Positions 1 through 64,000 of a stretch of DNA of 64,000 nt are shown here, in pieces. The notes beneath the pieces are model-generated. The model worked only from the letters and a program-made list of their open reading frames with translations. It was not told the DNA's origin and did no database searches. The translations under genes and the position numbers were made by a program. Source of the stretch: Escherichia phage vB_EcoM-RPN226; the sequence record OL770073.2. One strand, given 5' to 3'. Numbering within the stretch: the stretch's first letter is position 1; every line of letters begins with the position of its first letter.

Positions 1-99
1 AGATGGCGTTAAGTTGTACAACGCAGTATTTTTAGGAACATACAAAGTCATTCCTGAAAGTTGGATTAAACACTATAGTAAAGCCCGCTATGCATAAAG

Positions 100-155
100 T
101 TTAAAATTTTTTCATAAAACTATATACATCAGTAGTTGATTATGGTACTATATCA
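100..155 (+). promoter_or_regulatory. T4-type early (sigma70) promoter
   Basis: AT-rich upstream tract, -35-like TATACA, 17-bp spacer, -10 TACTAT at 146-151, followed by the conserved leader and a GGAG RBS before the ATG at 195. Confidence 0.5.
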
Positions 156-194
156 ATATCAACTACTGATACAGAAAACAACTTGGAGAATAAA

Positions 195-464
195 ATGGAA
201 AACTTAATTATCATCGAACAATCTTTCAACGATTATGGTATGGCTTATGGTTATCGTGCGATAATGGAAGATTCTCGTGGATGTGTTATCGATATTGCAG
301 AGTGTAAAGATTTACTGCAGCTTTTGAAGATTGTTCGTAAAAATTGGGATTGTGAAAACATTAAAGTTCGTGTTGTAACAGAAGAAGAAACTGTTTTTCA
401 TGATGTAAAATTCGCCAAAGGTGCTGCTACTCTTCTGAAACGCATCGCTCTACTGTTTAATTAA
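195..464 (+). CDS. hypothetical early protein
   Basis: ORF with GGAG RBS 7 nt upstream of ATG 195; the track start at 183 is a TTG. Confidence 0.5.
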   Translation: MENLIIIEQSFNDYGMAYGYRAIMEDSRGCVIDIAECKDLLQLLKIVRKNWDCENIKVRVVTEEETVFHDVKFAKGAATLLKRIALLFN

Positions 465-477
465 TGAGGAAATTGTA

Positions 478-693
478 ATGAAACGTAAAATTGTTCAGAA
501 TTGCACTAATGATGAATTTGAAGATGTATTATTTGATCCAAATTTGGTAGTAGTTCAAAAGGAACATACTAGCAAGTTTACTCACTTGACTTCTGTTTAT
601 GTGTATGAGAAAGCCGGTGATAAACAGCCAATTTACGGTGTATTTCGTGAAATTACTGAAGACGGCACAACTTACTGGAAGGAAATTTATTAA
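478..693 (+). CDS. hypothetical protein
   Basis: ORF with GAGGA RBS; tightly packed with neighbours. Confidence 0.5.
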
Positions 694-1112
694 TGGCTAT
701 TAAATTTGAAGTTAATAAATGGTATCAATTTAAAAATAAACAAGCCCAAGAAAATTTTATTAAAGACCATACTGATAACGGAATCTATGCACGACGTTTA
801 GGTATGGAGCCTTTTAAAATTTTAGATGCTGATTATCTTGGGCGTCCTACTAAAATTATGACATCCATAGGTGTGCTCAAACGTTGTGCCGGCGGTGATA
901 TCCTTGACGAAAACTTTATCTGGCTCTCTACTAACGAAGCTGGGTTCTTTGATGAAGTTGAAAATCCATATCAGGCTGCTGAAGAACAAGAGCAGGAAGA
1001 GCAAGAACAAATAGAAGATTTCACAGAATTCCCGGTAATGAAAGTTACTATTGAAAATAATGAACAAGCATGGTCCTTGTATCAGATGTTGAAAGCTCAC
1101 TTTAAGGAATAA
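693..1112 (+). CDS. hypothetical protein with acidic EQ-rich segment
   Basis: 139-aa ORF; ATG overlaps the upstream stop (TAATG). Confidence 0.5.
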
Positions 1113-1114
1113 TT

Positions 1115-1291
1115 ATGCCTCTTTATGATTATAAATGTCAATCCAAAGACTGTGCAAAAGAATACGAAAAAATCAAGAAAATTTCTGAAAGGGATACTGA
1201 TGTATGTCCTGATTGTCATCGGATTGCTATTCGGTTAGTTTCCGCTCCTAAGCATGTGAATGGTGGATTTTACGACTTACTTAAAGGGTGA
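1115..1291 (+). CDS. small zinc-ribbon protein (CxxC...CxxC)
   Basis: 58-aa ORF MPLYDYKCQSKDC...CPDCH, below the ORF-track size cutoff; RBS-like AAGGAA upstream. Confidence 0.5.
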   Translation: MPLYDYKCQSKDCAKEYEKIKKISERDTDVCPDCHRIAIRLVSAPKHVNGGFYDLLKG

Positions 1292-1293
1292 TT

Positions 1294-1665
1294 ATGTTTA
1301 AAATCGGTAAGAAGTATCGTGTTCGCGAAGGTGAAGAAAAGAAATATCTAATGTCTGCTATTTATAGGAATGGTTCTATTAATGCTGTAATATCTACAAG
1401 CGAATTTATCGTTGAAGATATGAAAGGTCATAATGTTACGATGATTAGTACAGCATCTGGAAATGACGGAAAAATTCTTCACAGTATGCAGAGTAATGTT
1501 CTAATTTATGCTGAAGAATTTGACTTCTTCGAAGAAGTTCCCGAAAATTTTGATTTTGGATGCACTATCACTATGAAATCTGGTGACCCTCTTTCCTTTA
1601 CAGTTAAAGATGAAAGAAGTCGCTTGAGAATTATTAGTCTCCTTCAAGCCATTAAATTTGAGTGA
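1294..1665 (+). CDS. hypothetical protein
   Basis: ORF; ATG at 1294 preferred over the GTG at 1288. Confidence 0.5.
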   Translation: MFKIGKKYRVREGEEKKYLMSAIYRNGSINAVISTSEFIVEDMKGHNVTMISTASGNDGKILHSMQSNVLIYAEEFDFFEEVPENFDFGCTITMKSGDPLSFTVKDERSRLRIISLLQAIKFE

Positions 1666-1669
1666 AATT

Positions 1670-1930
1670 ATGAAATATGTTAATCGTTCTATCGCGGCAT
1701 TAGTATTAGCAGTATCTTTAGTAGGATGTACTGATGCTGATAATGCAACCAAAGTTTTGTCTTCAAGTGGTTTTACTAATATTGAAATCACTGGATATAA
1801 TTGGTTCGGTTGCTCTGAAAATGATTTCCAGCATACTGGATTTCGTGCTATTGGACCTACCGGGCAGAAAGTAGAAGGAACAGTATGTTCTGGTCTATTC
1901 TTCAAGGATTCGACTATCCGTTTTAAATAA
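1670..1930 (+). CDS. predicted lipoprotein
   Basis: N-terminus MKYVNRSIAALVLAVSLVGC has a signal peptide and lipobox (LVGC). Confidence 0.55.
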   Translation: MKYVNRSIAALVLAVSLVGCTDADNATKVLSSSGFTNIEITGYNWFGCSENDFQHTGFRAIGPTGQKVEGTVCSGLFFKDSTIRFK

Positions 1931-1950
1931 AAGGCCTTCGGGCCTTTAGC
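1931..1950 (+). terminator. intrinsic terminator hairpin (UUCG loop)
   Basis: GGCCTTCGGGCC stem-loop followed by a T-rich tract. Confidence 0.6.
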
Positions 1951-1999
1951 TTTATGATTACCGGAGTATAATATTCCCGAAACCAAACGAGGATAAGTG

Positions 2000-3817
2000 A
2001 TGATTAAGAATGAAATTAAAATTCTGAGCGATATTGAACATATCAAAAAGCGTAGCGGCATGTATATTGGCTCTTCTGCTAATGAAATGCATGAGCGCTT
2101 TCTGTTTGGTAAATGGGAAAGTGTTCAGTATGTACCTGGTCTTGTTAAGCTTATTGATGAAATTATCGATAACTCAGTAGATGAAGGTATTCGTACTAAG
2201 TTTAAATTCGCAAATAAAATTAATGTTACTATCAAAAACAATCAAGTAACAGTTGAAGATAACGGTCGTGGTATTCCACAAGCGATGGTTAAAACACCTA
2301 CCGGTGAAGAAATTCCTGGTCCAGTTGCTGCATGGACTATTCCAAAAGCAGGTGGTAACTTTGGTGATGATAAAGAACGCGTCACTGGCGGTATGAACGG
2401 TGTTGGCTCTAGTTTAACTAACATTTTTTCTGTGATGTTTGTCGGTGAAACTGGCGACGGTCAAAATAATATTGTAGTTCGTTGTTCAAACGGCATGGAA
2501 AATAAATCGTGGGAAGATATTCCTGGAAAATGGAAAGGAACTCGCGTTACTTTCATTCCCGATTTTATGTCATTTGAAACTAATGAGCTATCTCAGGTTT
2601 ATCTTGACATTACACTAGATCGTCTCCAGACACTTGCAGTAGTTTATCCTGATATTCAATTTACCTTTAATGGTAAAAAGGTTCAGGGTAATTTTAAGAA
2701 ATACGCACGCCAATATGATGAGCATGCTATCGTTCAAGAACAAGAAAATTGTTCTATTGCGGTTGGTCGTTCACCGGATGGTTTTCGTCAATTAACATAC
2801 GTCAATAACATTCATACTAAGAATGGTGGCCACCACATTGACTGCGTTATGGATGATATTTGTGAAGACCTTATTCCACAAATCAAACGTAAATTTAAAA
2901 TTGACGTAACTAAAGCACGTGTTAAAGAATGTTTGACTATCGTTATGTTTGTTCGTGATATGAAAAACATGCGATTTGATTCTCAGACTAAAGAGCGTTT
3001 GACTTCTCCATTTGGTGAAATTCGTAGTCATATTCAGCTTGATGCTAAAAAGATTTCACGTGCTATTTTAAATAATGAAGCAATTTTAATGCCAATTATT
3101 GAAGCTGCTTTGGCTCGTAAATTGGCGGCAGAAAAAGCAGCAGAAACTAAAGCAGCTAAAAAGGCTTCTAAAGCTAAGGTTCATAAACATATTAAAGCGA
3201 ATCTTTGCGGTAAAGATGCTGATACTACTCTTTTCTTGACTGAGGGTGATTCGGCTATTGGATATCTTATTGATGTTCGTGATAAAGAACTTCATGGTGG
3301 TTATCCATTGCGTGGTAAAGTTCTTAACAGTTGGGGTATGTCATATGCTGATATGCTTAAAAACAAAGAACTGTTTGATATTTGCGCAATCACTGGATTG
3401 GTTCTTGGTGAAAAAGCCGAAAACTTGAATTATCATAATATTGCTATTATGACAGATGCTGACCATGATGGTCTAGGAAGCATTTATCCTTCTCTGCTCG
3501 GATTTTTTAGTAATTGGCCAGAACTGTTTGAACAAGGAAGAATTCGCTTTGTCAAAACTCCTGTAATCATCGCTCAGGTCGGTAAAAAACAAGAATGGTT
3601 TTATACAGTCGCTGAATATGAGAGTGCCAAAGATGCTCTACCTAAACATAGCATCCGTTATATTAAGGGACTTGGCTCTTTGGAAAAATCTGAATATCGT
3701 GAGATGATTCAAAATCCAGTATATGATGTTGTTAAACTTCCTGAGAATTGGAAAGAGCTTTTTGAAATGCTTATGGGAGATAATGCTGACCTTCGTAAAG
3801 AATGGATGAGCCAGTAG
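2000..3817 (+). CDS. 39: DNA topoisomerase II large subunit, single fused polypeptide (T4 gp39+gp60 equivalent)
   Basis: 605 aa, N-terminus MIKNEIKILSDIEHIKKRSGMYIGS (GyrB-like ATPase); continuous ORF with no bypass element. Confidence 0.9.
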   Translation: MIKNEIKILSDIEHIKKRSGMYIGSSANEMHERFLFGKWESVQYVPGLVKLIDEIIDNSVDEGIRTKFKFANKINVTIKNNQVTVEDNGRGIPQAMVKTPTGEEIPGPVAAWTIPKAGGNFGDDKERVTGGMNGVGSSLTNIFSVMFVGETGDGQNNIVVRCSNGMENKSWEDIPGKWKGTRVTFIPDFMSFETNELSQVYLDITLDRLQTLAVVYPDIQFTFNGKKVQGNFKKYARQYDEHAIVQEQENCSIAVGRSPDGFRQLTYVNNIHTKNGGHHIDCVMDDICEDLIPQIKRKFKIDVTKARVKECLTIVMFVRDMKNMRFDSQTKERLTSPFGEIRSHIQLDAKKISRAILNNEAILMPIIEAALARKLAAEKAAETKAAKKASKAKVHKHIKANLCGKDADTTLFLTEGDSAIGYLIDVRDKELHGGYPLRGKVLNSWGMSYADMLKNKELFDICAITGLVLGEKAENLNYHNIAIMTDADHDGLGSIYPSLLGFFSNWPELFEQGRIRFVKTPVIIAQVGKKQEWFYTVAEYESAKDALPKHSIRYIKGLGSLEKSEYREMIQNPVYDVVKLPENWKELFEMLMGDNADLRKEWMSQ

Positions 3818-3871
3818 TTTACTTTACCACAAGGATGTGGTATAATTAATTGGGCAAATGAGGACATTGAA

Positions 3872-4075
3872 ATGAAATCATACAGAGTAAATTTAGAACT
3901 TTTTGATAAAGCAGTTCATCGAGAATATAGAATCATTCAACGCTTTTTCGATATGGGAGAAGCCGAAGAGTTTAAAAACCGCTTTAAGGATATTAGAGAT
4001 AAAATTCAATCCGACACCGCAACTAAAGATGAACTACTAGAAGTTGCTGAAGTTATTAAACGCAATATGAATTAA
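3872..4075 (+). CDS. hypothetical protein (rIIA.1 position)
   Basis: 67-aa ORF between 39 and rIIA. Confidence 0.5.
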
Positions 4076-4085
4076 TGAGGAAATT

Positions 4086-6263
4086 ATGATTATCACCACT
4101 GAAAAAGAAACAATTCTTGGTAATGGTTCTAAATCAAAAGCATTTAGCATCACAGCGTCTCCTAAAGTATTTAAAATTCTGTCATCTGATTTGTATACAA
4201 ACAAGATTCGCGCAGTGGTTCGTGAATTGATTACCAACATGATTGATGCCCATGCTCTTAATGGAAATCCTGAAAAATTTATCATTCAAGTTCCAGGACG
4301 ATTAGATCCGCGATTTGTTTGCCGAGATTTTGGTCCAGGTATGAGCGATTTTGATATTCAGGGTGATGATAATTCTCCTGGGTTATATAATTCATACTTT
4401 AGTTCATCTAAGGCTGAGTCTAACGATTTCATTGGTGGATTTGGTTTAGGTTCTAAATCTCCGTTTAGTTATACTGATACATTTAGTATTACTTCATATC
4501 ATAAAGGTGAAATTCGTGGTTATGTAGCTTACATGGATGGTGATGGTCCACAGATTAAACCTACATTCGTAAAAGAAATGGGTCCAAACGATAAAACTGG
4601 TATTGAAATCGTAGTTCCAGTTGAAGAAAAAGACTTTAGAAACTTTGCTTATGAAGTTTCTTATATCATGCGACCATTCAAAGATTTGGCTATCATTAAT
4701 GGTCTTGACCGCGAAATTGATTATTTTCCGGATTTTGATAACTACTACGGCGTAAATCCAGAAAGATACTGGCCAGATCGTGGTGGATTGTACGCTATCT
4801 ATGGTGGTATTGTTTATCCTATTGACGGTGTTATTAGAGACCGTAACTGGTTAAGCATTCGCAATGAAGTGAATTATATTAAGTTTCCAATGGGTTCACT
4901 TGATATTGCTCCATCACGCGAAGCCCTTTCACTAGATGATCGTACTCGTAAAAATATTATTGAGCGTGTTAAAGAGCTTAGTGAGAAGGCATTCAATGAA
5001 GATGTAAAACGATTTAAAGAATCTACATCTCCTCGTCATACATACCGTGAATTGATGAAGATGGGATATTCTGCTCGAGATTATATGATTAGCAATTCAG
5101 TCAAATTTACGACTAAAAATCTGTCATATAAAAAGATGCAGAGCATGTTTGAACCTGACAGTAAGTTATGCAATGCAGGGGTTGTGTATGAAGTAAATCT
5201 TGACCCTCGACTGAAACGCATTAAACAAAGTCATGAAACTTCAGCCGTTGCGTCAAGCTATCGTCTGTTTGGTATTAATACAACAAAAATTAATATCGTT
5301 ATTGATAATATTAAAAATCGTGTTAATATTGTCCGTGGATTAGCACGTGCATTAGATGATAGTGAATTTAATAACACTCTGAATATTCATCATAACGAAC
5401 GTCTTCTGTTTATTAATCCGGAAGTAGAATCACAGATTGATTTACTTCCTGATATTATGGCAATGTTTGAAAGTGATGAAGTTAACATTCATTATTTGTC
5501 AGAAATCGAAGCTTTAGTTAAAAGTTATATTCCAAAGGTAGTAAAAAGTGCAGCTCCTCGTCCTAAAACTGCTACTGCATTTAAGTTTGAAATTAAAGAC
5601 GGACGCTGGGAAAAAGAGGAACTGTTTACACTCACATCAGAAGCAGATGAAATTACTGGTTATGTAGCATACATGCATCGTTTTGATATTTTCTCTATGG
5701 ATGGTACTACATCGCTTTGTAATCCGTCTACGAGTATTTTGACTCGTATGGCTAATCTTATTGGCATTAATGAATTTTATGTTATTCGTCCACTTTTACA
5801 GAAAAAGGTAAAAGAACTCGGTCAGTGCCAGTGTATTTTTGAAACTCTACGTGATTTATATGTAGATGCTTTTGATGCTGTAGATTATGATAAGTATGTA
5901 GGTTATTCAAGTTCAGCTAAACGATATATTGATAAAATTATTAAGTATCCTGAACTAGATTTTATGATGAAGTACTTTAGTACAGATAATGTTTCTGAAG
6001 AATATACTCGCCTTGGTAATATGGTCAGTTCATTGCAGGGTATATATTTCAACGGTGGAAAAGGTACCATCGGTCATGACATCTGGGCAGTAACTAATCT
6101 TTTTGAAACACTATCATATAATGCTTCAAAAAACAGTGATAAAATGGTTGCTGAGTTTACCAAGAAATTCCGTATTGTTTCCGACTTTATCGGTTATCGC
6201 AACTCTTTAAGTGATGATGAAGTTTCCCAAATCGCTAAAACTATGAAGGCCCTTGCGGCCTAA
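4086..6263 (+). CDS. rIIA: rIIA membrane-associated protein
   Basis: 725 aa (T4 rIIA size from memory); position directly upstream of rIIB. Confidence 0.85.
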
Positions 6264-6274
6264 TAAGGAAAATT

Positions 6275-7213
6275 ATGTACAATATTAAATGCCTGACCAA
6301 AAACGAACAAGCTGAAATTGTCAAACTGTATTCAAGCGGTAATTATACCCAACAGGAATTGGCTGATTGGCAAGGTGTATCGGTTGACACAATCCGTCGT
6401 GTTTTGAAAAATGCTGAAGAAGCTGAGCGTTCCAAAGTTACCATTAGCGGTGACATTACAGTTGAAGTTAAGAGTGATGTAGCTATTGCTCCAGTTGCTA
6501 AATCTGACATTATTTGGAATGCATCTAAAAAATTCATTTCAATTACTGTTGATGGCGTAACTTATAACGCAACTCCTAATACTCATTCAAACTTCCAGGA
6601 AATTCTTAATCTGCTTGTTGAAGATAAATTGGAAGAAGCAGCGCAAAAAATTAATGTTCGTCGCGCTGTTGAAAAATATATTTCCGGTGATGTTCGAATT
6701 GAAGGCGGAAGCTTGTTCTATCAAAATATTGAATTGCGGTCTGGTTTAGTTGATCGTATTCTCGATTCGATGGAAAAAGGTGAAAACTTTGAATTTTATT
6801 TTCCGTTCTTGGAAAATCTGTTGGAAAATCCAAGCCAAAAAGCAGTATCTCGACTCTTTGATTTCTTGGTAGCAAACGATATTGAAATTACAGAAGATGG
6901 TTACTTCTATGCTTGGAAAGTAGTTCGCAGCAATTACTTTGACTGTCATTCAAATACTTTTGATAACAGTCCTGGTAAAGTAGTTAAAATGCCACGTACT
7001 CGCGTGAATGACGATGATACACAAACTTGTTCTCGTGGTCTGCATGTGTGTTCTAAATCTTATATTCGTCACTTTGGCAGTTCAACCAGCCGAGTTGTAA
7101 AAGTTAAAGTACATCCTCGCGATGTAGTATCAATTCCGATCGATTACAACGATGCTAAAATGCGTACCTGCCAATACGAAGTAGTTGAAGACGTTACTGA
7201 ACAATTTAAATAA
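6275..7213 (+). CDS. rIIB: rIIB protein
   Basis: 312 aa (T4 rIIB size from memory); synteny. Confidence 0.85.
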   Translation: MYNIKCLTKNEQAEIVKLYSSGNYTQQELADWQGVSVDTIRRVLKNAEEAERSKVTISGDITVEVKSDVAIAPVAKSDIIWNASKKFISITVDGVTYNATPNTHSNFQEILNLLVEDKLEEAAQKINVRRAVEKYISGDVRIEGGSLFYQNIELRSGLVDRILDSMEKGENFEFYFPFLENLLENPSQKAVSRLFDFLVANDIEITEDGYFYAWKVVRSNYFDCHSNTFDNSPGKVVKMPRTRVNDDDTQTCSRGLHVCSKSYIRHFGSSTSRVVKVKVHPRDVVSIPIDYNDAKMRTCQYEVVEDVTEQFK

Positions 7214-7241
7214 GGGCTTCGGCCCTTAACTAAGGAAAATT

Positions 7242-7436
7242 ATGTTAGGTTATCAAGCACGAGTAAAAGAAGAATACGATCAATTAATGCTCAAAATTAA
7301 TGCACTGAGCAAATTTTTAGAAAGCGCAAAGTTTCTAACAGTTAGTGCAGTTGAGCAAGAACTGTTACTTTCACAGTTCATCTCAATGAAATCTTATGCT
7401 GAATGTCTAGAGAAAAGAATTGCACAATTCAAATAA
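7242..7436 (+). CDS. hypothetical protein
   Basis: 64-aa ORF flanked by UUCG hairpins. Confidence 0.45.
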   Translation: MLGYQARVKEEYDQLMLKINALSKFLESAKFLTVSAVEQELLLSQFISMKSYAECLEKRIAQFK

Positions 7437-7438
7437 AA

Positions 7439-7462
7439 TAAGGGCTTCGGCCCTTTTGTTTT
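7439..7462 (+). terminator. intrinsic terminator
   Basis: AAGGGCTTCGGCCCTT hairpin followed by TTTGTTTT. Confidence 0.6.
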
Positions 7463-7521
7463 AAGAGAAATTATGATTTATTATATGAATATCAGTGATT
7501 CCGGCATAAAGGAAAGTTTAA

Positions 7522-8079
7522 ATGCAGAAAACGAATCCGGGTTTACAGAGACTATTTCAGATTCCGACATTTACCCTATCGAACAGTGACTTGACTAGTG
7601 AAATGAAGGTCAAAATTGCTGATACAGCAAGATACTCTTTAAAACAAAATCCAAATCAGGATAAGGCAGAAGTTATCGAAAGATGCCGTATCGCTGTGTA
7701 CGCAGAATTTTTTGTGGCAGATTGGCTAAGCGGATATGTCAATAAAGGCCAAGAAGATGTCGATGATCCGTACACATATGCATGGGATGTACTGGCGCAT
7801 CCAAAATACTGCGGGCTTCGTGTAGAAGTCAAAACACATCAAACTGACTCACGTTGGATTTCGGTAACAACCGGATGCAGCGGAGAGTATCCATACGGTT
7901 CTGGAATAAATCTAGGGCCCATTCTAAATCATCAAGTCGCTGACTGTATAATTATATTCAACACTAAAGAAATTCATCCAGGTGTCATCCAGTACACTCC
8001 GAAATTCATCGGTGATAGAGAAGACCTTCGTAAGGTTGTAAGAAAAAGCAACTACAATGGATGGTATCTTTCCATTTAA
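7522..8079 (+). CDS. denB: endonuclease IV
   Basis: 185 aa (T4 DenB size from memory); position after rIIB. Confidence 0.7.
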   Translation: MQKTNPGLQRLFQIPTFTLSNSDLTSEMKVKIADTARYSLKQNPNQDKAEVIERCRIAVYAEFFVADWLSGYVNKGQEDVDDPYTYAWDVLAHPKYCGLRVEVKTHQTDSRWISVTTGCSGEYPYGSGINLGPILNHQVADCIIIFNTKEIHPGVIQYTPKFIGDREDLRKVVRKSNYNGWYLSI

Positions 8080-8096
8080 AAATTTTCACAAAACGG

Positions 8097-8125
8097 TTTA
8101 CATACCACAAGGACTGTGGTAATAT
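8097..8125 (+). promoter_or_regulatory. T4-type early promoter
   Basis: TTTACA, 17-bp spacer, TAATAT, then conserved ACAACTATCAACTG leader and GGAG RBS. Confidence 0.65.
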
Positions 8126-8159
8126 ACAACTATCAACTGATACGGATTTGGAGAATAAA

Positions 8160-8366
8160 ATGTTTACTACAGCTGAATTAAAACGAGCAAAAGCTAAGAA
8201 AGGGCAAGGAAAATATAAAGCTGAATTAGTTAAAGAACTTCAGTTTGCTGAGGCTGAATTGAATTCAATGATTATTCAAAATGCTCCAGAAACTGAAATT
8301 GCTCTTAAGCGTATTGCGAATAAGTGTCTTCGTGATGCAATCGTCGATCTTTTAGCGGATTATTGA
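8160..8366 (+). CDS. hypothetical protein
   Basis: 68-aa ORF behind the early promoter and RBS. Confidence 0.5.
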   Translation: MFTTAELKRAKAKKGQGKYKAELVKELQFAEAELNSMIIQNAPETEIALKRIANKCLRDAIVDLLADY

Positions 8367-8584
8367 GTAAAATGAAAATCGTTGAGATTGAACTATGAGT
8401 TCATTATGGTGGTGTTTTGTTTGGTTAATTAGTATTCCAGTAATTTGTTTAACATTTACTTTTGTAATGAGGTTATTATGAAAATTTTGAATTCTGTACT
8501 TATTGCTTGTGCGTGGTGGGTTGCACAAGTTTCAGCGGTAGTAGTTGGTATTCACATTTATTACGAATATTTTTAAAAAAGTTG

Positions 8585-8613
8585 TTTACAAGACTGTTCC
8601 TCTATGGTACTAT
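8585..8613 (+). promoter_or_regulatory. T4-type early promoter
   Basis: TTTACA, 17-bp spacer, TACTAT, conserved ACAACTATCAACT leader. Confidence 0.65.
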
Positions 8614-8641
8614 ACAACTATCAACTACGGAGGAACAGAAA

Positions 8642-8755
8642 ATGAAAAAGATTATTAAAGCTATATGGAATGTAGTTATAATACTAATAGTTTTGAGTAT
8701 ATTCCCAATCGTTTTAATGATTGATGTATTAAACGTTTACTTTGGATTTATGTGA
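8642..8755 (+). CDS. small hydrophobic membrane peptide
   Basis: 37-aa ORF, one predicted transmembrane helix. Confidence 0.4.
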   Translation: MKKIIKAIWNVVIILIVLSIFPIVLMIDVLNVYFGFM

Positions 8756-8762
8756 GGAAAAT

Positions 8763-8960
8763 ATGAAGCGTAAACGCAGTGCTTTTACATTTATTGAATG
8801 GTTTTTCGATAATATTTTTCCGGCTTTATTCATTTTCATGCTGATTTTTGCCTTAGGTTCAGTTGTAGTTGGAATCTATTTGATGGCGGTAGTCGGAATG
8901 GATATTCATCAAAATGGTTTAAAATCCGTAGTTGAAACAATTTGGAATGGTGTAAAATGA
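8763..8960 (+). CDS. small membrane protein
   Basis: 65-aa ORF with hydrophobic core. Confidence 0.45.
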   Translation: MKRKRSAFTFIEWFFDNIFPALFIFMLIFALGSVVVGIYLMAVVGMDIHQNGLKSVVETIWNGVK

Positions 8961-9075
8961 TGAATTTACTAAACATTTGGTTTTATATTCTTATGTTTTA
9001 CATTGGTGCAAATTTCCCATATTGGATGGGATGGTCAACAACTGCGTTTGGATTTTATACTCCTTGAGGTGAATT

Positions 9076-9291
9076 ATGAAAATCTTTAAAGATGTAAAAG
9101 TTGGTGAAATTTTTTGCTTAGATAATGGTGATCAGTTAATTCGTATTTCGCCTCTTAAAAGCACTAGCGAGAAAATGACAGTTAACGCTACTTTAGCAAA
9201 TAACAACAATGAACGTTTCTGTATTGAAAATGATACTGAAACTTATACTGTAGAAGAGTTTTGGGAATTGAGCGTCGACTGCGACGATTAA
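9076..9291 (+). CDS. hypothetical protein
   Basis: 71-aa ORF with RBS. Confidence 0.45.
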   Translation: MKIFKDVKVGEIFCLDNGDQLIRISPLKSTSEKMTVNATLANNNNERFCIENDTETYTVEEFWELSVDCDD

Positions 9292-9351
9292 TTTAATGGC
9301 CGCATGGATACATGCGGTCTTGGAGCAGAAAATAATTTAGAGGAAATTAAT

Positions 9352-9795
9352 ATGAAATACATGACTGTTACTGATCTGAATAATGCAGGCGCTACTGTTA
9401 TTGGTACAATTAAGGGTGGTGAATGGTTTTTAGGAACTCCGCATAAAGATATTTTATCTAAACCTGGATTTTACTTTTTAGTAAGTGAATTCGATGGTTC
9501 ATGCGTATCTGCACGATTTTATGTAGGTAATCAGCGTTCTAAGCAAGGATTCAGCGCAGTTCTAAGTCATATTCGTCAACGCCGGTCTCAGCTTGCGCGT
9601 ACTATTGCAAATAACAATATGGTATACACAGTATTTTATCTGCCTGCTTCTAAGATGAAACCTCTGACGACAGGATTTGGAAAAGGTCAGTTAGCTTTGG
9701 CGTTTACTCGTAACCATCATTCTGAGTATCAAACGCTTGAAGAAATGAATCGTATGTTGGCTGATAACTTTAAATTTGTTTTGCAGGCATACTAA
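9352..9795 (+). CDS. ndd: nucleoid disruption protein
   Basis: 147 aa, [33 protein letters not shown]... matches remembered T4 Ndd; GAGGAAA RBS. Confidence 0.8.
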
Positions 9796-9875
9796 TGAGT
9801 AATTTCCACAACGAACACGTGATGCAGTTCTATCGTAACAATCTTAAAACCAAAGGCGTCTTCGGACGCCAGTGA
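9795..9875 (+). CDS. stp: Stp peptide (activator of host PrrC anticodon nuclease)
   Basis: 26-aa [29 protein letters not shown]; ATG overlaps the ndd stop. Confidence 0.85.
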
Positions 9876-9882
9876 GGAAAAT

Positions 9883-10035
9883 ATGAAATTTGTTTATGGC
9901 ATAGCCTTTTTCTGTTGGTCCTTTTTATGCATCGGAACAGTAATAACTGGAGAAACTTCAGTATTTTTACAAGCAACAGCTCAAGGCGTATTAGCGGTTT
10001 TATCATTGTTTTGGCTATTAGATAAAAATGATTAA
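9883..10035 (+). CDS. small membrane protein (ac position)
   Basis: 50-aa hydrophobic ORF immediately after stp. Confidence 0.45.
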   Translation: MKFVYGIAFFCWSFLCIGTVITGETSVFLQATAQGVLAVLSLFWLLDKND

Positions 10036-10168
10036 GAAAATCTTGGGCTATTCATTAGCCCTTGCTGCTTTATTGGTAGCACTATATTACGGAATAATGT
10101 TCGGATTAATTCAAGTCGTGCTTTTCATTTCTGATGTTATTATGGCACTACATTCACTAGTATGGTAA
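10028..10168 (+). CDS. small membrane protein
   Basis: 46-aa hydrophobic ORF. Confidence 0.4.
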   Translation: MIKKILGYSLALAALLVALYYGIMFGLIQVVLFISDVIMALHSLVW

Positions 10169-10172
10169 ATTT

Positions 10173-11501
10173 ATGCAACTGAATAATCGCGATTTAAAAA
10201 GTATCATTGATAATGAAGCATTGGCTTATGCTATGTACACGGTTGAAAATCGTGCTATCCCAAATATGATTGATGGATTTAAGCCAGTTCAACGATTTGT
10301 TATTGCTCGAGCTCTTGATTTGGCGCGAGGAAATAAAGATAAGTTTCACAAACTTGCTTCTATTGCAGGTGGTGTAGCTGACCTTGGATATCATCATGGT
10401 GAAAACTCTGCGCAAGACGCGGGGGCTTTGATGGCTAACACTTGGAATAATAACTTTCCTTTGTTAGATGGTCAAGGAAACTTTGGTTCTCGTACCGTTC
10501 AAAAAGCAGCAGCAAGTCGTTATATTTTTGCTCGTGTAAGTAAAAATTTCTATAGTGTATATAAAGATACTGAATATGCTCCGGTACATCAAGATAAAGA
10601 ACACATTCCTCCTGCTTTCTATTTGCCTATTATTCCTACCGTTCTTCTTAATGGTGTTTCCGGTATTGCAACTGGTTATGCAACTTACATTCTTCCTCAT
10701 AGTGTTTCTTCTGTCAAGAAAGCTGTACTACAAGCTCTTCAAGGAAAGAAAGTAACTAAACCGAAGGTAGAATTCCCAGAATTTCGTGGTGAAGTCGTTG
10801 AAATTGACGGTCAATATGAAATTCGTGGAACGTACAAGTTTACTTCACGAACTCAAATGAATATCACTGAGATTCCGTATAAGTATGATCGTGAAACTTA
10901 TGTGAGTAAAATCTTAGACCCGCTTGAAGATAAAGGCTTCATTACATGGGATGATGCTTGTGGTGAGCATGGTTTTGGCTTCAAAGTTAAATTCCGTAAA
11001 GAATATTCTTTAAGCGATAACGAAGAAGAACGCCATGCAAAAATTATGAAAGACTTTGGATTGATTGAGCGTCGTTCTCAGAATATTACAGTCATCAATG
11101 AGAAAGGAAAACTGCAAGTTTACGATAACGTAGTTGATTTAATTAAAGACTTCGTTGAAGTTCGTAAAACTTATGTCCAAAAACGAATTGATAACAAAAT
11201 CAAAGAAACTGAATCAGCTTTTCGTTTAGCCTTTGCCAAGGCACATTTCATTAAGAAAGTAATTTCAGGTGAAATCGTTGTACAGGGTAAAACTCGTAAA
11301 GAACTGACCGAAGAACTTTCTAAAATTGAGATGTATTCTTCTTATGTTGATAAACTAGTTGGAATGAATATTTTTCATATGACTTCCGATGAAGCGAAGA
11401 AACTCGCTGAAGAAGCTAAAGCCAAAAAAGAAGAAAACGAATATTGGAAAACTACTGATGTAGTTACCGAATACACCAAAGATTTAGAGGAAATCAAATG
11501 A
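10173..11501 (+). CDS. 52: DNA topoisomerase II medium subunit (GyrA-like)
   Basis: 442 aa; ...AMYTVENRAIPNMIDGFKPVQRFVIARAL... breakage-reunion motif. Confidence 0.9.
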   Translation: MQLNNRDLKSIIDNEALAYAMYTVENRAIPNMIDGFKPVQRFVIARALDLARGNKDKFHKLASIAGGVADLGYHHGENSAQDAGALMANTWNNNFPLLDGQGNFGSRTVQKAAASRYIFARVSKNFYSVYKDTEYAPVHQDKEHIPPAFYLPIIPTVLLNGVSGIATGYATYILPHSVSSVKKAVLQALQGKKVTKPKVEFPEFRGEVVEIDGQYEIRGTYKFTSRTQMNITEIPYKYDRETYVSKILDPLEDKGFITWDDACGEHGFGFKVKFRKEYSLSDNEEERHAKIMKDFGLIERRSQNITVINEKGKLQVYDNVVDLIKDFVEVRKTYVQKRIDNKIKETESAFRLAFAKAHFIKKVISGEIVVQGKTRKELTEELSKIEMYSSYVDKLVGMNIFHMTSDEAKKLAEEAKAKKEENEYWKTTDVVTEYTKDLEEIK

Positions 11502-11647
11502 GTCCATTCATTGGTATTACAAGCGCTGCATTAGTATCTGGCAGCATTTTACTGGCGGGTTTAGGTGTTGTTCCAGCCGTAGCAGGAGGTCTTCTTGCGT
11601 TCGGAATTCAACGTGTTATCATGACAGTTATCACAGTCATGCAGTAA
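11498..11647 (+). CDS. small membrane peptide
   Basis: 49-aa hydrophobic ORF; ATGA overlap with the gene 52 stop. Confidence 0.4.
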   Translation: MSPFIGITSAALVSGSILLAGLGVVPAVAGGLLAFGIQRVIMTVITVMQ

Positions 11648-11652
11648 TTTTA

Positions 11653-11680
11653 GGGAGAGCCTCGGCTCTCCCTTTTTTTA
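11653..11680 (+). terminator. intrinsic terminator
   Basis: GGGAGAGCCTCGGCTCTCCC hairpin plus T7 tract. Confidence 0.75.
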
Positions 11681-11705
11681 TTTCAAAAATTTTTTCACAA
11701 AACGG

Positions 11706-11734
11706 TTTACAACCAAAGCATACTGTGGTACTAT
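11706..11734 (+). promoter_or_regulatory. T4-type early promoter
   Basis: TTTACA, 17-bp spacer, TACTAT, conserved leader. Confidence 0.65.
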
Positions 11735-11775
11735 ACAACTATCAAATACTGATACAGAATTACGGAGATTAGAAA

Positions 11776-12411
11776 ATGTCTAAAGTAACTTACATCATCA
11801 AAGCTTCTAACGATGTTCTGAATGAAAAAACTGCTGCGATTTTAATTACTATTGCTAAGAAAGATTTCATTACAGCTGCAGAAGTTCGTGAGGTGCATCC
11901 AGATTTAGGTAACGCAGTAGTTAATAGTAATATTGGGGTATTGATTAAAAAAGGCCTGGTGGAGAAATCTGGTGATGGATTAATCATTACTGGTGAAGCT
12001 CAGGATATTATTTCAAATGCAGCAACTTTATACGCACAAGAAAATGCTCCGGAACTGCTGAAAAAACGAGCAACTCGTAAAGCTCGTGAGATTACTTCTG
12101 ATATGGAAGAAGATAAAGACTTCATGTTAAAACTTTTAGATGAAAATGGATTTGTTCTTAAAAAGGTTGAAACTTATCGTAGTAACTATCTTGCTATTTT
12201 AGAAAAACGCACTCACGGAATTCGTAATTTTGAAATTAATAACAATGGAAATATGCGAATTTTTGGATACAAAATGATGGAACATCATATTCAGAAATTT
12301 ACTGACATCGGTATGTCATGCAAAATCGCTAAAAATGGTAATGTGTATCTTGACATTAAACGCTCGGCAGAAAACATTGAAGCAGTAATCACCGTAGCAT
12401 CTGAACTGTGA
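11776..12411 (+). CDS. motA: middle-mode transcription activator MotA
   Basis: 211 aa; MSKVTYIIKASNDVLNEKTAAILITIAKKDFITAAEVREVHPDLG... matches remembered T4 MotA. Confidence 0.85.
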   Translation: MSKVTYIIKASNDVLNEKTAAILITIAKKDFITAAEVREVHPDLGNAVVNSNIGVLIKKGLVEKSGDGLIITGEAQDIISNAATLYAQENAPELLKKRATRKAREITSDMEEDKDFMLKLLDENGFVLKKVETYRSNYLAILEKRTHGIRNFEINNNGNMRIFGYKMMEHHIQKFTDIGMSCKIAKNGNVYLDIKRSAENIEAVITVASEL

Positions 12412-12421
12412 GGAATAAATA

Positions 12422-12751
12422 ATGAACAAGTTAGAAATTGTTAATGAACTTCGCCGTTGTGCAGAACCCACTCAAGAGGGGTGGGATATCTGGTACCATG
12501 GGGCTTATCTTGGAACTATTGTAAAGATTAAGACTGGCAAATACATGATTATTCGTGAAAGTAAAGATGCTCCAGTAGGTATTCGCAATAATTTCATGGC
12601 AGCGATAAGTTCCTTTACGGATTCAGCTTACGAAATTTACCTTGCTGATTATAAAGAATTCCAGGAATCTCAACCAGTTATTCGCTCAATTGGTGTTAAC
12701 AAAGCTCAACAGAAAACTTTGTGGCAGCGTATTAAAGGATGGTTTAAATGA
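12422..12751 (+). CDS. hypothetical protein
   Basis: 109-aa ORF. Confidence 0.5.
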
Positions 12752-13209
12752 ATCCATTTATTAATCGCTTAAAAATGCTGAATGTTCCTTTATCTCGTGA
12801 AACTCCAGAAAGTCTTGTTGAAAAATTTAAAGCACATGGTTATAAATGCACAGAAGAAGATATTCTTGCAGAAGTTCCTGAAATCTGTTGGCAGACCGCA
12901 TACTGGGATGAAAACCAAAAGTATCAACGACGAATTGTTTGCGCAGCCAACCGTTTTAAATTAAAAGATGGACGAACTCTTGTTATTCCGGGTGCTCGTC
13001 ATTATTCTAAAGATATGGCAGCAGTTTTAGATGTAGTTAAACCCCAATTAGTTACTCAGCAAGTTTGTGATGATGACCAAGGGTTTATTGACCAATATAG
13101 TAATTATTGGACACGTGAAGAAGCAATGATTATTGCAACTTACGCTGGACAAGTACGTATTGAACGTGGTGGTAGTGAAAAAGAACTTTACTCTGAGGAC
13201 CTTTACTAA
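12748..13209 (+). CDS. hypothetical protein
   Basis: 153-aa ORF, ATGA-coupled to the upstream ORF. Confidence 0.5.
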
Positions 13210-13505
13210 TGAATATTAAAAAGTTTCAAATTGATGGAATTATGAATCAAATCCAGGCATTGGAATATGCCAATAAAATGATGTCAACTAATTGGGGAAT
13301 TTATGCCAATGAACCGGGATTTAAGTTCTGTAATATGGAATTCACTAAAAAGCTCGTAGGAAAAGATTATGTATGTCCATTTAGTTCTCCAGTAAATGGA
13401 ATGTTAAAACCTGCTTTACGCGATCTTTATATTGCGATGAACGAAGAAATGATAAAAGAACTAAAACGTCAACTGAAGGTGATTCAATTTGGCCAGGGAA
13501 ATTAA
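13209..13505 (+). CDS. hypothetical protein
   Basis: 98-aa ORF. Confidence 0.5.
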   Translation: MNIKKFQIDGIMNQIQALEYANKMMSTNWGIYANEPGFKFCNMEFTKKLVGKDYVCPFSSPVNGMLKPALRDLYIAMNEEMIKELKRQLKVIQFGQGN

Positions 13506-13707
13506 TTCAAAATCCGATTATTTTAATTCTCTCAATGATAAAGATAAAAATCTAATACGGCATTTTATCGTTGAGATGGGATATACTGATACACGTGATT
13601 TAAGAGAACATATATTTGAATGCGGTGTAGCTAAAAAGTTTTCATTCACATGCAAATGTTTAAGAGAGGTAATTCAGCACTATGAACAATTTAGTCGCAA
13701 AACATAA
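13489..13707 (+). CDS. hypothetical protein (TTG start, uncertain)
   Basis: ORF-track ORF begins with TTG; true start unclear. Confidence 0.3.
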   Translation: MAREINSKSDYFNSLNDKDKNLIRHFIVEMGYTDTRDLREHIFECGVAKKFSFTCKCLREVIQHYEQFSRKT

Positions 13708-13790
13708 TTTTAATAAAGCTTCTGTCCATAAAGATAAGAAGAAAGCGTTTAAAGAATCTAATCGCAAACAGAAACATAAGGGGAAGGTCT

Positions 13791-14069
13791 ATGATTATTG
13801 ATTCTCAATCTGTGGTTCAATATACAATCAAAATTGATATTCTAGAAAAGCTATATAAGATTCTACCAAATTTATACCACTCAATTGTTAATGAATTAGT
13901 TGAAGAACTACATCTCGAGAATAATGATTTCTTGGTTGGAACTTATAAAGACCTCTCAAAAGCAGGATATTTTTACGTAATTCCAGCTCCAGGAAAAAGT
14001 ATTGATGATGTATTAAAAACTATAATGATTTATGTCCATGATTACGAAATTGAAGATTATTTTGAATGA
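13791..14069 (+). CDS. arn: probable Arn (anti-restriction, McrBC inhibitor)
   Basis: 92-aa acidic protein at the syntenic position upstream of asiA; AAGGGGA RBS. Confidence 0.6.
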   Translation: MIIDSQSVVQYTIKIDILEKLYKILPNLYHSIVNELVEELHLENNDFLVGTYKDLSKAGYFYVIPAPGKSIDDVLKTIMIYVHDYEIEDYFE

Positions 14070-14218
14070 GTCATAATCTTGAAAAGGTAATCGAGCATAA
14101 TGTAGCTCAGGAACGTGAGTCGTTCAAGGAATTCGTAGAAAAAATTTTTGAAGAAAATAACACAGACCAGTTTACAAATCAAACGTCTGATGATATTATA
14201 ATAAAGTCAACTAATTGA
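14066..14218 (+). CDS. hypothetical small acidic protein
   Basis: 50-aa ORF, ATGA overlap with the arn stop. Confidence 0.4.
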   Translation: MSHNLEKVIEHNVAQERESFKEFVEKIFEENNTDQFTNQTSDDIIIKSTN

Positions 14219-14230
14219 GTGGTATAGTTA

Positions 14231-14503
14231 ATGAATAAAAACATTGATACAGTTCGTGAAATTATTACTGTTGCGTCTATTTTGATTAAATTTTCCAGAG
14301 AAGATATTGTTGAGAATCGTGCTAATTTTATTGCATTTCTGAACGAGATTGGAGTAACGCATGAAGGTAGAAAGTTAAATCAGAATTCATTCCGTAAAAT
14401 TGTTTCTGAAATAACCCAAGAAGATAAGAAAACCCTCATCGACGAATTCAACGAGGGTTTTGAGGGTGTATATCGATATCTAGAGATGTATACAAATAAA
14501 TAA
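14231..14503 (+). CDS. asiA: anti-sigma70 factor AsiA
   Basis: 90 aa; MNKNIDTVREIITVASILIKFSREDIVENRANFIAFLNEIGVTHEGRKL... Confidence 0.85.
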   Translation: MNKNIDTVREIITVASILIKFSREDIVENRANFIAFLNEIGVTHEGRKLNQNSFRKIVSEITQEDKKTLIDEFNEGFEGVYRYLEMYTNK

Positions 14504-15160
14504 TTATTTAGCCCTTCCTAATATTCTGGCCGCCTGAGAACATATTGATTCAAGGCGGTCATTACTTATATGATCATTTCTATACCAGTACATGGTTATT
14601 GTTCCAGCATAGATATTATCCAAATTAAAATATGGACAACTGTACATGTAATTTATTTCGGGAGTAGGCTTTTTAGTTGGTAAAAAAGCAAATTTTGAAT
14701 CGGAATAATAATGACGTCCATTTAAATGAACTGTATATTCATCCATAGTTTTATCAACAGGATATCCTCCAAGTGATTTTTCGCTTATTGTTGAAGGTAA
14801 TTTTCCTTCATATGCTATAATATCAACAAAATAGTTTAAGTTTTTAGGGCGGAAAGAATACACCGCACTAAAGTCTGCCTCAGATGATATGTGAACTATC
14901 TGGAGTTGTTCCAGGGCGACAGATTCAAAGCGTGCAGTTCTTTCCTTTTCAATAATTTCACTGTATGTTTCATACTTTGATTGCTTATAGTACTCAAAGA
15001 AACTATCTCCCCTATACCAAACAATCGCCATTATAAACAAAAGAATTACGACAGCTACTCGGGAAGCAAGAACCTTCCCGGTAGCGTTATCTTTGAACAA
15101 GCGATCTAGAACACCCAACAGAATATCAGAGGGCGAAAATGATATTCTAGGTGCTGCCAT
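14504..15160 (-). CDS. t: holin
   Basis: 218 aa with one N-terminal transmembrane segment and large C-terminal domain; stop abuts the asiA stop. Confidence 0.85.
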   Translation of the reverse strand: MAAPRISFSPSDILLGVLDRLFKDNATGKVLASRVAVVILLFIMAIVWYRGDSFFEYYKQSKYETYSEIIEKERTARFESVALEQLQIVHISSEADFSAVYSFRPKNLNYFVDIIAYEGKLPSTISEKSLGGYPVDKTMDEYTVHLNGRHYYSDSKFAFLPTKKPTPEINYMYSCPYFNLDNIYAGTITMYWYRNDHISNDRLESICSQAARILGRAK

Positions 15161-15190
15161 AGACCCTCCTTTTAAGGATATTTATTCAAA

Positions 15191-15970
15191 TTATACTCTT
15201 GGACCATATATTGCTCCAACATTTATCCACGTTGGAGCAGACCCTATAACAGCATAACCAGCAGCACCGCCGTCATATTCTGTACCGTTACCTTGAATAT
15301 TACATCTTCCTCCAGCAGCACCAACGTTACCGCCAGCACCGCCTGTATATACCCAAAGAGACCCCTCACCGACAGATCCGGCACCAGGAGCGGAAATGGT
15401 GCCGGCGGTTGCACCAGCACCCATATGAGAGCCAGACCCGCCAGCACCGAATGGGCGACCACCGCCACCGCCAAATGATAGTCTGCCATATCTACCGCCG
15501 CCACCGCCACCGCCGCCACCAGCAATAGCTCCGCCATTATTAATTCTTAGTCTCCCACCAATATCGTTTTGAATACAATGACCTCCAGCTGATCCAGGAC
15601 TATTGCTACCGCCATTCCCGCCACGGCCATACATCGTTACACCGTGTATATTCAGTTGAACATATTCATTTGGTGTATCTCCGTACATGAAGAATAAAGG
15701 AACATCTTTAGAATATGATACTAAATCTCCGGTGATATTAAACACTATAGGTGCACTACCTGCCTCAAAACATCTATCTCGGAACCATTGACCATTGAAG
15801 TTATGGTCTGCTCCAAGCGTGTGAATTATTTCTCTTGAGCGACCTGCAAATTGACTCATCCAGCAAGGAACACCCAATCTTAATTGACCAGCTGCTTGAC
15901 TCATCCAGCGCTGACCCGTTTCATTTACGGCTGAACTTCCAATCCAGCCAGGAACTCCAACTACTGCCAT
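15191..15970 (-). CDS. 38: T2-type receptor-recognising adhesin gp38 with glycine-rich motifs
   Basis: 259 aa; [22 protein letters not shown]... and poly-Gly runs ([25 protein letters not shown]). Confidence 0.85.
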
Positions 15971-16006
15971 AATTTATACTCCAAAGGGGGCATTTCCCCC
16001 TTGTTG

Positions 16007-19000
16007 TTAGAATTTAAAGTATTTACCAATTTTGCGAGCAATTTTAGTGAAGAAAGGCGTTTTCAATTCTTTAATTTCTTCACTCATTTCCTGAATGGCC
16101 TTAATTAAAAGAGCATTCACAGCAGAGTTAGAAATTGTCAGAACTTCGTCTGGTTTATCAAGATTGCCAATTTTCGAAATATTAATCGCTTCTGGTAATA
16201 TTTCTTGTAAATCCTGTGCGATAATGCCGATCTCATGACCGATAATTTCACGGTCGGATAATGATTTAACTTTATCGTAGGTTTTAACTTTCAGTTTACC
16301 GATTAAATCAGTTGCATTTCCTATATAATCTTCGATGTTTTCTTTGAGGCGACGGTCTGATCGAATATAAACATCGTTAAAGCTTCCGTTACCAGTGGCA
16401 TGAAATTCTCCACTTGCATGGAATTGATAATTAGCATCTTGAACATGGAGAATCGCTGCTGCAGTATTATTACTATCACCTGGCATATGAACATCCAAAG
16501 CAGCGATGTAGTTACGCCCCCAATCAACCGCTTTCCAAATGGCATGAGCACTATCAACGCTTTGTTGACAGTCAAGCAACAAACCAGCAGGGCGATTTCT
16601 CCAATCCACATAAGCACCGCCAGAAACCTCACCACGAATAATTCCTTGATCTGCGGCATAAGGAACACGTCCGTCAAGTTTAAACATCGCGCCCTGGAAG
16701 CGATGTGCAACTGCTCCACCATAGTTATTGCGAATATGTAAAATACCCTCATCTGTAGCCCAGATAACAGCCTTTTCCGATTCGCTGTCATCTCTAAACC
16801 AGATATGGCGTGCACCAGCAGAGTTTTTGATGGTTATTCCGTTAGGTCCATGCACGGTCAAAGCACCAGCAACATCAAACGCCAAATTGTTATCTGTCCT
16901 GCGTTCTGTAAAGAAGTGATAACCTTTGGAATCACCGACTTCCATCACTGCCGCGCGACCAACTTCTGAATTTCCCCAATTATTGATATGGAATCGTTCA
17001 GAGCTATTATTCATCTGATTTAGGTATAATGTACCATCAGTAAATGTTTCGCCAAAGAAACGAGTTTTAATTGCACCTGTCGCTAAAGTACGTTCAGTGG
17101 AAAAATGAGCGCCTTGACTATCTTCTAACTGGATGATGTTATCACGAGCATTATTACTATCACCCCAATGGTTAAATTTAAAATAATCTCGTGATCCTAA
17201 ACGTCCGGCGTCAAAAGTCATCACGCCTTTCATGTTAATATCACCGTCGACCAGAACATTATCCGGGAAGTTAACAGTACCGTCTTGATTAAAACGAGAC
17301 GTATGGCCTTGTGAACCATCTTCTTTCAGATGATGAATAACGAATGTACCCGAATTAATTTCAGTACCTAAAGACCAAACGGCTTTACTGTTTAAAAACT
17401 TCTGTTTAACAATAGGATAATATTTGCTTATAGCATCATCATCAATTTCCTGGAAAATAGGAGCTGCTTGAACATACTGAATATCATAACCACCGGCGCC
17501 CGCACCGTGACCAGTAAATTTAATATAGCCGTTTGCTGCGAACGTATTGTAACTTGATTGTAAATCCGGAATAGTAACTTTACCAGTATCTAAAGCCATA
17601 CTAAACGGGCGAAGTGGACCGATATCGCCATATTTACCTTCACCGTAAGCAGTTGGAATAATATGAAGACTTCCTTCTGAACGTCTAAAAATGGCTCCAT
17701 AATCTGCATTCCAAATGCGAAGCGCATTCACTGCTCCAGATGAAATTTCGCCTGTTGTGTGAACTCCTCTATTTCCAGCAGTAACACCGGATGATTCAAA
17801 TGAACCATTGACGTTCATTTCTACTTCACCGGTAGTAAGTCTTTGAATATAACTCATCCAGCTAGTTGCGTCAGAAATTTCCATGACATTTTTACGATTA
17901 CCTACACTAGGATTAGTAAACGTATTACCCCATACAGAAATTGTCATATTATCAACTGAACTGCTACCAGTTGTGTTACCTCTAAACATCAGCGTAGAAG
18001 CATTATTACGACCATCAATATTAACAGAACCACCAATAACGTCAATATTACCAGGAGTAACTAACAAACCGCCATGAGTATTAATGTTTGTGGTACCCTT
18101 ACCGCGGAAATAGTGGTGATAATTGCCGCCCTGATAATAACCTAAAAGAGTTTGACCGTCGCCATACGCGTTATTATCATGATAAGTAACAACAGTGGCT
18201 AATGCATAGTTTTCTGTCGGTGGCGTTGTCATAAGAATCCCATCCGGAGAATAACCCATAACCATTTTTCTAAGGCTTTGTGTTTCCGCAGGACCGTAAA
18301 TGAAAGTTCTTGTTCCGTTGTTTACTGTATGAAAATATCCGTCCTGATGCCATTTAAATCCGGTATCATTATCACCAAGAGCAATTGAAGCAGTCCCTAA
18401 TTCAGAATATCCTTTAGAGCCGCCCGGAAGACCTATAGAAATAGAATGGCCTGCTTTCAATCCACCGAACCAGGTAAACGACCAAAGATAGGCATCTAAC
18501 CCGTCACCGGCGTACCAGGTTATCCCGTCGTTATCTTTAACTTCATGGAATATACCAGATCCTACGGCATTTCGCATAACACGGAGGTGGTTAATAGCCG
18601 TTTCGCTTTCTGCCAACGGAGTGTTATTTGCTAATGAGTAGATATCATAATCGCCTGTCTTCTTCCCATTTGTAATAACTTTATCGGTCAGAATTTGTGG
18701 AGACGAAATAGATTTCCATGCTGATACTTCAGGTGAAGTAAATAGGCCACTGCCTGAAAATGCATAGGTGCTTTCATCACCAGCGGCGTAGTCTTGAACG
18801 CGGATATTAACTACTTGCGTAGTTAATCCATCATTAGCCGGGGCATAAATGATTCCACGTTCGCGGCTATTGCCATCGAAAAAACGAACATGCGATGTAC
18901 CTGAACTTTTTGTAATAAGTTCTCCACCCTCAGTCATAATCTGCCCGGCGGCAATAATATCGCGAGTTACTCGAGCAATACCAGTTAAATTGAAATCACC

Positions 19001-19249
19001 GGTTTGAGTGAAGGTACCATTTAAAGTATAATCACCAGTTTGATTATAGTTTCCTATATGAATAACATTCCCGTCAATGCTACCACCTTTAGCAAAACCA
19101 AGATCAATGATATTTCCTTGGTCATCTTTAGTAAAAAGTACGCGGTCTTTTAAGTTTATAGCCAATTCACCTTCGGCTAATACTGAAGCGGCAGGACGTG
19201 CTCCTGCAGTTTTGCTTCTTTTAAATTGTATTTGTTTTAAAGTAGCCAT
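16007..19249 (-). CDS. 37: long tail fiber distal subunit gp37
   Basis: 1080 aa; N-terminus MATLKQIQFKRSKTAGARPAASVLAEGELAINLKDR; C-terminal SDRRLKENI chaperone-like motif. Confidence 0.85.
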   Translation of the reverse strand: MATLKQIQFKRSKTAGARPAASVLAEGELAINLKDRVLFTKDDQGNIIDLGFAKGGSIDGNVIHIGNYNQTGDYTLNGTFTQTGDFNLTGIARVTRDIIAAGQIMTEGGELITKSSGTSHVRFFDGNSRERGIIYAPANDGLTTQVVNIRVQDYAAGDESTYAFSGSGLFTSPEVSAWKSISSPQILTDKVITNGKKTGDYDIYSLANNTPLAESETAINHLRVMRNAVGSGIFHEVKDNDGITWYAGDGLDAYLWSFTWFGGLKAGHSISIGLPGGSKGYSELGTASIALGDNDTGFKWHQDGYFHTVNNGTRTFIYGPAETQSLRKMVMGYSPDGILMTTPPTENYALATVVTYHDNNAYGDGQTLLGYYQGGNYHHYFRGKGTTNINTHGGLLVTPGNIDVIGGSVNIDGRNNASTLMFRGNTTGSSSVDNMTISVWGNTFTNPSVGNRKNVMEISDATSWMSYIQRLTTGEVEMNVNGSFESSGVTAGNRGVHTTGEISSGAVNALRIWNADYGAIFRRSEGSLHIIPTAYGEGKYGDIGPLRPFSMALDTGKVTIPDLQSSYNTFAANGYIKFTGHGAGAGGYDIQYVQAAPIFQEIDDDAISKYYPIVKQKFLNSKAVWSLGTEINSGTFVIHHLKEDGSQGHTSRFNQDGTVNFPDNVLVDGDINMKGVMTFDAGRLGSRDYFKFNHWGDSNNARDNIIQLEDSQGAHFSTERTLATGAIKTRFFGETFTDGTLYLNQMNNSSERFHINNWGNSEVGRAAVMEVGDSKGYHFFTERRTDNNLAFDVAGALTVHGPNGITIKNSAGARHIWFRDDSESEKAVIWATDEGILHIRNNYGGAVAHRFQGAMFKLDGRVPYAADQGIIRGEVSGGAYVDWRNRPAGLLLDCQQSVDSAHAIWKAVDWGRNYIAALDVHMPGDSNNTAAAILHVQDANYQFHASGEFHATGNGSFNDVYIRSDRRLKENIEDYIGNATDLIGKLKVKTYDKVKSLSDREIIGHEIGIIAQDLQEILPEAINISKIGNLDKPDEVLTISNSAVNALLIKAIQEMSEEIKELKTPFFTKIARKIGKYFKF

Positions 19250-19257
19250 AAGTCCTC

Positions 19258-19914
19258 TTAATAATAGCCGAAATCTTGAACAGAATCCTTAATAACAATT
19301 TGATCAAATCGTGGAACATGTGAAGGTTGAGATGCAGGATTCTGTGAAAAAAGGTTTGGCGCAGTTAAATTTCCTGTCATAGTGTCTCCAGAGCGTAATA
19401 CTCTAGAGTTTGCGTTTGCTGTAACAATATTTATTGCTCCATCAACATAATCTTTCCGTGTAAGGTCATAATTATTTACTGGTGATAATGAAGTTGCGCG
19501 TATTTGTGATGCTTCAATTACACCCTTTGAGCTAATATCTCCATTTCGTGTGTTAATTACTACAGTTCTACCTGCTGTTCCTTGTGATGATTTAAAACCA
19601 ATACCATACCACGAAACAATATCCATATTTGTAGTATCAAATGTTGCTCCATCATCATTACCAGGATATATACCATTTCCAGAATTACTTGCTAATGGAA
19701 TCGTTATTCCATTATTAAAAATTACTCTATTTAAATAAGTACCACCATTAGCTTTAGAAACGAAATCGTTATCAGCAGCTTGTGGTTTATTGTATTCTGA
19801 ATATATTTTAAATGATTTATAGAGTACATCGTCACCGGCTGGATTCAATGGAAAATTTCCTTGATGCCAAATGACAGAGCCTCCAGTTGTTGAACCTACT
19901 TTTAAATCAGCCAT
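19258..19914 (-). CDS. 36: long tail fiber hinge connector gp36
   Basis: 218 aa; synteny between 35 and 37. Confidence 0.8.
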   Translation of the reverse strand: MADLKVGSTTGGSVIWHQGNFPLNPAGDDVLYKSFKIYSEYNKPQAADNDFVSKANGGTYLNRVIFNNGITIPLASNSGNGIYPGNDDGATFDTTNMDIVSWYGIGFKSSQGTAGRTVVINTRNGDISSKGVIEASQIRATSLSPVNNYDLTRKDYVDGAINIVTANANSRVLRSGDTMTGNLTAPNLFSQNPASQPSHVPRFDQIVIKDSVQDFGYY

Positions 19915-19976
19915 TGTATGCCCCTTTATTTTAATAGTATTTATAAAGAAAAAGGGAACCCGAAGGCTCCCTCAAT

Positions 19977-21092
19977 TTAAACTTCTCTAAATTCTTGCCC
20001 AAACACTTTACCAGTTTTAGACGATGCTTGCGTAGGAAGTACCATTATATCTGGAGGTGAAGCAGATTCACAGACATAATTAACTCGAATACCATTGACG
20101 CCAAATTCAGCAGGTTTTGAAATTCCGCCATTTCTTGATACTTCAGAAAAGCTTAAATTTCTCATGCCGCCTTGACCAGCTTGAGCAGTTCTTTGTGCAT
20201 ATATCGTAAATCCTACTGCATTTTCTGGAATAACTACATAATCTTCCTTTAATTCCCACGACCCAGCCTGTCCAGTAAACTCAGCATGTGTTGAAGAAAT
20301 ATATCCATTCGATTCATCATAAAAACGGATAGATATATTTGTAGTTCCAAGCGCAAGTAAATCGGCATCAGCATATAACTGCGCTTTAAGATAAAGAACA
20401 TCACCAGGAATTAAATTATAATCAGAGAGTTTACTTATCGCGGATGAAGTTGGTAAACGTGCAATTTCGTTATTAGTTCCACCAACTGCTGACATAAATT
20501 GTTCAACGCTTTCATATGTTCTTTTAGGAAATCCTGTAGCTCCAACGTCTTCTAAACTGTCAAATACAACATCTAAAATAGTTTGATAATCGTCTGTACT
20601 TTTTCTATTACTTAGTTTAACATGTTCTAATGCAATAGCTCTTTTAGAAGAAGTATAAAAGGCAGCATATGATACGTCAAATCTTGACAATATAGAATCA
20701 GATGGAAAAGCAGACGTTCCCGCGGATCTTAGCCAAGATACTACCTCAGGAGGAAAATTAACCTTTCCACTGGTTAATATAGCAACAAGTCTGTTGTTTG
20801 AAAAAGAATTCATGAAACTGACAAAAGCAGCTGATGTAGTATCGTTTGAAGTCGAAAAAGCATATGACTTACTATCAACTAATGCTCCTGTAGAAGGGTC
20901 AAAAACTCTTAGATGAAGTCCTGCGCTAAATGTTTGGCTTCCGATAGGATTATCCTGAAATTTAACATATGGTCCTGCTGTAGAAAGCGGGCAAGAACCC
21001 GCTATACTTATTTTATATCTTACTGAATTACTTTCCGATAAAAATGGCGTTTGGACATATCCTTGTCCAAACTCTGCCATAAATTTTTCCAT
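19977..21092 (-). CDS. 35: long tail fiber hinge protein gp35
   Basis: 371 aa; synteny. Confidence 0.8.
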   Translation of the reverse strand: MEKFMAEFGQGYVQTPFLSESNSVRYKISIAGSCPLSTAGPYVKFQDNPIGSQTFSAGLHLRVFDPSTGALVDSKSYAFSTSNDTTSAAFVSFMNSFSNNRLVAILTSGKVNFPPEVVSWLRSAGTSAFPSDSILSRFDVSYAAFYTSSKRAIALEHVKLSNRKSTDDYQTILDVVFDSLEDVGATGFPKRTYESVEQFMSAVGGTNNEIARLPTSSAISKLSDYNLIPGDVLYLKAQLYADADLLALGTTNISIRFYDESNGYISSTHAEFTGQAGSWELKEDYVVIPENAVGFTIYAQRTAQAGQGGMRNLSFSEVSRNGGISKPAEFGVNGIRVNYVCESASPPDIMVLPTQASSKTGKVFGQEFREV

Positions 21093-21100
21093 AATACCTC

Positions 21101-24100
21101 TTATTCAACCCATTCAAATTTAACTGTTTTATTCACTGGGTCAGGAATAATGCGAACATTACCAATTCGTAAGAAATCACGAATAGTAAGATTCCCCATT
21201 ATAGCATTATCAGATGGTAAAGCACCGATATCAGATGGCTGAGGAGGGTTACCTCCATCAAATACCTGAACAAAACTTGACCAAGAGTTTTTGGTTTTCT
21301 GCCATGTACGCGTCCAGCGAGTGGTGCGCGCTTCTGGGGTCGTTGGATAAGTAATCCAATCTTGGTAAAGCGAATCGAGTGTGTTACCAAACTGAGTCAA
21401 TGTACCAGGAGATTTAACCTCTTCGCCACGTTCTAAGTATGGAAGTCCAGTCACTTCATTAGTTTTTTCAACCATCTTAAAATAACCCGGGAACTGGTTA
21501 TAAGTAGCTGAATCATTAATATCGATTGACCAGAATCCTACAGTATCAGATGTTGGCGCACGGGTATATAAATCAGAGGTTTTAGTACCCTGAGAACGAA
21601 TTCTCGAGTTAACAGTTAAACCACCTGAAGTTATAGTAGCACCTTTGGCAATGATTAGGCTTTCACCAATTGTAACCTGACCAGATTGATTATTAATTGA
21701 TAATGGACGTAATCCATTAAACCCACCAGTCTGATCGCCAGATGCAGTAAGCATAAAATAGGTGTTAGCACCATCATTACGAATAAAGAATCCATAATCA
21801 CCATTTATTGCTCTAAAAGCATTCGACGATTTACTGATAAATTCGCCATTAGCAGTAACTGAACTACCGAATGTTGCAACGCCATTCGCATTCAATGTTC
21901 CTGAAGCATTAACATTTATCGGAGTTACTGTACCGTTGATATTAAATGTTATATTACCAGCTTTATTGCGTTGAGAATAAAAGTGACTAGACGTTTCATC
22001 ACTAACTTCAAATACAGTAGAACGCGTTGTGTCTGATTCACCACTAAATTGATTTCCCCACACTTTGACTGTCATCGTTTGAGCAGGGTTCGTTCCAGTT
22101 TGAGGTCCTTTCTCAAAAATCAGACGAGTTGCTGTTCCAGTATTAGAAATAGTTAGTGTACTATTTGCTGAAACTGATCCACCAAACGTAGCAGTACTAG
22201 ATGATACAAGAGGGGCACTCAGATTCGTTTGTTGGGTTAAGGTTAGTGAACCATTAACTGTCTGTGCAATATCCCTACGAATGAACTGAGATGAATCTAG
22301 ACCATCCAGTAAATTACTATCTACGGCTTTTGCTTTTAACGGCAAATAATTTGCTAATACACGGTTTAATTCATATGGCGATACTGCATAGCTATTTTTC
22401 TCATATAATTCTAATGACTGTGTTGAACCAACTGTATCATTACCAACGAATGTAATTGAACCAGATGAAGTTTTAACAAAACCTCTTACCAAAGTAGTAG
22501 CTGCCCAAGTAGATTCACTCTGCACAATCCATTTTAAATTTTTTGGAGATACAGCAGTATTTGCTGACGTTCCAGCTACAGTTTCAGCCTGAGTTGCAAC
22601 TTTAATAACGCCTTCTTGCGATTCGGTAGATTTAGTACCTAAAAGCTTTTTAGGAGTTATTAGAACATTATCCAATGTTCCTGCAGCAGCTTCAACTTGT
22701 GTAGCTACACGAAGTGTACCACGTTGTGTCTCATTTGCTTCAAGAATATTAAGGGTATAATGGTCCCAGAGAGTTCCTGATTCAACTAATCCAGATAGAG
22801 CAACAACAGAAGTACGATCAGTACTATTAAATCTAGTTTTAATTTTTAATGGTGTAGAGATACGAGTATCGTCGACGCCTGCGTCGAATTCAACTTGTGT
22901 AGCAATTTCAGCTATACCACTTAAACTTTCAGTTGCTATACGGTCATTTAAAGTTTTCGGAGTGACTGCACGAGTATAATCAGTTCCTGTATTAACTTCG
23001 CTTTGCGTAGCAATTTCAATTAAACCAATTCTTGCATCAGTCGATGTCTTTTTATGTAACGTTTCTGGTGTTACAACCGCATTTGCCCATCCTTCTTGGC
23101 TTTGTCCAGCAATTACTTCACTTTCAACTGCTAAAATTACTGCACCTTGCTGTGTTGGAGTAGCTTTATACTGATCCAAAGCTTTAGGCGAAACAACTAA
23201 ATTATTAGTGTTTTTATTGTAAACATTTGTACCATTTAATTCACGACTAGAAGCTGGAGTAGCTCCTGCGGTAGATACAAAGGTTACAATACCAGATAAT
23301 GATTCAGAACCTTGTCGAGCTTGAAGCTTTTTAGGAGTGATGATTGTAGTATCATCAGTACCTGCATTAGTTTCTTGCTGTGTAGCAATTTCAGCAACAC
23401 CTCTACGAGTTTCTGTGGCAGTTCTTTCATTCAGCTTTTTAGGAGTGACGATAATATCATCAGCAAAAGAGAATGTAGTATCCTGGTTCACTTGGGCAGT
23501 GGTTGCTATTCTTGCGATACCTCTACGAGTTTCTGTAGCAGTACGGTTAGCTAATGTTTCTGGTGTAATTGCTAATTCTTTCTGTGGAGAATTTTCTAAA
23601 TCAGCATTTGCTTGAGCTTGTGTAGCTAAAGCAATTACGCCTAATCTTGCTCTAGTAGAATCATTTAAAGAATCAACTCTTTCAACTGTTGGAACGTTTT
23701 GTTGTACAACCCAGTATTTTCCGTCAGAATCTTCTATGTAAGCAAGCTGTAAAACTGGAACATAATTAGTTTCGCCGTTAAAAACTAATTCTTGAACAGT
23801 CACCCATTTAGTTTCAGGCGGATACTCTGAACGTTTTGGGAATTGCAACAATTGAATTGAAGAAGCAATTTTATCTTCACCAGCAGCTTTGATTTTAACT
23901 GTTTGGCCTTTTCTCATGTAATTCATGGAAATTTTAACAGTATCACCAATAGAAATATCAGTTGGAAGCTGAAGTTCAATTGTTTGGGTTGTTCCGTTAT
24001 TCGCTCCAAATACCATAACTTCTTCATTTGGAAGAATATTTGAATTAGTTGTTATAATACGTAAACGTGCTTTACTATCCCCGTCAAACAATCTCCACAA

Positions 24101-24970
24101 TTTTTCATTATCATCATACATCAAGAAACCATCAATCGATGTACGACCTTCAATGGAATGAGTTCCATCTTCTTGTATTGAAGTAGTTTCGTCGTATGTA
24201 GTAACAATTGTATGATAAAGCGGATTTAGTTTGTCTAAATCGACGAAATTAATAATATCGCCATGATTAGCAAATCTCGGAAGTTTAATATTAATCGGCG
24301 CAGCGGAAGTAAATCTACGCACGATAAAATCGTTAGATTGCGCCTGATAGAGACTTGCCGGTGTTACAATTGCAGCTTCTCTGCTATAATCAGCAACGTA
24401 CATTTGCCACAGACGATTACTAAAAATTAAAACTATCTGTGATTTTGGATGAGTCATTAGTACTGATCGTACTTGCTGACCTCTAAAATTTACAATGCTT
24501 TGCACTGGAGCTGTAATTAAAACTTGGTTAACTCCGGGTTTTCCTCCAATGTCTTGGAGAACGATAGTATCTCCATCAATTGGGGAAGATGGTAAAGTAA
24601 ATGTAATGTCATTACCGGCTGCAGTATCAACTGAAATTGATTCGCCTGACTTTAATTGATAAGGTCCTGATGAAACAGTTGTCCAATTAGCATCAGTACG
24701 TAATGCTCTCCAGCGTACGCTATTAAAAGCTCCTGCTGGTTTTGGAATATCATTTATAGCAGCCCAAAAGCGGTTATCATAAATGATTACAAAATCTTTT
24801 AAATATCCACGAGTTGGATCGTATTGTTGAACTGTGTTTTCTTGAATTAAGTAATCAACGTTAACACCGTCAGTTCCTACGGTACGATCAGCTAAAGCTA
24901 CGTTGATTATTTTATCGCCACCTGCGTCCAGACCATCTTCTGCTCTGAACTTTCTTTTAATCTCGGCCAT
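21101..24970 (-). CDS. 34: long tail fiber proximal subunit gp34
   Basis: 1289 aa (T4 gp34 size from memory); late promoter TATAAATA on the minus strand at 25005-25012. Confidence 0.9.
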   Translation of the reverse strand: MAEIKRKFRAEDGLDAGGDKIINVALADRTVGTDGVNVDYLIQENTVQQYDPTRGYLKDFVIIYDNRFWAAINDIPKPAGAFNSVRWRALRTDANWTTVSSGPYQLKSGESISVDTAAGNDITFTLPSSPIDGDTIVLQDIGGKPGVNQVLITAPVQSIVNFRGQQVRSVLMTHPKSQIVLIFSNRLWQMYVADYSREAAIVTPASLYQAQSNDFIVRRFTSAAPINIKLPRFANHGDIINFVDLDKLNPLYHTIVTTYDETTSIQEDGTHSIEGRTSIDGFLMYDDNEKLWRLFDGDSKARLRIITTNSNILPNEEVMVFGANNGTTQTIELQLPTDISIGDTVKISMNYMRKGQTVKIKAAGEDKIASSIQLLQFPKRSEYPPETKWVTVQELVFNGETNYVPVLQLAYIEDSDGKYWVVQQNVPTVERVDSLNDSTRARLGVIALATQAQANADLENSPQKELAITPETLANRTATETRRGIARIATTAQVNQDTTFSFADDIIVTPKKLNERTATETRRGVAEIATQQETNAGTDDTTIITPKKLQARQGSESLSGIVTFVSTAGATPASSRELNGTNVYNKNTNNLVVSPKALDQYKATPTQQGAVILAVESEVIAGQSQEGWANAVVTPETLHKKTSTDARIGLIEIATQSEVNTGTDYTRAVTPKTLNDRIATESLSGIAEIATQVEFDAGVDDTRISTPLKIKTRFNSTDRTSVVALSGLVESGTLWDHYTLNILEANETQRGTLRVATQVEAAAGTLDNVLITPKKLLGTKSTESQEGVIKVATQAETVAGTSANTAVSPKNLKWIVQSESTWAATTLVRGFVKTSSGSITFVGNDTVGSTQSLELYEKNSYAVSPYELNRVLANYLPLKAKAVDSNLLDGLDSSQFIRRDIAQTVNGSLTLTQQTNLSAPLVSSSTATFGGSVSANSTLTISNTGTATRLIFEKGPQTGTNPAQTMTVKVWGNQFSGESDTTRSTVFEVSDETSSHFYSQRNKAGNITFNINGTVTPINVNASGTLNANGVATFGSSVTANGEFISKSSNAFRAINGDYGFFIRNDGANTYFMLTASGDQTGGFNGLRPLSINNQSGQVTIGESLIIAKGATITSGGLTVNSRIRSQGTKTSDLYTRAPTSDTVGFWSIDINDSATYNQFPGYFKMVEKTNEVTGLPYLERGEEVKSPGTLTQFGNTLDSLYQDWITYPTTPEARTTRWTRTWQKTKNSWSSFVQVFDGGNPPQPSDIGALPSDNAIMGNLTIRDFLRIGNVRIIPDPVNKTVKFEWVE

Positions 24971-25074
24971 TCTCCCGGGCTCCTATTGTGTTTTCAATAA
25001 TAAGTATTTATACTTGTTTACTTTAAGATTTAGATAGTATATAATAGAAATCTCACTAATTGAACGAGGTTCAT

Positions 25075-25992
25075 ATGGATTTAGAAATGATGCTGGATGA
25101 AGATTACAAAGAAGGAATTTGCTTAATTGACTTTAGTCAGATTGCGCTTTCAACTGCTCTGGTAAACTTCCCAGATAAAGAAAAAATTAATTTATCAATG
25201 GTTCGTCATTTGATATTGAACTCAATTAAGTTCAATGTTAAAAAAGCAAAAACTCTTGGATACACTAAAATTGTATTGTGTATTGATAACGCGAAATCTG
25301 GATACTGGCGTCGTGATTTCGCTTATTATTATAAGAAAAACCGCGGAAAAGCACGAGAAGAATCTACTTGGGACTGGGAAGGTTATTTTGAATCCAGTCA
25401 TAAAGTTATAGATGAATTGAAAGCTTATATGCCATACATCGTTATGGATATTGATAAGTATGAAGCAGATGATCATATCGCTGTTCTTGTTAAAAAGTTC
25501 TCTTTAGAAGGACACAAGATTTTAATCATTTCGTCGGATGGTGACTTTACTCAACTTCACAAATACCCAAATGTTAAGCAATGGTCACCGATGCACAAGA
25601 AATGGGTTAAAATTAAAAGCGGTTCTGCTGAAATTGACTGTATGACTAAAATCCTTAAAGGCGACAAAAAGGATAACGTCGCTTCAGTTAAAGTACGATC
25701 TGACTTTTGGTTTACCAGAGTTGAAGGTGAACGAACTCCTTCAATGAAAACATCTATTGTTGAAGCTATTGCTAATGACCGTGAGCAAGCTAAGGTGCTT
25801 CTCACTGAATCTGAATATAATCGATATAAAGAAAATTTAGTTCTAATTGATTTTGATTATATTCCTGATAATATTGCTTCAAACATTGTGAATTACTATA
25901 ATTCATATAAATTACCACCGCGTGGCAAAATTTATTCATATTTTGTAAAAGCGGGTCTTTCTAAATTAACTAATAGCATTAATGAATTTTGA
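25075..25992 (+). CDS. rnh: RNase H (5'-3' exonuclease / flap endonuclease)
   Basis: 305 aa from ATG 25075; MDLEMMLDEDYKEGICLIDFSQIALSTALVNFPDKEK... Confidence 0.9.
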   Translation: MDLEMMLDEDYKEGICLIDFSQIALSTALVNFPDKEKINLSMVRHLILNSIKFNVKKAKTLGYTKIVLCIDNAKSGYWRRDFAYYYKKNRGKAREESTWDWEGYFESSHKVIDELKAYMPYIVMDIDKYEADDHIAVLVKKFSLEGHKILIISSDGDFTQLHKYPNVKQWSPMHKKWVKIKSGSAEIDCMTKILKGDKKDNVASVKVRSDFWFTRVEGERTPSMKTSIVEAIANDREQAKVLLTESEYNRYKENLVLIDFDYIPDNIASNIVNYYNSYKLPPRGKIYSYFVKAGLSKLTNSINEF

Positions 25993-26000
25993 GGTGAATA

Positions 26001-26270
26001 ATGGCTAAAAAAGAAATGGTTGAATTTGATGAAGCTATCCATGGCGAAGACTTAGCTAAATTTATCAAAGAAGCATCTGATCATAAACTGAAAATTTCTG
26101 GTTATAATGAATTGATTAAAGATATTCGAATTCGCGCCAAAGATGAACTTGGCGTTGATGGTAAGATGTTTAATCGTCTTTTAGCTTTGTATCATAAAGA
26201 TAACCGTGATGTGTTTGAAGCTGAAACCGAAGAGGTAGTTGAACTTTATGACACAGTTTTCTCTAAATGA
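26001..26270 (+). CDS. dsbA: dsDNA-binding protein
   Basis: 89 aa; synteny between rnh and 33. Confidence 0.8.
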   Translation: MAKKEMVEFDEAIHGEDLAKFIKEASDHKLKISGYNELIKDIRIRAKDELGVDGKMFNRLLALYHKDNRDVFEAETEEVVELYDTVFSK

Positions 26271-26586
26271 TATTCGTCCGGTCGATGAGACCGGTCTTTC
26301 AGAAAAAGAACTTTCAATTAAGAAAGAAAAGGATGAAATAGCAAAGCTTCTTGACCGCCAAGAAAATGGATTTATTATTGAAAAAATGGTAGAAGAATTT
26401 GGAATGAGTTATCTTGAAGCTACAACCGCATTCTTGGAAGAAAATTCTATTCCTGAAACTCAATTTGCTAAATTTATTCCTTCGGGTATAATTGAAAAAA
26501 TTCAGTCAGAAGCTATTGACGAAAATCTTTTACGTCCTTCTGTTGTTCGTTGTGAAAAAACTAATACATTAGATTTTCTACTATGA
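26248..26586 (+). CDS. 33: late transcription co-activator gp33
   Basis: 112 aa from MTQFSLNDIRPVDETGLSEKELSIKKEKDEIAKLL... Confidence 0.85.
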   Translation: MTQFSLNDIRPVDETGLSEKELSIKKEKDEIAKLLDRQENGFIIEKMVEEFGMSYLEATTAFLEENSIPETQFAKFIPSGIIEKIQSEAIDENLLRPSVVRCEKTNTLDFLL

Positions 26587-27236
26587 TTAAACTCCGCATG
26601 CCTGCTGGTGGTGAAAGATATATTGATGGTAAATCAGTTTATAAATTATACTTAATGATAAAACAACATATGAATGGAAAGTATGATGTAATTAAGTATA
26701 ATTGGTGCATGCGGGTGTCTGATGCCGCTTATCAAAAGCGAAGGGATAAGTATTTTTTCCAGAAGTTATCAGAAAAATATAAATTAAAGGAACTTGCTTT
26801 AATCTTTATAAGCAATCTTGTTGCTAACCAAGATGCTTGGATTGGTGACATCTCTGACGCTGATGCACTTGTGTTTTATCGTGAATATATCGGACGCTTA
26901 AAGCAAATTAAATTTAAGTTTGAAGAAGATATTCGCAACATTTATTATTTTAGTAAAAAAGTTGAAGTTTCTGCTTTTAAAGAAATCTTTGAGTATAATC
27001 CAAAAGTTCAATCAAGTTATATTTTTAAACTACTTCAATCGAATATAATTTCGTTTGAGACGTTTATCTTGCTTGATTCGTTTTTAAATATAATCGATAA
27101 ACATGATGAACAGACTGATAATTTAGTCTGGAATAATTATTCTATAAAGTTAAAGGCTTATAGAAAAATTTTAAATATTGATTCGCAGAAAGCTAAAAGT
27201 GTTTTCATTGAAACTGTGAAATCCTGCAAGTATTAA
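26583..27236 (+). CDS. 59: helicase loader gp59
   Basis: 217 aa; ATGA coupling to gene 33. Confidence 0.85.
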   Translation: MIKLRMPAGGERYIDGKSVYKLYLMIKQHMNGKYDVIKYNWCMRVSDAAYQKRRDKYFFQKLSEKYKLKELALIFISNLVANQDAWIGDISDADALVFYREYIGRLKQIKFKFEEDIRNIYYFSKKVEVSAFKEIFEYNPKVQSSYIFKLLQSNIISFETFILLDSFLNIIDKHDEQTDNLVWNNYSIKLKAYRKILNIDSQKAKSVFIETVKSCKY

Positions 27237-27335
27237 TTGCTTATTATAAATAGATTATAATTATCTCACTGACCAGCTATGAGGTCATACATCGTCATAG
27301 CACCAACTGTTAATTAAATTAAAAAGGAAATAAAA
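27236..27335 (+). promoter_or_regulatory. gene 32 control region: MotA-box middle promoter, late promoter and translational operator pseudoknot
   Basis: TTGCTTA MotA box then TATAAT; TATAAATA at 27245-27252; pseudoknot at 27271-27301 (GACC/GGTC and GCTATGA/TCATAGC); AU-rich tract before the RBS. Confidence 0.7.
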
Positions 27336-28244
27336 ATGTTTAAACGTAAATCTACTGCTGAACTCGCTGCACAAATGGCTAAACTGGCTGGAAATAAAGG
27401 TGGTTTTTCTTCTGAAGATAAAGGCGAGTGGAAACTGAAACTCGATAATGCGGGTAACGGTCAAGCAGTAATTCGTTTTCTTCCGTCTAAAAATGATGAA
27501 CAAGCACCATTCGCAATTCTTGTAAATCATGGTTTCAAGAAAAATGGCAAATGGTATATTGAAACGTGTTCATCTACCCACGGTGATTACGATTCTTGCC
27601 CAGTATGTCAGTACATCAGTAAAAATGATTTGTACAACACTGACAATAAAGAGTATGGTCTTGTTAAACGTAAAACTTCTTACTGGGCTAACATTCTTGT
27701 TGTAAAAGACCCAGCTGCTCCAGAAAATGAAGGTAAAGTATTTAAATATCGTTTCGGTAAGAAAATCTGGGATAAAATCAACGCAATGATTGCAGTTGAT
27801 GTTGAAATGGGTGAAACCCCAGTTGATGTAACTTGTCCGTGGGAAGGTGCTAACTTTGTACTGAAAGTTAAACAAGTTTCTGGTTTTAGTAACTACGACG
27901 AATCTAAATTCCTGAATCAATCTGCGATTCCAAACATTGATGATGAATCTTTCCAGAAAGAACTGTTCGAACAAATGGTTGACCTTTCTGAAATGACTTC
28001 TAAAGATAAATTCAAATCGTTTGAAGAACTGAGCACTAAGTTCAGTCAAGTTATGGGAACTGCTGCTATGGGTGGTGCCGCTGCAACTGCCGCTAAGAAA
28101 GCTGATAAAGTTGCTGATGATTTGGATGCATTCAATGTTGATGACTTCAAAACAAAAACTGAAGATGATTTTATGAGCTCAAGCTCTGGCAGTCCATCTA
28201 GTGCTGATGACACGGACCTGGATGACCTTTTGAATGACCTTTAA
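27336..28244 (+). CDS. 32: single-stranded DNA-binding protein gp32
   Basis: 302 aa; [59 protein letters not shown]...; acidic C-terminus. Confidence 0.95.
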
Positions 28245-28266
28245 TAGATTATATTACTAATTAATT

Positions 28267-28292
28267 GGGGACCCTAGAGGTCCCCTTTTTTA
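28267..28292 (+). terminator. intrinsic terminator
   Basis: GGGGACCCTAGAGGTCCCC hairpin plus T6 tract. Confidence 0.75.
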
Positions 28293-28317
28293 TTTCAAAA
28301 TTTTTTTCACAAAACTG

Positions 28318-28346
28318 TTTACATCTCTGTTCTTCCATGGTACTAT
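28318..28346 (+). promoter_or_regulatory. T4-type early promoter
   Basis: TTTACA, 17-bp spacer, TACTAT, conserved ACAACTATC leader. Confidence 0.65.
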
Positions 28347-28389
28347 ACAACTATCGGCAATACTGCTGATGATTAAAGAGGAAAATAAC

Positions 28390-28620
28390 ATGGCTAAAAT
28401 TGATATTGATGTTGTTGATTTTGAATATATTGAAGAAATTATTCGTAATCGTTATCCTGAACTCCGTATCACAAGTATTCATGATGATCCAAATTATTGC
28501 AATTTTTCTATTGTTATTGAAGGTCCTTTAGAAGTTCTTGAACGATTTATGGCTAATGAATACTGTGATGGTATGGATTCTGAAGACGCAGAATTTTACA
28601 TGGGACTGATTGAACAATAA
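28390..28620 (+). CDS. hypothetical protein
   Basis: ORF from ATG 28390 with GAGG RBS. Confidence 0.5.
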
Positions 28621-28654
28621 CTATCAAGCCCCTATTAAAATGAGGAAAATCAAA

Positions 28655-29041
28655 ATGGAAATCGGCAAAAAATACGAGTTAAATCCACATCGTATTAAAT
28701 CTTTCATTGATATTAGCTCATCAAATGCTAATATGGTCGGCATCATTCAAGAAAATGGTGGTTGGTTTGAAGTTAAATCAATATCAAATTTAGATGGCTT
28801 TGATTATGTAACCGAAATCATTTGTGCTAATGGCGAAATCTATAATGATGATGGTATGGGTGATGATTATTTTGAACTTAGTGAAGAAGAGTTTTATTGT
28901 TTCCGCGAATATAAAGAACCGACTTCTGAAGAAGATGAAATCGAAGACAAGGTTTCTGGCGTAACAAAAATTCACTGCATTGTTGACGAAAACAATGTAG
29001 ATGAAATTATTGAACTTTTGCGAAAAACTTTCAAAAAGTAG
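28655..29041 (+). CDS. hypothetical acidic protein
   Basis: ORF from ATG 28655 with GAGGAAA RBS. Confidence 0.5.
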   Translation: MEIGKKYELNPHRIKSFIDISSSNANMVGIIQENGGWFEVKSISNLDGFDYVTEIICANGEIYNDDGMGDDYFELSEEEFYCFREYKEPTSEEDEIEDKVSGVTKIHCIVDENNVDEIIELLRKTFKK

Positions 29042-29070
29042 TTTACAGAAGGGTAGTAGTGTGATACTAT
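29042..29070 (+). promoter_or_regulatory. T4-type early promoter
   Basis: TTTACA, 17-bp spacer, TACTAT. Confidence 0.55.
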
Positions 29071-29095
29071 TACCCTATCAATTAAGGAGAATAAA

Positions 29096-30479
<1,384 letters not shown>

Positions 30480-31495
30480 TAATTTAGGCCTAGGTATAAG
30501 GTGACTTATACTTGTAATCTATCTAAACGGGGGACCTCTCTAGTAGACAATCCCGTGCTAAATTGTAGGACTACCCTTTAATAAATACTTCTATATAAAA
30601 AGAGGTGTTTATGAAAAGCGGAATTTATCAGATTAAAAACACTTTAAACGGTAAAGTGTATGTTGGAAGTGCTAAAGATTTTGAGAAAAGATGGAAGAGA
30701 CATTTTAAAGACCTTGAAAACGGTGTTCACTCTTCTATAAAATTTCAAAGGTCTTTTAATAAACATGGTAATGTTTTTGAATGCTCTGTACTGGAAGAAA
30801 TTCCATATGAGAAAGATTTGATTATTGAACGAGAAAATTTTTGGATTAAAGAGCTAAATTCTAAAATTAATGGATATAATATTGCTGATGCGTCTTTTGG
30901 CGATGTGCTTTCAAATCATCCATTAAAAGAAGAAATTGCTAAGAAACGAGCTGAAACTGTTAAAGCTAAGATGCTTAAGCTTGGTCCTGATGGTCGGAAA
31001 GCTCTTTATGGTAAACACGGAAGTAAAAATGGCCGATGGAATCCAGAAAACCACAAGTTTTGTAAATGCGGTGTTCGCATACCATCTTCGGCTGATACTT
31101 GTGGAAAGTGCCGAAAACGTTCAGGTGAAAATAACCCGTTCTTTAATCACAAACATTCAGAAAAAACTAAAACTAAACTATCTGAAAAGATGAAAGGCAA
31201 AAAGCCAGCTAACATCAAAAAGATTTCATGCGATGGGATTATTTTTGAATGTGCAGCCGATGCGGCTAGACATTTTGAAATTTCATCAGGATTAGTTACT
31301 TACCGTGTAAAATCTGATAAGTGGAATTGGTTCTACATAAATGCCTAACGACTATCCCTTTGGGGAGTAGGGTCAAGTGACTCGAAACGATAGACATCTT
31401 GCTTCATCAAGATGGAGATATAGTCTGATCTGTATGGTGACATGCAGCTGGATATAATTCCGGGATAAGATTAACGACCTTATCTGAACATAATG
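30480..31495 (+). mobile_element. group I self-splicing intron in td (1016 nt) carrying I-TevI
   Basis: begins TAATTTAGGCCTAGGTATAAGGTGACTTATAC...; 3' end ...GAACATAATG; exon frames join to give a 286-aa TS. Confidence 0.9.
30611..31348 (+). CDS. intron-encoded GIY-YIG homing endonuclease I-TevI
   Basis: 245 aa; [38 protein letters not shown]... with zinc-finger linker and C-terminal DNA-binding domain. Confidence 0.9.
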   Translation: MKSGIYQIKNTLNGKVYVGSAKDFEKRWKRHFKDLENGVHSSIKFQRSFNKHGNVFECSVLEEIPYEKDLIIERENFWIKELNSKINGYNIADASFGDVLSNHPLKEEIAKKRAETVKAKMLKLGPDGRKALYGKHGSKNGRWNPENHKFCKCGVRIPSSADTCGKCRKRSGENNPFFNHKHSEKTKTKLSEKMKGKKPANIKKISCDGIIFECAADAARHFEISSGLVTYRVKSDKWNWFYINA

Positions 31496-31807
31496 CTTCC
31501 ATTCAACATTGCATCATATGCTGCGTTGGCTCATATTGTAGCTAAGATGTGTAATCTTATTCCAGGAGATTTGATATTTTCTGGCGGTAATACTCATATC
31601 TATATGAATCACGTAGAACAATGTAAAGAAATTTTGCGTCGTGAACCTAAAGAGCTTTGTGAACTGGTAATAGGCGGATTGCCTTATAAATTCCGCTATC
31701 TTTCTACTAAAGAACAATTGGAATACATTCTTAAACTCAGGCCTAAAGATTTCGTTCTTAAAGGTTACGAATCACACCCTCCTATTAAAGGAAAAATGGC
31801 GGTGTAA
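31496..31807 (+). CDS. td: thymidylate synthase, exon 2
   Basis: LPFNIASYAALAHIVAKMCNLIPGDLIFSGGNTHIYMNHVEQ... in frame with exon 1 after intron removal. Confidence 0.9.
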   Translation, partial: LPFNIASYAALAHIVAKMCNLIPGDLIFSGGNTHIYMNHVEQCKEILRREPKELCELVIGGLPYKFRYLSTKEQLEYILKLRPKDFVLKGYESHPPIKGKMAV

Positions 31808-31830
31808 TTAATTATTAATTGTGAGGATAT

Positions 31831-32076
31831 ATGATTTTACGATTTAAGGATACTTCTGGTGTCGTTCTTTTTACACTTCCTAACCCAAGTGAGTTAGAAG
31901 TTCCAGGACCAAATCAGCCTATTATCATTTATGGCAAAAAATATTATACTCATAAAATGACCCGTGAGTATTTTGATAATAAAATTTCCACAGTTAAAAC
32001 TTCTTCTGATTGCTACTATGATATTACTGTTTTAACGGAACAACAATATGACGAATGTAGAACTTTAGCAGTATAA
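31831..32076 (+). CDS. hypothetical protein
   Basis: 81-aa ORF; 3' end overlaps the convergent GIY-YIG gene by 12 nt. Confidence 0.45.
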
Positions 32077-32796
32077 ATATGATTCCCAACAATCTAGAGC
32101 ACATCTTTTAGATATAAGTTTTCTGCTTATTCCGGTTTGACGCACAGCTTCTGCTATTGTTGGATATTCTACCCCATCTATACTTACTCTTAGATGGGGT
32201 TTCTTTTTACCTCTTTGTGAGTCAGAAATTCGTTTTCTAACTTCATTGGTATGTGTCTGTCCATAATATGGATTATTGATGCCTTTCATATTAAGTGCAG
32301 CGTTTCTTTCTTGGAACTTTTTGCTTATTTCTATAGCACGATCTAACCCATAGTGTTCTTCTATAGTTTTACCTTTAATATCTTTAGGTCTACCATGTTT
32401 TTGCTTAAGTTCTTCTGGTGATAATTTTGAATTATTATTTTTAATTGCATTTGAAATTTTATTAAGGATTTCTTGCTTTCTTGGGTGATGAGATAAGGTA
32501 TCCCCAAACGATGCGTCTGCTATATTATACCCATTTTCCTTTGAGTCATATTCATGTATCCAATAATTTTCACGTTCAATAATGATAGATTTTTCGTATG
32601 GAAGTTCTTCTATGATTTTACATACGAAAGCATCTTTCCCATGCTTATTATAAGAACGTTGCAGCTTTATTGAATGATGATTTCCATTATCTAAATCTTT
32701 GAAGTGTCGTTTCCATCGTTCTTCAAAATTAATTGCACTTCCTATATAGTGCTTATTGGTTTTAGTGTTTATAATAGCATATATTCCAGATTTCAT
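32065..32796 (-). CDS. free-standing GIY-YIG homing endonuclease, I-TevI paralog
   Basis: 243 aa; first ~110 residues closely parallel I-TevI ([38 protein letters not shown]...[12 protein letters not shown]); minus-strand TATAAATA plus AGGAG RBS upstream. Confidence 0.85.
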
Positions 32797-32818
32797 TATA
32801 TTCTCCTATATAAAATTA

Positions 32819-32826
32819 TATTTATA
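32819..32826 (-). promoter_or_regulatory. T4 late promoter (TATAAATA) for the antisense GIY-YIG gene
   Basis: minus strand reads CCCATATAAATATAATTTTATATAGGAGAATATA-ATG. Confidence 0.6.
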
Positions 32827-32851
32827 TGGGGTAACTTACTACAGAGGACTT

Positions 32852-34285
32852 ATGCAATTAATTAATGTTATCAAAAGTAGTGGTGTTTCTCAGAGCTTTG
32901 ACCCGCAAAAAATTATTAAAGTTTTATCTTGGGCAGCTGAAGGAACATCTGTAGATCCTTATGAATTATATGAAAATATTAAATCATATCTCCGTGATGG
33001 AATGACAACTGATGACATTCAGACTATTGTCATTAAGGCTGCTGCGAATTCTATTTCAGTTGAAGAGCCTGATTATCAATATGTAGCTGCACGCTGTTTA
33101 ATGTTCGCTCTTCGTAAGCATGTTTACGGGCAATATGAGCCCCGTTCATTTATTGACCATATTTCTTACTGTGTAAATGAAGGTAAATATGACCCTGAAC
33201 TGCTGTCAAAATATTCAGCAGAAGAAATTACATTTTTAGAATCAAAAATTAAGCACGAGCGGGATATGGAATTTACTTATTCCGGGGCGATGCAATTAAA
33301 AGAAAAATATCTCGTTAAAGATAAAACCACTGGTCAAATTTATGAAACTCCGCAGTTTGCATTTATGACTATTGGAATGGCATTGCATCAAGATGAACCT
33401 GTTGACAGATTAAAACATGTTATTCGTTTTTATGAAGCAGTATCTACTCGACAGATTTCACTGCCAACTCCTATTATGGCTGGATGTCGTACTCCAACTC
33501 GACAGTTTAGTTCATGCGTTGTTATTGAAGCAGGTGATTCGCTGAAGTCTATCAATAAGGCTTCTGCTTCAATTGTTGAGTATATTTCTAAACGAGCTGG
33601 AATTGGTATTAACGTTGGTATGATTCGTGCCGAAGGTTCTAAGATTGGCACAGGTGAAGTGCGTCATACTGGTGTTATTCCTTTTTGGAAACATTTTCAG
33701 ACTGCTGTTAAATCATGTTCACAGGGCGGAATTCGTGGCGGCGCTGCTACTGCTTATTATCCTATTTGGCATTTGGAAGTTGAAAATCTTCTCGTTTTGA
33801 AAAATAACAAAGGCGTAGAAGAAAACCGTATCCGTCATATGGATTATGGTGTTCAGCTGAATGACCTAATGATGGAACGATTCGGAAAGAACGATTACAT
33901 TACTTTGTTTAGTCCGCATGAAATGGGTGGCGAACTTTATTATTCTTATTTTAAAGACCAAGACCGCTTCCGTGAATTGTACGAAGCTGCAGAAAAAGAC
34001 CCTAATATTCGTAAAAAGCGTATTAAAGCGCGTGAACTGTTTGAACTACTCATGACTGAACGATCAGGAACAGCGAGGATTTATGTACAGTTCATTGATA
34101 ATACGAATAACTATACTCCATTTATTCGTGAAAAGGCACCTATTCGTCAGAGTAACTTGTGCTGTGAAATTGCTATTCCAACAAATGATGTGAATAGCCA
34201 ACAAACCCGTTTAATCAAAATTAAGAAGTCGGATGTAGCTAAGTTTTATGAAGTTAATCCTGGCGGTATAATTCAAAGCAAATAA
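32852..34285 (+). CDS. nrdA: ribonucleotide reductase alpha subunit, N-terminal fragment (NrdA-a)
   Basis: 477 aa from MQLINVIKSSG...; NrdA similarity through ...IRQSNLCCEIAIPTNDVNS, then 27 unrelated residues and a stop. Confidence 0.8.
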   Translation: MQLINVIKSSGVSQSFDPQKIIKVLSWAAEGTSVDPYELYENIKSYLRDGMTTDDIQTIVIKAAANSISVEEPDYQYVAARCLMFALRKHVYGQYEPRSFIDHISYCVNEGKYDPELLSKYSAEEITFLESKIKHERDMEFTYSGAMQLKEKYLVKDKTTGQIYETPQFAFMTIGMALHQDEPVDRLKHVIRFYEAVSTRQISLPTPIMAGCRTPTRQFSSCVVIEAGDSLKSINKASASIVEYISKRAGIGINVGMIRAEGSKIGTGEVRHTGVIPFWKHFQTAVKSCSQGGIRGGAATAYYPIWHLEVENLLVLKNNKGVEENRIRHMDYGVQLNDLMMERFGKNDYITLFSPHEMGGELYYSYFKDQDRFRELYEAAEKDPNIRKKRIKARELFELLMTERSGTARIYVQFIDNTNNYTPFIREKAPIRQSNLCCEIAIPTNDVNSQQTRLIKIKKSDVAKFYEVNPGGIIQSK

Positions 34286-34330
34286 AGTACACAGACCGTT
34301 AATAAATAATCCATAACAAGAGGAAAAGTT

Positions 34331-35041
34331 ATGGATTATTCTAAAATTTACAATAACCTTATTTCTAAAGCTAAGAACAGAAAATTAGATTGCTATACCG
34401 AATCACACCATATTATACCTCTGTGTATTGGTGGTTCTGATACAAAGGAAAACCTGGCAGATTTGACACCCGAAGAGCATTATATAGCTCATCAATTATT
34501 AGTAAAGATATATCCAGATAATCATAAATTGGTATTTGCCGCTAATATGATGTGTGTGTATTCTGAAGATAATATTGAACGAAAGAACACCAATAAACGC
34601 CATGGGTGGCTTAGAAGAAAATTGGCTATTTCTGTATCTGAAAATAATAAAGGCAAACCAGCTTGGAACAAAGGTATTCCGGTAACTGACGAGCATAGAG
34701 AAAAACTTCAAACAACTTGGGTATTTACTTTCCCGGACGGTCATGAAGAAATCCATAAAGGCCTAAGAGAATTTTGCGAACTACATTCACTCAATGCTTC
34801 GGCAATGTCGGCCGTATGCAAAGGCAAAAGGTCTCAACATAAAGGCTTTAAGTGTCGAAAGTTTGATAATATCTCTGAAAACGATAATCAAGAATACGTC
34901 AGTAAACCTCATCCAAAGGGATTAAAACCCCATAACTTAATTGCTGTAAAAATAAACGGTATAGAATATCAATCAATACATCGAGCATCTAAAGCTCTAG
35001 GAATATCTCGAAAAAAGGTAGAAGAATTAAATGAATATTGA
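34331..35041 (+). CDS. HNH homing endonuclease (Mob-like) inserted within nrdA
   Basis: 236 aa; HNH motif ...YTESHHIIPLCIGGSDTKENLADLTPEEHYIAHQLL; own RBS AAGAGGAAAA; AATAAATA late-promoter-like motif upstream. Confidence 0.8.
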   Translation: MDYSKIYNNLISKAKNRKLDCYTESHHIIPLCIGGSDTKENLADLTPEEHYIAHQLLVKIYPDNHKLVFAANMMCVYSEDNIERKNTNKRHGWLRRKLAISVSENNKGKPAWNKGIPVTDEHREKLQTTWVFTFPDGHEEIHKGLREFCELHSLNASAMSAVCKGKRSQHKGFKCRKFDNISENDNQEYVSKPHPKGLKPHNLIAVKINGIEYQSIHRASKALGISRKKVEELNEY

Positions 35042-36020
35042 TTATGAATTTGTAGATGAATTTTACGAAGATGATGAGTATACAACAATACAAGTTATTG
35101 AAAACAAAGGTGAAGTGGGCCTTTGTACCCTTAGCGCATTTGTGCTGGATAACTTCGATTGGCAAGACCAAGATAAAATCAACGAATTAGCAGAAGTTCA
35201 AGTTCGTGCTCTTGATAATCTTTTGGATTACCAAGGATATCCAGTTCCTGAAGCAGAAAAAGCTAAAAAGCGTCGAAACCTTGGCGTAGGTGTTACTAAC
35301 TATGCAGCTTGGCTGGCAAGTAACTTTGCTTCTTATGAAGATGCTAACGATTTAACACATGAACTATTTGAGAGATTACAGTATGGACTCATTAAAGCAT
35401 CCATTAAGCTCGCCAAAGAAAAAGGACCTTGCGAATATTATTCAGACACTCGTTGGTCTCGAGGCGAATTACCTATCGACTGGTACAATAAAAAGATTGA
35501 CCAAATCGCAGCTCCAAAATACGTTTGTGACTGGTCGTCGCTGCGGGAAGACCTTAAGCTCTTTGGCATCCGTAATAGCACATTATCAGCACTTATGCCA
35601 TGTGAGTCATCTTCCCAAGTTTCTAACAGTACAAACGGTATCGAGCCTCCACGTGGACCAGTCTCTGTTAAAGAATCAAAAGAGGGTTCCTTTAATCAAG
35701 TCGTGCCCAATATTGAGCATAACATAGACCTCTATGATTATACGTGGAAATTAGCTAAGAAAGGTAATAAACCTTATCTTACGCAGGTAGCTATTATGCT
35801 GAAATGGGTATGTCAATCAGCTTCAGCGAATACATATTATGACCCGCAGATTTTTCCAAAAGGAAAGGTTCCAATGTCTGTAATGATTGATGACATGCTA
35901 TACGGATGGTATTATGGCATTAAAAACTTCTATTATCATAATACCCGCGATGGTTCTGGTACTGATGATTATGAAATAGAAACTCCAAAAGCTGAAGATT
36001 GTTCATCCTGTAAATTATGA
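35031..36020 (+). CDS. nrdA: ribonucleotide reductase alpha subunit, C-terminal fragment (NrdA-b)
   Basis: 329 aa; own ATG and AAGG RBS inside the HNH 3' end; 26-aa acidic leader then ...GEVGLCTLSAF... to C-terminal ...CSSCKL. Confidence 0.8.
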   Translation: MNIDYEFVDEFYEDDEYTTIQVIENKGEVGLCTLSAFVLDNFDWQDQDKINELAEVQVRALDNLLDYQGYPVPEAEKAKKRRNLGVGVTNYAAWLASNFASYEDANDLTHELFERLQYGLIKASIKLAKEKGPCEYYSDTRWSRGELPIDWYNKKIDQIAAPKYVCDWSSLREDLKLFGIRNSTLSALMPCESSSQVSNSTNGIEPPRGPVSVKESKEGSFNQVVPNIEHNIDLYDYTWKLAKKGNKPYLTQVAIMLKWVCQSASANTYYDPQIFPKGKVPMSVMIDDMLYGWYYGIKNFYYHNTRDGSGTDDYEIETPKAEDCSSCKL

Positions 36021-36071
36021 TATAATTTGACTCACGGACGAGTCACTATCTATTAACTAAGCGGAAAATTT

Positions 36072-37250
36072 ATGAGCACAGTTTTTAATACAAATCCAGT
36101 TGATGTTTTAAAAGAACCTATGTTCTTCGGTTCAGGTCTTGGTATTGCGCGTTATGATATTCAACGCCATAAAGTTTTTGAAGATTTAACCGAAAAGCAA
36201 TTATCATTTTTCTGGCGTCCTGAAGAAGTAAACTTGATGATGGATGCTGCACAATTTAACAAGCTTCCTCAGTATCAGCAAGATATTTTTACTAATAACC
36301 TGAAATATCAATCACTTCTGGATAGTATCCAGGGTCGTGCACCGTCTGCTGTACTTATGTCATTAATTTCAGACCCAAGTCTTGATACATGGGTTGCTAC
36401 ATGGACTTTTAGTGAAACTATTCACAGTCGTTCATATACTCATATCATGCGAAATCTTTATACTGATCCATCGAAGGTATTTGATGAGATTGTACTAGAT
36501 GAAGCTATCATGAAACGTGCTGAATCTATCGGTCGCTATTATGATGATGTTCTGACTAAAACCCGTGAATGGGAAAATGCTAAAGAATTTACAGAACTAG
36601 CTAAAGAATCTCCTGATGCTGTTTTTCGTTTAAATCGAGCTATTAAACAAGAAGCCGAAGCTAAACGAGCACTAATGAAATCTCTTTACCTCTGCCTGCA
36701 CGTAATCAACGCATTGGAAGCTATTCGTTTTTATGTATCTTTCGCATGCACCTTTAACTTCCATAAGAACATGGAAATCATGGAAGGTAATGCCAAGATT
36801 ATGAAGTTCATTGCACGTGATGAGCAGCTTCACCTTAAAGGCACCCAATATATTATTCGTCAACTTCAACTTGGCACTGATGGTGATGAATGGGTTAAAA
36901 TCGCCCAAGAGTGTGAACAAGAAGCAGTTGATATTTTCATGGAAGTTAATCGCCAAGAAAAAGATTGGGCAGTTCATTTATTTAAAGATGGCGATGTTCC
37001 TGGATTAAATACAAATAGCATGTGGAGCTTTATTGATTACTTAACTGTATCTCGTATGAAACAGTGCGGTCTTCCATGCCCAATTACTGATGCTCCGGTT
37101 AAACATCCGTATCCTTGGATTCGTGAATATCTTAATTCTGATAATGTTCAATCCGCGCCACAAGAAGTAGAACTGTCATCTTACCTTGTAGCACAGATTG
37201 ATAATGATGTTGATGATAAAGTTATGATGAGTTTTAAAAAATATTTTTAA
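36072..37250 (+). CDS. nrdB: ribonucleotide reductase beta subunit, intronless
   Basis: 392-aa continuous ORF with R2 ferritin-like fold. Confidence 0.9.
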   Translation: MSTVFNTNPVDVLKEPMFFGSGLGIARYDIQRHKVFEDLTEKQLSFFWRPEEVNLMMDAAQFNKLPQYQQDIFTNNLKYQSLLDSIQGRAPSAVLMSLISDPSLDTWVATWTFSETIHSRSYTHIMRNLYTDPSKVFDEIVLDEAIMKRAESIGRYYDDVLTKTREWENAKEFTELAKESPDAVFRLNRAIKQEAEAKRALMKSLYLCLHVINALEAIRFYVSFACTFNFHKNMEIMEGNAKIMKFIARDEQLHLKGTQYIIRQLQLGTDGDEWVKIAQECEQEAVDIFMEVNRQEKDWAVHLFKDGDVPGLNTNSMWSFIDYLTVSRMKQCGLPCPITDAPVKHPYPWIREYLNSDNVQSAPQEVELSSYLVAQIDNDVDDKVMMSFKKYF

Positions 37251-37277
37251 GGAGTGGGCCGCAAGGCCCATTTTATT

Positions 37278-38865
<1,588 letters not shown>

Positions 38866-38869
38866 GCTG

Positions 38870-38898
38870 TTTACAAGTCCCTCGTGTTGTGTTATAGT
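38870..38898 (+). promoter_or_regulatory. sigma70-type promoter within repeated cassette, copy 1
   Basis: TTTACA, 17-bp spacer, TATAGT; a 55-bp segment nearly identical to 50967-51021. Confidence 0.55.
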
Positions 38899-38926
38899 AG
38901 ACTTACTGACATAACATGAGGACTTT

Positions 38927-39433
38927 ATGATGGATTTACAGCTTATTACTACTGAAATGGTCGTTGAAGCATACGGTGATACCACGGATGGGATTTCTGT
39001 ATTTAAAGGAAATCGTCGAGTTGGATATATCACCGATCTTAAGAAAGATTTAGCTAAGCAAGTCAAGCGGAAAACGACCATTAAAGAATATCGAAATCGT
39101 CGTCTTGAGCAAGCCCGTGATATGCTTCCTGATGCGGTTGAAGAGATGAAAGTCTTTTTAGAAAATCAACTCGCTAAGTATGATTGTGAAGTATTCATTA
39201 ATCAGACTCAACCCAATGTTCATATCAATAGCTGCAAATGCTATATCATCGTTAATCCTTTAACGGGAAAACATCGTCTTGGAATTAGTAATCCAAATCG
39301 TAGCGCATCAGATATGGCAGAAGATGTTGAGACATGCTTTAAAATTTCTAAATCTCCAGCTGAACATCACATTTTAATTAACGGTCTTTCTCAAGACGAT
39401 ATTATAGAGGTTATTAAAACTTTATGCATGTAA
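38927..39433 (+). CDS. alc: probable Alc (blocks elongation on cytosine-containing DNA)
   Basis: 168 aa at the syntenic position after rnlA. Confidence 0.65.
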   Translation: MMDLQLITTEMVVEAYGDTTDGISVFKGNRRVGYITDLKKDLAKQVKRKTTIKEYRNRRLEQARDMLPDAVEEMKVFLENQLAKYDCEVFINQTQPNVHINSCKCYIIVNPLTGKHRLGISNPNRSASDMAEDVETCFKISKSPAEHHILINGLSQDDIIEVIKTLCM

Positions 39434-39777
39434 GTAATTTTACAGCTGGATTGCTATTACTTGTAATAGCATTCGGCGGAACATCTATTATTTTAAAAAA
39501 TAAGGTAGAAAGATTAGAAACATCGGTTACTGAAATTACAAAAACGGCCAATGAAAACGCTTTAGCATTAAATAATTTGCGAATTCAGTATAATTATATT
39601 GATGCGATGAATAATAAAAATCGTGAGGCAATTGCTGCTATTGAGCGTGAAAATGAAAAACTGCGCAAAGATGCAAAGAAGGCGGATGTGGTGGCTCATA
39701 AGCCAGGATTGGTTGAAAAACAAATCAACAACTCCTTCAACAAGTTCGCAGAAGACATCCAGGACCTTTCTAAATGA
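39424..39777 (+). CDS. inner-membrane spanin (pseT.3 position)
   Basis: 117 aa; N-terminal transmembrane helix then coiled-coil periplasmic domain. Confidence 0.6.
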   Translation: MHVSNFTAGLLLLVIAFGGTSIILKNKVERLETSVTEITKTANENALALNNLRIQYNYIDAMNNKNREAIAAIERENEKLRKDAKKADVVAHKPGLVEKQINNSFNKFAEDIQDLSK

Positions 39778-40073
39778 TTAAACTATCAGCAGTAATATTA
39801 TCTATTGGTCTTCTAGTTGGTTGTTCGACAAAGCCTCTAGAAGTAAAGAAAGAAACAGTTCATCCTAATTGGCCAGTACAAATAAAGTCATACGATGAAG
39901 CTAAACTATCTTGGCAGGTTAAAGTTATTGATGGTAAAGCTTGGGTCGGTATGCCATTCGAAGATTCCCAGGAATTTCGTATTTGGCTTAATGATGTAAA
40001 ACGATATGTACATGATCAAAAAACTATGATATGTTATTATCGTCAAGAGCTAAAAGAGGATAAATGTAAATGA
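39774..40073 (+). CDS. outer-membrane lipoprotein spanin (pseT.2 position)
   Basis: 99 aa; signal peptide with lipobox LLVGC; ATGA overlap with the upstream partner. Confidence 0.6.
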   Translation: MIKLSAVILSIGLLVGCSTKPLEVKKETVHPNWPVQIKSYDEAKLSWQVKVIDGKAWVGMPFEDSQEFRIWLNDVKRYVHDQKTMICYYRQELKEDKCK

Positions 40074-40296
40074 TTTCATGGCATCAATTTGAACATCTCA
40101 AAGGATTGATTTATGAATCCGAGATGGCTGCAATGATTTATGGACGCCAGATTCAACGATTAGAATCTTTACCTCCAACTAATGATGTTTTATTAGCTCA
40201 ATCACGTGCTAATCTTAAAAATGAATACCAAAATAAGTGGGGTAAAGCATCTAAAGACCTGCATGATTATATTCAATCATTGGTTGAGAAAAATAA

Positions 40297-40300
<4 letters not shown>
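40070..40300 (+). CDS. hypothetical protein
   Basis: 76-aa ORF. Confidence 0.45.
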
Positions 40301-41518
<1,218 letters not shown>

Positions 41519-41519
<1 letters not shown>

Positions 41520-41716
41520 TGGCTTGGCATCATGAAACTTGGTCTATTGTTATTGTAAATAGTGGTTTAGTTGGTACTAGTAATGGGCAATTTTGTGTAT
41601 TCACTAGTGAAATCAGAGCTTGGGAGGAATGCCTTAAATTAAGAGAAAAGAATCCTGATGTTGAACTAACAGTAAAGAAAACTAAACTGCCTTTACCATG
41701 GAAAACTTATGAATAA
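41519..41716 (+). CDS. hypothetical protein
   Basis: 65-aa ORF. Confidence 0.4.
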
Positions 41717-41909
41717 CATAGAAAAGATTTATCAACTTTGCGATAAAATTGAAAAAGAAAAGAAATATCTATTTTGTTTATGGCCTATTGTTGATGGAAG
41801 AATAGACTTAGATATTCTTGATTATGAAACAGAAGACATAGTAGATGGTTCAACTTTTGATAATGCGTTGGATGTTATTAATTGGCTTGAAGAAAATTAT
41901 GTGGGGTGA
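41709..41909 (+). CDS. hypothetical protein
   Basis: 66-aa ORF. Confidence 0.4.
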   Translation: MNNIEKIYQLCDKIEKEKKYLFCLWPIVDGRIDLDILDYETEDIVDGSTFDNALDVINWLEENYVG

Positions 41910-42187
41910 ATATGTTTCCGACTTATTCTAAAATCGTAGAAGTAGTGTTTAGTCAAATTATCGCTAATAATATGTTTGAAAAGCTTGATAACGCAGCCGA
42001 GCTTCGAATTCATGCTCAAGTGACTCATGTATTGAACACTTTGCTTCCAGACCAGGTGGATTCTATTGCAATTACGCTGTATCCGGGTTCCGCGCATATC
42101 ATTGTCGTATTTGGTCTTGATGCTGAGCTAGTCATCAAAGGCGATATTCGCTTTAAATCACAGACATCAGAATTCAAAGCAATTTAA
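41906..42187 (+). CDS. hypothetical protein
   Basis: 93-aa ORF. Confidence 0.45.
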   Translation: MNMFPTYSKIVEVVFSQIIANNMFEKLDNAAELRIHAQVTHVLNTLLPDQVDSIAITLYPGSAHIIVVFGLDAELVIKGDIRFKSQTSEFKAI

Positions 42188-42249
42188 TGGTTTACTTTAT
42201 GGTAGAGTTGTGATATTATAGCTCTACCAAAACAAATGAGGAAAACAAA

Positions 42250-42486
42250 ATGCTAAGTGAAAAACCAATTACTGTTAAAGAATTCCAAGAAAAAGTTAAA
42301 CTATTTGCTCAGGAATTGGTAAATAAGGTTTCTGAACGATTTCCAGAAACATCGGTTCGTGTTATTACCGAAACTCCTCGTTCAGTATTAGTAATTGTGA
42401 ATCCAGGTGATGGTGACCAAATAACACATCTCAAATTGGATTTTGATGGATTAGTTGAAGCACAAAGGGTGTATGGCGTACTATGA
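42250..42486 (+). CDS. hypothetical protein
   Basis: 78-aa ORF with GAGGAAA RBS. Confidence 0.45.
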   Translation: MLSEKPITVKEFQEKVKLFAQELVNKVSERFPETSVRVITETPRSVLVIVNPGDGDQITHLKLDFDGLVEAQRVYGVL

Positions 42487-42821
42487 TGAATTTAACTGAT
42501 ATAATTGATAATTGTCTTGAAAATGATACTGGCGATCATAGAGCGCTTGATTCTGAAACAGCACAGTTCATTAGAATAACTTTAATGAATGATACTCTAG
42601 TGAATAGTATTCATCCTTCTGTGTATGATGCTATTATTGTGACGAAGTACCCAGTTGAGCTTCACAAAAAGATGGTTGGCGCAATTTTTATTGATAAGAA
42701 AAACCGCTTTAAAGATGGGCAGAATATAATTAGTTCTGTTATTAAAAGTATAACTAAACTTCGTCACGAAATTTATCGTGTTGAAACTGCTAAATCTGCT
42801 TATTTGGTGATTATGAAATGA
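42483..42821 (+). CDS. hypothetical protein
   Basis: 112-aa ORF. Confidence 0.45.
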   Translation: MMNLTDIIDNCLENDTGDHRALDSETAQFIRITLMNDTLVNSIHPSVYDAIIVTKYPVELHKKMVGAIFIDKKNRFKDGQNIISSVIKSITKLRHEIYRVETAKSAYLVIMK

Positions 42822-43399
42822 AAGCGAGTACAGTACTTCAAATTGCATATTTAGTATCACAAGAATCAAAATGTTGCTCCTGGAAGGTAGGAGCAGTAAT
42901 TGAAAAGAATGGACGTATTATTTCTACTGGATATAATGGTTCACCTGCAGGTGGTGTGAACTGCTGTGATTATGCTGCTGAGCAAGGTTGGTTGCTGAAT
43001 AAGCCTAAACATACTATCATTCAAGGTCATAAGCCTGAATGTGTATCGTTTGGTTCAACTGATCGTTTTGTCTTGGCGAAAGAACACCGTAGCGCTCACT
43101 CTGAATGGTCGTCTAAAAATGAAATTCATGCTGAACTAAATGCGATTTTGTTTGCTGCACGAAACGGTTCTTCAATTGAAGGTGCTACTATGTATGTAAC
43201 ACTTTCTCCTTGCCCAGATTGTGCAAAAGCGATAGCTCAATCTGGTATTAAAAAGCTGGTTTATTGCGAAACATACGATAAAAATAAACCTGGCTGGGAT
43301 GATATTCTGCGAAATGCAGGTATTGAAGTGTTTAATGTTCCTAAGAAAAACTTGAATAAGTTAAATTGGGAAAATATCAACGAATTCTGTGGTGAATAA
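42818..43399 (+). CDS. cd: dCMP deaminase
   Basis: 193 aa; zinc-binding motifs HAELNAI and PCPDCA. Confidence 0.9.
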   Translation: MKASTVLQIAYLVSQESKCCSWKVGAVIEKNGRIISTGYNGSPAGGVNCCDYAAEQGWLLNKPKHTIIQGHKPECVSFGSTDRFVLAKEHRSAHSEWSSKNEIHAELNAILFAARNGSSIEGATMYVTLSPCPDCAKAIAQSGIKKLVYCETYDKNKPGWDDILRNAGIEVFNVPKKNLNKLNWENINEFCGE

Positions 43400-43635
43400 T
43401 GAAATTTCGTTTGGTACAGCTCACAGCAATTAGTTCTTATTCTAACGAGAACATTTCATTTGCTGTAGAGTATAAGAAGTATTTTTTCTCTAAATGGAAG
43501 CAGTATTATAAGTCAAACTGGGTTTGTATTGATAGACCGTATAGTTGGAAATCTGATTTAGAAAAATGCCAAAAATTGCTTTCCACTCTTAAAGAACGTG
43601 GAACAACTCATATTAAAACTGTGATAGGTAAATAA
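43399..43635 (+). CDS. hypothetical protein
   Basis: 78-aa ORF. Confidence 0.45.
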   Translation: MKFRLVQLTAISSYSNENISFAVEYKKYFFSKWKQYYKSNWVCIDRPYSWKSDLEKCQKLLSTLKERGTTHIKTVIGK

Positions 43636-43944
43636 ATGAAACTGACGACTGAACAAAAAGTAGCAATTCGTGAAATTTTGAAAACTAAATTGTCCATGGG
43701 TATTTCAAATGTAGTTTTTGAAAAGTCTGATGGTACTATTCGTACTATGAAAGGCACTCGTGATGCAGACTTTATGCCAACCATGCAAACTGGTAAATTG
43801 ACTGAATCTGCTCGGAAAGAATCTACTGATATGGTTCCAGTATTTGATGTTGAGCTTGGCATGTGGCGAGGTTTTTCTATTGACAAATTGATTTCCGTTA
43901 ATGGTATGAAAGTTGAGCATTTGCTTCAATTTATTGGTAAATAA
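43636..43944 (+). CDS. hypothetical protein
   Basis: 102-aa ORF. Confidence 0.45.
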   Translation: MKLTTEQKVAIREILKTKLSMGISNVVFEKSDGTIRTMKGTRDADFMPTMQTGKLTESARKESTDMVPVFDVELGMWRGFSIDKLISVNGMKVEHLLQFIGK

Positions 43945-44000
43945 ATGCTTTAAGAATTATTTGTTATTATTAATTCATCTGTTAACAAAAAGGAAAAATG

Positions 44001-44336
44001 ATGTCTGAAGTACAACAGCTACCAATTCGTGCTGTCGGTGAATATGTTATTTTAGTTTCTGAACCTGCACAAGCCGGTGATGAAGAAGTTACAGAATCAG
44101 GACTTATTATCGGTAAACGTGTTCAAGGTGAAGTTCCTGAACTGTGTGTAGTTCACTCTGTTGGTCCTGATGTTCCTGAAGGTTTCTGCGAAGTTGGTGA
44201 TTTGACTTCTCTTCCAGTTGGTCAAATTCGAAACGTTCCGCATCCTTTTGTAGCTCTGGGTCTTAAGCAGCCAAAAGAAATTAAACAAAAATTCGTTACC
44301 TGTCACTATAAAGCTATTCCGTGTCTTTATAAGTGA
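44001..44336 (+). CDS. 31: co-chaperonin gp31 (GroES analogue)
   Basis: 111 aa from [40 protein letters not shown]... Confidence 0.9.
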
Positions 44337-44344
44337 TATAAATA
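44337..44344 (+). promoter_or_regulatory. T4 late promoter TATAAATA
   Basis: exact TATAAATA immediately after the gene 31 stop, upstream of rIII. Confidence 0.5.
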
Positions 44345-44483
44345 ATAATATGAATTGGGTGTCGGAATAATAAGTTAACCGAACAATTCTATGTGGTAGT
44401 CTACAACTGAGAGATCTGTCGAAAGAAGATGAAATTCAGAAGAACGTGACTACCGAGTTTTAATCTCTAACGAGAATTTTTAA

Positions 44484-44732
44484 ATGATTAAACAATTACA
44501 ACACGCTCTTGAACTGCAACGAAACGCATGGAATAATGGTCACGAAAACTATGGCGCATCTATTGATGTTGAAGCCGAAGCTCTTGAAATCCTGCGTTAT
44601 TTCAAACATCTGAATCCTGCTCAAACTGCACTAGCTGCTGAGCTTCAGGAAAAAGATGAACTTAAATATGCTAAGCCTCTGGCTTCTGCTGCACGAAAAG
44701 CAGTTCGTCACTTTGTGGTAACACTGAAGTAA
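44484..44732 (+). CDS. rIII: rIII lysis-inhibition accessory protein
   Basis: 82 aa; MIKQLQHALELQRNAWNNGHENYGASIDVEAEALEILRYFKHLNPAQTALAAELQEK... Confidence 0.85.
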   Translation: MIKQLQHALELQRNAWNNGHENYGASIDVEAEALEILRYFKHLNPAQTALAAELQEKDELKYAKPLASAARKAVRHFVVTLK

Positions 44733-45130
44733 TTTATTGGAGATTCACTGCCTTAGTGTGAGCTAAAATCGAGGAGCCGTCGAACTGTCTGATTAATGAT
44801 TTGCGAATCATTATAGTTTTAAGACCCCGGCAGTTTTACGGTGTACCTCTTGAATGTTATTCTTATAGCGGCAAGTGCATGCTACCCCGAGGTGATGGCC
44901 AATCGGGAGTACGCCTCAAGTCCTATATATCCATCAGTATATATCTTATCCTCGAGAAATCGAACCCGGAACCTTTAAGCTAACGGTGTGCAACAGATAA
45001 GAGCTATAAGGTATGATGACGGGTTTATGGTTATCCTGGTCGTTAAATATTCAAAAACCTATGTTCCCCTTGAGGGCTTGCGCAGGCAATGCCAATAAGT
45101 CCTGCATTTTCATTTAAAAGAGAATTTATA

Positions 45131-45307
45131 ATGGCAAAACAAGCTAAAGCAAAGAAAGCAGTTGAAAAGAAAGTTGGTGATTCTAAACGCGCTGGTTACA
45201 AGCGTGGGTCGAACTCTCGTATCAATCAAACTGTTGAGAAGATCATGCGCCGAGCACGTGCGGTTCTTCGAGATGATGCTTCTCGTTTTGGTAAGCAGAA
45301 AGCATAA
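45131..45307 (+). CDS. small basic protein
   Basis: 58-aa Lys/Arg-rich ORF followed by a strong terminator. Confidence 0.45.
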   Translation: MAKQAKAKKAVEKKVGDSKRAGYKRGSNSRINQTVEKIMRRARAVLRDDASRFGKQKA

Positions 45308-45310
45308 GTT

Positions 45311-45340
45311 AAGGACTCCTTCGGGAGTCCTTTTTTATTT
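45311..45340 (+). terminator. intrinsic terminator
   Basis: AAGGACTCCTTCGGGAGTCCTT hairpin plus T6 tract. Confidence 0.75.
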
Positions 45341-45362
45341 TCCAAAGATTTGCATAAAGTTG

Positions 45363-45391
45363 TTTACAGTATAGTTCCTTTGTGATAGTAT
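45363..45391 (+). promoter_or_regulatory. T4-type early promoter
   Basis: TTTACA, 17-bp spacer, TAGTAT; GGAG RBS before the ATG at 45419. Confidence 0.55.
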
Positions 45392-45418
45392 TATCTTACA
45401 CAAACAAAGGAGAATAAA

Positions 45419-45679
45419 ATGAAAACGATTAATCTGAACGCCACAGTTAAAACTAAATGCTTCAATGGTAAATATGATGAAACTATGTGGTTCTTAATGG
45501 CAGTTGAAGGTGATATTATTGAAGTAGCGATCCAAAACAGGGGCTTTCGTGATGCATTACAAGCCTCGAAAGGAAAAGTTTTGAAGCACAGCATGGCTAG
45601 TTGTCTAACAAAAGATGATACAATACTAACCGAAGCTGAATTTATTGATGTGTTAAACCTATTAAGAGACTCTCTATGA
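45419..45679 (+). CDS. hypothetical protein
   Basis: 86-aa ORF. Confidence 0.5.
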   Translation: MKTINLNATVKTKCFNGKYDETMWFLMAVEGDIIEVAIQNRGFRDALQASKGKVLKHSMASCLTKDDTILTEAEFIDVLNLLRDSL

Positions 45680-46548
45680 AGCCAACTATTTTAACTGATA
45701 TTGATGGAGTATGTTTAAGCTGGCAATCAGGCCTTCCTTATTTTGCTCAGAAATATAATCTTCCGTTAGAACATATTTTAAAAATGATCCAAGATGAGAA
45801 ATTTATTTCTCCAGGTAAACTCTTTAATTGTGATGAAGAACTTGGCGTCAAGTTAATTGAAAAATATAATCGATCAGATTTTATTCGTTACTTGTCTCCA
45901 TATAAAGATGCTCTGTGTGTAATTAACAAATTAAAAGAAGATTATAATTTTGTAGCTGTTACAGCACTGGGTGATTCTATTGACGCTCTGTTGAATCGTC
46001 AATTTAATTTGAATGCTCTTTTTCCTGGTGCCTTTTCAGAAGTACTGATGTGTGGTCATGATTCTTCAAAAGAAGAGTTGTTCAAAAAGGCAAAAGAGAA
46101 ATATAACGTAATTTGTTATATTGACGATCTCGCTCACCACTGCGATCACGCGAGTGAAATATTAAATGTTCCAGTTTATTGGATGGCTCGAGGAGAGCGT
46201 GACAGTATTCCAAAAACTGCACAGCGAGTTTATACATGGAATGATGTAGAAAATAAGCTTTTTTCGCCGAAGGAAAATAAAGAAAGTTTTGATAGTGAAA
46301 AAGCTATAAAAGATGTAATTGAGAAGATGGTTAAAAACGATTCTTTTCCTTGGAACACTACCTGGAGAACACCTGGATTTAATCCGTATAATCCATATTA
46401 TACACATCCATATAATCCATATAATCCATATTATACACACCCGTATCATATGAATCCATTCCATACGTGGAGTTATACTAAGCCTGGTGATGCAGGGTAT
46501 TTTAATAGATTTACTAGTGGTGATAATATTTTCCAAGGAGCATTCTAA
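45676..46548 (+). CDS. HAD-like hydrolase with C-terminal Tyr/Pro-rich repeat tail
   Basis: 290 aa; N-terminal DIDGV motif; C-terminal NPYNPYYTHPY repeats. Confidence 0.55.
   Translation: MKPTILTDIDGVCLSWQSGLPYFAQKYNLPLEHILKMIQDEKFISPGKLFNCDEELGVKLIEKYNRSDFIRYLSPYKDALCVINKLKEDYNFVAVTALGDSIDALLNRQFNLNALFPGAFSEVLMCGHDSSKEELFKKAKEKYNVICYIDDLAHHCDHASEILNVPVYWMARGERDSIPKTAQRVYTWNDVENKLFSPKENKESFDSEKAIKDVIEKMVKNDSFPWNTTWRTPGFNPYNPYYTHPYNPYNPYYTHPYHMNPFHTWSYTKPGDAGYFNRFTSGDNIFQGAF
46381..46446 (+). repeat. tandem 2 x 33-bp coding repeat built from AATCCATAT 9-mers
   Basis: AATCCGTATAATCCATATTATACACATCCATAT followed by AATCCATATAATCCATATTATACACACCCGTAT. Confidence 0.8.
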
Positions 46549-46724
46549 TGTTTGTCGTTCACACTATTTATGAAAATGAAGGTAATACTACACGTGATTA
46601 CGGTCACGTAAATCAATTTTTTAGATGCAATCCAGAATTCCGAGCTCAAAAAGACGAACGAATTTTTAAAAAAATGTGTAGAGCAAGGTTTCATTTACGT
46701 CAAGCACTGGATGCAAGGAAATAA
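46548..46724 (+). CDS. hypothetical small protein
   Basis: 58-aa ORF. Confidence 0.4.
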   Translation: MFVVHTIYENEGNTTRDYGHVNQFFRCNPEFRAQKDERIFKKMCRARFHLRQALDARK

Positions 46725-46814
46725 AGTTAGAACTACATATCATAAGTCTTTGCCTGAGCTTAATGATGAATTGATTTATAATAGAGCTGTAAACCAAACC
46801 TTGAAGGATGAGTA

Positions 46815-48275
46815 ATGATTCTTAAAATTCTGAATGAAATAGCATCTATTGGTTCAACTAAGCAGAAGCAAGCAATTCTTGAAAAGAATAAAGATAATGA
46901 ATTGCTTAAACGAGTATATCGTCTGACTTATTCTCGTGGGTTACAGTATTATATCAAGAAATGGCCTAAACCTGGTATTGCTACCCAGAGTTTTGGAATG
47001 TTGACTATTACCGATATGCTTGACTTCATTGAATTCACGTTAGCTACTCGGAAATTAACTGGCAATGCAGCAATTGAGGAATTAACTGGATATATCACCG
47101 ATGGTAAAAAGGATGATGTTGAAGTTTTGCGTCGAGTTATGATGCGAGACCTTGAATGCGGTGCTTCAGTATCTATTGCAAACAAAGTTTGGCCAGGTTT
47201 AATTCCTGAACAACCTCAAATGCTGGCAAGTTCTTATGATGAAAAAGGCATTAGTAAGAATATCAAGTTTCCAGCTTTTGCGCAGTTAAAAGCAGATGGA
47301 GCTCGGTGTTTTGCTGAAGTACGAGGCGATGAATTAGATGATGTTCGTCTTTTATCGCGAGCTGGTAATGAATATCTAGGATTAGATCTTCTTAAGGAAG
47401 AGTTAATCAAAATGACTGCTGAAGCCCGCCAGATTCATCCAGAAGGTGTGTTAATTGATGGTGAATTGGTATACCATGAGCAAGTTAAAAAGGAACCAGA
47501 AGGCCTAGATTTTCTTTTTGACACTCCTGAAATTAGCAAAGCTAAAGAATTCGCCGAAGTAGCGGAATCTCGTACTGCTTCTAATGGAATCGCCAATAAA
47601 TCCTTAAAAGGAACCATTTCCGAAAAAGAAGCCAAATGCATGAAGTTTCAGGTCTGGGATTATGTCCCGTTGGTAGAAATATACGGTCTTCCGGCGTTTC
47701 GTTTAAAATATGATGTACGTTTTTCTAAACTAGAACAAATGACATCAGGATATGATAAAGTAATTTTAATTGAAAACCAGGTAGTAAATAACCTAGATGA
47801 AGCTAAGGTAATTTATAAAAAGTATATTGACCAAGGTCTTGAAGGTATTATTCTCAAAAATACCGATGGATTGTGGGAAAATGCTCGTTCAAAAAATCTC
47901 TATAAATTTAAAGAAGTAATTGATGTTGATTTAAAAATTGTAGGAATTTATCCTCACCGTAAAGACCCTACTAAAGCAGGTGGATTTATTCTTGAATCAG
48001 AGTGCGGAAAAATTAAAGTAAATGCAGGTTCAGGCTTAAAAGATAAAGCCGGTGTAAAATCACATGAACTTGACCGTACTCGCATTATGGAAAACCAAAA
48101 TTATTATATTGGAAAAATTCTAGAGTGCGAATGCAATGGTTGGTTAAAATCTGATGGCCGCACTGATTACGTTAAATTATTTCTTCCAATTGCGATTCGT
48201 TTACGTGAAGATAAAACTAAAGCCAATACATTCGAGGATGTATTTGGTGATTTTCATGAGGTAACTGGTCTATGA
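46815..48275 (+). CDS. 30: ATP-dependent DNA ligase
   Basis: 486 aa; adenylation-site lysine motif FAQLKADGARC. Confidence 0.9.
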   Translation: MILKILNEIASIGSTKQKQAILEKNKDNELLKRVYRLTYSRGLQYYIKKWPKPGIATQSFGMLTITDMLDFIEFTLATRKLTGNAAIEELTGYITDGKKDDVEVLRRVMMRDLECGASVSIANKVWPGLIPEQPQMLASSYDEKGISKNIKFPAFAQLKADGARCFAEVRGDELDDVRLLSRAGNEYLGLDLLKEELIKMTAEARQIHPEGVLIDGELVYHEQVKKEPEGLDFLFDTPEISKAKEFAEVAESRTASNGIANKSLKGTISEKEAKCMKFQVWDYVPLVEIYGLPAFRLKYDVRFSKLEQMTSGYDKVILIENQVVNNLDEAKVIYKKYIDQGLEGIILKNTDGLWENARSKNLYKFKEVIDVDLKIVGIYPHRKDPTKAGGFILESECGKIKVNAGSGLKDKAGVKSHELDRTRIMENQNYYIGKILECECNGWLKSDGRTDYVKLFLPIAIRLREDKTKANTFEDVFGDFHEVTGL

Positions 48276-48460
48276 AAGCTTACTTAGAAACAATTGTCGT
48301 GGCTCAAAAAGAAGGTGGAGATGTTTCTACTTCTGTATCACAAATCGTTCTCGAATTTGTAGATGCATATGCTTATAATAAATTTACAGAAACATTTGAT
48401 GCCTATGAAAAAGGGCCAAAGTTTGAAATATACCGTACTCTCTTACCATTAGATTATTAA
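48272..48460 (+). CDS. hypothetical protein
   Basis: 62-aa ORF, ATGA-coupled to ligase. Confidence 0.45.
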   Translation: MKAYLETIVVAQKEGGDVSTSVSQIVLEFVDAYAYNKFTETFDAYEKGPKFEIYRTLLPLDY

Positions 48461-48480
48461 AGGCCTTCGGGCCTTTAATT
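48460..48480 (+). terminator. intrinsic terminator hairpin (UUCG loop)
   Basis: AGGCCTTCGGGCCT followed by TTAATTTT. Confidence 0.6.
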
Positions 48481-48512
48481 TTATAAATAGAATAAACACT
48501 AGAGAGGATATG

Positions 48513-50606
48513 ATGGAACTTATTACAGAATTATTTGACGAAGATACTACTCTTCCGATTACAAACTTAAATCCAAAGAAGAAAATACCGCAAATTTTTT
48601 CAGTTCATGTTGATGACGCAATTGAACAACCAGGCTTTCGTTTATGTACCTATACATCTGGAGGTGATACTAATCGCGATTTAAAAATGGGCGATAAAAT
48701 GATGCATATTGTTCCTTTTACATTAACTGCTAAAGGTTCAATTGCTAAATTAAAAGGTCTCGGTCCAAGCCCAATTAATTATATCAATTCAGTTTTTACT
48801 GTTGCAATGCAGACGATGCGTCAGTATAAAATTGATGCCTGTATGCTCCGTATTCTTAAGTCTAAAACTGCTGGTCAAGCTCGACAAATTCAAGTTATTG
48901 CTGATAGACTTATCCGTAGTCGTTCAGGTGGCAGATACGTCCTTCTTAAGGAACTCTGGGATTATGATAAAAAGTATGCATATATTCTTATACATCGCAA
49001 AAATGTATCACTAGAAGACATTCCAGGAGTTCCGGAAATTAGTACCGAGCTCTTTACTAAAGTTGAATCGAAAGTCGGCGATGTTTATATCAATAAAGAT
49101 ACTGGAGCTCAAGTAACTAAAAATGAGGCAATTGCTGCATCTATTGCGCAAGAAAATGATAAACGTTCTGACCAAGCTGTAATCGTTAAAGTTAAAATTT
49201 CCCGTAGAGCAATTGCGCAAAGTCAGTCATTGGAATCTTCTAGATTTGAAAGCGAATTATTCCAGAAGTATGAATCTACCGCAGCTAATTTCAATAAACC
49301 TGCTACCGCTCCTTTAATTCCCGAAGCAGAAGAAATGAAGCTTGGAATTAATTCATTAGCTTCTAAAACTAAAGCAGCAAAAATTATTGCCGAAGGAACT
49401 GCAGATGAACTTCACTATGATTATAAATTCTTTTCAAAAAGTGAGGTTAATGAAGTTTCTGAAAAAATTAAAGATGTAATTCTTAATGCGATTAAAAATG
49501 AACCGACTACTTCAATAAAATGTTTAGAGAAATACGCAGCAGCTGTTAATCAATTATTTGAAGAATATAAAGATAATTGGCTTGATAAACATAATAAAAC
49601 CCGTAAAGGACAGCCAGATGAAGTCTGGGAAGAAATGACTAAAAATTCCTGGAACGCAGCAAAAACTAAATTCCTCAAAAGAATGATTTACAGCTTTTCT
49701 GGAATTGGTGCAGGTCCAATGATTGATATTACTATTGCCCGTGATGGTTCTAAATATACTCCATCACAAAAGCGTGGCATTAGAGAGTATTGTGGTTCAG
49801 GATATACTGACATCAATAATCTTCTTTTGGGTCGTTACAATCCAGAACGATATGATGTAATGAGTGAAAAAGAAATTGAATCTGCGATAAATAATTTAGA
49901 TTCAGCCTTTGAAAATGGTGACCGTATACCAGAAGGCATTACAGTTTATCGCGCTCAAAGCATGACTGCTCCTATATACGAAGCACTAGTTAAAAATAAA
50001 GTGTTCTATTTCAGAAATTTTGTATCTACTTCTTTAACTCCTATCATTTTTGGACGTTTTGGAATTACGCATGCTGGTATTGGTCTTTTAGAACCAGAAG
50101 CTCGTAATGAATTGACAGTTGATAAAAATGAAGAAGGAATAACTATTAATCCAAGCGAAATAAGAGCGTATAAAGAAAATCCTGAATACGTTAAAGTTCA
50201 AATAGGATGGGCAATTGATGGAGCTCATAAAGTTAATGTTGTATATCCAGGAAATCTCGGAATAGCAACAGAAGCTGAAGTTATTCTACCACGCGGATTG
50301 ATGGTCAAAGTTAATAAAATAACTGATGCTTCTAATAATGACGGAACAACATCTAATAATACAAAACTCATTCAAGCTGAAGTTATGACCACGGAAGAAC
50401 TCACCGAATCAGTCATTTATGACGGTGACCGTCTAATGGAAACCGGTGAAGTAGTTGCAATGACAGATGATATTGAAATAGAAGACAGAGTTGACTTTGC
50501 ATCATTTGTTTCATCAAATGCTAAACAAAAAGTAGAATCATCTCTTGGAATTATTGCGTCTTGCATAGATATTGCAAATATGCCTTACAAGTTCGTTCAA
50601 GGATAA
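48513..50606 (+). CDS. alt: ADP-ribosyltransferase Alt (packaged, modifies host RNA polymerase)
   Basis: 697 aa from MELITELFDEDTTLPITNLNPKKKIPQIFSVHVDD... Confidence 0.85.
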   Translation: MELITELFDEDTTLPITNLNPKKKIPQIFSVHVDDAIEQPGFRLCTYTSGGDTNRDLKMGDKMMHIVPFTLTAKGSIAKLKGLGPSPINYINSVFTVAMQTMRQYKIDACMLRILKSKTAGQARQIQVIADRLIRSRSGGRYVLLKELWDYDKKYAYILIHRKNVSLEDIPGVPEISTELFTKVESKVGDVYINKDTGAQVTKNEAIAASIAQENDKRSDQAVIVKVKISRRAIAQSQSLESSRFESELFQKYESTAANFNKPATAPLIPEAEEMKLGINSLASKTKAAKIIAEGTADELHYDYKFFSKSEVNEVSEKIKDVILNAIKNEPTTSIKCLEKYAAAVNQLFEEYKDNWLDKHNKTRKGQPDEVWEEMTKNSWNAAKTKFLKRMIYSFSGIGAGPMIDITIARDGSKYTPSQKRGIREYCGSGYTDINNLLLGRYNPERYDVMSEKEIESAINNLDSAFENGDRIPEGITVYRAQSMTAPIYEALVKNKVFYFRNFVSTSLTPIIFGRFGITHAGIGLLEPEARNELTVDKNEEGITINPSEIRAYKENPEYVKVQIGWAIDGAHKVNVVYPGNLGIATEAEVILPRGLMVKVNKITDASNNDGTTSNNTKLIQAEVMTTEELTESVIYDGDRLMETGEVVAMTDDIEIEDRVDFASFVSSNAKQKVESSLGIIASCIDIANMPYKFVQG

Positions 50607-50609
50607 ATC

Positions 50610-50795
50610 ATGGAACTTATTACAGAATTATTTGACGGCGCTTCGGCGCCGGTTGTTAACTTAAATCCTAAGCATAAAATACCACAAATTTTTGCTATTC
50701 AAGCCGGCGAAGAAAGCGTGCTTCCTAGATTTAGATTTTGTACATACACCTCTGGCGGTGATACGAATAAAACGTTAAGCCGGGCGATAAAATGA
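50610..50795 (+). pseudogene. alt N-terminal paralog fragment, part 1
   Basis: MELITELFDGASAPVVNLNPKHKIPQIFAIQAGEE... parallels Alt residues 1-60; ends at a TGA created by a 1-nt length difference relative to alt. Confidence 0.6.
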
Positions 50796-50995
50796 TGCAT
50801 ATCGTAATGATAGGTGTTAATGAGAAACTATCATTAGTTAAGCTTAAAAACTTGGGTGGAAATCCAATTGGTGTCATTAATGCTGTTTTTGATGCTGCTC
50901 TTCAAACAATGAAACAGTATAAAATCGACGCATGCCTATTACGCGTACTAAAAAGTTCAAAATGTAGTTTACAAGTCCCTCGTGTTGTGTTATAG
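50792..50995 (+). pseudogene. alt N-terminal paralog fragment, part 2
   Basis: MMHIVMIGVNEKLSLVKLKNLGGNPIGVINAVFDAALQTMKQYKIDACLLRVLKS parallels Alt residues ~64-120; ATGA overlap with part 1. Confidence 0.6.
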
Positions 50996-50996
50996 T
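50968..50996 (+). promoter_or_regulatory. sigma70-type promoter within repeated cassette, copy 2
   Basis: TTTACA, 17-bp spacer, TATAGT; near-identical to 38869-38923. Confidence 0.55.
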
Positions 50997-51027
50997 AGTC
51001 TTACTGACATAACACGAGGAACACAAA

Positions 51028-51318
51028 ATGAAATCTTCTTTACGCTTTTTAGGTCAAGAACTTGTAGTTGAAGGCGTTATTCCTGCTGATAATGCTTTTA
51101 ATGAAGCAGTTTATGATGAATTTATCAAAATTTTCGGAACAGATAAAAAGTTTGGAATTTTTCCTTCTGAAAATTTTTCAAAGCCAGAACAGACTGAAAG
51201 TATTTTTCAGGGTGTAGTAACAGGTAAATTTGAGTCAGAAGCTCCGGTAAAAATTGAAGTTTATATTGAAGACAGTTTAGTTGCTTCAGTTGCTGCTTTC
51301 ATTTCATTCCGTAAATAA
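51028..51318 (+). CDS. hypothetical protein
   Basis: 96-aa ORF with GAGGA RBS downstream of cassette copy 2. Confidence 0.5.
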   Translation: MKSSLRFLGQELVVEGVIPADNAFNEAVYDEFIKIFGTDKKFGIFPSENFSKPEQTESIFQGVVTGKFESEAPVKIEVYIEDSLVASVAAFISFRK

Positions 51319-51324
51319 AAATAT

Positions 51325-51346
51325 GGGGACCTTTCGGTCCCCATTG
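51325..51346. terminator. bidirectional terminator hairpin between convergent genes
   Basis: GGGGACCTTTCGGTCCCC between the + ORF ending at 51318 and minus-strand gene 54. Confidence 0.6.
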
Positions 51347-51390
51347 TTATATTACTCCTAATATTTTACTTTGCGAATTGACAATTCCTG

Positions 51391-52311
51391 TCATAGTATA
51401 ATGTTGGAAATGCTTCCAGCAGTTCCCCCTAATCTACTGAGTCGTGAAAGCGAATTAGATAGTCCAGTAACACCTCCACTATTTCCGAGAACGCTTTGAA
51501 TACCATTTATAGCAGCAGATTCAAGCCATTCAAGCGCAGCTTGCCTATCAACTGCTCCAGCCTGCATGACTCTATACGCAAAAGTAACATCAAATGTAGT
51601 TATTTGGTTATCTCCATCATATGATAACTCAGGAGCGCTCACTGATATTGGAATGCATCCGGTGAACATCACCGCAGTATGAGGCAATCCATTACGAGAA
51701 TGAAGATTAACCTGAATATCTGCCTCGACATCTTGTGGCAAAGCACGTAATCCAGTTACTGGGTCTTGAACGGAGTTAACCCAGTCTTGCATCGCACGAT
51801 AGTTACAAGCTTCTGAATCCATCCTAAATGAAATAACCAAAGGGTCTAATTCTCTCCCAGTTATACGAATATTAGGAGAATTATAGTTCCAGTCAGTTTC
51901 ATAGGATAATCTATTCTCTGGCATTTTTACAGAATATATCATCAATCCAGATGAGTTATATGCCATGTTAAAGAAGTCAATTAAATATGTACCAACTGTA
52001 AATGAGCCCAATAAACTTTGAACTGTGCGTTGACTCATGGCACCAATAAGATATTTACTAACCCCTGATTTTCTTATCAGTTTTTGTGTGCCAGCAGTAA
52101 TTAGCGTGGTAATTCCCTGATTAATATCGCCTTGAGTCAATCCTAACCAATCTGAATTTAGACCCAAGTTATTATAAGAAAAGTTGCTAATTGAACTTAT
52201 CAACGAAGAGCTTTTAGTTGATGGAGTTGTCGCAAAAACGCAGCTAAACATATTATTACGTTGGAAATCTGCGTTTATTGCTTGATTATTAAATTCCTCT
52301 AAAGAATACAT
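51391..52311 (-). CDS. 54: baseplate tail-tube initiator gp54
   Basis: 306 aa; synteny downstream of gene 48. Confidence 0.8.
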   Translation of the reverse strand: MYSLEEFNNQAINADFQRNNMFSCVFATTPSTKSSSLISSISNFSYNNLGLNSDWLGLTQGDINQGITTLITAGTQKLIRKSGVSKYLIGAMSQRTVQSLLGSFTVGTYLIDFFNMAYNSSGLMIYSVKMPENRLSYETDWNYNSPNIRITGRELDPLVISFRMDSEACNYRAMQDWVNSVQDPVTGLRALPQDVEADIQVNLHSRNGLPHTAVMFTGCIPISVSAPELSYDGDNQITTFDVTFAYRVMQAGAVDRQAALEWLESAAINGIQSVLGNSGGVTGLSNSLSRLSRLGGTAGSISNIIL

Positions 52312-53405
52312 TAAAAAGTCCCCGCATATAAAGAAGCACGGTTTAACGTGATAATTTCTCTCATAGTAATCTCAAGAGTAAATGTACTAGGGAGGTTTGG
52401 AGCAATAGCTAATCCGTTAAAGTTACCATTAGGTGTTTTATCAAATCTGATGCTCTGTATTTGGCATGGGCCAAATATTTCCGTTTTTCCATCAAACTTA
52501 GATGTTGCGCCAAAGTTTTTCACCATCCAAATTGTCGGGTTTGAAACTACTAGAACGTTAGTTAAACTCGATGTCATTTTCTCAAATAGTGTTTTATTTT
52601 TAGCTGCGTCTTCCGGAGATAAAGGTTCAATTAAAGTAGAACGATACCAATCATCTAAATACCCCTTTATTTCAGCAGCATATTGAGATTTACCCGTTTC
52701 ACCATAAGAAAAATAGTTAAAATATTGATAGATATTAATAATAGCCATTAAATCTTCTGTTGAACGTGGCGTCAAATCCCATGTAAACACTTTAGTTCTA
52801 TTCTCAGCACCGCCATACATACTTCTGGCTGTCGTATAAATCTGTTCATTATTATCAGCCATTATACCTTGCGTTATACTTTCCAGTGCCCCAAATACTG
52901 CAGTTGAAGCAATATTACTTAACACGCCAGTAGCAGTACCTCCGCCTCTGCTGATAAGGCTTTCTTGGACATCGTTAAATCTATGTGATGATGTATCAAC
53001 GTCAGATTTAGATCTCGGTAAAAGAATATTTGCCACAGGAGCTTTACTTATTGTTCCTGAATTATTGTTTGATATTAATCCATTTGATAGTTTTGATACT
53101 GTACTACTAATAGTGTTTCTAGCTGTACTTAAAATACTCGAAGATGAAGAAGAGTAGTTAGATCTCATCGATCTAAGACTTCCAGAATCCCTAGATGACA
53201 TATTGTATGCAGTAAATAATAATCCATTCTTATATAGATCTGTTACCTGGAAGTCCCCTGTAGTGTCATTACCACTAGCACGCCCAGTTGGAAACTGGGC
53301 AGTGTATGTTTTAGTTACTACTTCTGATTTAGTACTCTGTCCGGCTGAAATTTTCTCACCGGACTTTTTAATTAAATCAGCAGTTATTTCTTTAACAATT
53401 GCCAT
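52311..53405 (-). CDS. 48: baseplate tail-tube junction protein gp48
   Basis: 364 aa; synteny. Confidence 0.85.
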   Translation of the reverse strand: MAIVKEITADLIKKSGEKISAGQSTKSEVVTKTYTAQFPTGRASGNDTTGDFQVTDLYKNGLLFTAYNMSSRDSGSLRSMRSNYSSSSSSILSTARNTISSTVSKLSNGLISNNNSGTISKAPVANILLPRSKSDVDTSSHRFNDVQESLISRGGGTATGVLSNIASTAVFGALESITQGIMADNNEQIYTTARSMYGGAENRTKVFTWDLTPRSTEDLMAIINIYQYFNYFSYGETGKSQYAAEIKGYLDDWYRSTLIEPLSPEDAAKNKTLFEKMTSSLTNVLVVSNPTIWMVKNFGATSKFDGKTEIFGPCQIQSIRFDKTPNGNFNGLAIAPNLPSTFTLEITMREIITLNRASLYAGTF

Positions 53406-53413
53406 ATTATTCC

Positions 53414-55186
53414 TTAATTAACTCCGGTCGCATCAAATACACCAGGAGCAGTCGTGCTCGTTACGGGTGTCATATTATGAACGACAGTATTTTTCTTAAC
53501 AACATTATTAGTATTATTGATCGAAGGAGATGCTTGTTGAACAGGAGCTTGCTGTGCTTTGTTCTTTTCTATTACCTGGACTTGTTTTGCTTCTGGCGAT
53601 TTAGCAGAAGTTTCAGGTTTGGCATTAGGCTGATTTTTCTTGAGCTCTTGATAAGTAGCATCAATTTTAGAAAATCTAGCAGCAAGTTCTTTTTTAACTG
53701 CCGGTGAATTATTTAAATCTGGGTCATCCATCCGTTTTTTAAGGTCTTCATAGGCAGCTTCAACTGATTTAACTGTTGAGTCTTTACTCATATCAGCCGA
53801 ATCAGCATATTTTTCAAAGCGAATCATCGCGGCGCGCGCTTCATTAGCCTTCATTAAAGCATTTTTTCTTTCTTCAGGTGAAAGTTGCTTTAATTTTTCT
53901 TCTTCTGCTGCACGTTCTTCGTCGGTAGTTAGTGCTTCTTTATTATCAACGCCACGAATCCAGTTAGATGCACGAGTTTTCCAGTTCGCAATTTTGTCTA
54001 GTCCTTCTGCTATTGGACCAAGGTCTCCATTCATTCGTTTATCTTGATAATTTGCAACTTTTTCCTGGTCTTCTTTATTGAGAGATGCTCCAGTAGAGTT
54101 TTGGAAATTTTCTAGCGCTCTTCCTTCTACTTCATCAGCGGTATCCTTCATACCAGGAATAACTCGAAGAATTGCCGCAGATAATTTAGCCATTCCAAGC
54201 TGAATAAGTTCTCCTAAATTATAAAGAACCTTTCCAAGCCCTTCTACAATAGCTACTGTCAATCCGCCCCAATCTCCAGCTTCCCAGAATTTTTTAATTT
54301 CATCAATAGAACTAAAGATGCTCTGTAATAAAGGACCCCATGTTCCGGTTTCGCTAGAGAATTTAGTAAAATCTGTACTAAACAAATCCCAAGCCTGTGA
54401 AAATTTATCTGACCAATATTTGAAATGAACCATCAGCAGGTCTATTCCGACAACAACAGCCAATATCATTGCTGTCATTTTAGCAGCTTCAATAGCAGCA
54501 CTGACGGTATACTTAAATAGCATGCTTGATATTTTATCAGTAATTGAAATAGATTTCTTAAATCCGAAATCAACAGTCTTTGTTAATTTATCTAAAGCTT
54601 GAGATAATTTTAAGTTAAATGCGTCTTTTTTCTGTTTTTCTTCTGGTGATTCTTGTTTGGGTTCAACTGGCTGAGGGGTAGGGAAAAAATCAGCATCAGG
54701 ATCATTATTAACTGCTTCAGGAGCTGGTAATAAAGGACCCACAGATTCAGCTGTATCGTCCTCAACAACTTTAACAGGAATAGCGCTTTCAACCGTGGCT
54801 AAACTAGTTCCTGTTTGTTGAATTCCGGCTGTCTGGATTTTTTGCTCGAGTAAACTTGTTAATTTATCTAATTTGCTCCCGAGCGATTCACCGATTTCTT
54901 TATTAATATTATTGCCAATTTCGACAGTTTCAGCAATTAACTCAGAACCGGCAGTAGTATCACTCACTGCGCTTTCTACGTTGTCAATTGCTCCAATTAT
55001 TTCATTCGATTTTTCTTCGACAGTTTGAGCAATTAATTCAGAAGCAGCTTGAGCATCATCCAATTTCGTAGATATATCGTTAAGTCCAGATAAAGTGTTA
55101 GAAGCGGATTTAGCCGCTTCCTGTGTTGGTTTATTATCTGAAATAACTTTTCTACGCATCGTTTGCATTTCTTGTGGCTTTTTCAT
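53414..55186 (-). CDS. 29: tail tape measure / baseplate hub protein gp29
   Basis: 590 aa, largely coiled-coil, Ala/Glu/Lys-rich. Confidence 0.85.
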   Translation of the reverse strand: MKKPQEMQTMRRKVISDNKPTQEAAKSASNTLSGLNDISTKLDDAQAASELIAQTVEEKSNEIIGAIDNVESAVSDTTAGSELIAETVEIGNNINKEIGESLGSKLDKLTSLLEQKIQTAGIQQTGTSLATVESAIPVKVVEDDTAESVGPLLPAPEAVNNDPDADFFPTPQPVEPKQESPEEKQKKDAFNLKLSQALDKLTKTVDFGFKKSISITDKISSMLFKYTVSAAIEAAKMTAMILAVVVGIDLLMVHFKYWSDKFSQAWDLFSTDFTKFSSETGTWGPLLQSIFSSIDEIKKFWEAGDWGGLTVAIVEGLGKVLYNLGELIQLGMAKLSAAILRVIPGMKDTADEVEGRALENFQNSTGASLNKEDQEKVANYQDKRMNGDLGPIAEGLDKIANWKTRASNWIRGVDNKEALTTDEERAAEEEKLKQLSPEERKNALMKANEARAAMIRFEKYADSADMSKDSTVKSVEAAYEDLKKRMDDPDLNNSPAVKKELAARFSKIDATYQELKKNQPNAKPETSAKSPEAKQVQVIEKNKAQQAPVQQASPSINNTNNVVKKNTVVHNMTPVTSTTAPGVFDATGVN

Positions 55187-55716
55187 TCAAATAATCCAAT
55201 AATATTGCCAATTCCGGTTATTGGACCATTAGGGCCAGGAATTGCTAAAGTTGTAAAAATATCATTTGCCCATTTTAAAACGAATGCTGGCATCTCAAGA
55301 AAATTAATTTCTTTAACTTCATCATTGACCTTAAGCAAGCATTTGGATAACATATCGCTCACCGTTAAAAATTGTTCAAATTTTCCAGGAGGTCTAAAAT
55401 AAAATGTATTTCCTTGGTATTGAAATTCCAATCTTTGGCATACATAAACATCATTAATGTCATAAGTATAACCATCTATTTCTTTACGAGATTTAATCTT
55501 TCCATTAAATTCCAATAGATGAATAGAAACGAAATCAACTTCTGCCGGTGATAAATTCGGACAAATAGAATCAATAAGAAGTTTTAAATTTTCATCAGGA
55601 CCTTTAACATCTTTTAAAATGTTATAATGTTTAAGACCCATTTTAGGAATAGAAACTTCTTTATTGCTTATTGGAAGAACTACTTTCTTCAGTGGTAGTA
55701 TCAGATTTAAATTCAT
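55183..55716 (-). CDS. 28: baseplate hub distal subunit gp28
   Basis: 177 aa; synteny. Confidence 0.8.
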
Positions 55717-56836
55717 TTTTAACCTTAACTGGGTCTATTGTTTCCAGTTTCGTTGCATTAGTGAACATATATAGATGAGTTACTGAATTATTATTTGATA
55801 ATTCATGGATGACTTCATCAACGTAAAATTCTGTTTTAAATTGGTTTTTACTATCATTAAAAATAATTTTAACGCCAGGTGTCAAGTTAAAATTACCGAC
55901 AGTAGAACATTTAGCATAACCATCGTATTGTGCCATAGTTTGAAGACGAATAGCTTCTTCATATCCATTCCTATAAGTCATTTCAGAATAAGCACCTGAC
56001 CTTGATACTACAATAGAGTTTTCGCCCTTTCCTGTAGTAATCATTGGCAATGAAGAATCTAAAAATGAATGAGCATAGATAGTAGCGTTTTTCATTGGGT
56101 CACGTTTGTGAGGATTTGATTTAGTCAACCAAACGAAATCATATGCTAATGGATATTTTAATTCTTGGATGAATTGACCTATTAAAGATGGCTCACCGAC
56201 AATCATTGGATACGGTTCTTGATTTATCATCATATCATAGTCCATCATGTTAACTCCCATGATGTCTTGCCACACAAATACAAATTTGTCACTTCCTACA
56301 GCTAGAGCAACTTCTCTGACATATGACAAATAGTTTTCAAATGTGCTAGTCCATGGAATATCAGGAACATAAGCATTTATAGCATTTATTGCTGGAGTTA
56401 ATAACGTGCGATCCTGATAAATGACACCAAGCATTTCCTTTATAGATTCACCTGCATCAGAGAAAAACGGTCTGCCAAATTTAAGATTTTCTATAGAATG
56501 AATAGTTCCCAATTCAATAGCAATGATGTTATCACCCTTTGAATCTACTGACACGGAAAAATGCTTACATCCATAAATTCGTGTTTTAACATTATTAATA
56601 TCGTTTGCATTAGCTACAGAAATCTGAATTATTTCATTTCCATCCATTTTTGTATGGATATTTTTAGAATCATAAAACTGCAGCATTCCTTCATTTCGGC
56701 CATAAAGAGAATCCCGCATAGTTAATGTGGTAATAGTAGCAGCTAATTCAACAAATCTATTATTACTCCAAGCGTCGTAGCTATCAAATAATTTAACGCT
56801 GAGATTTGGATATCCAGGGCGTTGCAGCATACTCAT
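55661..56836 (-). CDS. 27: baseplate hub subunit gp27
   Basis: 391 aa; synteny. Confidence 0.85.
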
Positions 56837-57585
56837 TATTGTTTATCCTTCTCAATCAGTTTTAATACGAATCCGCGCTCGGCAGGAATCATTTTCATTA
56901 TTGAATTTAAGCTATAATTACTTTTTACGAGCGTGTGATTGATTTGATAAAAAGTAAATATTTCATCTGGGTTAACTAATAGCTTAAACACATCTACTAT
57001 ATCAGTGTATTTTTTTACATACTTATTACAACATGACATATGCAATGTTAAATTAATAGGATTCATTGCATCGAGAATTTTTTCTAATGTTTCTATCTCG
57101 ATGGCATCAACAAGTTCTATTTGACTTGATTCGCTAATTTCATTCCAATCATACCACATTTCATCTACTTGAACGGAATGAATATTTTCAGTAATCATCT
57201 TTGCTTTATTTTCATAAAACTCAGAAGGAAACTTTAATTTAATTTTAACATTAGCTACATCAAAAACAGGTTCCTTTAATTCTTTTTGATATATTTCAAA
57301 TGGAACTGTCTTTTCTTTTTTACATTTTGGACATACAAATGTGACCGGTACTTTAGTTTTACCTATTGACCCTACAAATACCTGCAAAAATATAAATGGT
57401 TGCCAAGTCTTCGGATAGTCTCCAAAATAATCAGCAATTAAATCAGCAATTATTTCTTTTTGTTCTTGTGGTGACCGATGTTCTATATCGTTTCGAACTA
57501 ACAAAAAATCTCGATAATCTTCTACCGTAAATGGTTTAAAACGATGAACACCATCTGGTAATTTACAACGAATAATGTTTGCCAT
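56836..57585 (-). CDS. 51: baseplate hub assembly catalyst gp51
   Basis: 249 aa; synteny. Confidence 0.8.
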
Positions 57586-57635
57586 AGATGCTCCTTTTAT
57601 TCTATTTATAAATATGATAAATAAAGGAGCTAAAT
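57586..57635. promoter_or_regulatory. divergent late promoter region between genes 51 and 26
   Basis: near-palindromic TATTTATAAATA gives TATAAATA on both strands, flanked by RBSs for both genes. Confidence 0.5.
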
Positions 57636-58262
57636 ATGTATGAATACAAATTTGATGTGAGAGTTGGTTCTAAAATAATCAACTGTCGCGCATTTACTCT
57701 TAAAGAATATCTAGAACTTATTACTGCTAAAAAGAACGGTTCAGTAGAAGAGATCGTTAAAAAGCTAATTAAAGACTGTACAAATGCAAAAGATTTAAAC
57801 CGCCAAGAATCAGAACTACTATTGATTCATTTATGGGCGCATTCTCTTGGAGAAGTTAATCACGAAAACTCCTGGAAGTGCACCTGTGGAACTGAAATAC
57901 CAACCCATATAAATCTATTACATACGCAAATAGATGCACCAGAAGACCTCTGGTATACACTAGGTGACATTAAAATTAAGTTCCATTACCCTAAAATTTT
58001 TGATGATAAAAATATAGCCCACATGATAGTATCATGTATAGAAACAATTCATGCTAACGGTGAAAGCATTCCAATTGAAGACTTGAATGAAAAAGAGTTG
58101 GAAGATTTATATTCTATCATCACAGAGTCAGATATTGTAGCTATAAAAGATATGCTTTTAAAGCCTACTGTTTATTTGGCTGTTCCAATTAAGTGTCCAG
58201 AGTGTGGAAAAACTCACGCTCATGTAATAAGAGGACTCAAAGAATTCTTTGAGCTATTGTAA
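57636..58262 (+). CDS. 26: baseplate hub subunit gp26
   Basis: 208 aa; synteny. Confidence 0.8.
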
Positions 58263-58660
58263 TGGCAAATATTAATAAGCTTTATTCTGACATTGACCCA
58301 GAAATGAAAATGGATTGGGACAAAGATGTTTCTAGATCTCTTGGATTAAGGTCAATCAAAAATAGCCTTTTGGGAATTATTACAACCAGAAAAGGGTCAA
58401 GACCATTTGACCCAGAATTTGGATGCGATTTATCTGATCAGCTTTTTGAGAATATGACTCCTCTTACTGCTGATACTGTTGAGCGTAACATTGAAAGCGC
58501 AGTAAGAAACTACGAGCCACGTATTGATAAATTAGCAGTTAATGTAATACCAGTTTATGATGATTATACTCTGATAGTAGAAATACGCTTTTCGGTCATC
58601 GATAACCCTGATGATATTGAGCAGATAAAACTACAACTGGCTTCCAGTAACAGAGTATAA
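58262..58660 (+). CDS. 25: baseplate wedge protein gp25
   Basis: 132 aa; ATGG overlap with gene 26. Confidence 0.85.
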   Translation: MANINKLYSDIDPEMKMDWDKDVSRSLGLRSIKNSLLGIITTRKGSRPFDPEFGCDLSDQLFENMTPLTADTVERNIESAVRNYEPRIDKLAVNVIPVYDDYTLIVEIRFSVIDNPDDIEQIKLQLASSNRV

Positions 58661-58726
58661 TGCTTCACGTATAAACGTGGTATAATGAATCTAAGTCCAT
58701 CCAATAACAATTGAATAGAGAACAAT

Positions 58727-59140
58727 ATGAGATTAGAAGATCTTCAAGAAGAATTGAAGAAAGATGTGTTTATAGATTCGACTAAATTACAGTATGAAGC
58801 AGCTAATAATGTGATGTTATATAGTAAATGGCTCAATAAGCATTCAAGTATTAAAAAGGAAATGCTTAGAATTGAAGCGCAGAAAAAAGTTGCTCTTAAA
58901 GCTAAATTAGACTACTACTCGGGACGAGGAGATGGTGATGAATTTAGTATGGACCGTTATGAGAAATCAGAAATGAAGACAGTTCTATCAGCTGATAAGG
59001 ATGTTTTAAAAGTTGATACTTCATTACAATATTGGGGAATTTTATTAGATTTCTGTAGCGGAGCTCTTGATGCTATTAAATCACGTGGATTTGCTATTAA
59101 GCATATTCAAGACATGCGAGCATTTGAGGCTGGAAAATAA
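58727..59140 (+). CDS. uvsY: recombination mediator UvsY
   Basis: 137 aa; synteny. Confidence 0.85.
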   Translation: MRLEDLQEELKKDVFIDSTKLQYEAANNVMLYSKWLNKHSSIKKEMLRIEAQKKVALKAKLDYYSGRGDGDEFSMDRYEKSEMKTVLSADKDVLKVDTSLQYWGILLDFCSGALDAIKSRGFAIKHIQDMRAFEAGK

Positions 59141-59364
59141 TGAAATATAGCATTGATGATGCTTTTAATTATGAAGAAGAATTCGAAACGGAAATTCAAT
59201 TCTTAATGAAAAAGTATAATCTCAAGCGCCAGGATATTCGTATCCTGGCCGACCACCCGTGCGGTGAAGATGTACTTTATATTAAAGGAAAATTTGCCGG
59301 ATATCTTGATGAATATTTTTATTCTAAAGATATGGGCATTGATATGCATATGAGAGTTATATAA
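59140..59364 (+). CDS. hypothetical protein (uvsY.-1 position)
   Basis: 74-aa ORF. Confidence 0.5.
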   Translation: MKYSIDDAFNYEEEFETEIQFLMKKYNLKRQDIRILADHPCGEDVLYIKGKFAGYLDEYFYSKDMGIDMHMRVI

Positions 59365-59392
59365 ATAGATATATAATTTAGAGGAGACAATC

Positions 59393-59560
59393 ATGTCAGA
59401 TAAGATTTGTGTTGTCTGTAAAACTCCAATCGATTCTGCATTGGTTGTTGAAACAGACAAAGGTCCTGTACATCCTGGGCCTTGCTATAATTACATTAAA
59501 GAACTACCAGTTTCAGAAAGTTCGGAAGAACAATTAAATGAAACACAACTTTTGCTATAG
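59393..59560 (+). CDS. small CxxC protein (uvsY.-2 position)
   Basis: 55-aa ORF MSDKICVVCKTPIDS..., below the track cutoff; TATAAATA at 59360-59367 and GAGGAG RBS. Confidence 0.5.
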   Translation: MSDKICVVCKTPIDSALVVETDKGPVHPGPCYNYIKELPVSESSEEQLNETQLLL

Positions 59561-59616
59561 TGTGACCTTTAGTCTATAGTTTTGGCCCTTCCTTTTTGGT
59601 TGGGCCTTTTTTTAAT

Positions 59617-59859
59617 TTAAAAGCTTTCTTCTACTTCATCGTCTGAATCTTCTAATTCAGCTCTTTTTCCTGCCAAAGCATCTCTCACAGAGATGTCATC
59701 AGTATCTTTTAATTCAGTTTCTTTAACTCTTTTCTTGTAATAAGCTTCAAGTTCTTCTAGACCTTCTAATGTTTGACAAGAGGCAATTTTACCCATAAAT
59801 TCATCAATAGAAGCTTCATAAAGAAATTGTTTAAATTTTAGTAACATCTTTTTCTCCAA
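59617..59859 (-). CDS. hypothetical acidic protein (uvsW.1 position)
   Basis: 80-aa ORF. Confidence 0.5.
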   Translation of the reverse strand: MEKKMLLKFKQFLYEASIDEFMGKIASCQTLEGLEELEAYYKKRVKETELKDTDDISVRDALAGKRAELEDSDDEVEESF

Positions 59860-59872
59860 AGGGCCGGAGCCC

Positions 59873-60565
59873 TTATAAATTAACTGTTTTTCTAAGTATT
59901 CTTAGTTTGTACATTGATAATCCAGTAGCTTTAGAAGCATCTTTCATGCATTTATACTTAACACCATTTACTTCTATAGGTTTAGCAGCTGGGTTATTAG
60001 CTCCTGAATTATCTGGCATGTTATCTTTAATTTTCTGAATAGATTTAGCGGAATGTTTCCTTCCGTACATGCCGTTATTTTTACCCGATTGATTGATCGA
60101 ATGTAATCTTTTAGCTTCTTCAGTCCATTTCGTTGGGTTCATTCTTTTAGTTTTACTAATTTTATTTCCCCATGTAATTGGACGACTTTTCATGAGTTTT
60201 GACATATATTGTTTATGTTCTTCCGTATGGTGTTTTCCGTAAAATGGATTACCTTCGCCGGATTGAAGTTCTGCCATTTTACGACGTTCCCATGCGTAAG
60301 ATTTATTGACGTGTCTTTCATGAGTATTTGAATTCATTCCCATACATATAACGGCTTTAATTATACCGTAATGGTTTGGATGAATTTTAGCTAAAAGTTT
60401 ATGGGCTATAAAATGTTCTTCAGCCGTTAGTTCTACTAAATTACACTTATCATTTGTACCACCCATGCATCTAGGAATTATATGATGAGTTTCAGTGTAT
60501 CCATTAAGGCGAGCCCGATTCTGGGCTCTATTAATTAAATTATCATATATTAATTTATAATTCAA
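59873..60565 (-). CDS. HNH homing endonuclease (Mob-like), free-standing
   Basis: 230 aa; HNH motif ...YTETHHIIPRCMGGTNDKCNLVELTAEEHFIAHKLL; paralog of the nrdA-inserted HNH; start codon abuts the uvsW stop. Confidence 0.8.
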   Translation of the reverse strand: MNYKLIYDNLINRAQNRARLNGYTETHHIIPRCMGGTNDKCNLVELTAEEHFIAHKLLAKIHPNHYGIIKAVICMGMNSNTHERHVNKSYAWERRKMAELQSGEGNPFYGKHHTEEHKQYMSKLMKSRPITWGNKISKTKRMNPTKWTEEAKRLHSINQSGKNNGMYGRKHSAKSIQKIKDNMPDNSGANNPAAKPIEVNGVKYKCMKDASKATGLSMYKLRILRKTVNL

Positions 60566-62073
60566 AGTTTAACCTCTTTCATCACATAATTGAACTTCTC
60601 ATCAGCATAACGCTGAATACGATCAAGTCCATGTTTTAAAAGATAGTTTAAATGCGAGTATTTTTTAGAAGATGTTTTTGATTTAGAAACTACGCCCGCG
60701 TCATCTATGAGGTCCCAGACCGTTGCTATTGTCTTAGAACCATGCTTACGTAATACGCGACCTATTGTTTGCAATACAATAATTTTAGATTTAACGCCGT
60801 GCGCTAAAACAACATGATGCAGATTTTTAACTGAAATACCAGTAGAAAATACACCATAACTAGCTACTATAATTATTCCTTTACCGTTTTCAGCTAGGGT
60901 TTTCATTACGTTGCGTGTTTCGGTATCAACTTCCCCTGATACGTAATAAACTTTATCGTATTCATTTTTAATTAAATCGAAAATAGCTTTACCGTGCGAT
61001 ACGTGTTTAAACATGACAAAAGCGTTTTCATCTTTTTGTGCAAGTTTAATAGCTAATTTAGCGATCCATTTATTTCTTTTACTGAGCCCAGTAATAATTT
61101 TTATTTCTTCTTGGTAAGTTTTTCCCTTTAATTTAGTAGTGAACTCATCGGGATAGCGAAGAAAAATACTATTAATTTTTAACTCAGTTACTTGTCCATC
61201 TTCCATTAATTTAGAAGTCGTTACTGGCTTAAATATTTCACCAAACATTCCAACATACTGCATGATATTGGCTTTGCCATCGCGTAATGAACCCGATAGA
61301 CCAAATTTGAACATGCAGTTATTTAAACCTGATATGATAGATGAAATACTTTTTCCTGTAGCAAGATGGCATTCATCATTCATCATCATTCCAAACTGTG
61401 AGAACCATTCTTTCGGTTGTTTTACTACAGTTTGCCATGTACCAACAACGACTGGTGCATCATTTTTATATTTATCATCTTTTGATGCTCCACCGCCAAT
61501 TTTCTTTATCATTGTATGACTGAATAAACGATAGTCAACGAAGTCATCAGCCATCTGAGTTGTCAGAGCCGTTGTTGGAACAATGATAAGAATTTTACCT
61601 TCATAATTTTCCAAATAATAACGTGCAAGCAAAGCTTGAATTAAAGATTTACCTGCAGATGTTGGAAGATTAAGAATTCTACGACGATTAACTAATCCTT
61701 CGAACACTGCATCTTTTTGATACCAGTGTGGTTCAATTCTTTTATTTCCTGAATAGATTTCTAATTTAGAAAGCCATTCATCAAAATCTTTTCTTGATAA
61801 TTCTTCTTTTTCGTTAATTTGCGGGTCAATCCAAGCTTTATAGCCAAAGTTATCGCAGAACTTTTTAATTTGCCCGACTAAGCCGAATGGAAGAAGACGA
61901 TTATAATCTAAAAGACGGATTCGTCCATCCCAGTTGCCATATCTGAAGCGAGGATTAAAACGATACCCATCAGCTTCAAAGCTAAAGAAATCACGGAGTT
62001 CATGAAATGTACTTTCTTCACAATCAATTCTCACGTGACTAAAATCATAAAAATGTACTTTAATGTCAGTCAT
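60562..62073 (-). CDS. uvsW: UvsW RNA-DNA and DNA helicase
   Basis: 503 aa; SF2 helicase motifs (PTSAGKS Walker A, DECH box). Confidence 0.9.
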   Translation of the reverse strand: MTDIKVHFYDFSHVRIDCEESTFHELRDFFSFEADGYRFNPRFRYGNWDGRIRLLDYNRLLPFGLVGQIKKFCDNFGYKAWIDPQINEKEELSRKDFDEWLSKLEIYSGNKRIEPHWYQKDAVFEGLVNRRRILNLPTSAGKSLIQALLARYYLENYEGKILIIVPTTALTTQMADDFVDYRLFSHTMIKKIGGGASKDDKYKNDAPVVVGTWQTVVKQPKEWFSQFGMMMNDECHLATGKSISSIISGLNNCMFKFGLSGSLRDGKANIMQYVGMFGEIFKPVTTSKLMEDGQVTELKINSIFLRYPDEFTTKLKGKTYQEEIKIITGLSKRNKWIAKLAIKLAQKDENAFVMFKHVSHGKAIFDLIKNEYDKVYYVSGEVDTETRNVMKTLAENGKGIIIVASYGVFSTGISVKNLHHVVLAHGVKSKIIVLQTIGRVLRKHGSKTIATVWDLIDDAGVVSKSKTSSKKYSHLNYLLKHGLDRIQRYADEKFNYVMKEVKL

Positions 62074-62123
62074 GTCTAAATACCATGTAATAAATATATC
62101 TATATTTATACTGAGGAAATATT
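62074..62123. promoter_or_regulatory. divergent late promoter region between uvsW and inh
   Basis: minus-strand GTATAAATATAG before the uvsW ATG; plus-strand TAATAAATAT before the ORF at 62124. Confidence 0.5.
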
Positions 62124-62804
62124 ATGATAGATAAAGATTATATTGCAGAGCTGAAGGCTCTTGATGATAATAAAGAAGCTAAGGCTAAATTAGCTGAATA
62201 TGCTGAACAGTTTGGTATAAAGGTCAAAAAGAATAAATCTTTTGATAATATCGTTATTGATATTGAAGAAGCCCTCCAGAAGCTCGCTAGTGAACCTATG
62301 CCAGAGACTGATGGGTTATCTATTAAAGACTTAATTAATGCTGCTGATGCCGCAGACGGATTAAAATATGACGATGAAGAAGTCAATCCAGAGGCAGCAC
62401 TTCTGATTGATTCTCCAGTTAAATCTGACATTAAAATTGAAGTAGTCGAAACGGATAAAATTCCCGAAAATACCGATGTTTTGATTGAAGATACTCCTTT
62501 TGTTGAAGAAAAATTCGAGAAGGCTGTAGCTGAGATTATTGAATCTGAAAAGCCGTCTGTATTTACTCTTCCGGAAAACTTTAGTCCGAATCTTCAGCTG
62601 ATTGGAAAAAATCCAGGATTCTGTACTGTTCCTTGGTGGATTTATCAGTGGATTGCTGAAACTCCGGATTGGAAATCTCACCCAACTAGTTTTGAACATG
62701 CGTCGGCACACCAAACTTTATTTAGCTTAATTTATTACATTAATCGCGACGGATCAGTTCTAATTCGTGAAACACGCAATTCTTCTTTCGTAACATTAAA
62801 ATAA
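62124..62804 (+). CDS. inh: probable Inh (inhibitor of prohead protease)
   Basis: 226 aa at the syntenic position directly upstream of hoc. Confidence 0.6.
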   Translation: MIDKDYIAELKALDDNKEAKAKLAEYAEQFGIKVKKNKSFDNIVIDIEEALQKLASEPMPETDGLSIKDLINAADAADGLKYDDEEVNPEAALLIDSPVKSDIKIEVVETDKIPENTDVLIEDTPFVEEKFEKAVAEIIESEKPSVFTLPENFSPNLQLIGKNPGFCTVPWWIYQWIAETPDWKSHPTSFEHASAHQTLFSLIYYINRDGSVLIRETRNSSFVTLK

Positions 62805-62813
62805 GGATAACTT

Positions 62814-63944
62814 ATGGCTTTTACAGTTGATATAACTCCTAAAACACCTACTGGAGTTATTGATGAAACTAAGCAGTTTACTGCTACACCCAGTGGTCAA
62901 ACTGGAGATGGAACTATTACCTATGCTTGGACTGTAGACAATGTTCCACAGGATGGAGCTGAAGCAACTTTTAGTTATGTACTAAAAGGACCTGCCGGTC
63001 AAAAGACTATTAAAGTAGTTGCAACAAACACAGTTCCAGATACTGATGCTGAAACAGCAGAAGCTACTACAACTATCACAGTTCAAAATAAGACACAGAC
63101 AACTACCTTGGCAGTAACTCCCGATAGTCCTTCAGCTGGAGTAATTGGAACCCCAGTTCAATTTACTGCTGCCTTAGCTTCTCAACCATCAGGTGCATCT
63201 GCTACGTATCAGTGGCATGTAGATGGTTCTCCTGTGAGCGAAGCAACTAGTGCTACATTCAATTACACTCCTACTACAAGCGGAGTTAAAAAAATCAAGT
63301 GTGTCGCTCAAGTAACAGCGGCAGATTATGATACAAAAGAAGTTACTTCTAATGAAGTATCATTGACAGTTAATAAGAAGACAATGAATCCACAGATTGC
63401 ATTGACTCCTCCTTCTATTAATGTTCAGCAGGATGCTTCGGCTACATTTACTGCTAATGTTACTGGCGCACCTGACGCAGCACAAATTACTTACTCGTGG
63501 AAGAAAGATTCTTCTCCGGTAGAAGGGTCAACTAACGTATATACTATCGATACCTCATCTGTTGGAAGTCAAACTATTGAAGTTACTGCTGTCGTTACAG
63601 CAACTGACTATGATAGCAAAACAGTTAAAACAACAGGTCAAGTTCAGGTAACTGATAAAGTTGCTCCGGAACCAGAAGGTGAATTGCCTTATGTTCATCC
63701 TCTTCCACATCGTACTTCAGCTTATATCTGGTGCGGTTGGTGGGTTATGGATGAAATCCAAAAAATGACTGAAGAAGGTAAAGATTGGAAAACTGACGAC
63801 CCAGATAGTAAGTACTACTTGCATCGTTACACCCTTCAGAAGATGATGAAAGATTATCCGGAAGTTGATGTTCAAGAATCGCGTAATGGATACATCATTC
63901 ATAAAACTGCTTTAGAAACTGGCATCATCTATACCTATCCATAA
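62814..63944 (+). CDS. hoc: highly immunogenic outer capsid protein Hoc
   Basis: 376 aa; MAFTVDITPKTPTGVIDETKQFTATPSGQTGDGTITYAWTVDNVPQDGAEATFSYVLKGPAGQ...; Ig-like repeats. Confidence 0.9.
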   Translation: MAFTVDITPKTPTGVIDETKQFTATPSGQTGDGTITYAWTVDNVPQDGAEATFSYVLKGPAGQKTIKVVATNTVPDTDAETAEATTTITVQNKTQTTTLAVTPDSPSAGVIGTPVQFTAALASQPSGASATYQWHVDGSPVSEATSATFNYTPTTSGVKKIKCVAQVTAADYDTKEVTSNEVSLTVNKKTMNPQIALTPPSINVQQDASATFTANVTGAPDAAQITYSWKKDSSPVEGSTNVYTIDTSSVGSQTIEVTAVVTATDYDSKTVKTTGQVQVTDKVAPEPEGELPYVHPLPHRTSAYIWCGWWVMDEIQKMTEEGKDWKTDDPDSKYYLHRYTLQKMMKDYPEVDVQESRNGYIIHKTALETGIIYTYP

Positions 63945-63950
63945 TCATAA

Positions 63951-63972
63951 GGGGCTTCGGCCCCTTTCTTCA
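63951..63972 (+). terminator. intrinsic terminator
   Basis: GGGGCTTCGGCCCC hairpin followed by a T-rich tract. Confidence 0.65.
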
Positions 63973-64000
63973 TTTTGAAAGCACACAAAACACAATCAGA

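Follow-up and report, generated by a model that had tools for sequence, protein, structure and literature searches.

Three homing-endonuclease genes within the td-nrdA region of an Escherichia Tequatrovirus

Described relatives and the layout of the locus

Several arrangements described in other phages resemble parts of the locus analysed here. In Aeromonas phage Aeh1 the reductase gene is organised as nrdA-a/mobE/nrdA-b, a 'genes-in-pieces' arrangement (Friedrich 2007, Crona 2010) in which the two halves need their tails to assemble into an active enzyme, and tail deletion lowers activity about 2000-fold (PMC3045599). The td genes of T4 and TuIa carry a group I intron that encodes the GIY-YIG endonuclease I-TevI. 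T4 mobE, an HNH gene of the td-nrdA-nrdB operon, lies in an intergenic position without a dedicated promoter, and its product nicks nrdB. The T4 Seg endonucleases are free-standing GIY-YIG genes between conserved genes, polymorphic among relatives, one of which (segD) is antisense to its neighbours. In the split-intein ('fractured') nrdA (Dassa 2009; Yersinia phage TG1), the protein is rejoined by trans-splicing.

The window, the whole 64,000-nt stretch of Escherichia phage vB_EcoM-RPN226 (OL770073.2) that was analysed, is a Tequatrovirus sequence with about 97% identity to many isolates. It packs three intact homing-endonuclease genes into 4.6 kb of the nucleotide-synthesis genes td-nrdA, at distances of 1.4-3.7 kb from one another (Table 1). 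That all three are complete and evolve under purifying selection (dN/dS of 0.13 for I-TevI against T4, 0.11 for the antisense gene and 0.21 for the mobE-type gene) shows that they are not chance reading frames. A sequence-only reading had described an intron-borne GIY-YIG gene, an antisense free-standing GIY-YIG gene, an HNH gene splitting nrdA and an intronless nrdB, and domain matches and alignments bear out each of these. The nrdB gene is continuous and its intron site (36747|36748) is empty, whereas T4 and PTE-Eco05 carry an intron that appears as a 1091-column insertion in the alignment. No mobE gene lies between nrdA and nrdB in the window; the T4 mobE site is empty, and the window's relative is found inside nrdA, with tails. 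Taken singly, each element has been seen before in other phages; the novelty lies solely in their combination. As to whether these elements merely occupy the positions seen in standard T4-like genomes, this is so for the td intron with I-TevI, which T4 shares, but not for the two cassettes, which are absent from T4 and T2. Our preferred explanation, in which we have high confidence, is that the expression of all three elements is tuned to late infection, at little cost to the host genes; the elements are independent of one another, and each appears mobile.

Table 1. Features of the td-nrdA-nrdB region (positions in the window)
Feature	Position	Strand	Basis or details
td exon 1	29931-30479	+	Pfam Thymidylat_synt profile positions 1-175
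td group I intron, 1016 nt, TuIa-type, T4 insertion site	30480-31495	+	Boundaries from intronless td
Hairpin covering I-TevI ribosome-binding site and start codon	30574-30621	+	-16.2 kcal/mol, z -3.3
Late-promoter-like AATAAATA, in 5' arm of I-TevI hairpin	30580-30587	+	One mismatch from consensus
I-TevI ORF, 245 aa, intact	30611-31348	+	Pfam GIY-YIG, I-TevI_ZnF, NUMOD3, I-TevI_DNA-bd
td exon 2	31496-31807	+	Pfam Thymidylat_synt profile positions 176-266
nrdA.2 (DUF5496)	31831-32076	+	Pfam DUF5496, E 7e-52
Antisense free-standing GIY-YIG cassette, 780 bp	32064-32843	-	Alignment with fPS-90 (cassette-free) and Klebsiella phage KpV477
GIY-YIG ORF, I-TevI paralog, 243 aa, intact	32065-32796	-	Pfam GIY-YIG, NUMOD3, I-TevI DNA-binding domain
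Candidate middle promoter (MotA-box-like TGCTT, 15 bp, TATAAT), inside cassette, toward nrdA	32747-32775	+	Pattern scan
Perfect T4 late-promoter motif TATAAATA	32819-32826	-	22 nt upstream of GIY-YIG ATG
nrdA-a (nrdA-N): N-terminal 449 residues of NrdA and 28-residue basic tail	32852-34285	+	Alignment to intact NrdA
MobE cassette, 938 bp	34198-35135	+	BLAST against sutha
Late-promoter-like AATAAATA, overlapping 5' arm of mobE hairpin	34301-34308	+	One mismatch from consensus
13-bp hairpin, ribosome-binding site in loop, mobE ATG in 3' arm	34305-34340	+	-13.8 kcal/mol, z -4.1 to -5.2
mobE-type HNH endonuclease ORF, 236 aa	34331-35041	+	PHROG 655 homing endonuclease, E 2e-59
nrdA-b (nrdA-C): 17-residue acidic head, 12-residue loop copy, C-terminal 300 residues of NrdA	35031-36020	+	Alignments
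nrdB without intron	36072-37250	+	Multiple alignment with T4 and PTE-Eco05

The td intron and the antisense cassette

PEC04 and ECO07P5, whose td genes lack the intron, define the boundaries of the td intron, and joining the two exons yields an intact thymidylate synthase of 286 aa. The intron shares its insertion site, its length, a four-domain I-TevI and a hairpin with an embedded late promoter with those of T4 and TuIa; in sequence it is of the TuIa type (98.5% identity) and not of the T4 type (85-95%). Its match to Rfam Intron_gpI (31217-31447; 35.5 bits, E 3e-6) does not reach the gathering threshold of 50, the ribozyme being split by the I-TevI ORF. A GTG at 30605 was rejected as the I-TevI start, the true start being the ATG at 30611. 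Splicing would restore td, and the layout upstream of I-TevI agrees with its published regulation (PMC2988022): on early and middle transcripts the hairpin at the ribosome-binding site would block translation, while late transcripts, starting within the hairpin, would free it.

The surroundings of the intron differ from those in T4 and TuIa. Judged by identity, td exon 1 and frd (29346-29934) belong to a divergent, foreign lineage resembling phage PTE-Eco05, to which they are 94-99% identical, against 72-93% for other Tequatrovirus. Relative to phage sutha, the breakpoint lies at 30437-30492, and mismatches to PTE-Eco05 become dense from 31498 onward, at the start of exon 2. These mosaic breakpoints coincide with the predicted I-TevI cleavage site and with the 3' edge of the intron, at the junction with exon 2.

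The antisense cassette replaces nrdA.1, a DUF4326 gene, and supplies the last 4 codons and the stop of nrdA.2, whose homology to cassette-free phages ends at 32056. The encoded protein is 45% identical to the window's own I-TevI over its full length (E 3e-70), about two-thirds identical in the catalytic domain, and matches PDB 1mk0 and 1i3j. The catalytic domain is intact, retaining Y6, Y17, R27, H31, H40 and the IERE and GYN motifs, while the zinc finger is missing and the linker is without cysteines. I-BmoI, likewise a close relative of I-TevI, presumably lacks the zinc finger as well. We know of no Seg protein as near to I-TevI as this one, and the window's gene further differs from the Seg endonucleases in replacing nrdA.1 and in being shared with Klebsiella Jiaodavirus.

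Antisense late transcription, which had been anticipated from the sequence, is made plausible by the perfect motif TATAAATA and a GGAG ribosome-binding site between it and the ATG. Such a clear late promoter of its own sets the gene apart from segD, to which its antisense orientation otherwise likens it. The motif is kept in sutha and KpV477, and thus across genera, although a pattern search of the whole window returned 12 copies against 9.5 expected, which is no enrichment. Lying antisense to early and middle td-nrdA transcripts, the endonuclease would be made only from this canonical late promoter. With this orientation and promoter no hairpin is needed, and folding found none at the start of the gene (z 0.46). 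A search for operator or homing-site similarity near the promoter gave nothing above shuffled controls. The protein probably cuts cassette-free genomes in or beside nrdA.1 or the 5' end of nrdA, after which repair would copy the cassette in. The TGCTT/TATAAT motif directed toward nrdA is identical in all cassette-bearing phages, including KpV477, and may serve nrdA as a middle promoter. A second motif of the MotA-box/TATAAT type occurs at 32399.

A reductase gene in pieces

The MobE cassette interrupts the gene of an essential enzyme. It takes the place of 34 bp of uninterrupted nrdA, with the codons of active-site residues C439/E441 on one side and that of C462 on the other, and is made up of tail codons, a spacer with regulatory function, the mobE gene, head codons and an NrdA loop copy of foreign origin. 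The product of nrdA-a holds the ATP-cone, Ribonuc_red_lgN and the first half of the barrel domain; a 509-aa ORF called from 32756 results artificially from an upstream TTG, and the gene starts at the ATG at 32852. Placed one after the other, the two halves match an uninterrupted NrdA over its whole length, with 94-96% identity. The split-gene solution foreseen for this locus is real and is of the Aeh1 type: the split in nrdA falls at the same codon and separates the same active-site motifs, the endonuclease is a MobE ortholog (47% identity, E 3e-60), the spacer measures 45 nt here and 46 in Aeh1, and mobE overlaps nrdA-b by 11 and 14 nt, respectively. The T4 MobE, of the same HNH family and operon, is about 44% identical over the N-terminal half. 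The tails are homologous to those of Aeh1, sharing L[IF]K[IV]KKS[DE]V..F and YED[DE]EYTT, although their sequences have diverged; Aeh1 and metagenome homologs alike conserve the YEDDEYTT of the nrdA-b head. The pI is 10.0 for the nrdA-a tail and 4.05 for the 29-residue nrdA-b extension (head and loop copy; charge -9.5), compared with 10.4 and 3.8 in Aeh1. The cassette provides NrdA-a with a basic C-terminal tail and NrdA-b with an acidic N-terminal head. Unlike Aeh1, the present phage is an E. coli Tequatrovirus with a canonical td-nrdA-nrdB operon.

As in Aeh1, a spacer hairpin covers the translation start of mobE, but it differs in sequence and sequesters the ATG, whereas that of Aeh1 sequesters the ribosome-binding site. 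Aeh1 and metagenome contig L013 have different hairpins in the same place, and in contig L011 the hairpin shows two compensatory base-pair changes. Control of mobE would reside in this hairpin and the late promoter, both brought by the cassette.

Could the HNH gene instead lie within an intron or intein, with nrdA rejoined by RNA or protein splicing? Such elements often interrupt phage reductase genes, in related phages (P0004, P0005, P0011) a split intein is used some 12 codons farther upstream, close to the same loop of the active site, and a degenerate-intein origin of the tails was raised by Crona et al. However, a stop codon ends nrdA-a, nrdA-b is equipped with a ribosome-binding site and an ATG of its own, and a search relaxed to E of 1 gives no group I intron signal around 34198-35135. 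Intein profiles match the P0004 positive control but not the tails (profile-profile probability 0.2%), the window's nrdA has no intein motifs, and the Aeh1 halves are separate mature proteins that retain their tails. Splicing is therefore extremely improbable, and the halves presumably remain separate. Inactivation of nrdA, with the phage living off the host or an anaerobic reductase, is hardly more credible; the insertion does separate the active-site cysteines, but both halves are intact and close to uninterrupted NrdA, homologs with only 50-65% identity in the NrdA body still conserve the tails, 34 records maintain the arrangement, and the Aeh1 split enzyme is fully active. We infer that the two halves form an active enzyme here as well.

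Distribution and mobility of the three elements

Among 50,697 phage records, 198 contain the td intron, 34 the split-nrdA cassette and 26 the antisense cassette, the last mostly Klebsiella phages; each cassette has an identical position in all of its records. Between phages that share only 70-80% identity in the flanking genes, both cassettes reach 90-99%, a pattern in keeping with active homing. For the antisense cassette, identity to the copies in Klebsiella Jiaodavirus is 90-92% (flanks 72-78%). The MobE cassette matches that of PTE-Eco05 at 87-100% along most of its length, dropping to 71% in a single 150-nt bin of mobE, with nrdA flanks at 75-79%.

One might nevertheless suppose that at least one endonuclease is no longer mobile, having been domesticated, for example with the antisense paralog as a DNA-binding repressor, or surviving as an inert passenger of its neighbours. 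I-TevI itself also acts as a repressor, and T4 I-TevIII no longer functions and depends on MobE for mobilisation in trans. The antisense paralog is without the zinc finger by which I-TevI sets its cleavage distance, and the similarity search near its promoter did not predict a target. We regard this as rather unlikely, given that the catalytic residues are all kept, that purifying selection extends over the full length, and that the antisense cassette is better conserved across two genera than its flanks and polymorphic within both (18/154 and 8/~510 records). Somewhat less probable still is a cooperating 'island' selected as a unit. The spacing is within or near the published co-conversion range, and endonuclease islands beside essential genes are known in other phages (PMC10448857), but most presence/absence combinations of the three elements exist among sequenced phages, and no other record among the 50,697 has all three or even both cassettes. 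Independence predicts about 0.2 and 0.5 such records, respectively, so no cooperative explanation is needed.

Independent elements may still affect each other's inheritance. Co-conversion tracts reach about 2 kb (PMC2790892), so at the observed spacing a cut by one element can drag a neighbour along, which would make the locus a hotspot of recombination and marker exclusion. The sequence-only reading had proposed such a hotspot; the population data are consistent with it, with mosaic breakpoints at the td intron and cassettes better kept than their flanks.

The nrdA split and its relation to Aeromonas phage Aeh1

The window belongs to a T4-type phage (Tequatrovirus) and has the gene order 59, 32, small ORFs homologous to the T4 frd.1 region, frd, td, nrdA.2, nrdA, nrdB, denA and rnlA. 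Over a 22-kb stretch it matches many E. coli and Shigella phages at about 97% identity, which was also the best value found; none of the phage records compared reached 99% across the stretch. The sequence-only reading had placed three homing-endonuclease insertions in td-nrdA-nrdB; the observation is real and its interpretation sound. Pfam assignments place a four-domain I-TevI between the td pieces, a GIY-YIG/NUMOD3 protein on the minus strand and a 236-aa I-HmuI-like protein between two nrdA pieces, and they agree with the further claim that nrdB is continuous, without an intron. Every component is of a described kind, namely the td intron of T4 and TuIa, the Seg-like free-standing GIY-YIG genes and the MobE 'genes-in-pieces' reductase of Aeh1. 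What is added here is that the nrdA split is shown to be homologous to that of Aeh1, tails included, together with the layout of regulatory features in both cassettes, the spread of the antisense cassette across genera and the clean co-conversion signature at td. These findings extend current understanding; none changes it.

Features of the td-nrdA-nrdB locus and of other sites in the window
Feature	Position	Strand	Size	Remarks
T4 segG site (between genes 59 and 32)	27236-27336			empty
Putative imported tract (frd + td exon 1)	29346-30437
td pieces	29931-30482, 31493-31807
td group I intron	30480-31495		1016 nt	T4 td intron site; compared with intronless td of PEC04 and ECO07P5
Antisense GIY-YIG cassette	~32064-32843	minus		aligned with fPS-90 (nrdA.1 present) and Klebsiella phage KpV477
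Antisense GIY-YIG protein	32065-32796	minus
Second perfect TATAAATA	32072-32079	plus		facing nrdA
MotA-box-like TGCTT motifs with -10 elements	32399-32427, 32747-32775	plus		facing nrdA
MobE cassette	34198-35135		938 bp	replaces 34 bp of intact nrdA (compared with sutha)
Late-promoter-like AATAAATA	34301-34308
mobE hairpin	34305-34340		13 bp	-13.8 kcal/mol, z -4.1 to -5.2
T4 mobE site (between nrdA and nrdB)	36020-36072			empty
Hypervariable, indel-rich patch in nrdB	36555-36670			~80-190 nt upstream of nrdB intron site
nrdB intron site	36747/36748			empty
nrdB-denA junction	37159-37285			GC-rich hairpin
uvsW.1	59617-59859	minus
Mob-type HNH ORF	59873-60565	minus	230 aa	exactly between uvsW and uvsW.1
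uvsW	60562-62073	minus

Aligned with the NrdA of phage sutha, which is uninterrupted, the two nrdA pieces span its whole length at 94-96% identity. The break falls between …IPTNDVNS and (PDAEI)GLCTLSAF…, the corresponding loop region of the intact gene reading …AATGATGTGAATAGTCCTGATGCTGAAATTGGATTGTGT…, and the insertion was confirmed to lie between the NLCxEIA (C439/E441) and LCTLSA (C462) motifs. Aeh1 is split at the same site, the relevant cysteine being Cys-32 of NrdA-b (the downstream half) in the window and Cys-31 in Aeh1, and the two arrangements are alike in the nrdA-a/mobE spacer (45 versus 46 nt) and the mobE/nrdA-b overlap (11 versus 14 nt). Over 229 aa the MobE proteins share 47% identity (E 3e-60). 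The window sequence shows an HNH-type motif (HHIIP, N, H), and the Pfam HNH family gave no match to the ORF below E 0.001. In Aeh1 the nrdA-a/mobE/nrdA-b operon lies at 40-45 kb of the genome, and a search of that genome for nrdA adjoining td found none. The nrdA-a/mobE/nrdA-b layout also occurs in two metagenome contigs.

The homology extends to the added protein ends. The tail at the C terminus of NrdA-a shares the motif L[IF]K[IV]KKS[DE]V..F with Aeh1, and the N-terminal head of NrdA-b carries YEDDEYTT where Aeh1 has YEDEEYTT, a motif retained even in metagenome homologs whose NrdA-b body is just 53-79% identical. The two extensions are oppositely charged in the window, with a basic tail of pI 10.0 and an acidic head of pI 4.05 (charge -9.5); the corresponding Aeh1 values are 10.4 and 3.8, both extensions are kept in the mature Aeh1 proteins, and tail deletion there lowers activity about 2000-fold (PMC3045599). 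Tail-dependent assembly of an active (NrdA-a/NrdA-b)2 NrdB2 enzyme has been shown for Aeh1 only. Next to the bacterial …DENGEIALC, the last 12 residues of the head, TTIQVIENKGEV, look like the NrdA loop present a second time and of foreign origin.

The Aeh1 tails had no database matches in 2010, and its split reductase was long described as a single case, from an Aeromonas phage that is not easily tractable; a 2022 preprint, citing unpublished data, mentions 'Aeh1 and several others' with MobE inside nrdA and conserved extensions. A T4-type coliphage and 34 or more sequenced relatives are now seen to carry an Aeh1-type cassette whose tails are homologous and whose regulation follows the same logic, so that standard T4 genetics could test both its homing into T4 nrdA and what the tails do.

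The regulatory anatomy centers on a hairpin at the start of mobE, with the ribosome-binding site (RBS) located in the loop, the mobE ATG within the 3' arm and the late-promoter-like AATAAATA overlapping the 5' arm. In L011, one of the two metagenome contigs, the hairpin is maintained through two compensatory pair changes, and Aeh1 and the other contig, L013, have different, stronger hairpins at this position, with CTAAATA and CATAAATA. Relative to the cassette of PTE-Eco05, that of the window is for the greater part 87-100% identical, with 71% in a single 150-nt bin, and the flanking nrdA is 75-79% identical. Two mobE alleles can be told apart, one in the window and HY01/PEC04 and the other in fPS-90/PTE-Eco05, which differ mainly at 34581-34880 (71-88% identity, against 92-100% elsewhere in the cassette), with protein changes clustered at residues 118-190. 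Apart from the split, contig L013 has a td ORF of 412 aa rather than 286 (201-1439), and in contig L011 an additional HNH gene lies between denA and rnlA (6616-7224).

That the HNH gene lies in an intron or intein was considered and rejected. No Rfam match appeared there even at E up to 1, and no intein profile was matched (Pfam, E up to 10), while the control, the NrdA of Yersinia phage vB_YenM_TG1 (P0004), does match. When the acidic heads were compared with genuine C-intein halves, profile against profile, hhalign gave a probability of 0.2%. A 'recoded' target tract downstream of the insertion was also weighed: the change from GGA TTG to GGS CTY is the sole consistent difference between alleles with and without the cassette, and the rest of the tract varies among cassette carriers, so deliberate recoding is not claimed. 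In vB_YenM_TG1 and in two further homologs (P0005, P0011), nrdA is split about 12 codons upstream, between NL and C, by a split intein whose C-terminal half ends …DILVHN/C (Intein_splicing, E 1.6e-4). The split-intein nrdA of these other T4-like phages is a different solution to the same problem as the MobE split of the window.

The td intron and its co-conversion signature

Joining the td exons gives an intact 286-aa Td that is colinear with intronless Td, and the intron is 98.5% identical to the td intron of phage TuIa. Rfam Intron_gpI matches its 3' half (E 3e-6, 35.5 bits); the gathering score is 50, and the match falls short of it because the ribozyme core is interrupted by the ORF. In the I-TevI protein the GIY-YIG, zinc-finger, NUMOD3 and helix-turn-helix domains were all found, each of the four Pfam domains scoring above its cut-off. 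Upstream of its gene is a hairpin (-16.2 kcal/mol, z -3.3) in which the RBS and the start codon pair with a segment containing AATAAATA. The published control of I-TevI has the same arrangement, which prevents translation from early and middle transcripts and permits it from late ones (PMC2988022).

Evidence of mobility at td comes from a sliding identity comparison and per-site mismatches between phages. The frd gene and td exon 1 are 94-99% identical to those of the divergent phages PTE-Eco05 and JM17, and for most of their length share just 67-84% identity with other Tequatrovirus. In the comparison with sutha, the dense mismatches end at 30437-30492, an interval that brackets the expected I-TevI cleavage site, which, by analogy with T4, we take to lie about 25 nt upstream of the intron. 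Against PTE-Eco05, mismatches begin at 31498, two bases into exon 2. The frd-td exon 1 segment looks like an imported tract that ends at the predicted cleavage site, making td a clean natural example of exon co-conversion there, and the mosaic breakpoints at this site and at the intron edge would indirectly support self-splicing and homing of the intron. Published co-conversion tracts reach up to about 2 kb (PMC2790892), a range that covers the neighbouring elements at this locus. With dN/dS of 0.11-0.21, each of the three endonuclease genes shows purifying selection.

The antisense GIY-YIG cassette and the distribution of the three elements

The final four codons of nrdA.2 are provided by the antisense cassette, whose other end falls immediately ahead of the nrdA RBS. 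Its protein is 45% identical to the I-TevI of the window (E 3e-70), rising to about two-thirds in the catalytic domain, where it matches PDB 1mk0 (E 4e-40) and the catalytic residues are intact (Y6, Y17, R27, H31, H40, and the IERE and GYN motifs). A C-terminal DNA-binding module is also present (Pfam NUMOD3 and I-TevI_DNA-bd; PDB 1i3j, E 3e-7); the zinc finger is absent, its four cysteines being missing in the sequence comparison. A search of the promoter region for an I-TevI-style operator, set against cassette-free alleles, gave a best match of 14/20, no better than any shuffled control, so it supports no statement on the target of this enzyme.

The minus strand reads …CCCCATATAAATATAATTTTATATAGGAGAATATAATG, a perfect late promoter, RBS and start codon, and the promoter sequence is conserved in the Klebsiella copies. 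As the gene is antisense to td-nrdA transcription, early and middle transcripts should be unable to encode it, and late-only expression would therefore need no hairpin; none was found at its start (z 0.46). The locus shows side by side two putative modes of confinement to late expression, by a hairpin with an embedded late promoter or by antisense orientation with a canonical late promoter. In T4, segD alone is antisense and has no recognised promoter. The plus strand of the cassette contains a second perfect TATAAATA and two of the four MotA-box-like motifs found in 9 kb. All are conserved in the Klebsiella copies and may replace promoters lost with nrdA.1, although their location in coding sequence leaves their function unproven. 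Terminator and sigma-70 scans were uninformative, as their counts equalled shuffled expectation.

Distribution was counted among 50,697 phage records. The td intron occurs in 198 records and the MobE cassette in 34 (HY01, PEC04, fPS-90, vB_EcoM_112 and others). The antisense cassette occurs in 26, comprising 8 Tequatrovirus records (7 phages) at 98-99.9% identity and 18 Klebsiella Jiaodavirus at 90-92%. It is about 91% identical to that of KpV477, with flanks, in td and nrdA, at 72-78%. The cassette is polymorphic at a fixed site, and the empty sites, including those of Jiaodavirus genomes without it, carry nrdA.1/DUF4326. Most combinations of the three elements occur among sequenced phages: the td intron alone (T4), with the antisense cassette (sutha) or with MobE (fPS-90), and either cassette by itself (antisense in ECO07P5, MobE in PEC04). 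No record combines both cassettes; under independence about 0.2 triple carriers would be expected among some 510 comparable records, and the new combination therefore needs no special explanation.

No description of the antisense cassette was found in the literature searched, which is not proof that none exists. We consider it possible, though rather unlikely, that the cassette is a homing element not yet characterised, which acts on a new target, with nrdA.1/DUF4326 or the nrdA start as the likeliest candidates, and which has recently passed from Klebsiella Jiaodavirus to E. coli Tequatrovirus, bringing a bidirectional transcription kit of its own late promoter and embedded middle/late promoters for nrdA. 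If so, this phage, which also has a MobE cassette equipped with protein-assembly tails of its own, would be a genetically tractable E. coli system, one that could test tails as portable 'antidotes' by which endonucleases could invade coding sequence with neither intron nor intein.

nrdB and a fourth endonuclease

The hypervariable patch in nrdB has at least four allelic types among close relatives, which are 93-100% identical over the remaining nrdB. At the nrdB-denA junction, where the annotation of fPS-90 places a terminator, the GC-rich hairpin underlies a weak match to Rfam L20_leader that, at E 0.44, is far from the threshold and most likely due to chance. Outside the locus, the window holds a fourth homing endonuclease, the Mob-type HNH ORF next to uvsW, which is 34% identical to the nrdA MobE and present in 48 of about 498 related records, and it may be asked whether in T4 the split between uvsW and uvsW.1 is a scar left by such an insertion.

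Follow-up and report, generated by a model that had tools for sequence, protein, structure and literature searches.

Among intron homing endonucleases, I-TevI is the textbook example, and its nuclease domain is used in genome-editing fusions. I-BmoI, the intron-encoded GIY-YIG endonuclease of Bacillus mojavensis thyA, is I-TevI-like, is also associated with a thymidylate synthase gene, and is without a zinc finger. F-CphI reportedly engages in collaborative homing with a cyanophage psbA intron, as Zeng, Bonocora and Shub are said to have described in 2009. Among the Seg endonucleases, SegF targets gene 56 and SegG targets gene 32, and several seg and mob genes either rely on promoters further upstream or overlap with the ORF that precedes them (PMC2988022). 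Trans-homing has been described for MobE/I-TevIII, and late-only expression is known for the T4 intron endonucleases (PMC2790892).

Here we analysed a 64,000-nucleotide stretch of Escherichia phage vB_EcoM-RPN226 (sequence record OL770073.2), hereafter the window, in which an endonuclease gene lies between td and nrdA. Its product resembles I-TevI in the two-domain layout, in which a GIY-YIG domain at the N terminus (69% identity, TM 0.93) is followed by a NUMOD3 plus helix-turn-helix region at the C terminus, in its 45–46% identity over the full length, in its late promoter, and in its association with td; it differs in being free-standing on the opposite strand rather than intron-borne, in lacking the zinc-finger linker, and in belonging to a separate clade. 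Because the recognition helix differs, its target is probably unlike that of I-TevI. Compared by description, the endonuclease and I-BmoI are both zinc-less and near a thymidylate synthase gene, whereas I-BmoI is intron-encoded. Like the seg genes, the gene is a free-standing GIY-YIG gene between conserved genes, patchily distributed among T-even phages, and would be expected to spread via a double-strand break in a nearby gene followed by co-conversion; unlike them, it is antisense to its neighbours and has its own late promoter. The kinship with I-TevI rather than with Seg was upheld by tblastn at E ≤ 1e-5, which gave a single match in T4, namely I-TevI, and no seg gene. As in the trans-homing of MobE/I-TevIII, a free-standing endonuclease stands by a gene that holds an endonuclease-less intron in some phages, and phage N2 has the cassette described below together with an ORF-less td intron. 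A family-wide adjacency to td and a breakpoint in a Lazarusvirus td gene would speak for cleavage of the intron insertion site in the manner of F-CphI and MobE; two comparisons of td alleles, in which no resistant allele was linked to carriers, speak against it.

The endonuclease is an uncharacterised member of a well-known mobile-element family, a zinc-less, free-standing sister of I-TevI. Our search of the literature for an endonuclease at td/nrdA or replacing nrdA.1 found no description, and in public records the gene goes by the names "homing endonuclease", "endonuclease I-TevI", or "hypothetical protein". The cassette leaves the general understanding of homing endonucleases unaltered; it offers a natural system for studying how free-standing endonucleases and introns meet, what the zinc finger contributes, and how a phage tolerates an insertion that deletes every T4-annotated promoter proximal to nrdA, an important nucleotide-metabolism gene.

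The endonuclease gene and its product

The ORF listing contains a 243-aa ORF on the minus strand at 32065..32796 (stop codon included; ATG at 32796 in the minus-strand reading), 257 bp from the end of td and on the strand opposite to it. The 3' end of this ORF overlaps by 12 nt a convergent 81-aa ORF on the plus strand (31831..32076), a homolog of nrdA.2 (Pfam DUF5496, E = 7e-52). Upstream of the endonuclease ATG, an exact copy of the T4 late-promoter consensus, TATAAATA (32826..32819, minus strand), lies at 30 nt and the Shine-Dalgarno sequence AGGAG (32807..32803, minus strand) at 6 nt. The original prediction of an antisense, free-standing GIY-YIG gene between td and nrdA, close to I-TevI, with a 243-aa product, an exact late promoter, an AGGAG ribosome-binding site (RBS), and an overlap with a small convergent ORF, was borne out by these features and by BLASTP and Pfam searches. 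Against the intron-borne I-TevI of the window (30611..31348), BLASTP gave 45% identity over 242 aa (E = 3e-70), and the genome carries two related nucleases, as had been proposed, one of them a genuine I-TevI. In an Rfam search of 29500–38500, the only hit was a sub-threshold Intron_gpI match of 35.5 bits (gathering score 50) at the td intron (31217–31447), and the split in nrdA gave no match to a group I intron.

The GIY-YIG catalytic domain occupies aa 1–98 (32503..32796, minus strand; PDB 1mk0/1ln0, E = 4e-40), and the C-terminal DNA-binding region, consisting of a NUMOD3 helix and a helix-turn-helix, occupies aa 156–239 (32080..32331, minus strand; 1i3j, E = 2.8e-7). Pfam detected GIY-YIG (PF01541, E = 1e-15) and two stretches of NUMOD3 (E = 2e-6), as well as I-TevI_DNA-bd at E = 2.3e-4 and 21.4 bits, under the curated 27-bit cut-off. 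The equivalents of I-TevI residues Y6, Y17, R27, H31, H40, E75, and N90 (the last two also given as E76 and N91) are all retained. At the Cys4 positions of the zinc finger, the endonuclease has D, a gap, R, and A; Pfam gave no match of it to the PF22635 zinc finger, compared with E = 1.8e-17 for the window's own I-TevI, and the place of the finger is taken by a helical NUMOD3-like segment of similar length. The absence of a zinc-finger linker had thus been correctly recognised. The C-terminal region, in turn, had been called different from that of I-TevI; instead, it aligns end to end, in sequence (1i3j, as above) and in fold.

AlphaFold, supplied with 39 family members, gave a model with a mean pLDDT of 81.5, in which residues 87–100 form a low-confidence hinge, as expected of a linker. 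The sole significant Foldseek matches of this model were 1mk0/1ln0 (TM 0.93–0.94, rmsd 1.4–1.6 Å, 68–69% identity) and 1i3j (E = 4.9e-4). Sequence and model together point to a protein with the predicted catalytic and DNA-binding features of the I-TevI family of GIY-YIG homing endonucleases. In a rough neighbour-joining tree of 76 family members, the zinc-less free-standing clade stood apart from the zinc-finger I-TevI clade. Relative to the ortholog in phage KP179, dN/dS was 0.11 over 243 codons at 92.1% nucleotide identity, and it was 0.22 for the catalytic domain. The endonuclease gene is real, intact, and full length, and encodes a selectively maintained homolog of I-TevI.

Cassette boundaries, distribution, and transfer between genera

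In an alignment of the window with T4, HMD-9 (a phage without the cassette), and the carrier phage sutha, homology with T4 ends after ...CAATATGACGAAT (32056) and restarts at GAGGACTTATG (32844), and these sharp junctions enclose a mobile cassette of 787 bp (32057..32843) that comprises the promoter, the RBS, and the endonuclease ORF only. What it replaces in T4 is a 300-bp segment (J03968 positions 360–659) that holds the 3' end of nrdA.2, the whole of nrdA.1 (DUF4326), and the annotated nrdA-proximal regulatory signals, which are a late promoter, two stem-loops, and a −35/−10 pair in the 1988 nrdA record. The cassette also rewrites the last codons of nrdA.2, whose product has 81 aa in the window versus 87 aa in T4. 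By alignment with T4, the right-hand junction coincides with the nrdA RBS and true start (32844..32854, plus strand; ATG at 32852). The listed ORF 32756..34285 is nrdA with an upstream extension beyond that ATG, so the endonuclease promoter is not inside the nrdA 5' region, where it had been placed; it sits within the cassette, 26 nt upstream of the nrdA ATG. The original prediction knew of no T4 gene at this position, which is right for the endonuclease but overlooks nrdA.1, present there in T4 in sense orientation. A search of the rest of the window for a homolog of nrdA.1 found none. T2 and T6 records appeared only among the weaker tblastn matches (<60% identity), those of T6 being to the intron-borne I-TevI (46%).

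A megablast survey of 656 Tequatrovirus phage records with the region 31400–33400 detected the cassette in 8 records, representing 7 phages (sutha, TB004, CJY920, N2, ECO07P5, LH2, and Ozark); the others align in two pieces around it. Beyond this genus, tblastn identified 18 Klebsiella-phage records with proteins 88–93% identical to the endonuclease, corresponding to about 15 Jiaodavirus phages, and in Jiaodavirus the gene is likewise free-standing, antisense, and located between td and nrdA. We considered whether these Klebsiella-phage genes are td-intron genes and rejected this reading, as they are annotated as free-standing and antisense. The approximately 130 remaining records of the Jiaodavirus group have two small ORFs instead, one of which is a homolog of nrdA.1. 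Carriers make up about 1% of Tequatrovirus and about 12% of Jiaodavirus records. More distant orthologs (47–57% identity) were found in EcS1 (Kagamiyamavirus), phiR1-RT (Tegunavirus), AbTZA1 (Hadassahvirus), and Apostate (Lazarusvirus), in each case convergent with td and divergent from nrdA, as in the window. The td/nrdA locus is occupied by the endonuclease or its orthologs in six genera of Straboviridae, which does not bear out the idea of a gene peculiar to one genome.

The 8 Tequatrovirus carriers agree both in the length of the cassette, exactly 787 bp, and in its junctions. The mean identity of carrier pairs is 99.0% for the cassette, 95.8% for nrdA.2, and 95.4–97.3% for the first 1.2 kb of nrdA; the cassette is therefore younger than the backgrounds in which it resides. 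The first mismatches between paired carriers occur 15–64 bp from the cassette on the left (375 bp in one pair) and 58–178 bp from it on the right. As a separate observation, free recombination among T4-like phages could also produce short shared tracts, a point that speaks against homing. Between Tequatrovirus and Jiaodavirus, the cassette is 90–92% identical, compared with 72–74% for nrdA and 76–78% for td. The cassette is thus less diverged than its flanks both among carriers and between genera, which argues for mobility. At the level of sequence comparison, these data show a recent transfer of the cassette between the T4-like phages of Klebsiella and E. coli. The right junction of KpV477 is the same as that of the window (...CTACAGAGGACTTATGCAA), and a KpV477-like phage is a plausible donor, in which case the right-hand homology would have come from the conserved nrdA start. 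The cassette shows the hallmarks of a homing gene, that is, presence/absence polymorphism, precise boundaries, and lateral movement.

Cleavage target and spread

The 787-bp cassette is probably a free-standing homing-endonuclease element related to I-TevI, with the ORF as its payload; it would belong to a zinc-less sister lineage and may target the cassette-free allele. According to this model, the phage late RNA polymerase would initiate at TATAAATA (32826..32819) late in infection, opposite to early and middle transcription, and yield a short-leader mRNA with the AGGAG RBS. The endonuclease would bind DNA through its C-terminal NUMOD3 and helix-turn-helix elements, and its tethered GIY-YIG domain would cleave at a distance on the genome of a cassette-free, co-infecting relative. 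Recombinational repair from the carrier genome would then insert the cassette and replace the nrdA.1 allele between nrdA.2/td and the nrdA start, and carrier genomes would be immune through the loss or disruption of the site by the cassette. We infer nuclease activity and late-only expression; the least certain step is the placing of the cut site in the cassette-free allele, either in the nrdA.1 region or at the nrdA junction, rather than in td.

Two lines of reasoning favour the cassette-free allele. First, the endonuclease and nrdA.1 alternate in three genera: the cassette of the window stands against nrdA.1 in T4 and HMD-9 (Tequatrovirus), that of KP179 and KpV477 against nrdA.1 in JD18 (Jiaodavirus), and the endonuclease of Apostate against orf224 plus nrdA.1 in Konradin (Lazarusvirus). 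Second, a target that the cassette replaces needs no protective polymorphism, none is present, and the shared tracts are short. Among the genomes fetched (15 of about 650 Tequatrovirus and 4 of about 150 Jiaodavirus), no substitution in either td exon, in nrdA.2, or in the 5'-terminal 1.4 kb of nrdA set the carriers apart, so immunity does not come from a flank polymorphism common to all carriers. The nrdA.1 regions of T4 and JD18 match without a mismatch over 24 nt (TGGGGAAATTACGTCGGTAAAGAT) and over 19 nt (CATGGTGATATAATAGCTC), in addition to sharing the nrdA RBS and start, and each of these three is a candidate cleavage site. However, not every member of the clade can be targeting nrdA.1, since the Ac42-like Acinetobacter phages L033 and L038 have a 42–45% identical ortholog alongside nrdA.1.

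It is possible, though we consider it doubtful, that the endonuclease instead cuts td at or near the conserved insertion site of I-TevI-type introns (codon 183/184). Protection of carriers would then come from an intron in td or from td variants that resist cleavage, the cassette would have spread by co-conversion with the 3' end of td (intronless homing), and where the td intron is ORF-less, the endonuclease would mobilise it in trans. A single-protein search of IMG/VR returned no close relatives, and an alignment-based scan did: all 20 of the relatives with a td match, including 12 of the 13 closest, have td within about 100 bp of or around the endonuclease gene, which is convergent with td in 5, inside td (at about codon 183) in 5, and just downstream on the same strand in 10. 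That close relatives are nearly always inside or beside td suggests td as the ancestral target, and the 69% identity of the catalytic domain to that of I-TevI speaks for cleavage of td by this enzyme; the DNA-binding domain, by contrast, is only about 30% identical. In Lazarusvirus, the td genes of Apostate and Konradin are identical over nt 1–629 and 66% identical from nt 630, so that the carrier has a foreign 3' third of td that begins 34 nt upstream of the equivalent of the I-TevI insertion site, just 5' of a CAACG motif. The diverged td allele of Ozark begins at the insertion-site position itself.

The introns of the carriers also bear on a td target. A td intron is present in 6 of the 8 Tequatrovirus carriers: it is annotated with I-TevI in sutha and LH2, as it is in the window, and TB004 has a second tblastn match consistent with I-TevI. 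The end of exon 1 runs into intron sequence in N2, CJY920, and LH2; the annotated td exon gap of N2 is only 248 bp, and its intron is therefore ORF-less. Ozark and ECO07P5 carry the cassette without a td intron. Against cleavage of td, the intronless carrier ECO07P5 is 100% identical over 121 bp spanning the site to ECO07P4, a51, and DCP2, and the eight tblastn matches closest to the cassette include none of these three. Jiaodavirus carriers and non-carriers differ there by at most 1 nt in 101, while carriers differ from one another by 3–4%, and in Tequatrovirus the 565 bp from the site to the cassette are not co-inherited with it. With low confidence, we favour the cassette-free allele as the target of this enzyme and td for the ancestry of the family.

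A speculative extension, to which we give rather little credence, is that the zinc-less, td-adjacent lineage represents the free-living sister or ancestor type of I-TevI and still cuts td at or near the insertion site. If so, a first stage would be a free-standing endonuclease beside an intronless td (Ozark, ECO07P5, and Jiaodavirus), a second would be a free-standing endonuclease with an ORF-less td intron driven in trans (N2), and a third would be an endonuclease within the intron (T4), with both forms of the endonuclease together in one genome in the window. Bonocora and Shub are said to have proposed a route to the mobile intron, and all of its stages would then exist side by side in T4-like phages.

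Expression signals and other possible roles

As in T4 late genes, an exact TATAAATA is correctly placed upstream of the endonuclease start. The motif occurs 12 times in the window versus 9.5 expected, so its position, not its occurrence, is informative; it lies 30–35 nt before the ATG in 7 of 7 orthologs from six genera, while the sequence around it varies. This putative late promoter is the sole evident expression signal of the endonuclease. Because the gene is opposite to the gene 32-frd-td-nrdA unit, it is not expressed by early or middle read-through, and its predicted timing fits, by analogy, the late-only expression of the T4 intron endonucleases. A potential RBS-occluding hairpin (−6.4 kcal/mol) was no better than chance (z = −0.3 versus shuffles) and had no consistent equivalent in the other genera; late timing would thus follow from the orientation and not from such a hairpin.

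Antisense transcripts had been expected to enter the nrdA promoter region. The orientation of the gene contradicts this, as transcription heads to nrdA.2 and td, away from nrdA, and no antisense RNA runs against the T4 nrdA promoters, which are deleted in this allele. With these nrdA-proximal promoters gone, nrdA of the carriers must use upstream promoters or signals within the cassette.

Very probably wrong, in our judgement, is the view that the protein is no longer a mobile nuclease and has been kept as a DNA-binding regulator or exclusion nuclease, for example as a late repressor of td/nrdA resembling the I-TevI autorepressor or for the exclusion of unrelated competitors. I-TevI does double as an autorepressor (PMC2790892), a 10-nt imperfect palindrome spans the endonuclease promoter and RBS, and some regulatory rewiring must exist since the T4 nrdA-proximal promoters are all gone. 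However, the catalytic residues are all retained with a dN/dS of 0.22 for the catalytic domain, the sporadic distribution is the pattern of a selfish element, and a search for an I-TevI-style operator, as sequence common to the endonuclease promoter region and td-nrdA of T4, gave nothing above chance (best match 14/20, equalled by 59 of 60 shuffles). That the ORF is decaying, has become inactive, or is open merely by chance is extremely improbable and already contradicted, for although degenerate homing endonuclease genes are common in phages (T4 I-TevIII is an example, by annotation), this ORF is full length, its protein is 98.8–100% identical across 7 phages, the ortholog also has 243 aa in KP179, KpV477, and PKO111, those of the other Jiaodavirus carriers match over their full length at 88–93% protein identity, dN/dS is 0.11 with intact motifs, the promoter and RBS are conserved, and the structure model is confident (pLDDT 81.5).

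Returning to the mobile cassette as the probable reading, we noted other signals within and around it. A second exact TATAAATA is located at its left end (32072..32079, plus strand), directed towards nrdA and antisense to the endonuclease; the chance expectation is about 0.06 per cassette strand. This copy is conserved in KP179 and KpV477, but within coding sequence. It is a candidate replacement for the deleted nrdA late promoter and, if functional, would give antisense RNA over the endonuclease gene. A MotA-box-like pattern, TGCTTAT-N13-TATAAT, lies 77 nt upstream of the nrdA ATG (32750..32775, plus strand) and is likewise a candidate only, as 28 such patterns occur in the window versus 15 expected and about half of them could be due to chance. 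Between 31300 and 33100, sigma-70-type promoter-like sites were no commoner than in shuffled sequences, and terminator-like sites numbered 3 versus 0.9 expected.

Sequence divergence and intron state in td

In the genus Lazarusvirus, the first 629 nt of td are identical between Apostate, which carries the free-standing I-TevI-like endonuclease, and the non-carrier Konradin, whereas the 3' third of the gene (nt 630-948) is only 66% identical between the two phages. Because the diverged third starts 34 nt upstream of the position equivalent to the insertion site of the T4 td intron endonuclease, I-TevI, this recombination breakpoint lies at the classic cleavage position. Td exon 1 of the window (29931..30479) was also compared with those of 14 other Tequatroviruses, and the identity was only 78-85%; in the same comparison, nrdA.2 and nrdA are ~95-97% identical. 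Exon 1 falls into several sharply different allelic classes, which track neither the cassette (the mobile insert between td and nrdA that holds the endonuclease gene) nor the state of the intron. Strong mosaicism adjoins the I-TevI site, in td exon 1. Five Tequatroviruses (HMD-9, N2, 236Ecol005PP, PYps55T, and Shinka) have a td intron of ~250-315 bp without the I-TevI ORF, and N2 combines this ORF-less intron with the free-standing endonuclease in one genome.

The region upstream of nrdA

Within the cassette, a search for promoter-like sequences in the nrdA-sense direction (+ strand) revealed a second exact late promoter, TATAAATA (32072..32079), and, at 32750..32775, a middle-promoter pattern that combines a MotA-like box and a perfect TATAAT. 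These candidates may replace the nrdA promoters of T4 that are deleted here, and transcription from the candidate late promoter would also yield RNA antisense to the endonuclease gene. The distance from the endonuclease start to the annotated start of nrdA is 55 bp in Tequatrovirus carriers, 53 bp in the Jiaodavirus carrier KpV477, and ~300 bp in KP179 and PKO111, two other Klebsiella phages of that genus that carry the gene. The ~300-bp stretch of KP179 contains a small sense-strand ORF, the N-terminus of which reads MNKDITAVRGL.... In two IMG/VR copies of Ac42-like Acinetobacter phages (L033 and L038), the antisense endonuclease adjoins td, nrdA.1 is also present, and ~1.2 kb of other DNA likewise precedes nrdA. 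The endonuclease and nrdA.1 coexist in these phages; therefore, replacement of nrdA.1 is not universal across the clade.

A split nrdA gene

The nrdA gene of the window (32852..36020) consists of two ORFs interrupted by a gene for a MobE-like HNH endonuclease (34331..35041), which is 45% identical to the N-terminus of T4 MobE. The first piece (32852..34285) encodes NrdA residues 1-449 followed by a 28-aa tail, and the second (35031..36020) encodes a 26-aa head followed by residues 452-754; the break point is located ~10 residues past the active-site NLCCEI motif. Rfam found no group I intron at the split. The arrangement is similar to nrdA of Aeromonas phage Aeh1, which is a gene in pieces (PMC2988022), and is common to 34 phage records. 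Unlike that of the window, nrdA is intact in the Tequatrovirus carrier sutha.

Follow-up and report, generated by a model that had tools for sequence, protein, structure and literature searches.

Why does the same short block of DNA stand directly upstream of two early genes 12.1 kb apart in a Tequatrovirus, and why can the spacer of its promoter pair with the ribosome-binding site that follows it? For the timing of phage gene expression, T4 serves as the reference system. The abrupt end of T4 early protein synthesis is only partly explained (review PMC3014915). We examined both questions in a stretch of 64,000 nucleotides from the Tequatrovirus Escherichia phage vB_EcoM-RPN226 (OL770073.2), referred to as the window.

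Two copies of an early-promoter cassette

The first copy lies between rnlA and alc, and the second precedes alt.-3. The features of the two neighborhoods are:

37705-38865, + strand: rnlA (gene 63), open reading frame from the first possible start, with its stop at 38863-38865
38869-38922, + strand: cassette copy 1, from the -35 element to the Shine-Dalgarno sequence, between the rnlA stop and the alc start; T4 equivalent complement(136283..136336)
38870-38898, + strand: T4-type early promoter of copy 1, with -35 TTTACA at 38870-38875, a 17-bp spacer, TGn (TGT) at 38890-38892 and -10 TATAGT at 38893-38898
38904-38906, + strand: predicted transcription start of the local promoter of copy 1, placed by sigma70 geometry 6 to 8 nt past the -10 box
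38927-39433, + strand: alc, inhibitor of host transcription, with ATGs at 38927 and 38930, the second being the one annotated in T4
48482-48489, + strand: late-promoter motif TATAAATA upstream of alt (48510-50606)
50792-50995, + strand: alt.-2, a remnant open reading frame whose TAG stop (50993-50995) falls within the -10 box and the apical part of the copy 2 hairpin
50967-51020, + strand: cassette copy 2, upstream of alt.-3; T4 equivalent complement(123040..123093)
50968-50996, + strand: early promoter of copy 2, with the -35 element at 50968-50973 and the -10 box at 50991-50996
51028-51318, + strand: alt.-3, a conserved hypothetical early gene, the last before late genes 54 and 48 on the other strand

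The original prediction had described a 55-bp segment occurring twice. Its degenerate string was recovered at exactly two places in the window with no mismatches (0.00 expected, 100 shuffles), but the repeat unit is 54 bp long, since position 38923 is C and position 51021 is A. Both copies are on the + strand and are identical at 52 of 54 positions, differing by A/T at repeat position 33 and T/C at repeat position 49. Across phage genomes, 997 matching places were found in 499 records including T4, about two per genome, at an identity of at least 92.6%; the two copies of T4 itself are one nucleotide apart in sequence.

Each copy contains a complete early promoter of T4 type (GTTTACA, 17 bp, TGn, TATAGT), and by the -35 element, a spacer of 17 ± 1 bp, TGn and TAnnnT both are T4-type early (sigma70) promoters. 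The strict core GTTTACA-N14-TGn-TAnnnT had nine matches in the window, all on the + (early) strand and both copies among them, against 0.02 expected, and the record of phage fPS-90 carries a "predicted early promoter" exactly at copy 1; the sigma70-type promoter proposed earlier (TTTACA, 17 bp, TATAGT) thus holds in silico. The 30 nt upstream have an A+T content of 67% at copy 1 and 70% at copy 2, compared with 70 to 87% at the remaining early promoters considered credible in the window. The region upstream of copy 2 is coding (alt.-2). Both copies match the consensus and orientation of the T4 early promoter class (UP/-35 GTTTACA/TGn/-10; Hinton 2010, PMC2988021) and precede early-expressed genes: in T4, alc and alt.-3 are classed as early RNA and early protein (PMC9697503 supplement), rnlA as early RNA and late protein and alt as late (the same supplement for these two), with nrdB classed as rnlA is.

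A hairpin predicted for read-through RNA

Folding of the + strand with RNAfold placed the promoter spacer in one arm of a long hairpin and the leader with its Shine-Dalgarno sequence in the other, with the -10 box near the tip:

38875-38893, + strand: 5' arm of the copy 1 hairpin, the promoter spacer, present only in RNA started upstream
38904-38925, + strand: 3' strand of the copy 1 hairpin, the local leader, with its apical half at 38904-38907, main arm at 38908-38925 and Shine-Dalgarno GAGG at 38918-38921
50975-50991, + strand: 5' arm of the copy 2 hairpin, which here falls within the alt.-2 frame
51002-51022, + strand: 3' strand of the copy 2 hairpin, with its apical half at 51002-51005, followed by the main arm, and Shine-Dalgarno GAGG at 51016-51019

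In copy 1, 38875-38893 pairs with 38908-38925, and a 4-bp apical helix joins 38896-38899 to 38904-38907. The hairpin comprises about 22 bp and has a predicted energy of -24.4 kcal/mol in copy 1 (z = -3.8) and -24.8 kcal/mol in copy 2 (z = -5.1), with 0 of 200 shuffles as stable. In a sliding scan of 60-nt minimum free energies, the cassettes ranked third and fourth of 21,314 + strand windows (mean -8.2, SD 3.6). The GAGG is predicted to be fully paired in the minimum free energy and centroid structures of both copies. An inverted repeat that includes this GAGG, as first described, is therefore present, but it is larger than that description. The A/T difference between copies falls in the loop, and the T/C difference exchanges G-U for G-C at a single pair, confirming the earlier remark that the 3'-arm substitution preserves pairing as a wobble.

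Only RNA entering from upstream can form this structure, because the 5' arm is the promoter spacer and the predicted start site coincides with the opening bases of the 3' strand. A transcript from the local promoter is predicted to be unstructured (-3.2 kcal/mol, z of about 0), and the proposal that read-through transcripts alone would form the occluding hairpin is borne out in silico.

On this modeling, each copy would combine a working immediate-early promoter of T4 type with its own leader, and the spacer hairpin would silence the Shine-Dalgarno sequence on read-through RNA, so that translation is tied to the local promoter; we give this reading a probability of roughly 0.55. Locally started RNA would begin at the first bases of the 3' strand, leave the Shine-Dalgarno sequence free and be translated. 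RNA arriving from upstream would carry the spacer as well, which could fold back on the leader (about 22 bp and -24 kcal/mol) and bury the Shine-Dalgarno sequence. The putative sources of this RNA are, for copy 1, the nrdB-denA-rnlA unit of middle mode and, for copy 2, the late alt unit. Translation of alc and alt.-3 would then end when the early promoters shut off, although read-through RNA persists. The untranslated alc and alt.-3 regions of such RNA might further be open to Rho-dependent polarity and decay, in which case the element would insulate the downstream unit.

The surroundings of copy 1 are compatible with a supply of such RNA. The rnlA stop lies 4 nt before the cassette, and no terminator was found between rnlA and copy 1, which makes rnlA a source of read-through RNA; T4 has middle promoters upstream of rnlA at 138939 and 139878. 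For copy 2, the late-promoter motif in front of alt is the likely source of late read-through RNA. Here the alt.-2 frame crosses the 5' arm, so that translation of alt.-2 would open the hairpin, and ribosomes on alt.-2 would couple translation of alt.-3 to that of alt.-2 instead of blocking it. The alt.-2 protein was not detected in T4 proteomics (PMC9697503 supplement).

Several other roles for the stem were considered. A simple intrinsic terminator was rejected: both copies lack a U-tract after the stem, as do the other genera, whose tails are rich in A, and neither copy was picked out as terminator-like in the terminator scan. Searches with Rfam covariance models assigned no family and returned only sub-threshold chance matches (e.g., 18.7 bits against a gathering score of 95). 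A protein operator was rejected as well, since arm sequences vary from promoter to promoter and the two arms of a given promoter covary. Cleavage by RegB is unlikely in RPN226, where the Shine-Dalgarno sequence is GAGG and not GGAG, a motif that does occur in other genera. RNase III is unlikely as a general explanation, given stems of 13 to 19 bp in other genera.

Intergenic hairpins commonly stabilize upstream mRNA. The cassette stem might accordingly guard the 3' end of the rnlA or alt message from 3' exonucleases after cleavage, or serve as a processing site, and its position about 10 nt past the rnlA stop and its rank among the most stable local structures of the window would suit such a role. 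We regard this as improbable: the copy 2 hairpin overlaps the upstream reading frame itself, the stems of other genera are short for RNase III, and stabilization gives no reason for a 5' arm in the spacer or a 3' arm that tracks the Shine-Dalgarno sequence.

Conservation of the pairing and a wider class of early promoters

Pairing of the spacer with the Shine-Dalgarno sequence and leader at alc recurs with different arms in Tequatrovirus, Gelderlandvirus, Karamvirus, Klebsiella phage K65, Dhakavirus (two phages), one Kanagawavirus and Winklervirus; arm pairs include TCTCCGTTT/AAACGGAGA, TCTCCATTTGG/CCAAATGGAGA, TCCTCATCAG/CTGATGAGGA and TCTCCTCATG/CATGAGGAGA. The pairing reached the Shine-Dalgarno sequence in 8 of the 10 promoter-bearing phages compared. 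In Mosigvirus the alc Shine-Dalgarno sequence is free, and in PEi20 the alc hairpin ends before it. Helices shift by up to three columns between genera in the MAFFT alignment and no single consensus structure fits, so the genera were compared by an alignment-free test of cognate against non-cognate duplex energies. Mean energies at alc were -17.7 kcal/mol for cognate and -11.4 kcal/mol for non-cognate combinations (permutation p<5e-5, seven Tevenvirinae lineages), showing that spacer and leader covary within each promoter.

Within Tequatrovirus, seven of the nine types of stem substitution keep pairing (C11T, C15T, G16A, G40A, C42T, A46G and T49C). Pair counting found 98.8% of cells paired, with one-sided changes only, a value that 431 of 500 shuffles matched (not significant), and no double-sided compensatory change was seen within the genus. 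The last observation, together with the near-identity of the copies, is what one would expect if the cassette were merely a copied promoter whose palindrome has no function. That view is very improbable, as about two copies per genome are retained throughout the 499 records and the alc hairpin is conserved with different sequences in seven lineages.

The pairing might also act in DNA, as a hairpin, cruciform or homology block serving recombination, cassette mobility or promoter melting, with the RNA fold a by-product. Predicted stabilities of the sense and antisense strands are similar across the genera (mean difference -0.5 kcal/mol, sense favored in 6 of 10), so folding energies do not set the RNA-level reading above a DNA-level one. 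In the Tequatrovirus stem, in contrast, three pairs are G-U in the sense strand but A-C in its complement, and four tolerated substitutions give rise to additional G-U pairs. The original prediction had taken the G-U wobble as a hint of selection on RNA structure: selection on pairing is upheld by the seven alc lineages with their different arms, but the wobble alone is weak evidence and the strand asymmetry is inconsistent across genera. The loops, of 10 to 21 nt, are unfavorable for cruciform extrusion; homology alone also leaves the covariation of spacer and leader within each promoter unexplained. Crossovers in PeSL cassettes, a related element of T4-type phages discussed below, have been located within the cassettes, in one case in the loop (PMC2839356), and both the evident origin of copy 2 by cassette exchange and the near-duplicates described next fit a DNA-level role, which we nevertheless judge to have only a small chance of being the explanation.

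Complementarity of this kind extends beyond alc. The spacer pairs with the Shine-Dalgarno sequence in about one third of the early promoters surveyed (window, T4 and CC31), and cognate spacer-leader complementarity was significant over 20 promoters (p<1e-5); the non-cognate controls used here and at alc argue against a shared palindromic consensus and, with it, against a relic without function. Further near-duplicate cassettes occur at unrelated loci, for example, at window position 8584 and T4 position 53942. For the alc cassettes of Dhakavirus and Karamvirus, blastn places beyond the first were traced within a single 50-kb stretch of CC31. Roughly half of the spacer-leader hairpins of the class stop short of the Shine-Dalgarno sequence (window 123, 29041 and 42190, T4 20611 and the PEi20 alc promoter), which suggests that the common denominator may be a hairpin in read-through RNA rather than occlusion of the Shine-Dalgarno sequence, and at some early promoters the hairpin lies wholly within the spacer. 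Spacer-leader hairpins thus mark a class of early promoters, of which the cassette is the strongest example and not a special case.

More tentatively, spacer-leader complementarity could be a design principle common to the early promoters of Tevenvirinae, with a sizeable fraction of early genes under a "self-licensing" promoter; we hold this possible, at somewhat worse than even odds. The spacer would then be the anti-Shine-Dalgarno (or anti-leader) strand of the promoter's own mRNA, and an early gene would be translated only from its own promoter while being silent or insulated on abundant middle and late read-through RNA. Under such a principle, the shut-off of early expression, which is not fully understood, would gain a post-transcriptional component. 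A promoter, leader and silencer joined in one unit of about 54 bp would also explain why cassettes are copied between loci, as from alc to alt.-3.

Known systems and the origin of copy 2

T4 provides a precedent with late promoters in e, soc, 49 and I-TevI (PMC3014915). As in those genes, the promoter of the cassette lies within the region encoding the 5' strand of the hairpin, and RNA initiated at that promoter is without the strand and is translated, the latter being a prediction for the cassette. The internal promoter of e, soc, 49 and I-TevI is late (TATAAATA) and delays translation until late, whereas that of the cassette is early and sigma70-type, with translation predicted to be early only. 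Control of the four T4 genes was demonstrated experimentally; that of the cassette is read from sequence and a predicted fold. The proposal that the cassette mirrors the logic of e, soc and I-TevI thus agrees with the predicted pairing of the Shine-Dalgarno sequence and with the internal promoter, but the timing is reversed, and with an early internal promoter the cassette is not a strict member of this type. The review PMC3014915 lists neither alc, alt.-3 nor any early-promoter case. Our model would extend known T4 regulatory tricks to early promoters.

The cassette also resembles PeSL elements (Arbiol et al. 2010, PMC2839356; Comeau et al. 2014, PMC4122927), which are short, conserved cassettes made up of an AT-rich region, a strong early promoter, a stem-loop and a Shine-Dalgarno sequence, are repeated at several loci and are implicated in the exchange of adjacent genes. 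Both copies combine an early promoter and a stable stem-loop in a short cassette ending at the Shine-Dalgarno sequence and ATG, and they share with PeSL the repetition at separate loci (two copies) and a neighboring gene insertion or replacement, copy 2 standing beside the alt.-1/alt.-2 rearrangement. The stem-loop of RB49/phi1 PeSL is often between -35 and -10 or overlaps the -10 box (PMC2839356). None of the five stem-loop positions given in PMC2839356 reaches the Shine-Dalgarno sequence, whereas the 3' arm of the cassette consists of leader and Shine-Dalgarno sequence, and the PST/T4 PeSL stem-loops, unlike that of the cassette, are drawn just upstream of the promoter (AGNA-loop-TCNT; PMC4122927). 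The PeSL stem-loop was described as a terminator or attenuator, the word "translation" being absent from the 2010 paper (PMC2839356), and the cassette stem differs in having no U-tract.

By analogy, the cassette stem-loop might be a PeSL-type transcriptional attenuator or insulator that stops or reduces RNA polymerase arriving from upstream and leaves the downstream gene dependent on its own promoter, its cover of the Shine-Dalgarno sequence being incidental to a short leader. In a transcriptional fusion, one RB49/phi1 PeSL stem-loop lowered lacZ expression as far as the rrnB T1 terminator does (PMC2839356), and many hairpins of the class leave the Shine-Dalgarno sequence untouched. We consider attenuation unlikely as the primary role, in view of the A-rich tails, the negative terminator scan and the pairing with the Shine-Dalgarno sequence kept in 8 of 10 phages at alc. 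Attenuation is partly compatible with translational silencing, via Rho acting on untranslated RNA.

Early promoters of T4 have "additional regions of consensus" of unexplained meaning; PMC2988021 describes no spacer-leader complementarity, which the cassette has. If the spacer silences its own ribosome-binding site, conserved spacer positions of early promoters gain a meaning. Internal-protein genes of T-even phages are flanked by conserved promoter repeats (Repoila et al. 1994, as described in PMC4122927). These too are regulatory sequences that recur almost unchanged at several genes, and they have been proposed as sites of crossover by which the adjacent genes are swapped; unlike for the cassette, a role of RNA structure is not mentioned in the description that PMC4122927 gives of them.

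Translational silencing by the spacer would, if true, explain how early genes inside longer middle and late transcripts stay off later. The alc copy would then be a tractable test case because the element is intergenic and can be mutated without changing any protein. As a compact 54-bp part joining promoter, leader and read-through insulator, the cassette could also be of use in synthetic biology.

The second copy looks, from sequence comparison, like a Tequatrovirus-specific promoter replacement derived from the alc copy, since alt.-3 has a different promoter in other genera. In Gaprivervirus, Mosigvirus, Marfavirus and Karamvirus, alt.-3 directly follows alt and its promoter is of a different type, with the hairpin within the spacer, and in the window copy 2 adjoins the alt.-1/alt.-2 rearrangement. 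The edges of the repeat coincide with GTTTACAAG and CATGAGGA, both of which are also in the ancestral-type alt.-3 promoter of VR20. The alc cassette would have replaced the original alt.-3 promoter in a Tequatrovirus ancestor, perhaps through a conversion patch bounded by motifs common to early promoters, GTTTACAAG on the left and CATGAGGA on the right. Such a swap would be a clean, datable exchange of a regulatory cassette in a genus for which about 500 genomes have been sequenced.

Concerted evolution of the two copies was not evident in IMG/VR (a sample of about 6 relevant genomes) and metagenome genomes, where variants were mostly specific to one copy and only G16A, C15T and G32A were found at both loci. 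The suggestion that the repeat could drive homologous recombination across 12 kb finds no sign of ongoing recombination; the data instead record the past promoter replacement that made copy 2. Genes 30 and 31 would be lost if the DNA between the copies were deleted.

A duplicated early-promoter cassette in Tequatrovirus

The repeat was confirmed. The motif GTTTACAAGTCCCTCGTGTTGTGTTATAGTAG(A/T)CTTACTGACATAACA(T/C)GAGGA occurs at two sites only, both on the + strand, with 0 occurrences expected in shuffled sequence. The original prediction of two 55-bp copies held for their number and not for their length; the shared block is 54 bp (52/54 identical), and the bases that follow differ.

38869-38922, + strand: copy 1, between rnlA (gene 63) and alc; 386-aa ORF stop (end 38865) on the left, ATG ATG at 38927/38930 on the right; T4 equivalent complement(136283..136336)
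50967-51020, + strand: copy 2, between alt.-2 and alt.-3; overlaps the final 29 nt of a 67-aa ORF (50792-50995), ATG downstream at 51028; T4 equivalent complement(123040..123093)

The window belongs to Tequatrovirus (megablast, best match 97.8% identical; 502 records including T4, T6, and RB phages), and its + strand is the early-transcription strand of T4, whose own two copies differ by one base; alt.-3 is the final early gene before the opposite-strand late genes 54 and 48. Blastn with the 54-mer returned 997 places in 499 records, every match with at least 92.6% identity. With about two copies per genome, the pair is thus a fixed feature of the genus and not a peculiarity of this isolate.

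Both copies contain the sigma70-type promoter first proposed for them (TTTACA, 17-bp spacer, TGT, TATAGT). A generic sigma70 scan found about as many promoters over the region as chance would give (60 versus 64.8 expected), but the T4-specific core GTTTACA-N14-TGn-TAnnnT had nine matches in the window, every one on the + strand and both copies among them, with 0.02 expected. The annotation "predicted early promoter" in phage fPS-90 coincides exactly with copy 1 from its -35 element through its -10 box.

In the predicted fold of read-through RNA, that is, transcripts begun upstream, nearly the entire spacer of copy 1 (38875-38893) pairs with 38908-38925, topped by an apical helix of 4 bp (38896-38899 with 38904-38907). 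The 9-bp inverted repeat noticed earlier is the core of this longer structure, whose apical part contains the -10 box and in which the Shine-Dalgarno GAGG (38918-38921) is wholly paired. Folding energies were -24.4 kcal/mol for copy 1 (z = -3.8) and -24.8 for copy 2 (z = -5.1), with 0 of 200 shuffles as stable; the copies differ by A/T in the loop and by T/C, giving G-U versus G-C. Among 21,314 windows of a 60-nt + strand scan, the cassettes ranked 3rd and 4th, behind two windows that each hold two separate hairpins. RNA from the predicted +1 (38904-38906) retains the 3' strand alone and lacks structure (-3.2 kcal/mol, z near 0). The stem is not followed by a U-run, the terminator scan did not list the hairpin, and an Rfam search at the cassette gave no family.

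Elsewhere, the gap between alt.-3 and gene 54 contains a GC-rich hairpin whose 9-bp stem pairs perfectly (ATGGGGACC TTTC GGTCCCCAT; 51323-51344). With T-runs on both strands, it looks like a bidirectional terminator that keeps apart the early and late units converging there. Hairpins of a GGCCTTCGGGCC tetraloop family, followed by T-runs, were observed at 1927-1960, 7436-7469, and 48456-48489, the last immediately upstream of alt's late-promoter motif TATAAATA.

Conservation of spacer-leader pairing at alc

The rnlA-alc junction was retrieved from other Straboviridae and fell into three outcome groups. In the first, the spacer pairs with the Shine-Dalgarno leader through arm sequences that differ between lineages.

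Arms pairing the alc promoter spacer with the Shine-Dalgarno leader (5' arm; 3' arm)
Gelderlandvirus: TCTCCGTTT; AAACGGAGA
Karamvirus: TCTCCATTTGG; CCAAATGGAGA
Klebsiella phage K65: TCCTCATCAG; CTGATGAGGA
Dhakavirus (2 phages): TCTCCTCATG; CATGAGGAGA
Kanagawavirus IME523: CCCATTTTGTT; AACAAAATGGG
Winklervirus: TCCTCATTTTGTT; AACGAAATGAGGA

In the second, the Shine-Dalgarno is left free: the spacer hairpin of Kanagawavirus PEi20 ends short of it, and that of Mosigvirus is confined to the spacer. In the third, a comparable promoter is absent from the junction, as in the Acinetobacter and Aeromonas phages and in Gaprivervirus VR26, where an extra ORF, annotated as a 77-aa Alc-like protein (460-693 of the fetched sequence), takes the cassette's usual place.

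Because helices were out of register by as much as three columns in the MAFFT alignment, we used an alignment-free energy test. Duplexes of alc spacers with their own leaders averaged -17.7 kcal/mol, versus -11.4 with leaders of other lineages, and the cognate mean was reached in 0 of 20,000 permutations. This is the main evidence that spacer-leader complementarity itself is under selection, and such cross-genus covariation strengthens a suggestion first drawn from a single G-U wobble.

Within the genus, 13 haplotypes (window, T4, IMG/VR, and metagenome contigs) varied as follows.

Substitutions in the cassette within Tequatrovirus
Stem pairing retained: C11T, C15T, G16A, G40A, C42T, A46G, T49C
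Stem pairing lost: C12A; G29A (-10 box becomes TATAAT)
Unpaired positions: T27C, G32A, T33A

One stem pair was found in three states (G-U, G-C, and A-U). Formal within-genus support is weak, since every change is confined to one side of its pair and the shuffle control was uninformative. Selection likely acts at the RNA level: the sense strand of Tequatrovirus copy 1, with three G-U pairs, is clearly more stable than the antisense (-23.8 versus -14.3 kcal/mol), although across genera the advantage is inconsistent (mean difference -0.5) and leaves the point unproven.

Proposed read-through silencing and related systems

The best-supported mechanism extends the read-through silencing model of the original prediction. 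The local promoter would yield a leader with a free Shine-Dalgarno, while upstream-derived RNA would carry the spacer as an anti-Shine-Dalgarno strand, leaving the downstream gene silent. By the general relation between energy and translation, a stem of -24 kcal/mol far exceeds the level known to block initiation. The weaker hairpin of T4 e has a ~100-fold effect (PMC3014915). Upstream RNA is to be expected, because the terminator scan found none between rnlA and the cassette, T4 has middle promoters at 138939 and 139878 (PMC2988021 Table 1), and a late promoter motif lies upstream of alt. Synthesis of Alc and Alt.-3 would then be as short-lived as early promoters are, in keeping with their T4 class: time-resolved omics assign alc and alt.-3 to early-RNA/early-protein, rnlA and nrdB upstream of copy 1 to early-RNA/late-protein, alt.-1 and alt.-2 to "middle" RNA with proteins undetected, and alt to late (PMC9697503).

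This interpretation is partly supported: cross-genus covariation strengthens it, and it generalises to a class of promoters. Against it, the hairpin leaves the Shine-Dalgarno uncovered in half of the class, and at alc the Shine-Dalgarno is free in Mosigvirus and PEi20. In addition, the alt.-2 frame crosses the 5' arm of copy 2 and ends in the -10 box, so ribosomes on alt.-2 would open the stem, giving coupling instead of a block.

Like the T4 hairpins of e, soc, 49, and I-TevI, the cassette is predicted to enclose a promoter in a Shine-Dalgarno-sequestering structure. That part of the proposed likeness stands; the timing does not, because the cassette promoter is early and the late-only translation that defines the family would be reversed. 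No early-promoter case is among those listed in a 2010 review of post-transcriptional control in T4 (PMC3014915), and a review of early transcription remarks on extra consensus in T4 early promoters without explanation (PMC2988021). The cassette also has the structure of PeSLs, the promoter-early stem-loop cassettes of T4-type phages, but in the PeSL papers the stem-loop is regarded as a terminator or attenuator and, for PST/T4, is placed upstream of the promoter (PMC2839356, PMC4122927). The 2010 PeSL paper never uses the word "translation", and none of its listed stem-loop positions extends to the Shine-Dalgarno (PMC2839356). Rho-dependent polarity would also be favoured on read-through RNA whose ORF goes untranslated, which would reconcile silencing with the attenuator idea; PMC2988021 discusses the role of such polarity in the early and delayed-early RNA of T4. 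The accessible literature, with older T4 literature outside its scope, held no description of early-promoter spacer-to-Shine-Dalgarno complementarity.

A class of early promoters and the origin of copy 2

The alc/alt.-3 cassette is the most extreme member of a wider class. Our survey covered 12 credible early promoters in the window, excluding copy 2 as a duplicate (positions are those of the -35 TTTACA hexamer).

Early-promoter hairpins in the window
Cognate-specific, spacer with own downstream sequence: 123, 8585, 29042, 38870, 42191, 45363
Shine-Dalgarno covered by such a hairpin: 8585, 38870, 45363; weak at 28318
Within the spacer: 3818, 8097

Swapping spacers between promoters weakened the fold (cognate -12.85 versus -8.33 kcal/mol, p = 4e-5). 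Of eight promoters in an independent 50 kb of T4 (6.5-56 kb), three had strong hairpins, two of them covering the Shine-Dalgarno (8217, before motB.2, -23.7 kcal/mol; 53942, before nrdC.8); the cognate test gave p = 0.035 for these eight and p<1e-5 for all 20. In 50 kb of Karamvirus CC31, spacer-Shine-Dalgarno pairing occurred in 2-3 of six early promoters (e.g., before 30.7, -22.0 kcal/mol).

The spacers that pair with their own Shine-Dalgarno at these unrelated genes share the design seen at alc (CTGTTCCTC/GAGGAACAG, TTCCTTTG/CAAAGGAG, TCCTCGGTTAG/CTACTGAGGA, CTCCGTTGTAT/ATACAACGGAG; window 8584-8644 and 45362-45421, weakly 28317; T4 ~8217 and ~53942; CC31 ~125799). Others pair with the initial 10-15 nt of their transcript over 13-15 bp (-16 to -22 kcal/mol), leaving the Shine-Dalgarno free (window 123-200, 29041-29100, and 42190-42250; T4 ~20611, before dmd); these hairpins, too, could form solely in read-through RNA. 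A second promoter type has a small in-spacer hairpin (CCACAAGGAnGTGG, GCACAAGGAAGTGC, ACACATGGATGTGT, CACCAAGGAAGGTG) with covarying outer pairs and a Shine-Dalgarno-like loop, AAGGA (window 3818-3846 and 8096-8125; ~540-575 in fetched sequences L019-L023 and ~650-680 in L017), and is present at alc in Mosigvirus and at alt.-3 in four other genera.

This second type bears on how copy 2 arose. Gaprivervirus, Mosigvirus, Marfavirus, and two Karamvirus phages have alt directly before alt.-3, and alt.-3 there has its own GTTTACA promoter of a different type, in which a small hairpin lies within the spacer (GCACAAGGAAGTGC and variants) and the Shine-Dalgarno is free. In Tequatrovirus the order is alt, a partial alt copy annotated in T4 as alt.-1 and alt.-2, and the alc-type cassette. 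The partial copy, missing from other genera, is 72% identical to the initial ~335 nt of alt (50600-50934 versus 48505-48841), with homology detectable up to 32 nt before copy 2; the starts of alt and alt.-1 share a 31-nt near-identical repeat (48510-48540 and 50607-50637). The alt.-3 promoter of VR20, which is of the ancestral type, contains both edges of the cassette repeat (left GTTTACAAG, right CATGAGGA). The simplest reading is that copy 2 arose by conversion in the Tequatrovirus ancestor, with a patch of the alc promoter entering the alt.-3 promoter between promoter and leader motifs common to both. Ongoing recombination between the copies across 12 kb, as once suggested, finds no backing: most variants in the 13 haplotypes are copy-specific, with no sign of continuing homogenisation, and deletions would not be viable because the essential genes 31 and 30 would be lost.

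Nor is alc/alt.-3 the sole duplicated cassette, since near-duplicates occur at distant loci (window 8584-8640 and the T4 53942 region, AGACTGTTCCTCTATGG versus AGACCGTTCCTCTGTGG; window 28317 and the T4 27079 region, TCTCTGTTCTTCCATGG versus AGACTGTTCTTCCATGG). By blastn against its own genome, the alc cassette has four places in Dhakavirus VR5 (KP007359) and two in Karamvirus phages (LT614807; CC31, GU323318), and that of VR5 has an 88.6% match over 35 nt, in Tequatrovirus genomes, to the promoter region at window 45362. It may be that related leader cassettes have spread between loci and genera. An unrelated metagenome contig, Ga0164243_10008306 (8064-8117), carries an early-type promoter (GTTTACA AACCTCGGCCTACCTGA TATGAT ... 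CCGAGGAGGA) whose spacer CCTCGG is complementary to the Shine-Dalgarno region CCGAGG. Finally, a tandem 33-nt repeat (46369-46434, 85% identical) within a 290-aa ORF (45676-46548) encodes a short repeated peptide.

Follow-up and report, generated by a model that had tools for sequence, protein, structure and literature searches.

The window analysed here is a stretch of 64,000 nucleotides from Escherichia phage vB_EcoM-RPN226 (sequence record OL770073.2). Within it, the stop codon of rIII at 44732 is separated from the ATG of a 30.9 homologue at 45131 by a gap whose coordinates, 44733-45130 (398 bp), had been given correctly in an earlier note. No gene is apparent in this spacer, as had also been stated: the minus strand contains no ORF of at least 30 aa, and the plus strand contains only a TTG-started ORF of 60 aa (44801-44983) and shorter ones, none of them credible. 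The G+C enrichment seen at first reading was found again and is modest, at 41.7% compared to a window mean of 35.8% (standard deviation 3.5% for 398-bp windows); only 4.9% of windows of that size reach this value. The central 152 nt of the gap have 45.4% G+C (top 2.7%), and rIII and gene 31 themselves have 42 to 43%. The two G+C-rich strings quoted in the note were located at 44868-44915 and 45066-45093. A scan of the gap for sigma-70 promoters found none, and a terminator and early promoter of ordinary type follow 30.9, at 45311-45391. The rIII-30.9 spacer of this Tequatrovirus is a non-coding chain of RNA structure modules on the plus strand, composed as follows.

44484-44732, plus strand: rIII coding sequence (ORF list; the counterpart of rIII in the annotated record of T4 and in close relatives)
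44740-44770, plus strand: small hairpin module GGAGAUUCACUGCCUUAGUGUGAGCUAAAAU with stem CACU/AGUG, conserved in T4
44771-44852, plus strand: extended, imperfect hairpin in the 3' region of rIII, followed by UAGUUUU (inverted repeat; MFE and centroid fold)
44862-45010, plus strand: conserved structured RNA element of about 150 nt (covariance-model match over 44856-45018)
45018-45063, plus strand: module D1, an H-type pseudoknot with stem 1 GAC..GG / CC..GUC (compensatory changes)
45066-45077, plus strand: module D2, a small hairpin of G+C pairs, CCCC-UUGA-GGG, with CUUGCG after it (recognised by eye only)
45082-45115, plus strand: module D3, a terminator-like hairpin GCAGG...CCUGC followed by AUUUUCAUUU (recognised in the sequence)
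45131-45307, plus strand: 30.9 homologue, a 58-aa basic protein, phrog_1427 (ORF list, T4 annotation, PHROG match)

The spacer is a mosaic, its small modules varying in order and locus between lineages. The module at 44740-44770 appears by eye to be homologous to AGGUGAUACGCUACCUUAAGUGCGAAGCUAAAAU, which is located 5' of the element in L077 and 3' of it in JC221 and PKM.Lu.22.1. The segment 44742-44770 was also considered as a mimic of a type I-F CRISPR repeat (an RNA anti-CRISPR), which it matches at 19 of 28 positions, and the likeness was judged coincidental. The arms of the CRISPR-repeat hairpin are not complementary here, the counterpart of this module in L077 looks less like a repeat, and no Rfam CRISPR-DR match was found at this place. 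Further on, the perfect hairpin reported near 44790-44815 does exist, with 8 perfect pairs and not 10 (TAATGATT at 44794-44801, AATCATTA at 44806-44813, loop TGCG); it caps the extended hairpin of 44771-44852. The latter has a folding z-score of -1.7, not significant alone, and is almost identical in T4, so that it carries no covariation information.

On the 3' side, stem 2 of the D1 pseudoknot is formed between the hairpin loop and the sequence 3' of a conserved linker, GUUAAAUAUnCAAAA. In alignment A9, D1 was 87% paired, compared to 33 to 52% for slid controls, with a compensatory change in 8 of its 11 pairs; in the window, stem 2 is only GGUU/AACC. D1 is kept in T4. D2 recurs 3' of the element in nearly all lineages, with variants that appear by eye to be compensating (CCCUUAGGGG, CCCGAAAGGGG, CCCCUUGUGGGG), and in PKM.Lu.22.1 a canonical terminator stands there instead. 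D3 sits directly upstream of the 30.9 ribosome-binding site; it was not called by a terminator scan, and other lineages have a different hairpin at the analogous position.

Fold, covariation and strand of the element

Covariance model R1 gave a sole match in the window (183 bits, E = 3e-38). The element has eight helices, arranged around a four-way junction that lacks linker bases. Its landmarks in the window are:

44862-69/45003-10, plus strand: helix P1, closing helix, variable
44870-72/44921-23, plus strand: helix P1a, in the P1a-P3 arm
44873-44880, plus strand: invariant unpaired block AAGnGCAU, on the 5' side of the P1a/P3 internal loop (27 distinct members)
44881-93/44898-914, plus strand: helix P3, in the P1a-P3 arm with its conserved internal loop
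44921, plus strand: T, against a G or a compensated pair in all other members, giving a C·U mismatch in P1a here
44924-30/44937-43, plus strand: helix P4, second arm, a plain hairpin
44944-50/44996-45002, plus strand: helix P2, third arm, opening into a three-way junction with P5 and P6
44952-55/44960-63, plus strand: helix P5, in the three-way junction
44964-68/44984-89, plus strand: helix P6, in the three-way junction
44969-44994, plus strand: invariant blocks of the P6 loop and the P6/P2 joiner (27 distinct members)

Core lengths among members range from 122 to 134 nt. Over the 27 distinct members, 26 unpaired bases are invariant, most of them in the P1a/P3 internal loop, the surroundings of the P6 loop and the P6/P2 joiner. 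The blocks of 44969-44994 are GAnCC (44969-73), GCUAA (44979-83), the bulged U44987 and GCAAC (44990-94), and an 18-mer from this region, GCTAACGGTGTGCAACAG, has a single occurrence in the window where 0.01 would be expected, even when up to 3 mismatches are allowed. Judging from this sequence pattern, the 26 bases almost certainly denote a specific tertiary structure or binding site. A scan of column pairs for tertiary pairing or a pseudoknot inside the element returned only clade-driven noise, the candidate bases being invariant. A resemblance of the P6 loop (CUUUAA) to a tRNA-Lys anticodon loop was set aside, the stretch being the variable part of the loop.

The folding energy of the single sequence is unremarkable (z-score -1.6); the case for a structured RNA comes from covariation. 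In the covariance-model alignment of the 27 distinct sequences (A8), 96.1% of pair cells were paired and 35 of 46 pairs showed compensatory changes, and in alignment A6 the values were 96.5% and 29 of 46, counts that are inflated both by the fitting of these alignments to the model and by the phylogenetic relatedness of the members. Every helix had at least one compensatory pair, slid controls gave 27 to 42%, and none of 500 shuffles reached the observed values. An alignment made with MAFFT only (A5) still gave 94.5% paired cells and 28 of 46 compensatory pairs. This alignment and the slid controls argue against inflated counts as the explanation of the covariation. RNAalifold, run as an independent prediction, returned the same helices. 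Moreover, among 1334 pair cells, 76 were G·U or U·G and none was A·C or C·A, which places the structure on the plus strand. Compensatory helices and strand-specific wobble, the two generic marks of a conserved structured RNA, were both found. The proposal of a structured non-coding RNA in this gap is therefore strongly supported, for the central 150 nt and the smaller pseudoknot downstream only.

For a coding function it can be said that the 60-aa ORF exists in the window and that some GenBank records annotate a 'hypothetical protein'. However, the conserved coding frame that the earlier note had envisaged as a counter-explanation is absent. Of 29 members, at most 8 have any given frame open, and the frame of the 60-aa ORF is interrupted by extra stops in 17, one cause being a change from GGCCAA to GGCUAA that keeps a G·U pair. 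In-frame stops thus occur in half or more of the members, whose length differences are not multiples of three, and the only Pfam match of the ORF is sub-threshold (DUF6207, E = 0.33), no family being found at threshold. The ORFs called across the element in public records are probably spurious. A decayed tRNA gene had been suggested by the T-loop-like string GGTTCGATT, which does occur in the window, as the minus-strand complement of 44957-44965, where it corresponds to the 3' arm of P5 and the start of P6. In relatives it changes to GGTCCGATT, GGTCTGATT, GGTCCATTT and others. This lack of conservation, and a strand opposite to the one indicated by the G·U statistics, mark it as a chance look-alike. 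ARAGORN found no tRNA or tmRNA gene in the 64-kb window, and there was no match of the Rfam tRNA clan in the gap at E up to 10. The comparative data refute both the small protein gene and the decayed tRNA, to which we assign practically no credence. We conclude, with a confidence close to certainty, that the RNA of 44862-45010 is genuine: a conserved structure on the plus strand, belonging to a new family.

Distribution and genomic contexts

The element was found in 406 to 433 phage records, at one place in each, and its carriers are phages of enteric bacteria. It is missing from T4 (where model R1 gave no match), from T2 and from about three quarters of T4-type genomes; T4 retains the modules on both sides nearly unchanged. 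Among 47 rIII loci of IMG/VR, 20 have it, always on the plus strand and directly after rIII. Three contexts could be distinguished. The first is the rIII-30.9 locus. The second, in Slopekvirus and Pseudotevenvirus, lies between the uvsY and uvsW gene blocks, where the element is downstream of uvsY and convergent with uvsW, with no co-oriented annotated gene before the uvsW block. The third is found in an unrelated 76-kb Grimontviridae phage, PKM.Lu.22.1, with an unknown gene on one side and a sigma-factor gene on the other, the element being followed by the canonical terminator and then by the sigma-factor gene. The neighbour genes of these three contexts have no family in common.

The orientation is always sense, directly 3' of the stop codon of the upstream gene, which is rIII in the window. 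In Merlin-type phages the element begins only 3 nt after the rIII stop, and in some lineages there is no room for a promoter of its own. This position could point to a passive 3' structure that stabilises the mRNA and shields rIII, or another upstream gene, from 3' exonucleases. A simple hairpin would suffice for that purpose, however, and the complex junction and the 26 invariant unpaired bases would be left without explanation; furthermore, the upstream genes differ by context and T4 manages without the element. We consider such a role very unlikely.

Identity of the element across genera is 80 to 91%, compared to 58 to 75% for gene 31 and rIII and 68 to 90% for 30.9. At the junction between T4 and the window, it appears as an indel with sharp boundaries and no target-site duplication. 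It looks ancestral at the rIII-30.9 locus and lost by T4. The mobile-element remnant or horizontally acquired DNA proposed in the earlier note thus applies in a narrow sense only: there are the indel relative to T4, the second locus and the single unrelated 76-kb phage, but the sequence is single-copy, ORF-less, without host homologues and apparently ancestral at the locus.

The same observations bear on the idea that the element acts as DNA, whether as a miniature transposon, as a homing or recombination site, or as a single-stranded structure for replication or recombination. Presence/absence polymorphism with sharp boundaries, an 8-bp terminal inverted repeat (CTTATAGC/GCTATAAG) and the proximity of the second locus to the recombination genes uvsY and uvsW would fit this idea, and single-stranded DNA also tolerates G·T pairs. 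On the other hand, each record has one copy, and neither a target-site duplication nor an associated nuclease or transposase gene was found. The 'terminal repeats' vary between lineages yet stay complementary, which indicates helix covariation and not a transposase site, and the compensatory changes extend across internal helices with a strictly one-strand G·U bias. A function at the DNA level is therefore extremely improbable.

Searches of known families and likeness to known systems

Neither the gap 44733-45130, searched with the 4227 models of Rfam 15 at E up to 10, nor the whole window, searched at the gathering threshold, gave a match. Six other member loci, including the divergent JC221, K41P2, Citrof4 and PKM.Lu.22.1, had no match on the element at E up to 5. 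The sole notable Rfam match, Atu_C8 (45263-45346), is the intrinsic terminator after 30.9. No copy was found by BLASTN against 5,426 E. coli genomes (E up to 10) or by a pattern search of 185,579 bacterial and archaeal species genomes of GTDB, and plasmids gave merely two chance matches of 30 nt; mimicry of a host RNA or a host origin was rejected for lack of any such copy. Short identities with E. coli RNase P RNA and tmRNA (one 10-mer and a few 7-mers) we take to be at chance level. A literature search on rIII, 30.9, LZ9, PeSL, structured RNAs of the T4 group and the signature sequences of the element found no description of it. The element is thus a member of a previously undescribed structured RNA family.

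The closest parallels are the sets of orphan structured RNA motifs obtained by comparative genomics in bacteria and phages, all of which are in Rfam (Weinberg et al. 2017, PMC5737381). The evidence is of the same kind, namely conserved blocks in junctions and loops, compensatory helices and an ORF-free spacer richer in G+C; the difference is that, of the 4227 models of Rfam 15, not one recognised the element in the window copy (E up to 10) or in the six other loci. In T4-type genomes, promoter-stem-loop (PeSL) cassettes mediate modular shuffling (PMC2839356, PMC4122927). The modules of the present spacer are likewise shuffled in order and locus, and the terminator and early promoter after 30.9 also recall such cassettes, whereas the 150-nt element has no promoter motif and goes well beyond a stem-loop in size and complexity. 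Neither of these two papers mentions rIII, 30.9 or LZ9.

Within the T4 group, small structured RNAs are represented by rnaC and rnaD (species 1 and 2 RNA), of 119 to 139 nt and unknown function. They lie in the T4 tRNA cluster, a different locus from that of the element. Homology was rejected, as no resemblance in sequence was seen by eye and model R1 gave no match on the tRNA/rnaC/rnaD region of T4.

Possible modes of action

The reading towards which we lean slightly, taking structure and mode of action as a whole, is that of an autonomous, co-transcribed RNA module with a partner-binding core. The element would be transcribed within rIII-containing transcripts and fold autonomously. Its conserved tertiary core might then work as a self-contained module, binding a partner common to Enterobacterales hosts, for which a host protein, an RNA machine or a small molecule are candidates; it would not be a regulator dedicated to rIII or 30.9. 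For the mode of action by itself we are more tentative, and put the chances at even or somewhat below. The binding of a conserved partner, in particular, is suggested by the pattern of invariant unpaired bases. An accessory function in host takeover or counter-defence would fit the patchy, dispensable distribution, the transfer between loci and phage families, and the extreme conservation.

A cis-acting regulator was weighed against this reading. It would be a riboswitch-like sensor, or a processive antiterminator or attenuator, that gates transcription or translation from rIII into 30.9 and beyond, with the downstream hairpins as its expression platform. Some riboswitch aptamers, such as SAM-I with its four-way junction and cyclic-di-GMP-I, are built on multi-helix junctions. 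The element shares with them a length of about 120 to 150 nt, a variable closing P1, a multi-helix junction, and invariant junction and loop bases; the concentration of invariant unpaired bases resembles that of an aptamer core. The element is always in sense orientation inside a transcription unit, and what comes after it is often a hairpin, in some cases with a U-rich tail (45082-45115 and in other lineages), or, in PKM.Lu.22.1, the terminator and then the sigma-factor gene. Unlike riboswitches, however, it lies 3' of a gene and not in a 5' leader, and it has no coherent set of downstream genes: these are unrelated (30.9, the sigma factor) or, before uvsW, not co-oriented. Nor does an expression platform appear to be conserved. 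T4-type phages keep D1-D3 nearly unchanged without the element, so that these modules do not look like a dedicated platform; the next hairpin can be as near as about 6 nt or more than 50 nt away, and no convincing alternative pairing between the 3' strands of P1 or P2 and the terminator was seen by eye.

For the antitermination version, the precedent is given by the put RNAs of phage HK022, cis-acting RNAs of about 70 nt with two stem-loops that make RNA polymerase resistant to terminators. Like them, the element is a structured phage RNA that sits in an early transcription unit, ahead of terminator-like hairpins and without need of an adjoining phage protein gene. It differs in having no similarity in sequence or structure and in one context without a co-oriented downstream gene. 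On the whole, we regard regulation in cis as unlikely.

Another alternative to the partner-binding module is a self-cleaving ribozyme of a new class, or an RNA-processing element, that would cut the polycistronic transcript between genes. Small self-cleaving ribozymes typically show no gene association, variable peripheral helices, a strict core and occurrence in phages, and by analogy the element shows these traits. The natural hairpin ribozyme of plant satellite RNAs has a perfect four-way junction and two adjacent arms with conserved internal loops. The linker-free four-way junction of the element, with two adjacent loop-bearing arms that could dock, may recall this architecture, whereas one of these arms is itself a three-way junction and there is no sequence similarity to loops A and B. 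No Rfam 15 ribozyme family matched at E up to 10, no signature of a catalytic core was recognisable, and a length of about 150 nt exceeds that of most small self-cleaving classes. We hold cleavage to be distinctly unlikely.

More speculatively, and with considerable doubt, the element could be the first representative of a phage RNA class with a function of its own, either a new self-cleaving ribozyme or a high-affinity aptamer or decoy serving as a portable accessory module of Enterobacterales phages. In the latter case it might sequester a nucleotide of host immune signalling, or occupy a host RNA-binding or RNA-cleaving factor of defence or takeover, and would do as an RNA what 'sponges' and decoys do as proteins. 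If its partner or activity were identified, this could bring to light a new manipulation of enteric hosts by phages, or a novel fold of a ribozyme or aptamer.

Few genomes have been studied as closely as those of T4-type phages, yet the element was overlooked, because T4, T2 and most of their laboratory relatives have deleted it. Many RNA families that are now accepted have covariation support no stronger than that of the element. It is better conserved than the neighbouring protein genes, has changed locus and entered an unrelated phage family, and supplies phage annotation with a new RNA family model. Natural, isogenic-like pairs of phages, one carrying the element and one lacking it, make its function directly testable. 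As regards the copy in the window, pair 44872/44921 (18-75 in alignment A8) is C-G in 25 sequences of that alignment, U-A in one and unpaired in one, namely this window; with a C·U mismatch at an otherwise kept pair, this copy might be impaired.

The spacer between rIII and 30.9

The phage is of the T4 type (Tequatrovirus), and the genes framing the region were located as follows.

Genes around the gap (ORF list and annotation)
43998-44336, plus strand, gene 31
44484-44732, plus strand, rIII
45131-45307, plus strand, 30.9 homologue

The 398-bp gap between rIII and 30.9 (44733-45130) contains no minus-strand ORF of at least 30 aa and, on the plus strand, a single 60-aa ORF with a TTG start, in agreement with the earlier note, which saw no credible ORF there. 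The G+C enrichment it described was also confirmed: 41.7%, compared to 35.8% (sd 3.5%) for same-size windows, which places the gap in the top 5%. Its central 152 nt reach 45.4%. The perfect hairpin announced near 44790-44815 exists, with a small correction: its stem is of 8 bp, 44794-44801/44806-44813.

When the gap was compared by BLASTN with 50,697 phage records, 993 matched, only 179 of them with at least 80% coverage. In T4, T2 and most relatives, the match was split in two. T4 has a spacer of 244 bp, and alignment places an extra segment of about 150 nt in the window: the T4 junction reads ...CTCTTGAATGT-GAA-TGATGACGGG..., and the window at the same place TATTCTTATAGC...GCTATAAGGTA. Klebsiella phages of the Jiaodavirus type share this segment and little else (93-95% identity to the window); their copy is also directly after rIII, but the flanks are otherwise unalignable. 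Separately, the last 33 nt or so of rIII (44700-44732) are nearly identical to positions 2350-2382 of a Jiaodavirus locus (L004), for a whole-gene identity of about 75% between the two groups. Constraint on the protein could explain this, as could an overlapping signal in RNA or DNA.

A conserved structure on the plus strand

Copies of the segment, hereafter 'the element', were collected from annotated phages (Kanagawavirus, Karamvirus, Muldoonvirus, Slopekvirus, Pseudotevenvirus and one Grimontviridae phage), and others from IMG/VR and metagenomes. RNAalifold predicted 44 pairs on 21 sequences, 20 of them with compensatory changes. The 46-pair model below was checked on three alignments.

Helices (46-pair model) and invariant blocks (27 distinct members) of the element in the window, all plus strand
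44862-69/45003-10, P1
44870-72/44921-23, P1a
44881-93/44898-914, P3, two bulges
44924-30/44937-43, P4
44944-50/44996-45002, P2
44952-55/44960-63, P5, GAAA loop in the window copy
44964-68/44984-89, P6, U44987 bulged
44873-80, AAGnGCAU block
44969-73, GAnCC block
44979-83, GCUAA block
44990-94, GCAAC block

In a plain MAFFT alignment of 25 sequences, standard pairs filled 94.5% of pair cells and 28 pairs had changes on both sides; none of 500 shuffles did as well, and in slid controls, with the 3' partners displaced by 1-3 columns, pairing fell to 28-42%. The two other alignments, fitted to the model and, like the first, made of mutually related sequences, gave 96.5% pairing with 29 of 46 pairs compensatory (29 distinct sequences), and 96.1% with 35 of 46 (27 distinct sequences). 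The latter set was enlarged by L077 and L083, two divergent members recovered by a model search with filters off, and had at least one compensatory pair in each of the eight helices. The MAFFT alignment and the slid controls rule out model fitting as the source of the signal. Wobble cells comprised 76 G·U or U·G and no A·C or C·A. This fixes the structure on the plus strand, in the sense of rIII and 30.9, and it is under strong purifying selection there. RNA is the natural reading, with single-stranded plus-strand DNA as a formal alternative.

In the model, P1, P1a, P4 and P2 adjoin without unpaired bases, as a perfect four-way junction, and a three-way junction is predicted at the inner end of P2. 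Twenty-six unpaired bases, most of them in the four blocks, are invariant in all 27 distinct members, while P1, P5 and the loops of P3 and P4 vary. Such an invariant core with a variable periphery is what RNAs with a specific tertiary core usually show. Position 44921, partner of 44872, is T in the window and G in every other distinct member except L077, which has a compensated U-A there. The resulting C·U mismatch in P1a may stem from a true mutation, perhaps a weakening one, or from a sequencing error.

No conserved reading frame was found over the element among 29 members. A protein gene was rejected: in 17 of the 29, additional stops interrupt the frame of the 60-aa ORF, one source being a GGCCAA to GGCUAA change that creates an in-frame TAA and keeps a G·U pair in P3, and core lengths (122-134 nt) differ by amounts that are not multiples of three. 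Against Pfam, this ORF gave only a sub-threshold DUF6207 match (E = 0.33). Several GenBank records matching the gap carry 'hypothetical protein' ORFs there, and some label them '1,4-alpha-glucan branching enzyme, GH-13-type'; in view of the comparative data, such annotations are almost certainly spurious. One of the guesses of the earlier note, a structured non-coding RNA, holds for the central 150 nt of the gap. Its other guess of a decayed tRNA-like remnant does not: ARAGORN found no tRNA or tmRNA gene in the whole window, and the T-loop-like string GGTTCGATT, indeed present on the minus strand, is complementary to the 3' arm of P5 and the beginning of P6, and is not conserved among members.

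Searches of Rfam 15 gave no match on the window copy (E up to 10) or on the copies at six other member loci (E up to 5), and at gathering thresholds no family reached threshold anywhere in the window. T4 rnaC and rnaD are unrelated. The signature sequences, or such an RNA, were not found in the searchable literature, older papers possibly holding an earlier mention. Judged by Rfam 15 and this literature, the element represents a new RNA family.

Occurrence, contexts and possible mode of action

The element is present in 406-433 phage records, one copy per record, with hosts among Escherichia, Shigella, Klebsiella, Enterobacter, Citrobacter and Salmonella, and also Yersinia, Serratia, Raoultella, Erwinia and Edwardsiella; one such phage is reported on Aeromonas. 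The covariance-model search likewise returned a single copy from each source; it had no hit elsewhere in the window, nor in T4 loci. The element was not found in E. coli genomes, plasmids, or 185,579 bacterial and archaeal species genomes. Among IMG/VR rIII loci, 20 of 47 contain it, always on the plus strand directly after rIII. In Merlin-type phages it begins 3 nt past the rIII stop codon, which leaves no space for a promoter. Identity across genera is 80-91% for the element, compared to 58-75% for gene 31 and rIII and 68-90% for 30.9. T4-type phages show several distinct deletion forms at its site, and since the element occupies the rIII locus in many genera, its absence there is best read as deletion.

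Two other contexts were encountered. In Slopekvirus (JC221, K41P2) and Pseudotevenvirus (Citrof4), the element follows the uvsY gene block, in the same orientation as that block and convergent to uvsW. In PKM.Lu.22.1, a 76-kb Grimontviridae phage, the order is a gene of unknown function (phrog_6599), the element, a hairpin, a canonical terminator and a sigma-factor gene. The genes of the three contexts being unrelated, the neighbours have nothing in common, and the element is independent of any particular one. The Slopekvirus uvsY-uvsW spacer has some 250-400 nt more of ORF-poor sequence 3' of the element (L009 1260-1640, L030 1260-1485), conserved between JC221 and K41P2 and with a strong bidirectional terminator at its end. 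Further structured RNA may lie in this stretch, or a longer RNA may exist in these phages, with the element as its 5' domain.

During T4 infection, rIII and its neighbours are transcribed in the plus direction, and for this reason the element would be made as part of rIII-region transcripts, folding on its own. The main rival is a cis-regulator, riboswitch-like or antiterminator. Hairpins trail the element, and the terminator and gene arrangement of PKM.Lu.22.1 would suit such a role, but the downstream genes are incoherent, one context has no co-oriented downstream gene, and T4 keeps the supposed platform. We favour an autonomous module, whose invariant core would bind a partner shared by Enterobacterales hosts, a host macromolecule or else a small molecule. 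The grounds are that the element does not depend on context, has been transferred to an unrelated phage, is more conserved than the flanking genes and has often been lost in laboratory lineages. Such traits are hallmarks of accessory host-takeover or counter-defence functions. Self-cleaving ribozymes are likewise context-independent with a conserved core, and a new candidate ribozyme would be a serious third possibility. Of the other readings, a passive stabiliser and a DNA-level mobile element are unlikely, and a protein gene and a tRNA remnant are refuted. The element is well worth experimental follow-up, which natural phages with and without it make straightforward.

Flanking modules and neighbouring sequence

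Modules around the element, all plus strand
44740-70, small hairpin module upstream of the element, also in T4
upstream of the element, long imperfect hairpin capped by the 8-bp stem (predicted fold), also in T4
45018-63, D1, H-type pseudoknot (alignment covariation)
45066-77, D2, G+C hairpin after D1
45082-115, D3, hairpin with U-rich tail before the 30.9 ribosome-binding site

These modules recur around the element in other phages, in varying order and combination, and T4 has them without the element. D1 was seen in the window, T4 and six other loci (L005, L007, L020, L026, L077, L083), with 87% of cells paired and 8 of 11 pairs compensatory. Its loop-to-downstream pairs clearly covary in other lineages (UUGUGAG/CUCACAA, GGUAGU/ACUACU, GAUGG/CCAUC), the second stem in the window is GGUU/AACC only, and an A-rich linker, GUUAAAUAUnCAAAA, is conserved. 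Since T4 keeps D1, its own rIII-30.9 spacer probably holds an undescribed pseudoknot.

A hairpin or mini-pseudoknot module of about 30 nt, of the AGGUGAUnCGCUACCUUAAGUGCGAAGCUAAAAU type, was noticed at 44740-44770 and in three other loci (L077 1150-1185, L009 about 1245-1275, L034 about 1045-1075), 5' of the element in some phages and 3' in others, as if shuffled. The likeness of 44740-44770 to a type I-F CRISPR repeat (19/28) was judged coincidental. The best Rfam near-hit of the region, Atu_C8 (45263-45346, sub-threshold at 32.5 bits), corresponds simply to the intrinsic terminator 3' of 30.9 (45311-45332 and T-run), which forms an ordinary terminator-promoter cassette with an early promoter at 45363-45391. 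Elsewhere in the window, 9796-10172, 11502-11775 and 46549-46814 (266-377 bp) are also without an ORF of at least 60 aa on either strand. An 86-aa ORF (45419-45679) matched two Pfam families, gp30.8 (N-terminus) and gp30.3 (C-terminus), and resembles a fusion of two T4 genes by deletion or recombination. It is followed by a 290-aa ORF (45676-46548) with a DIDGV motif at its start, HAD-like by eye, and C-terminal PYNPYNPYYTHPY repeats; in a Klebsiella relative, its counterpart carries the annotation 5' nucleotidase.
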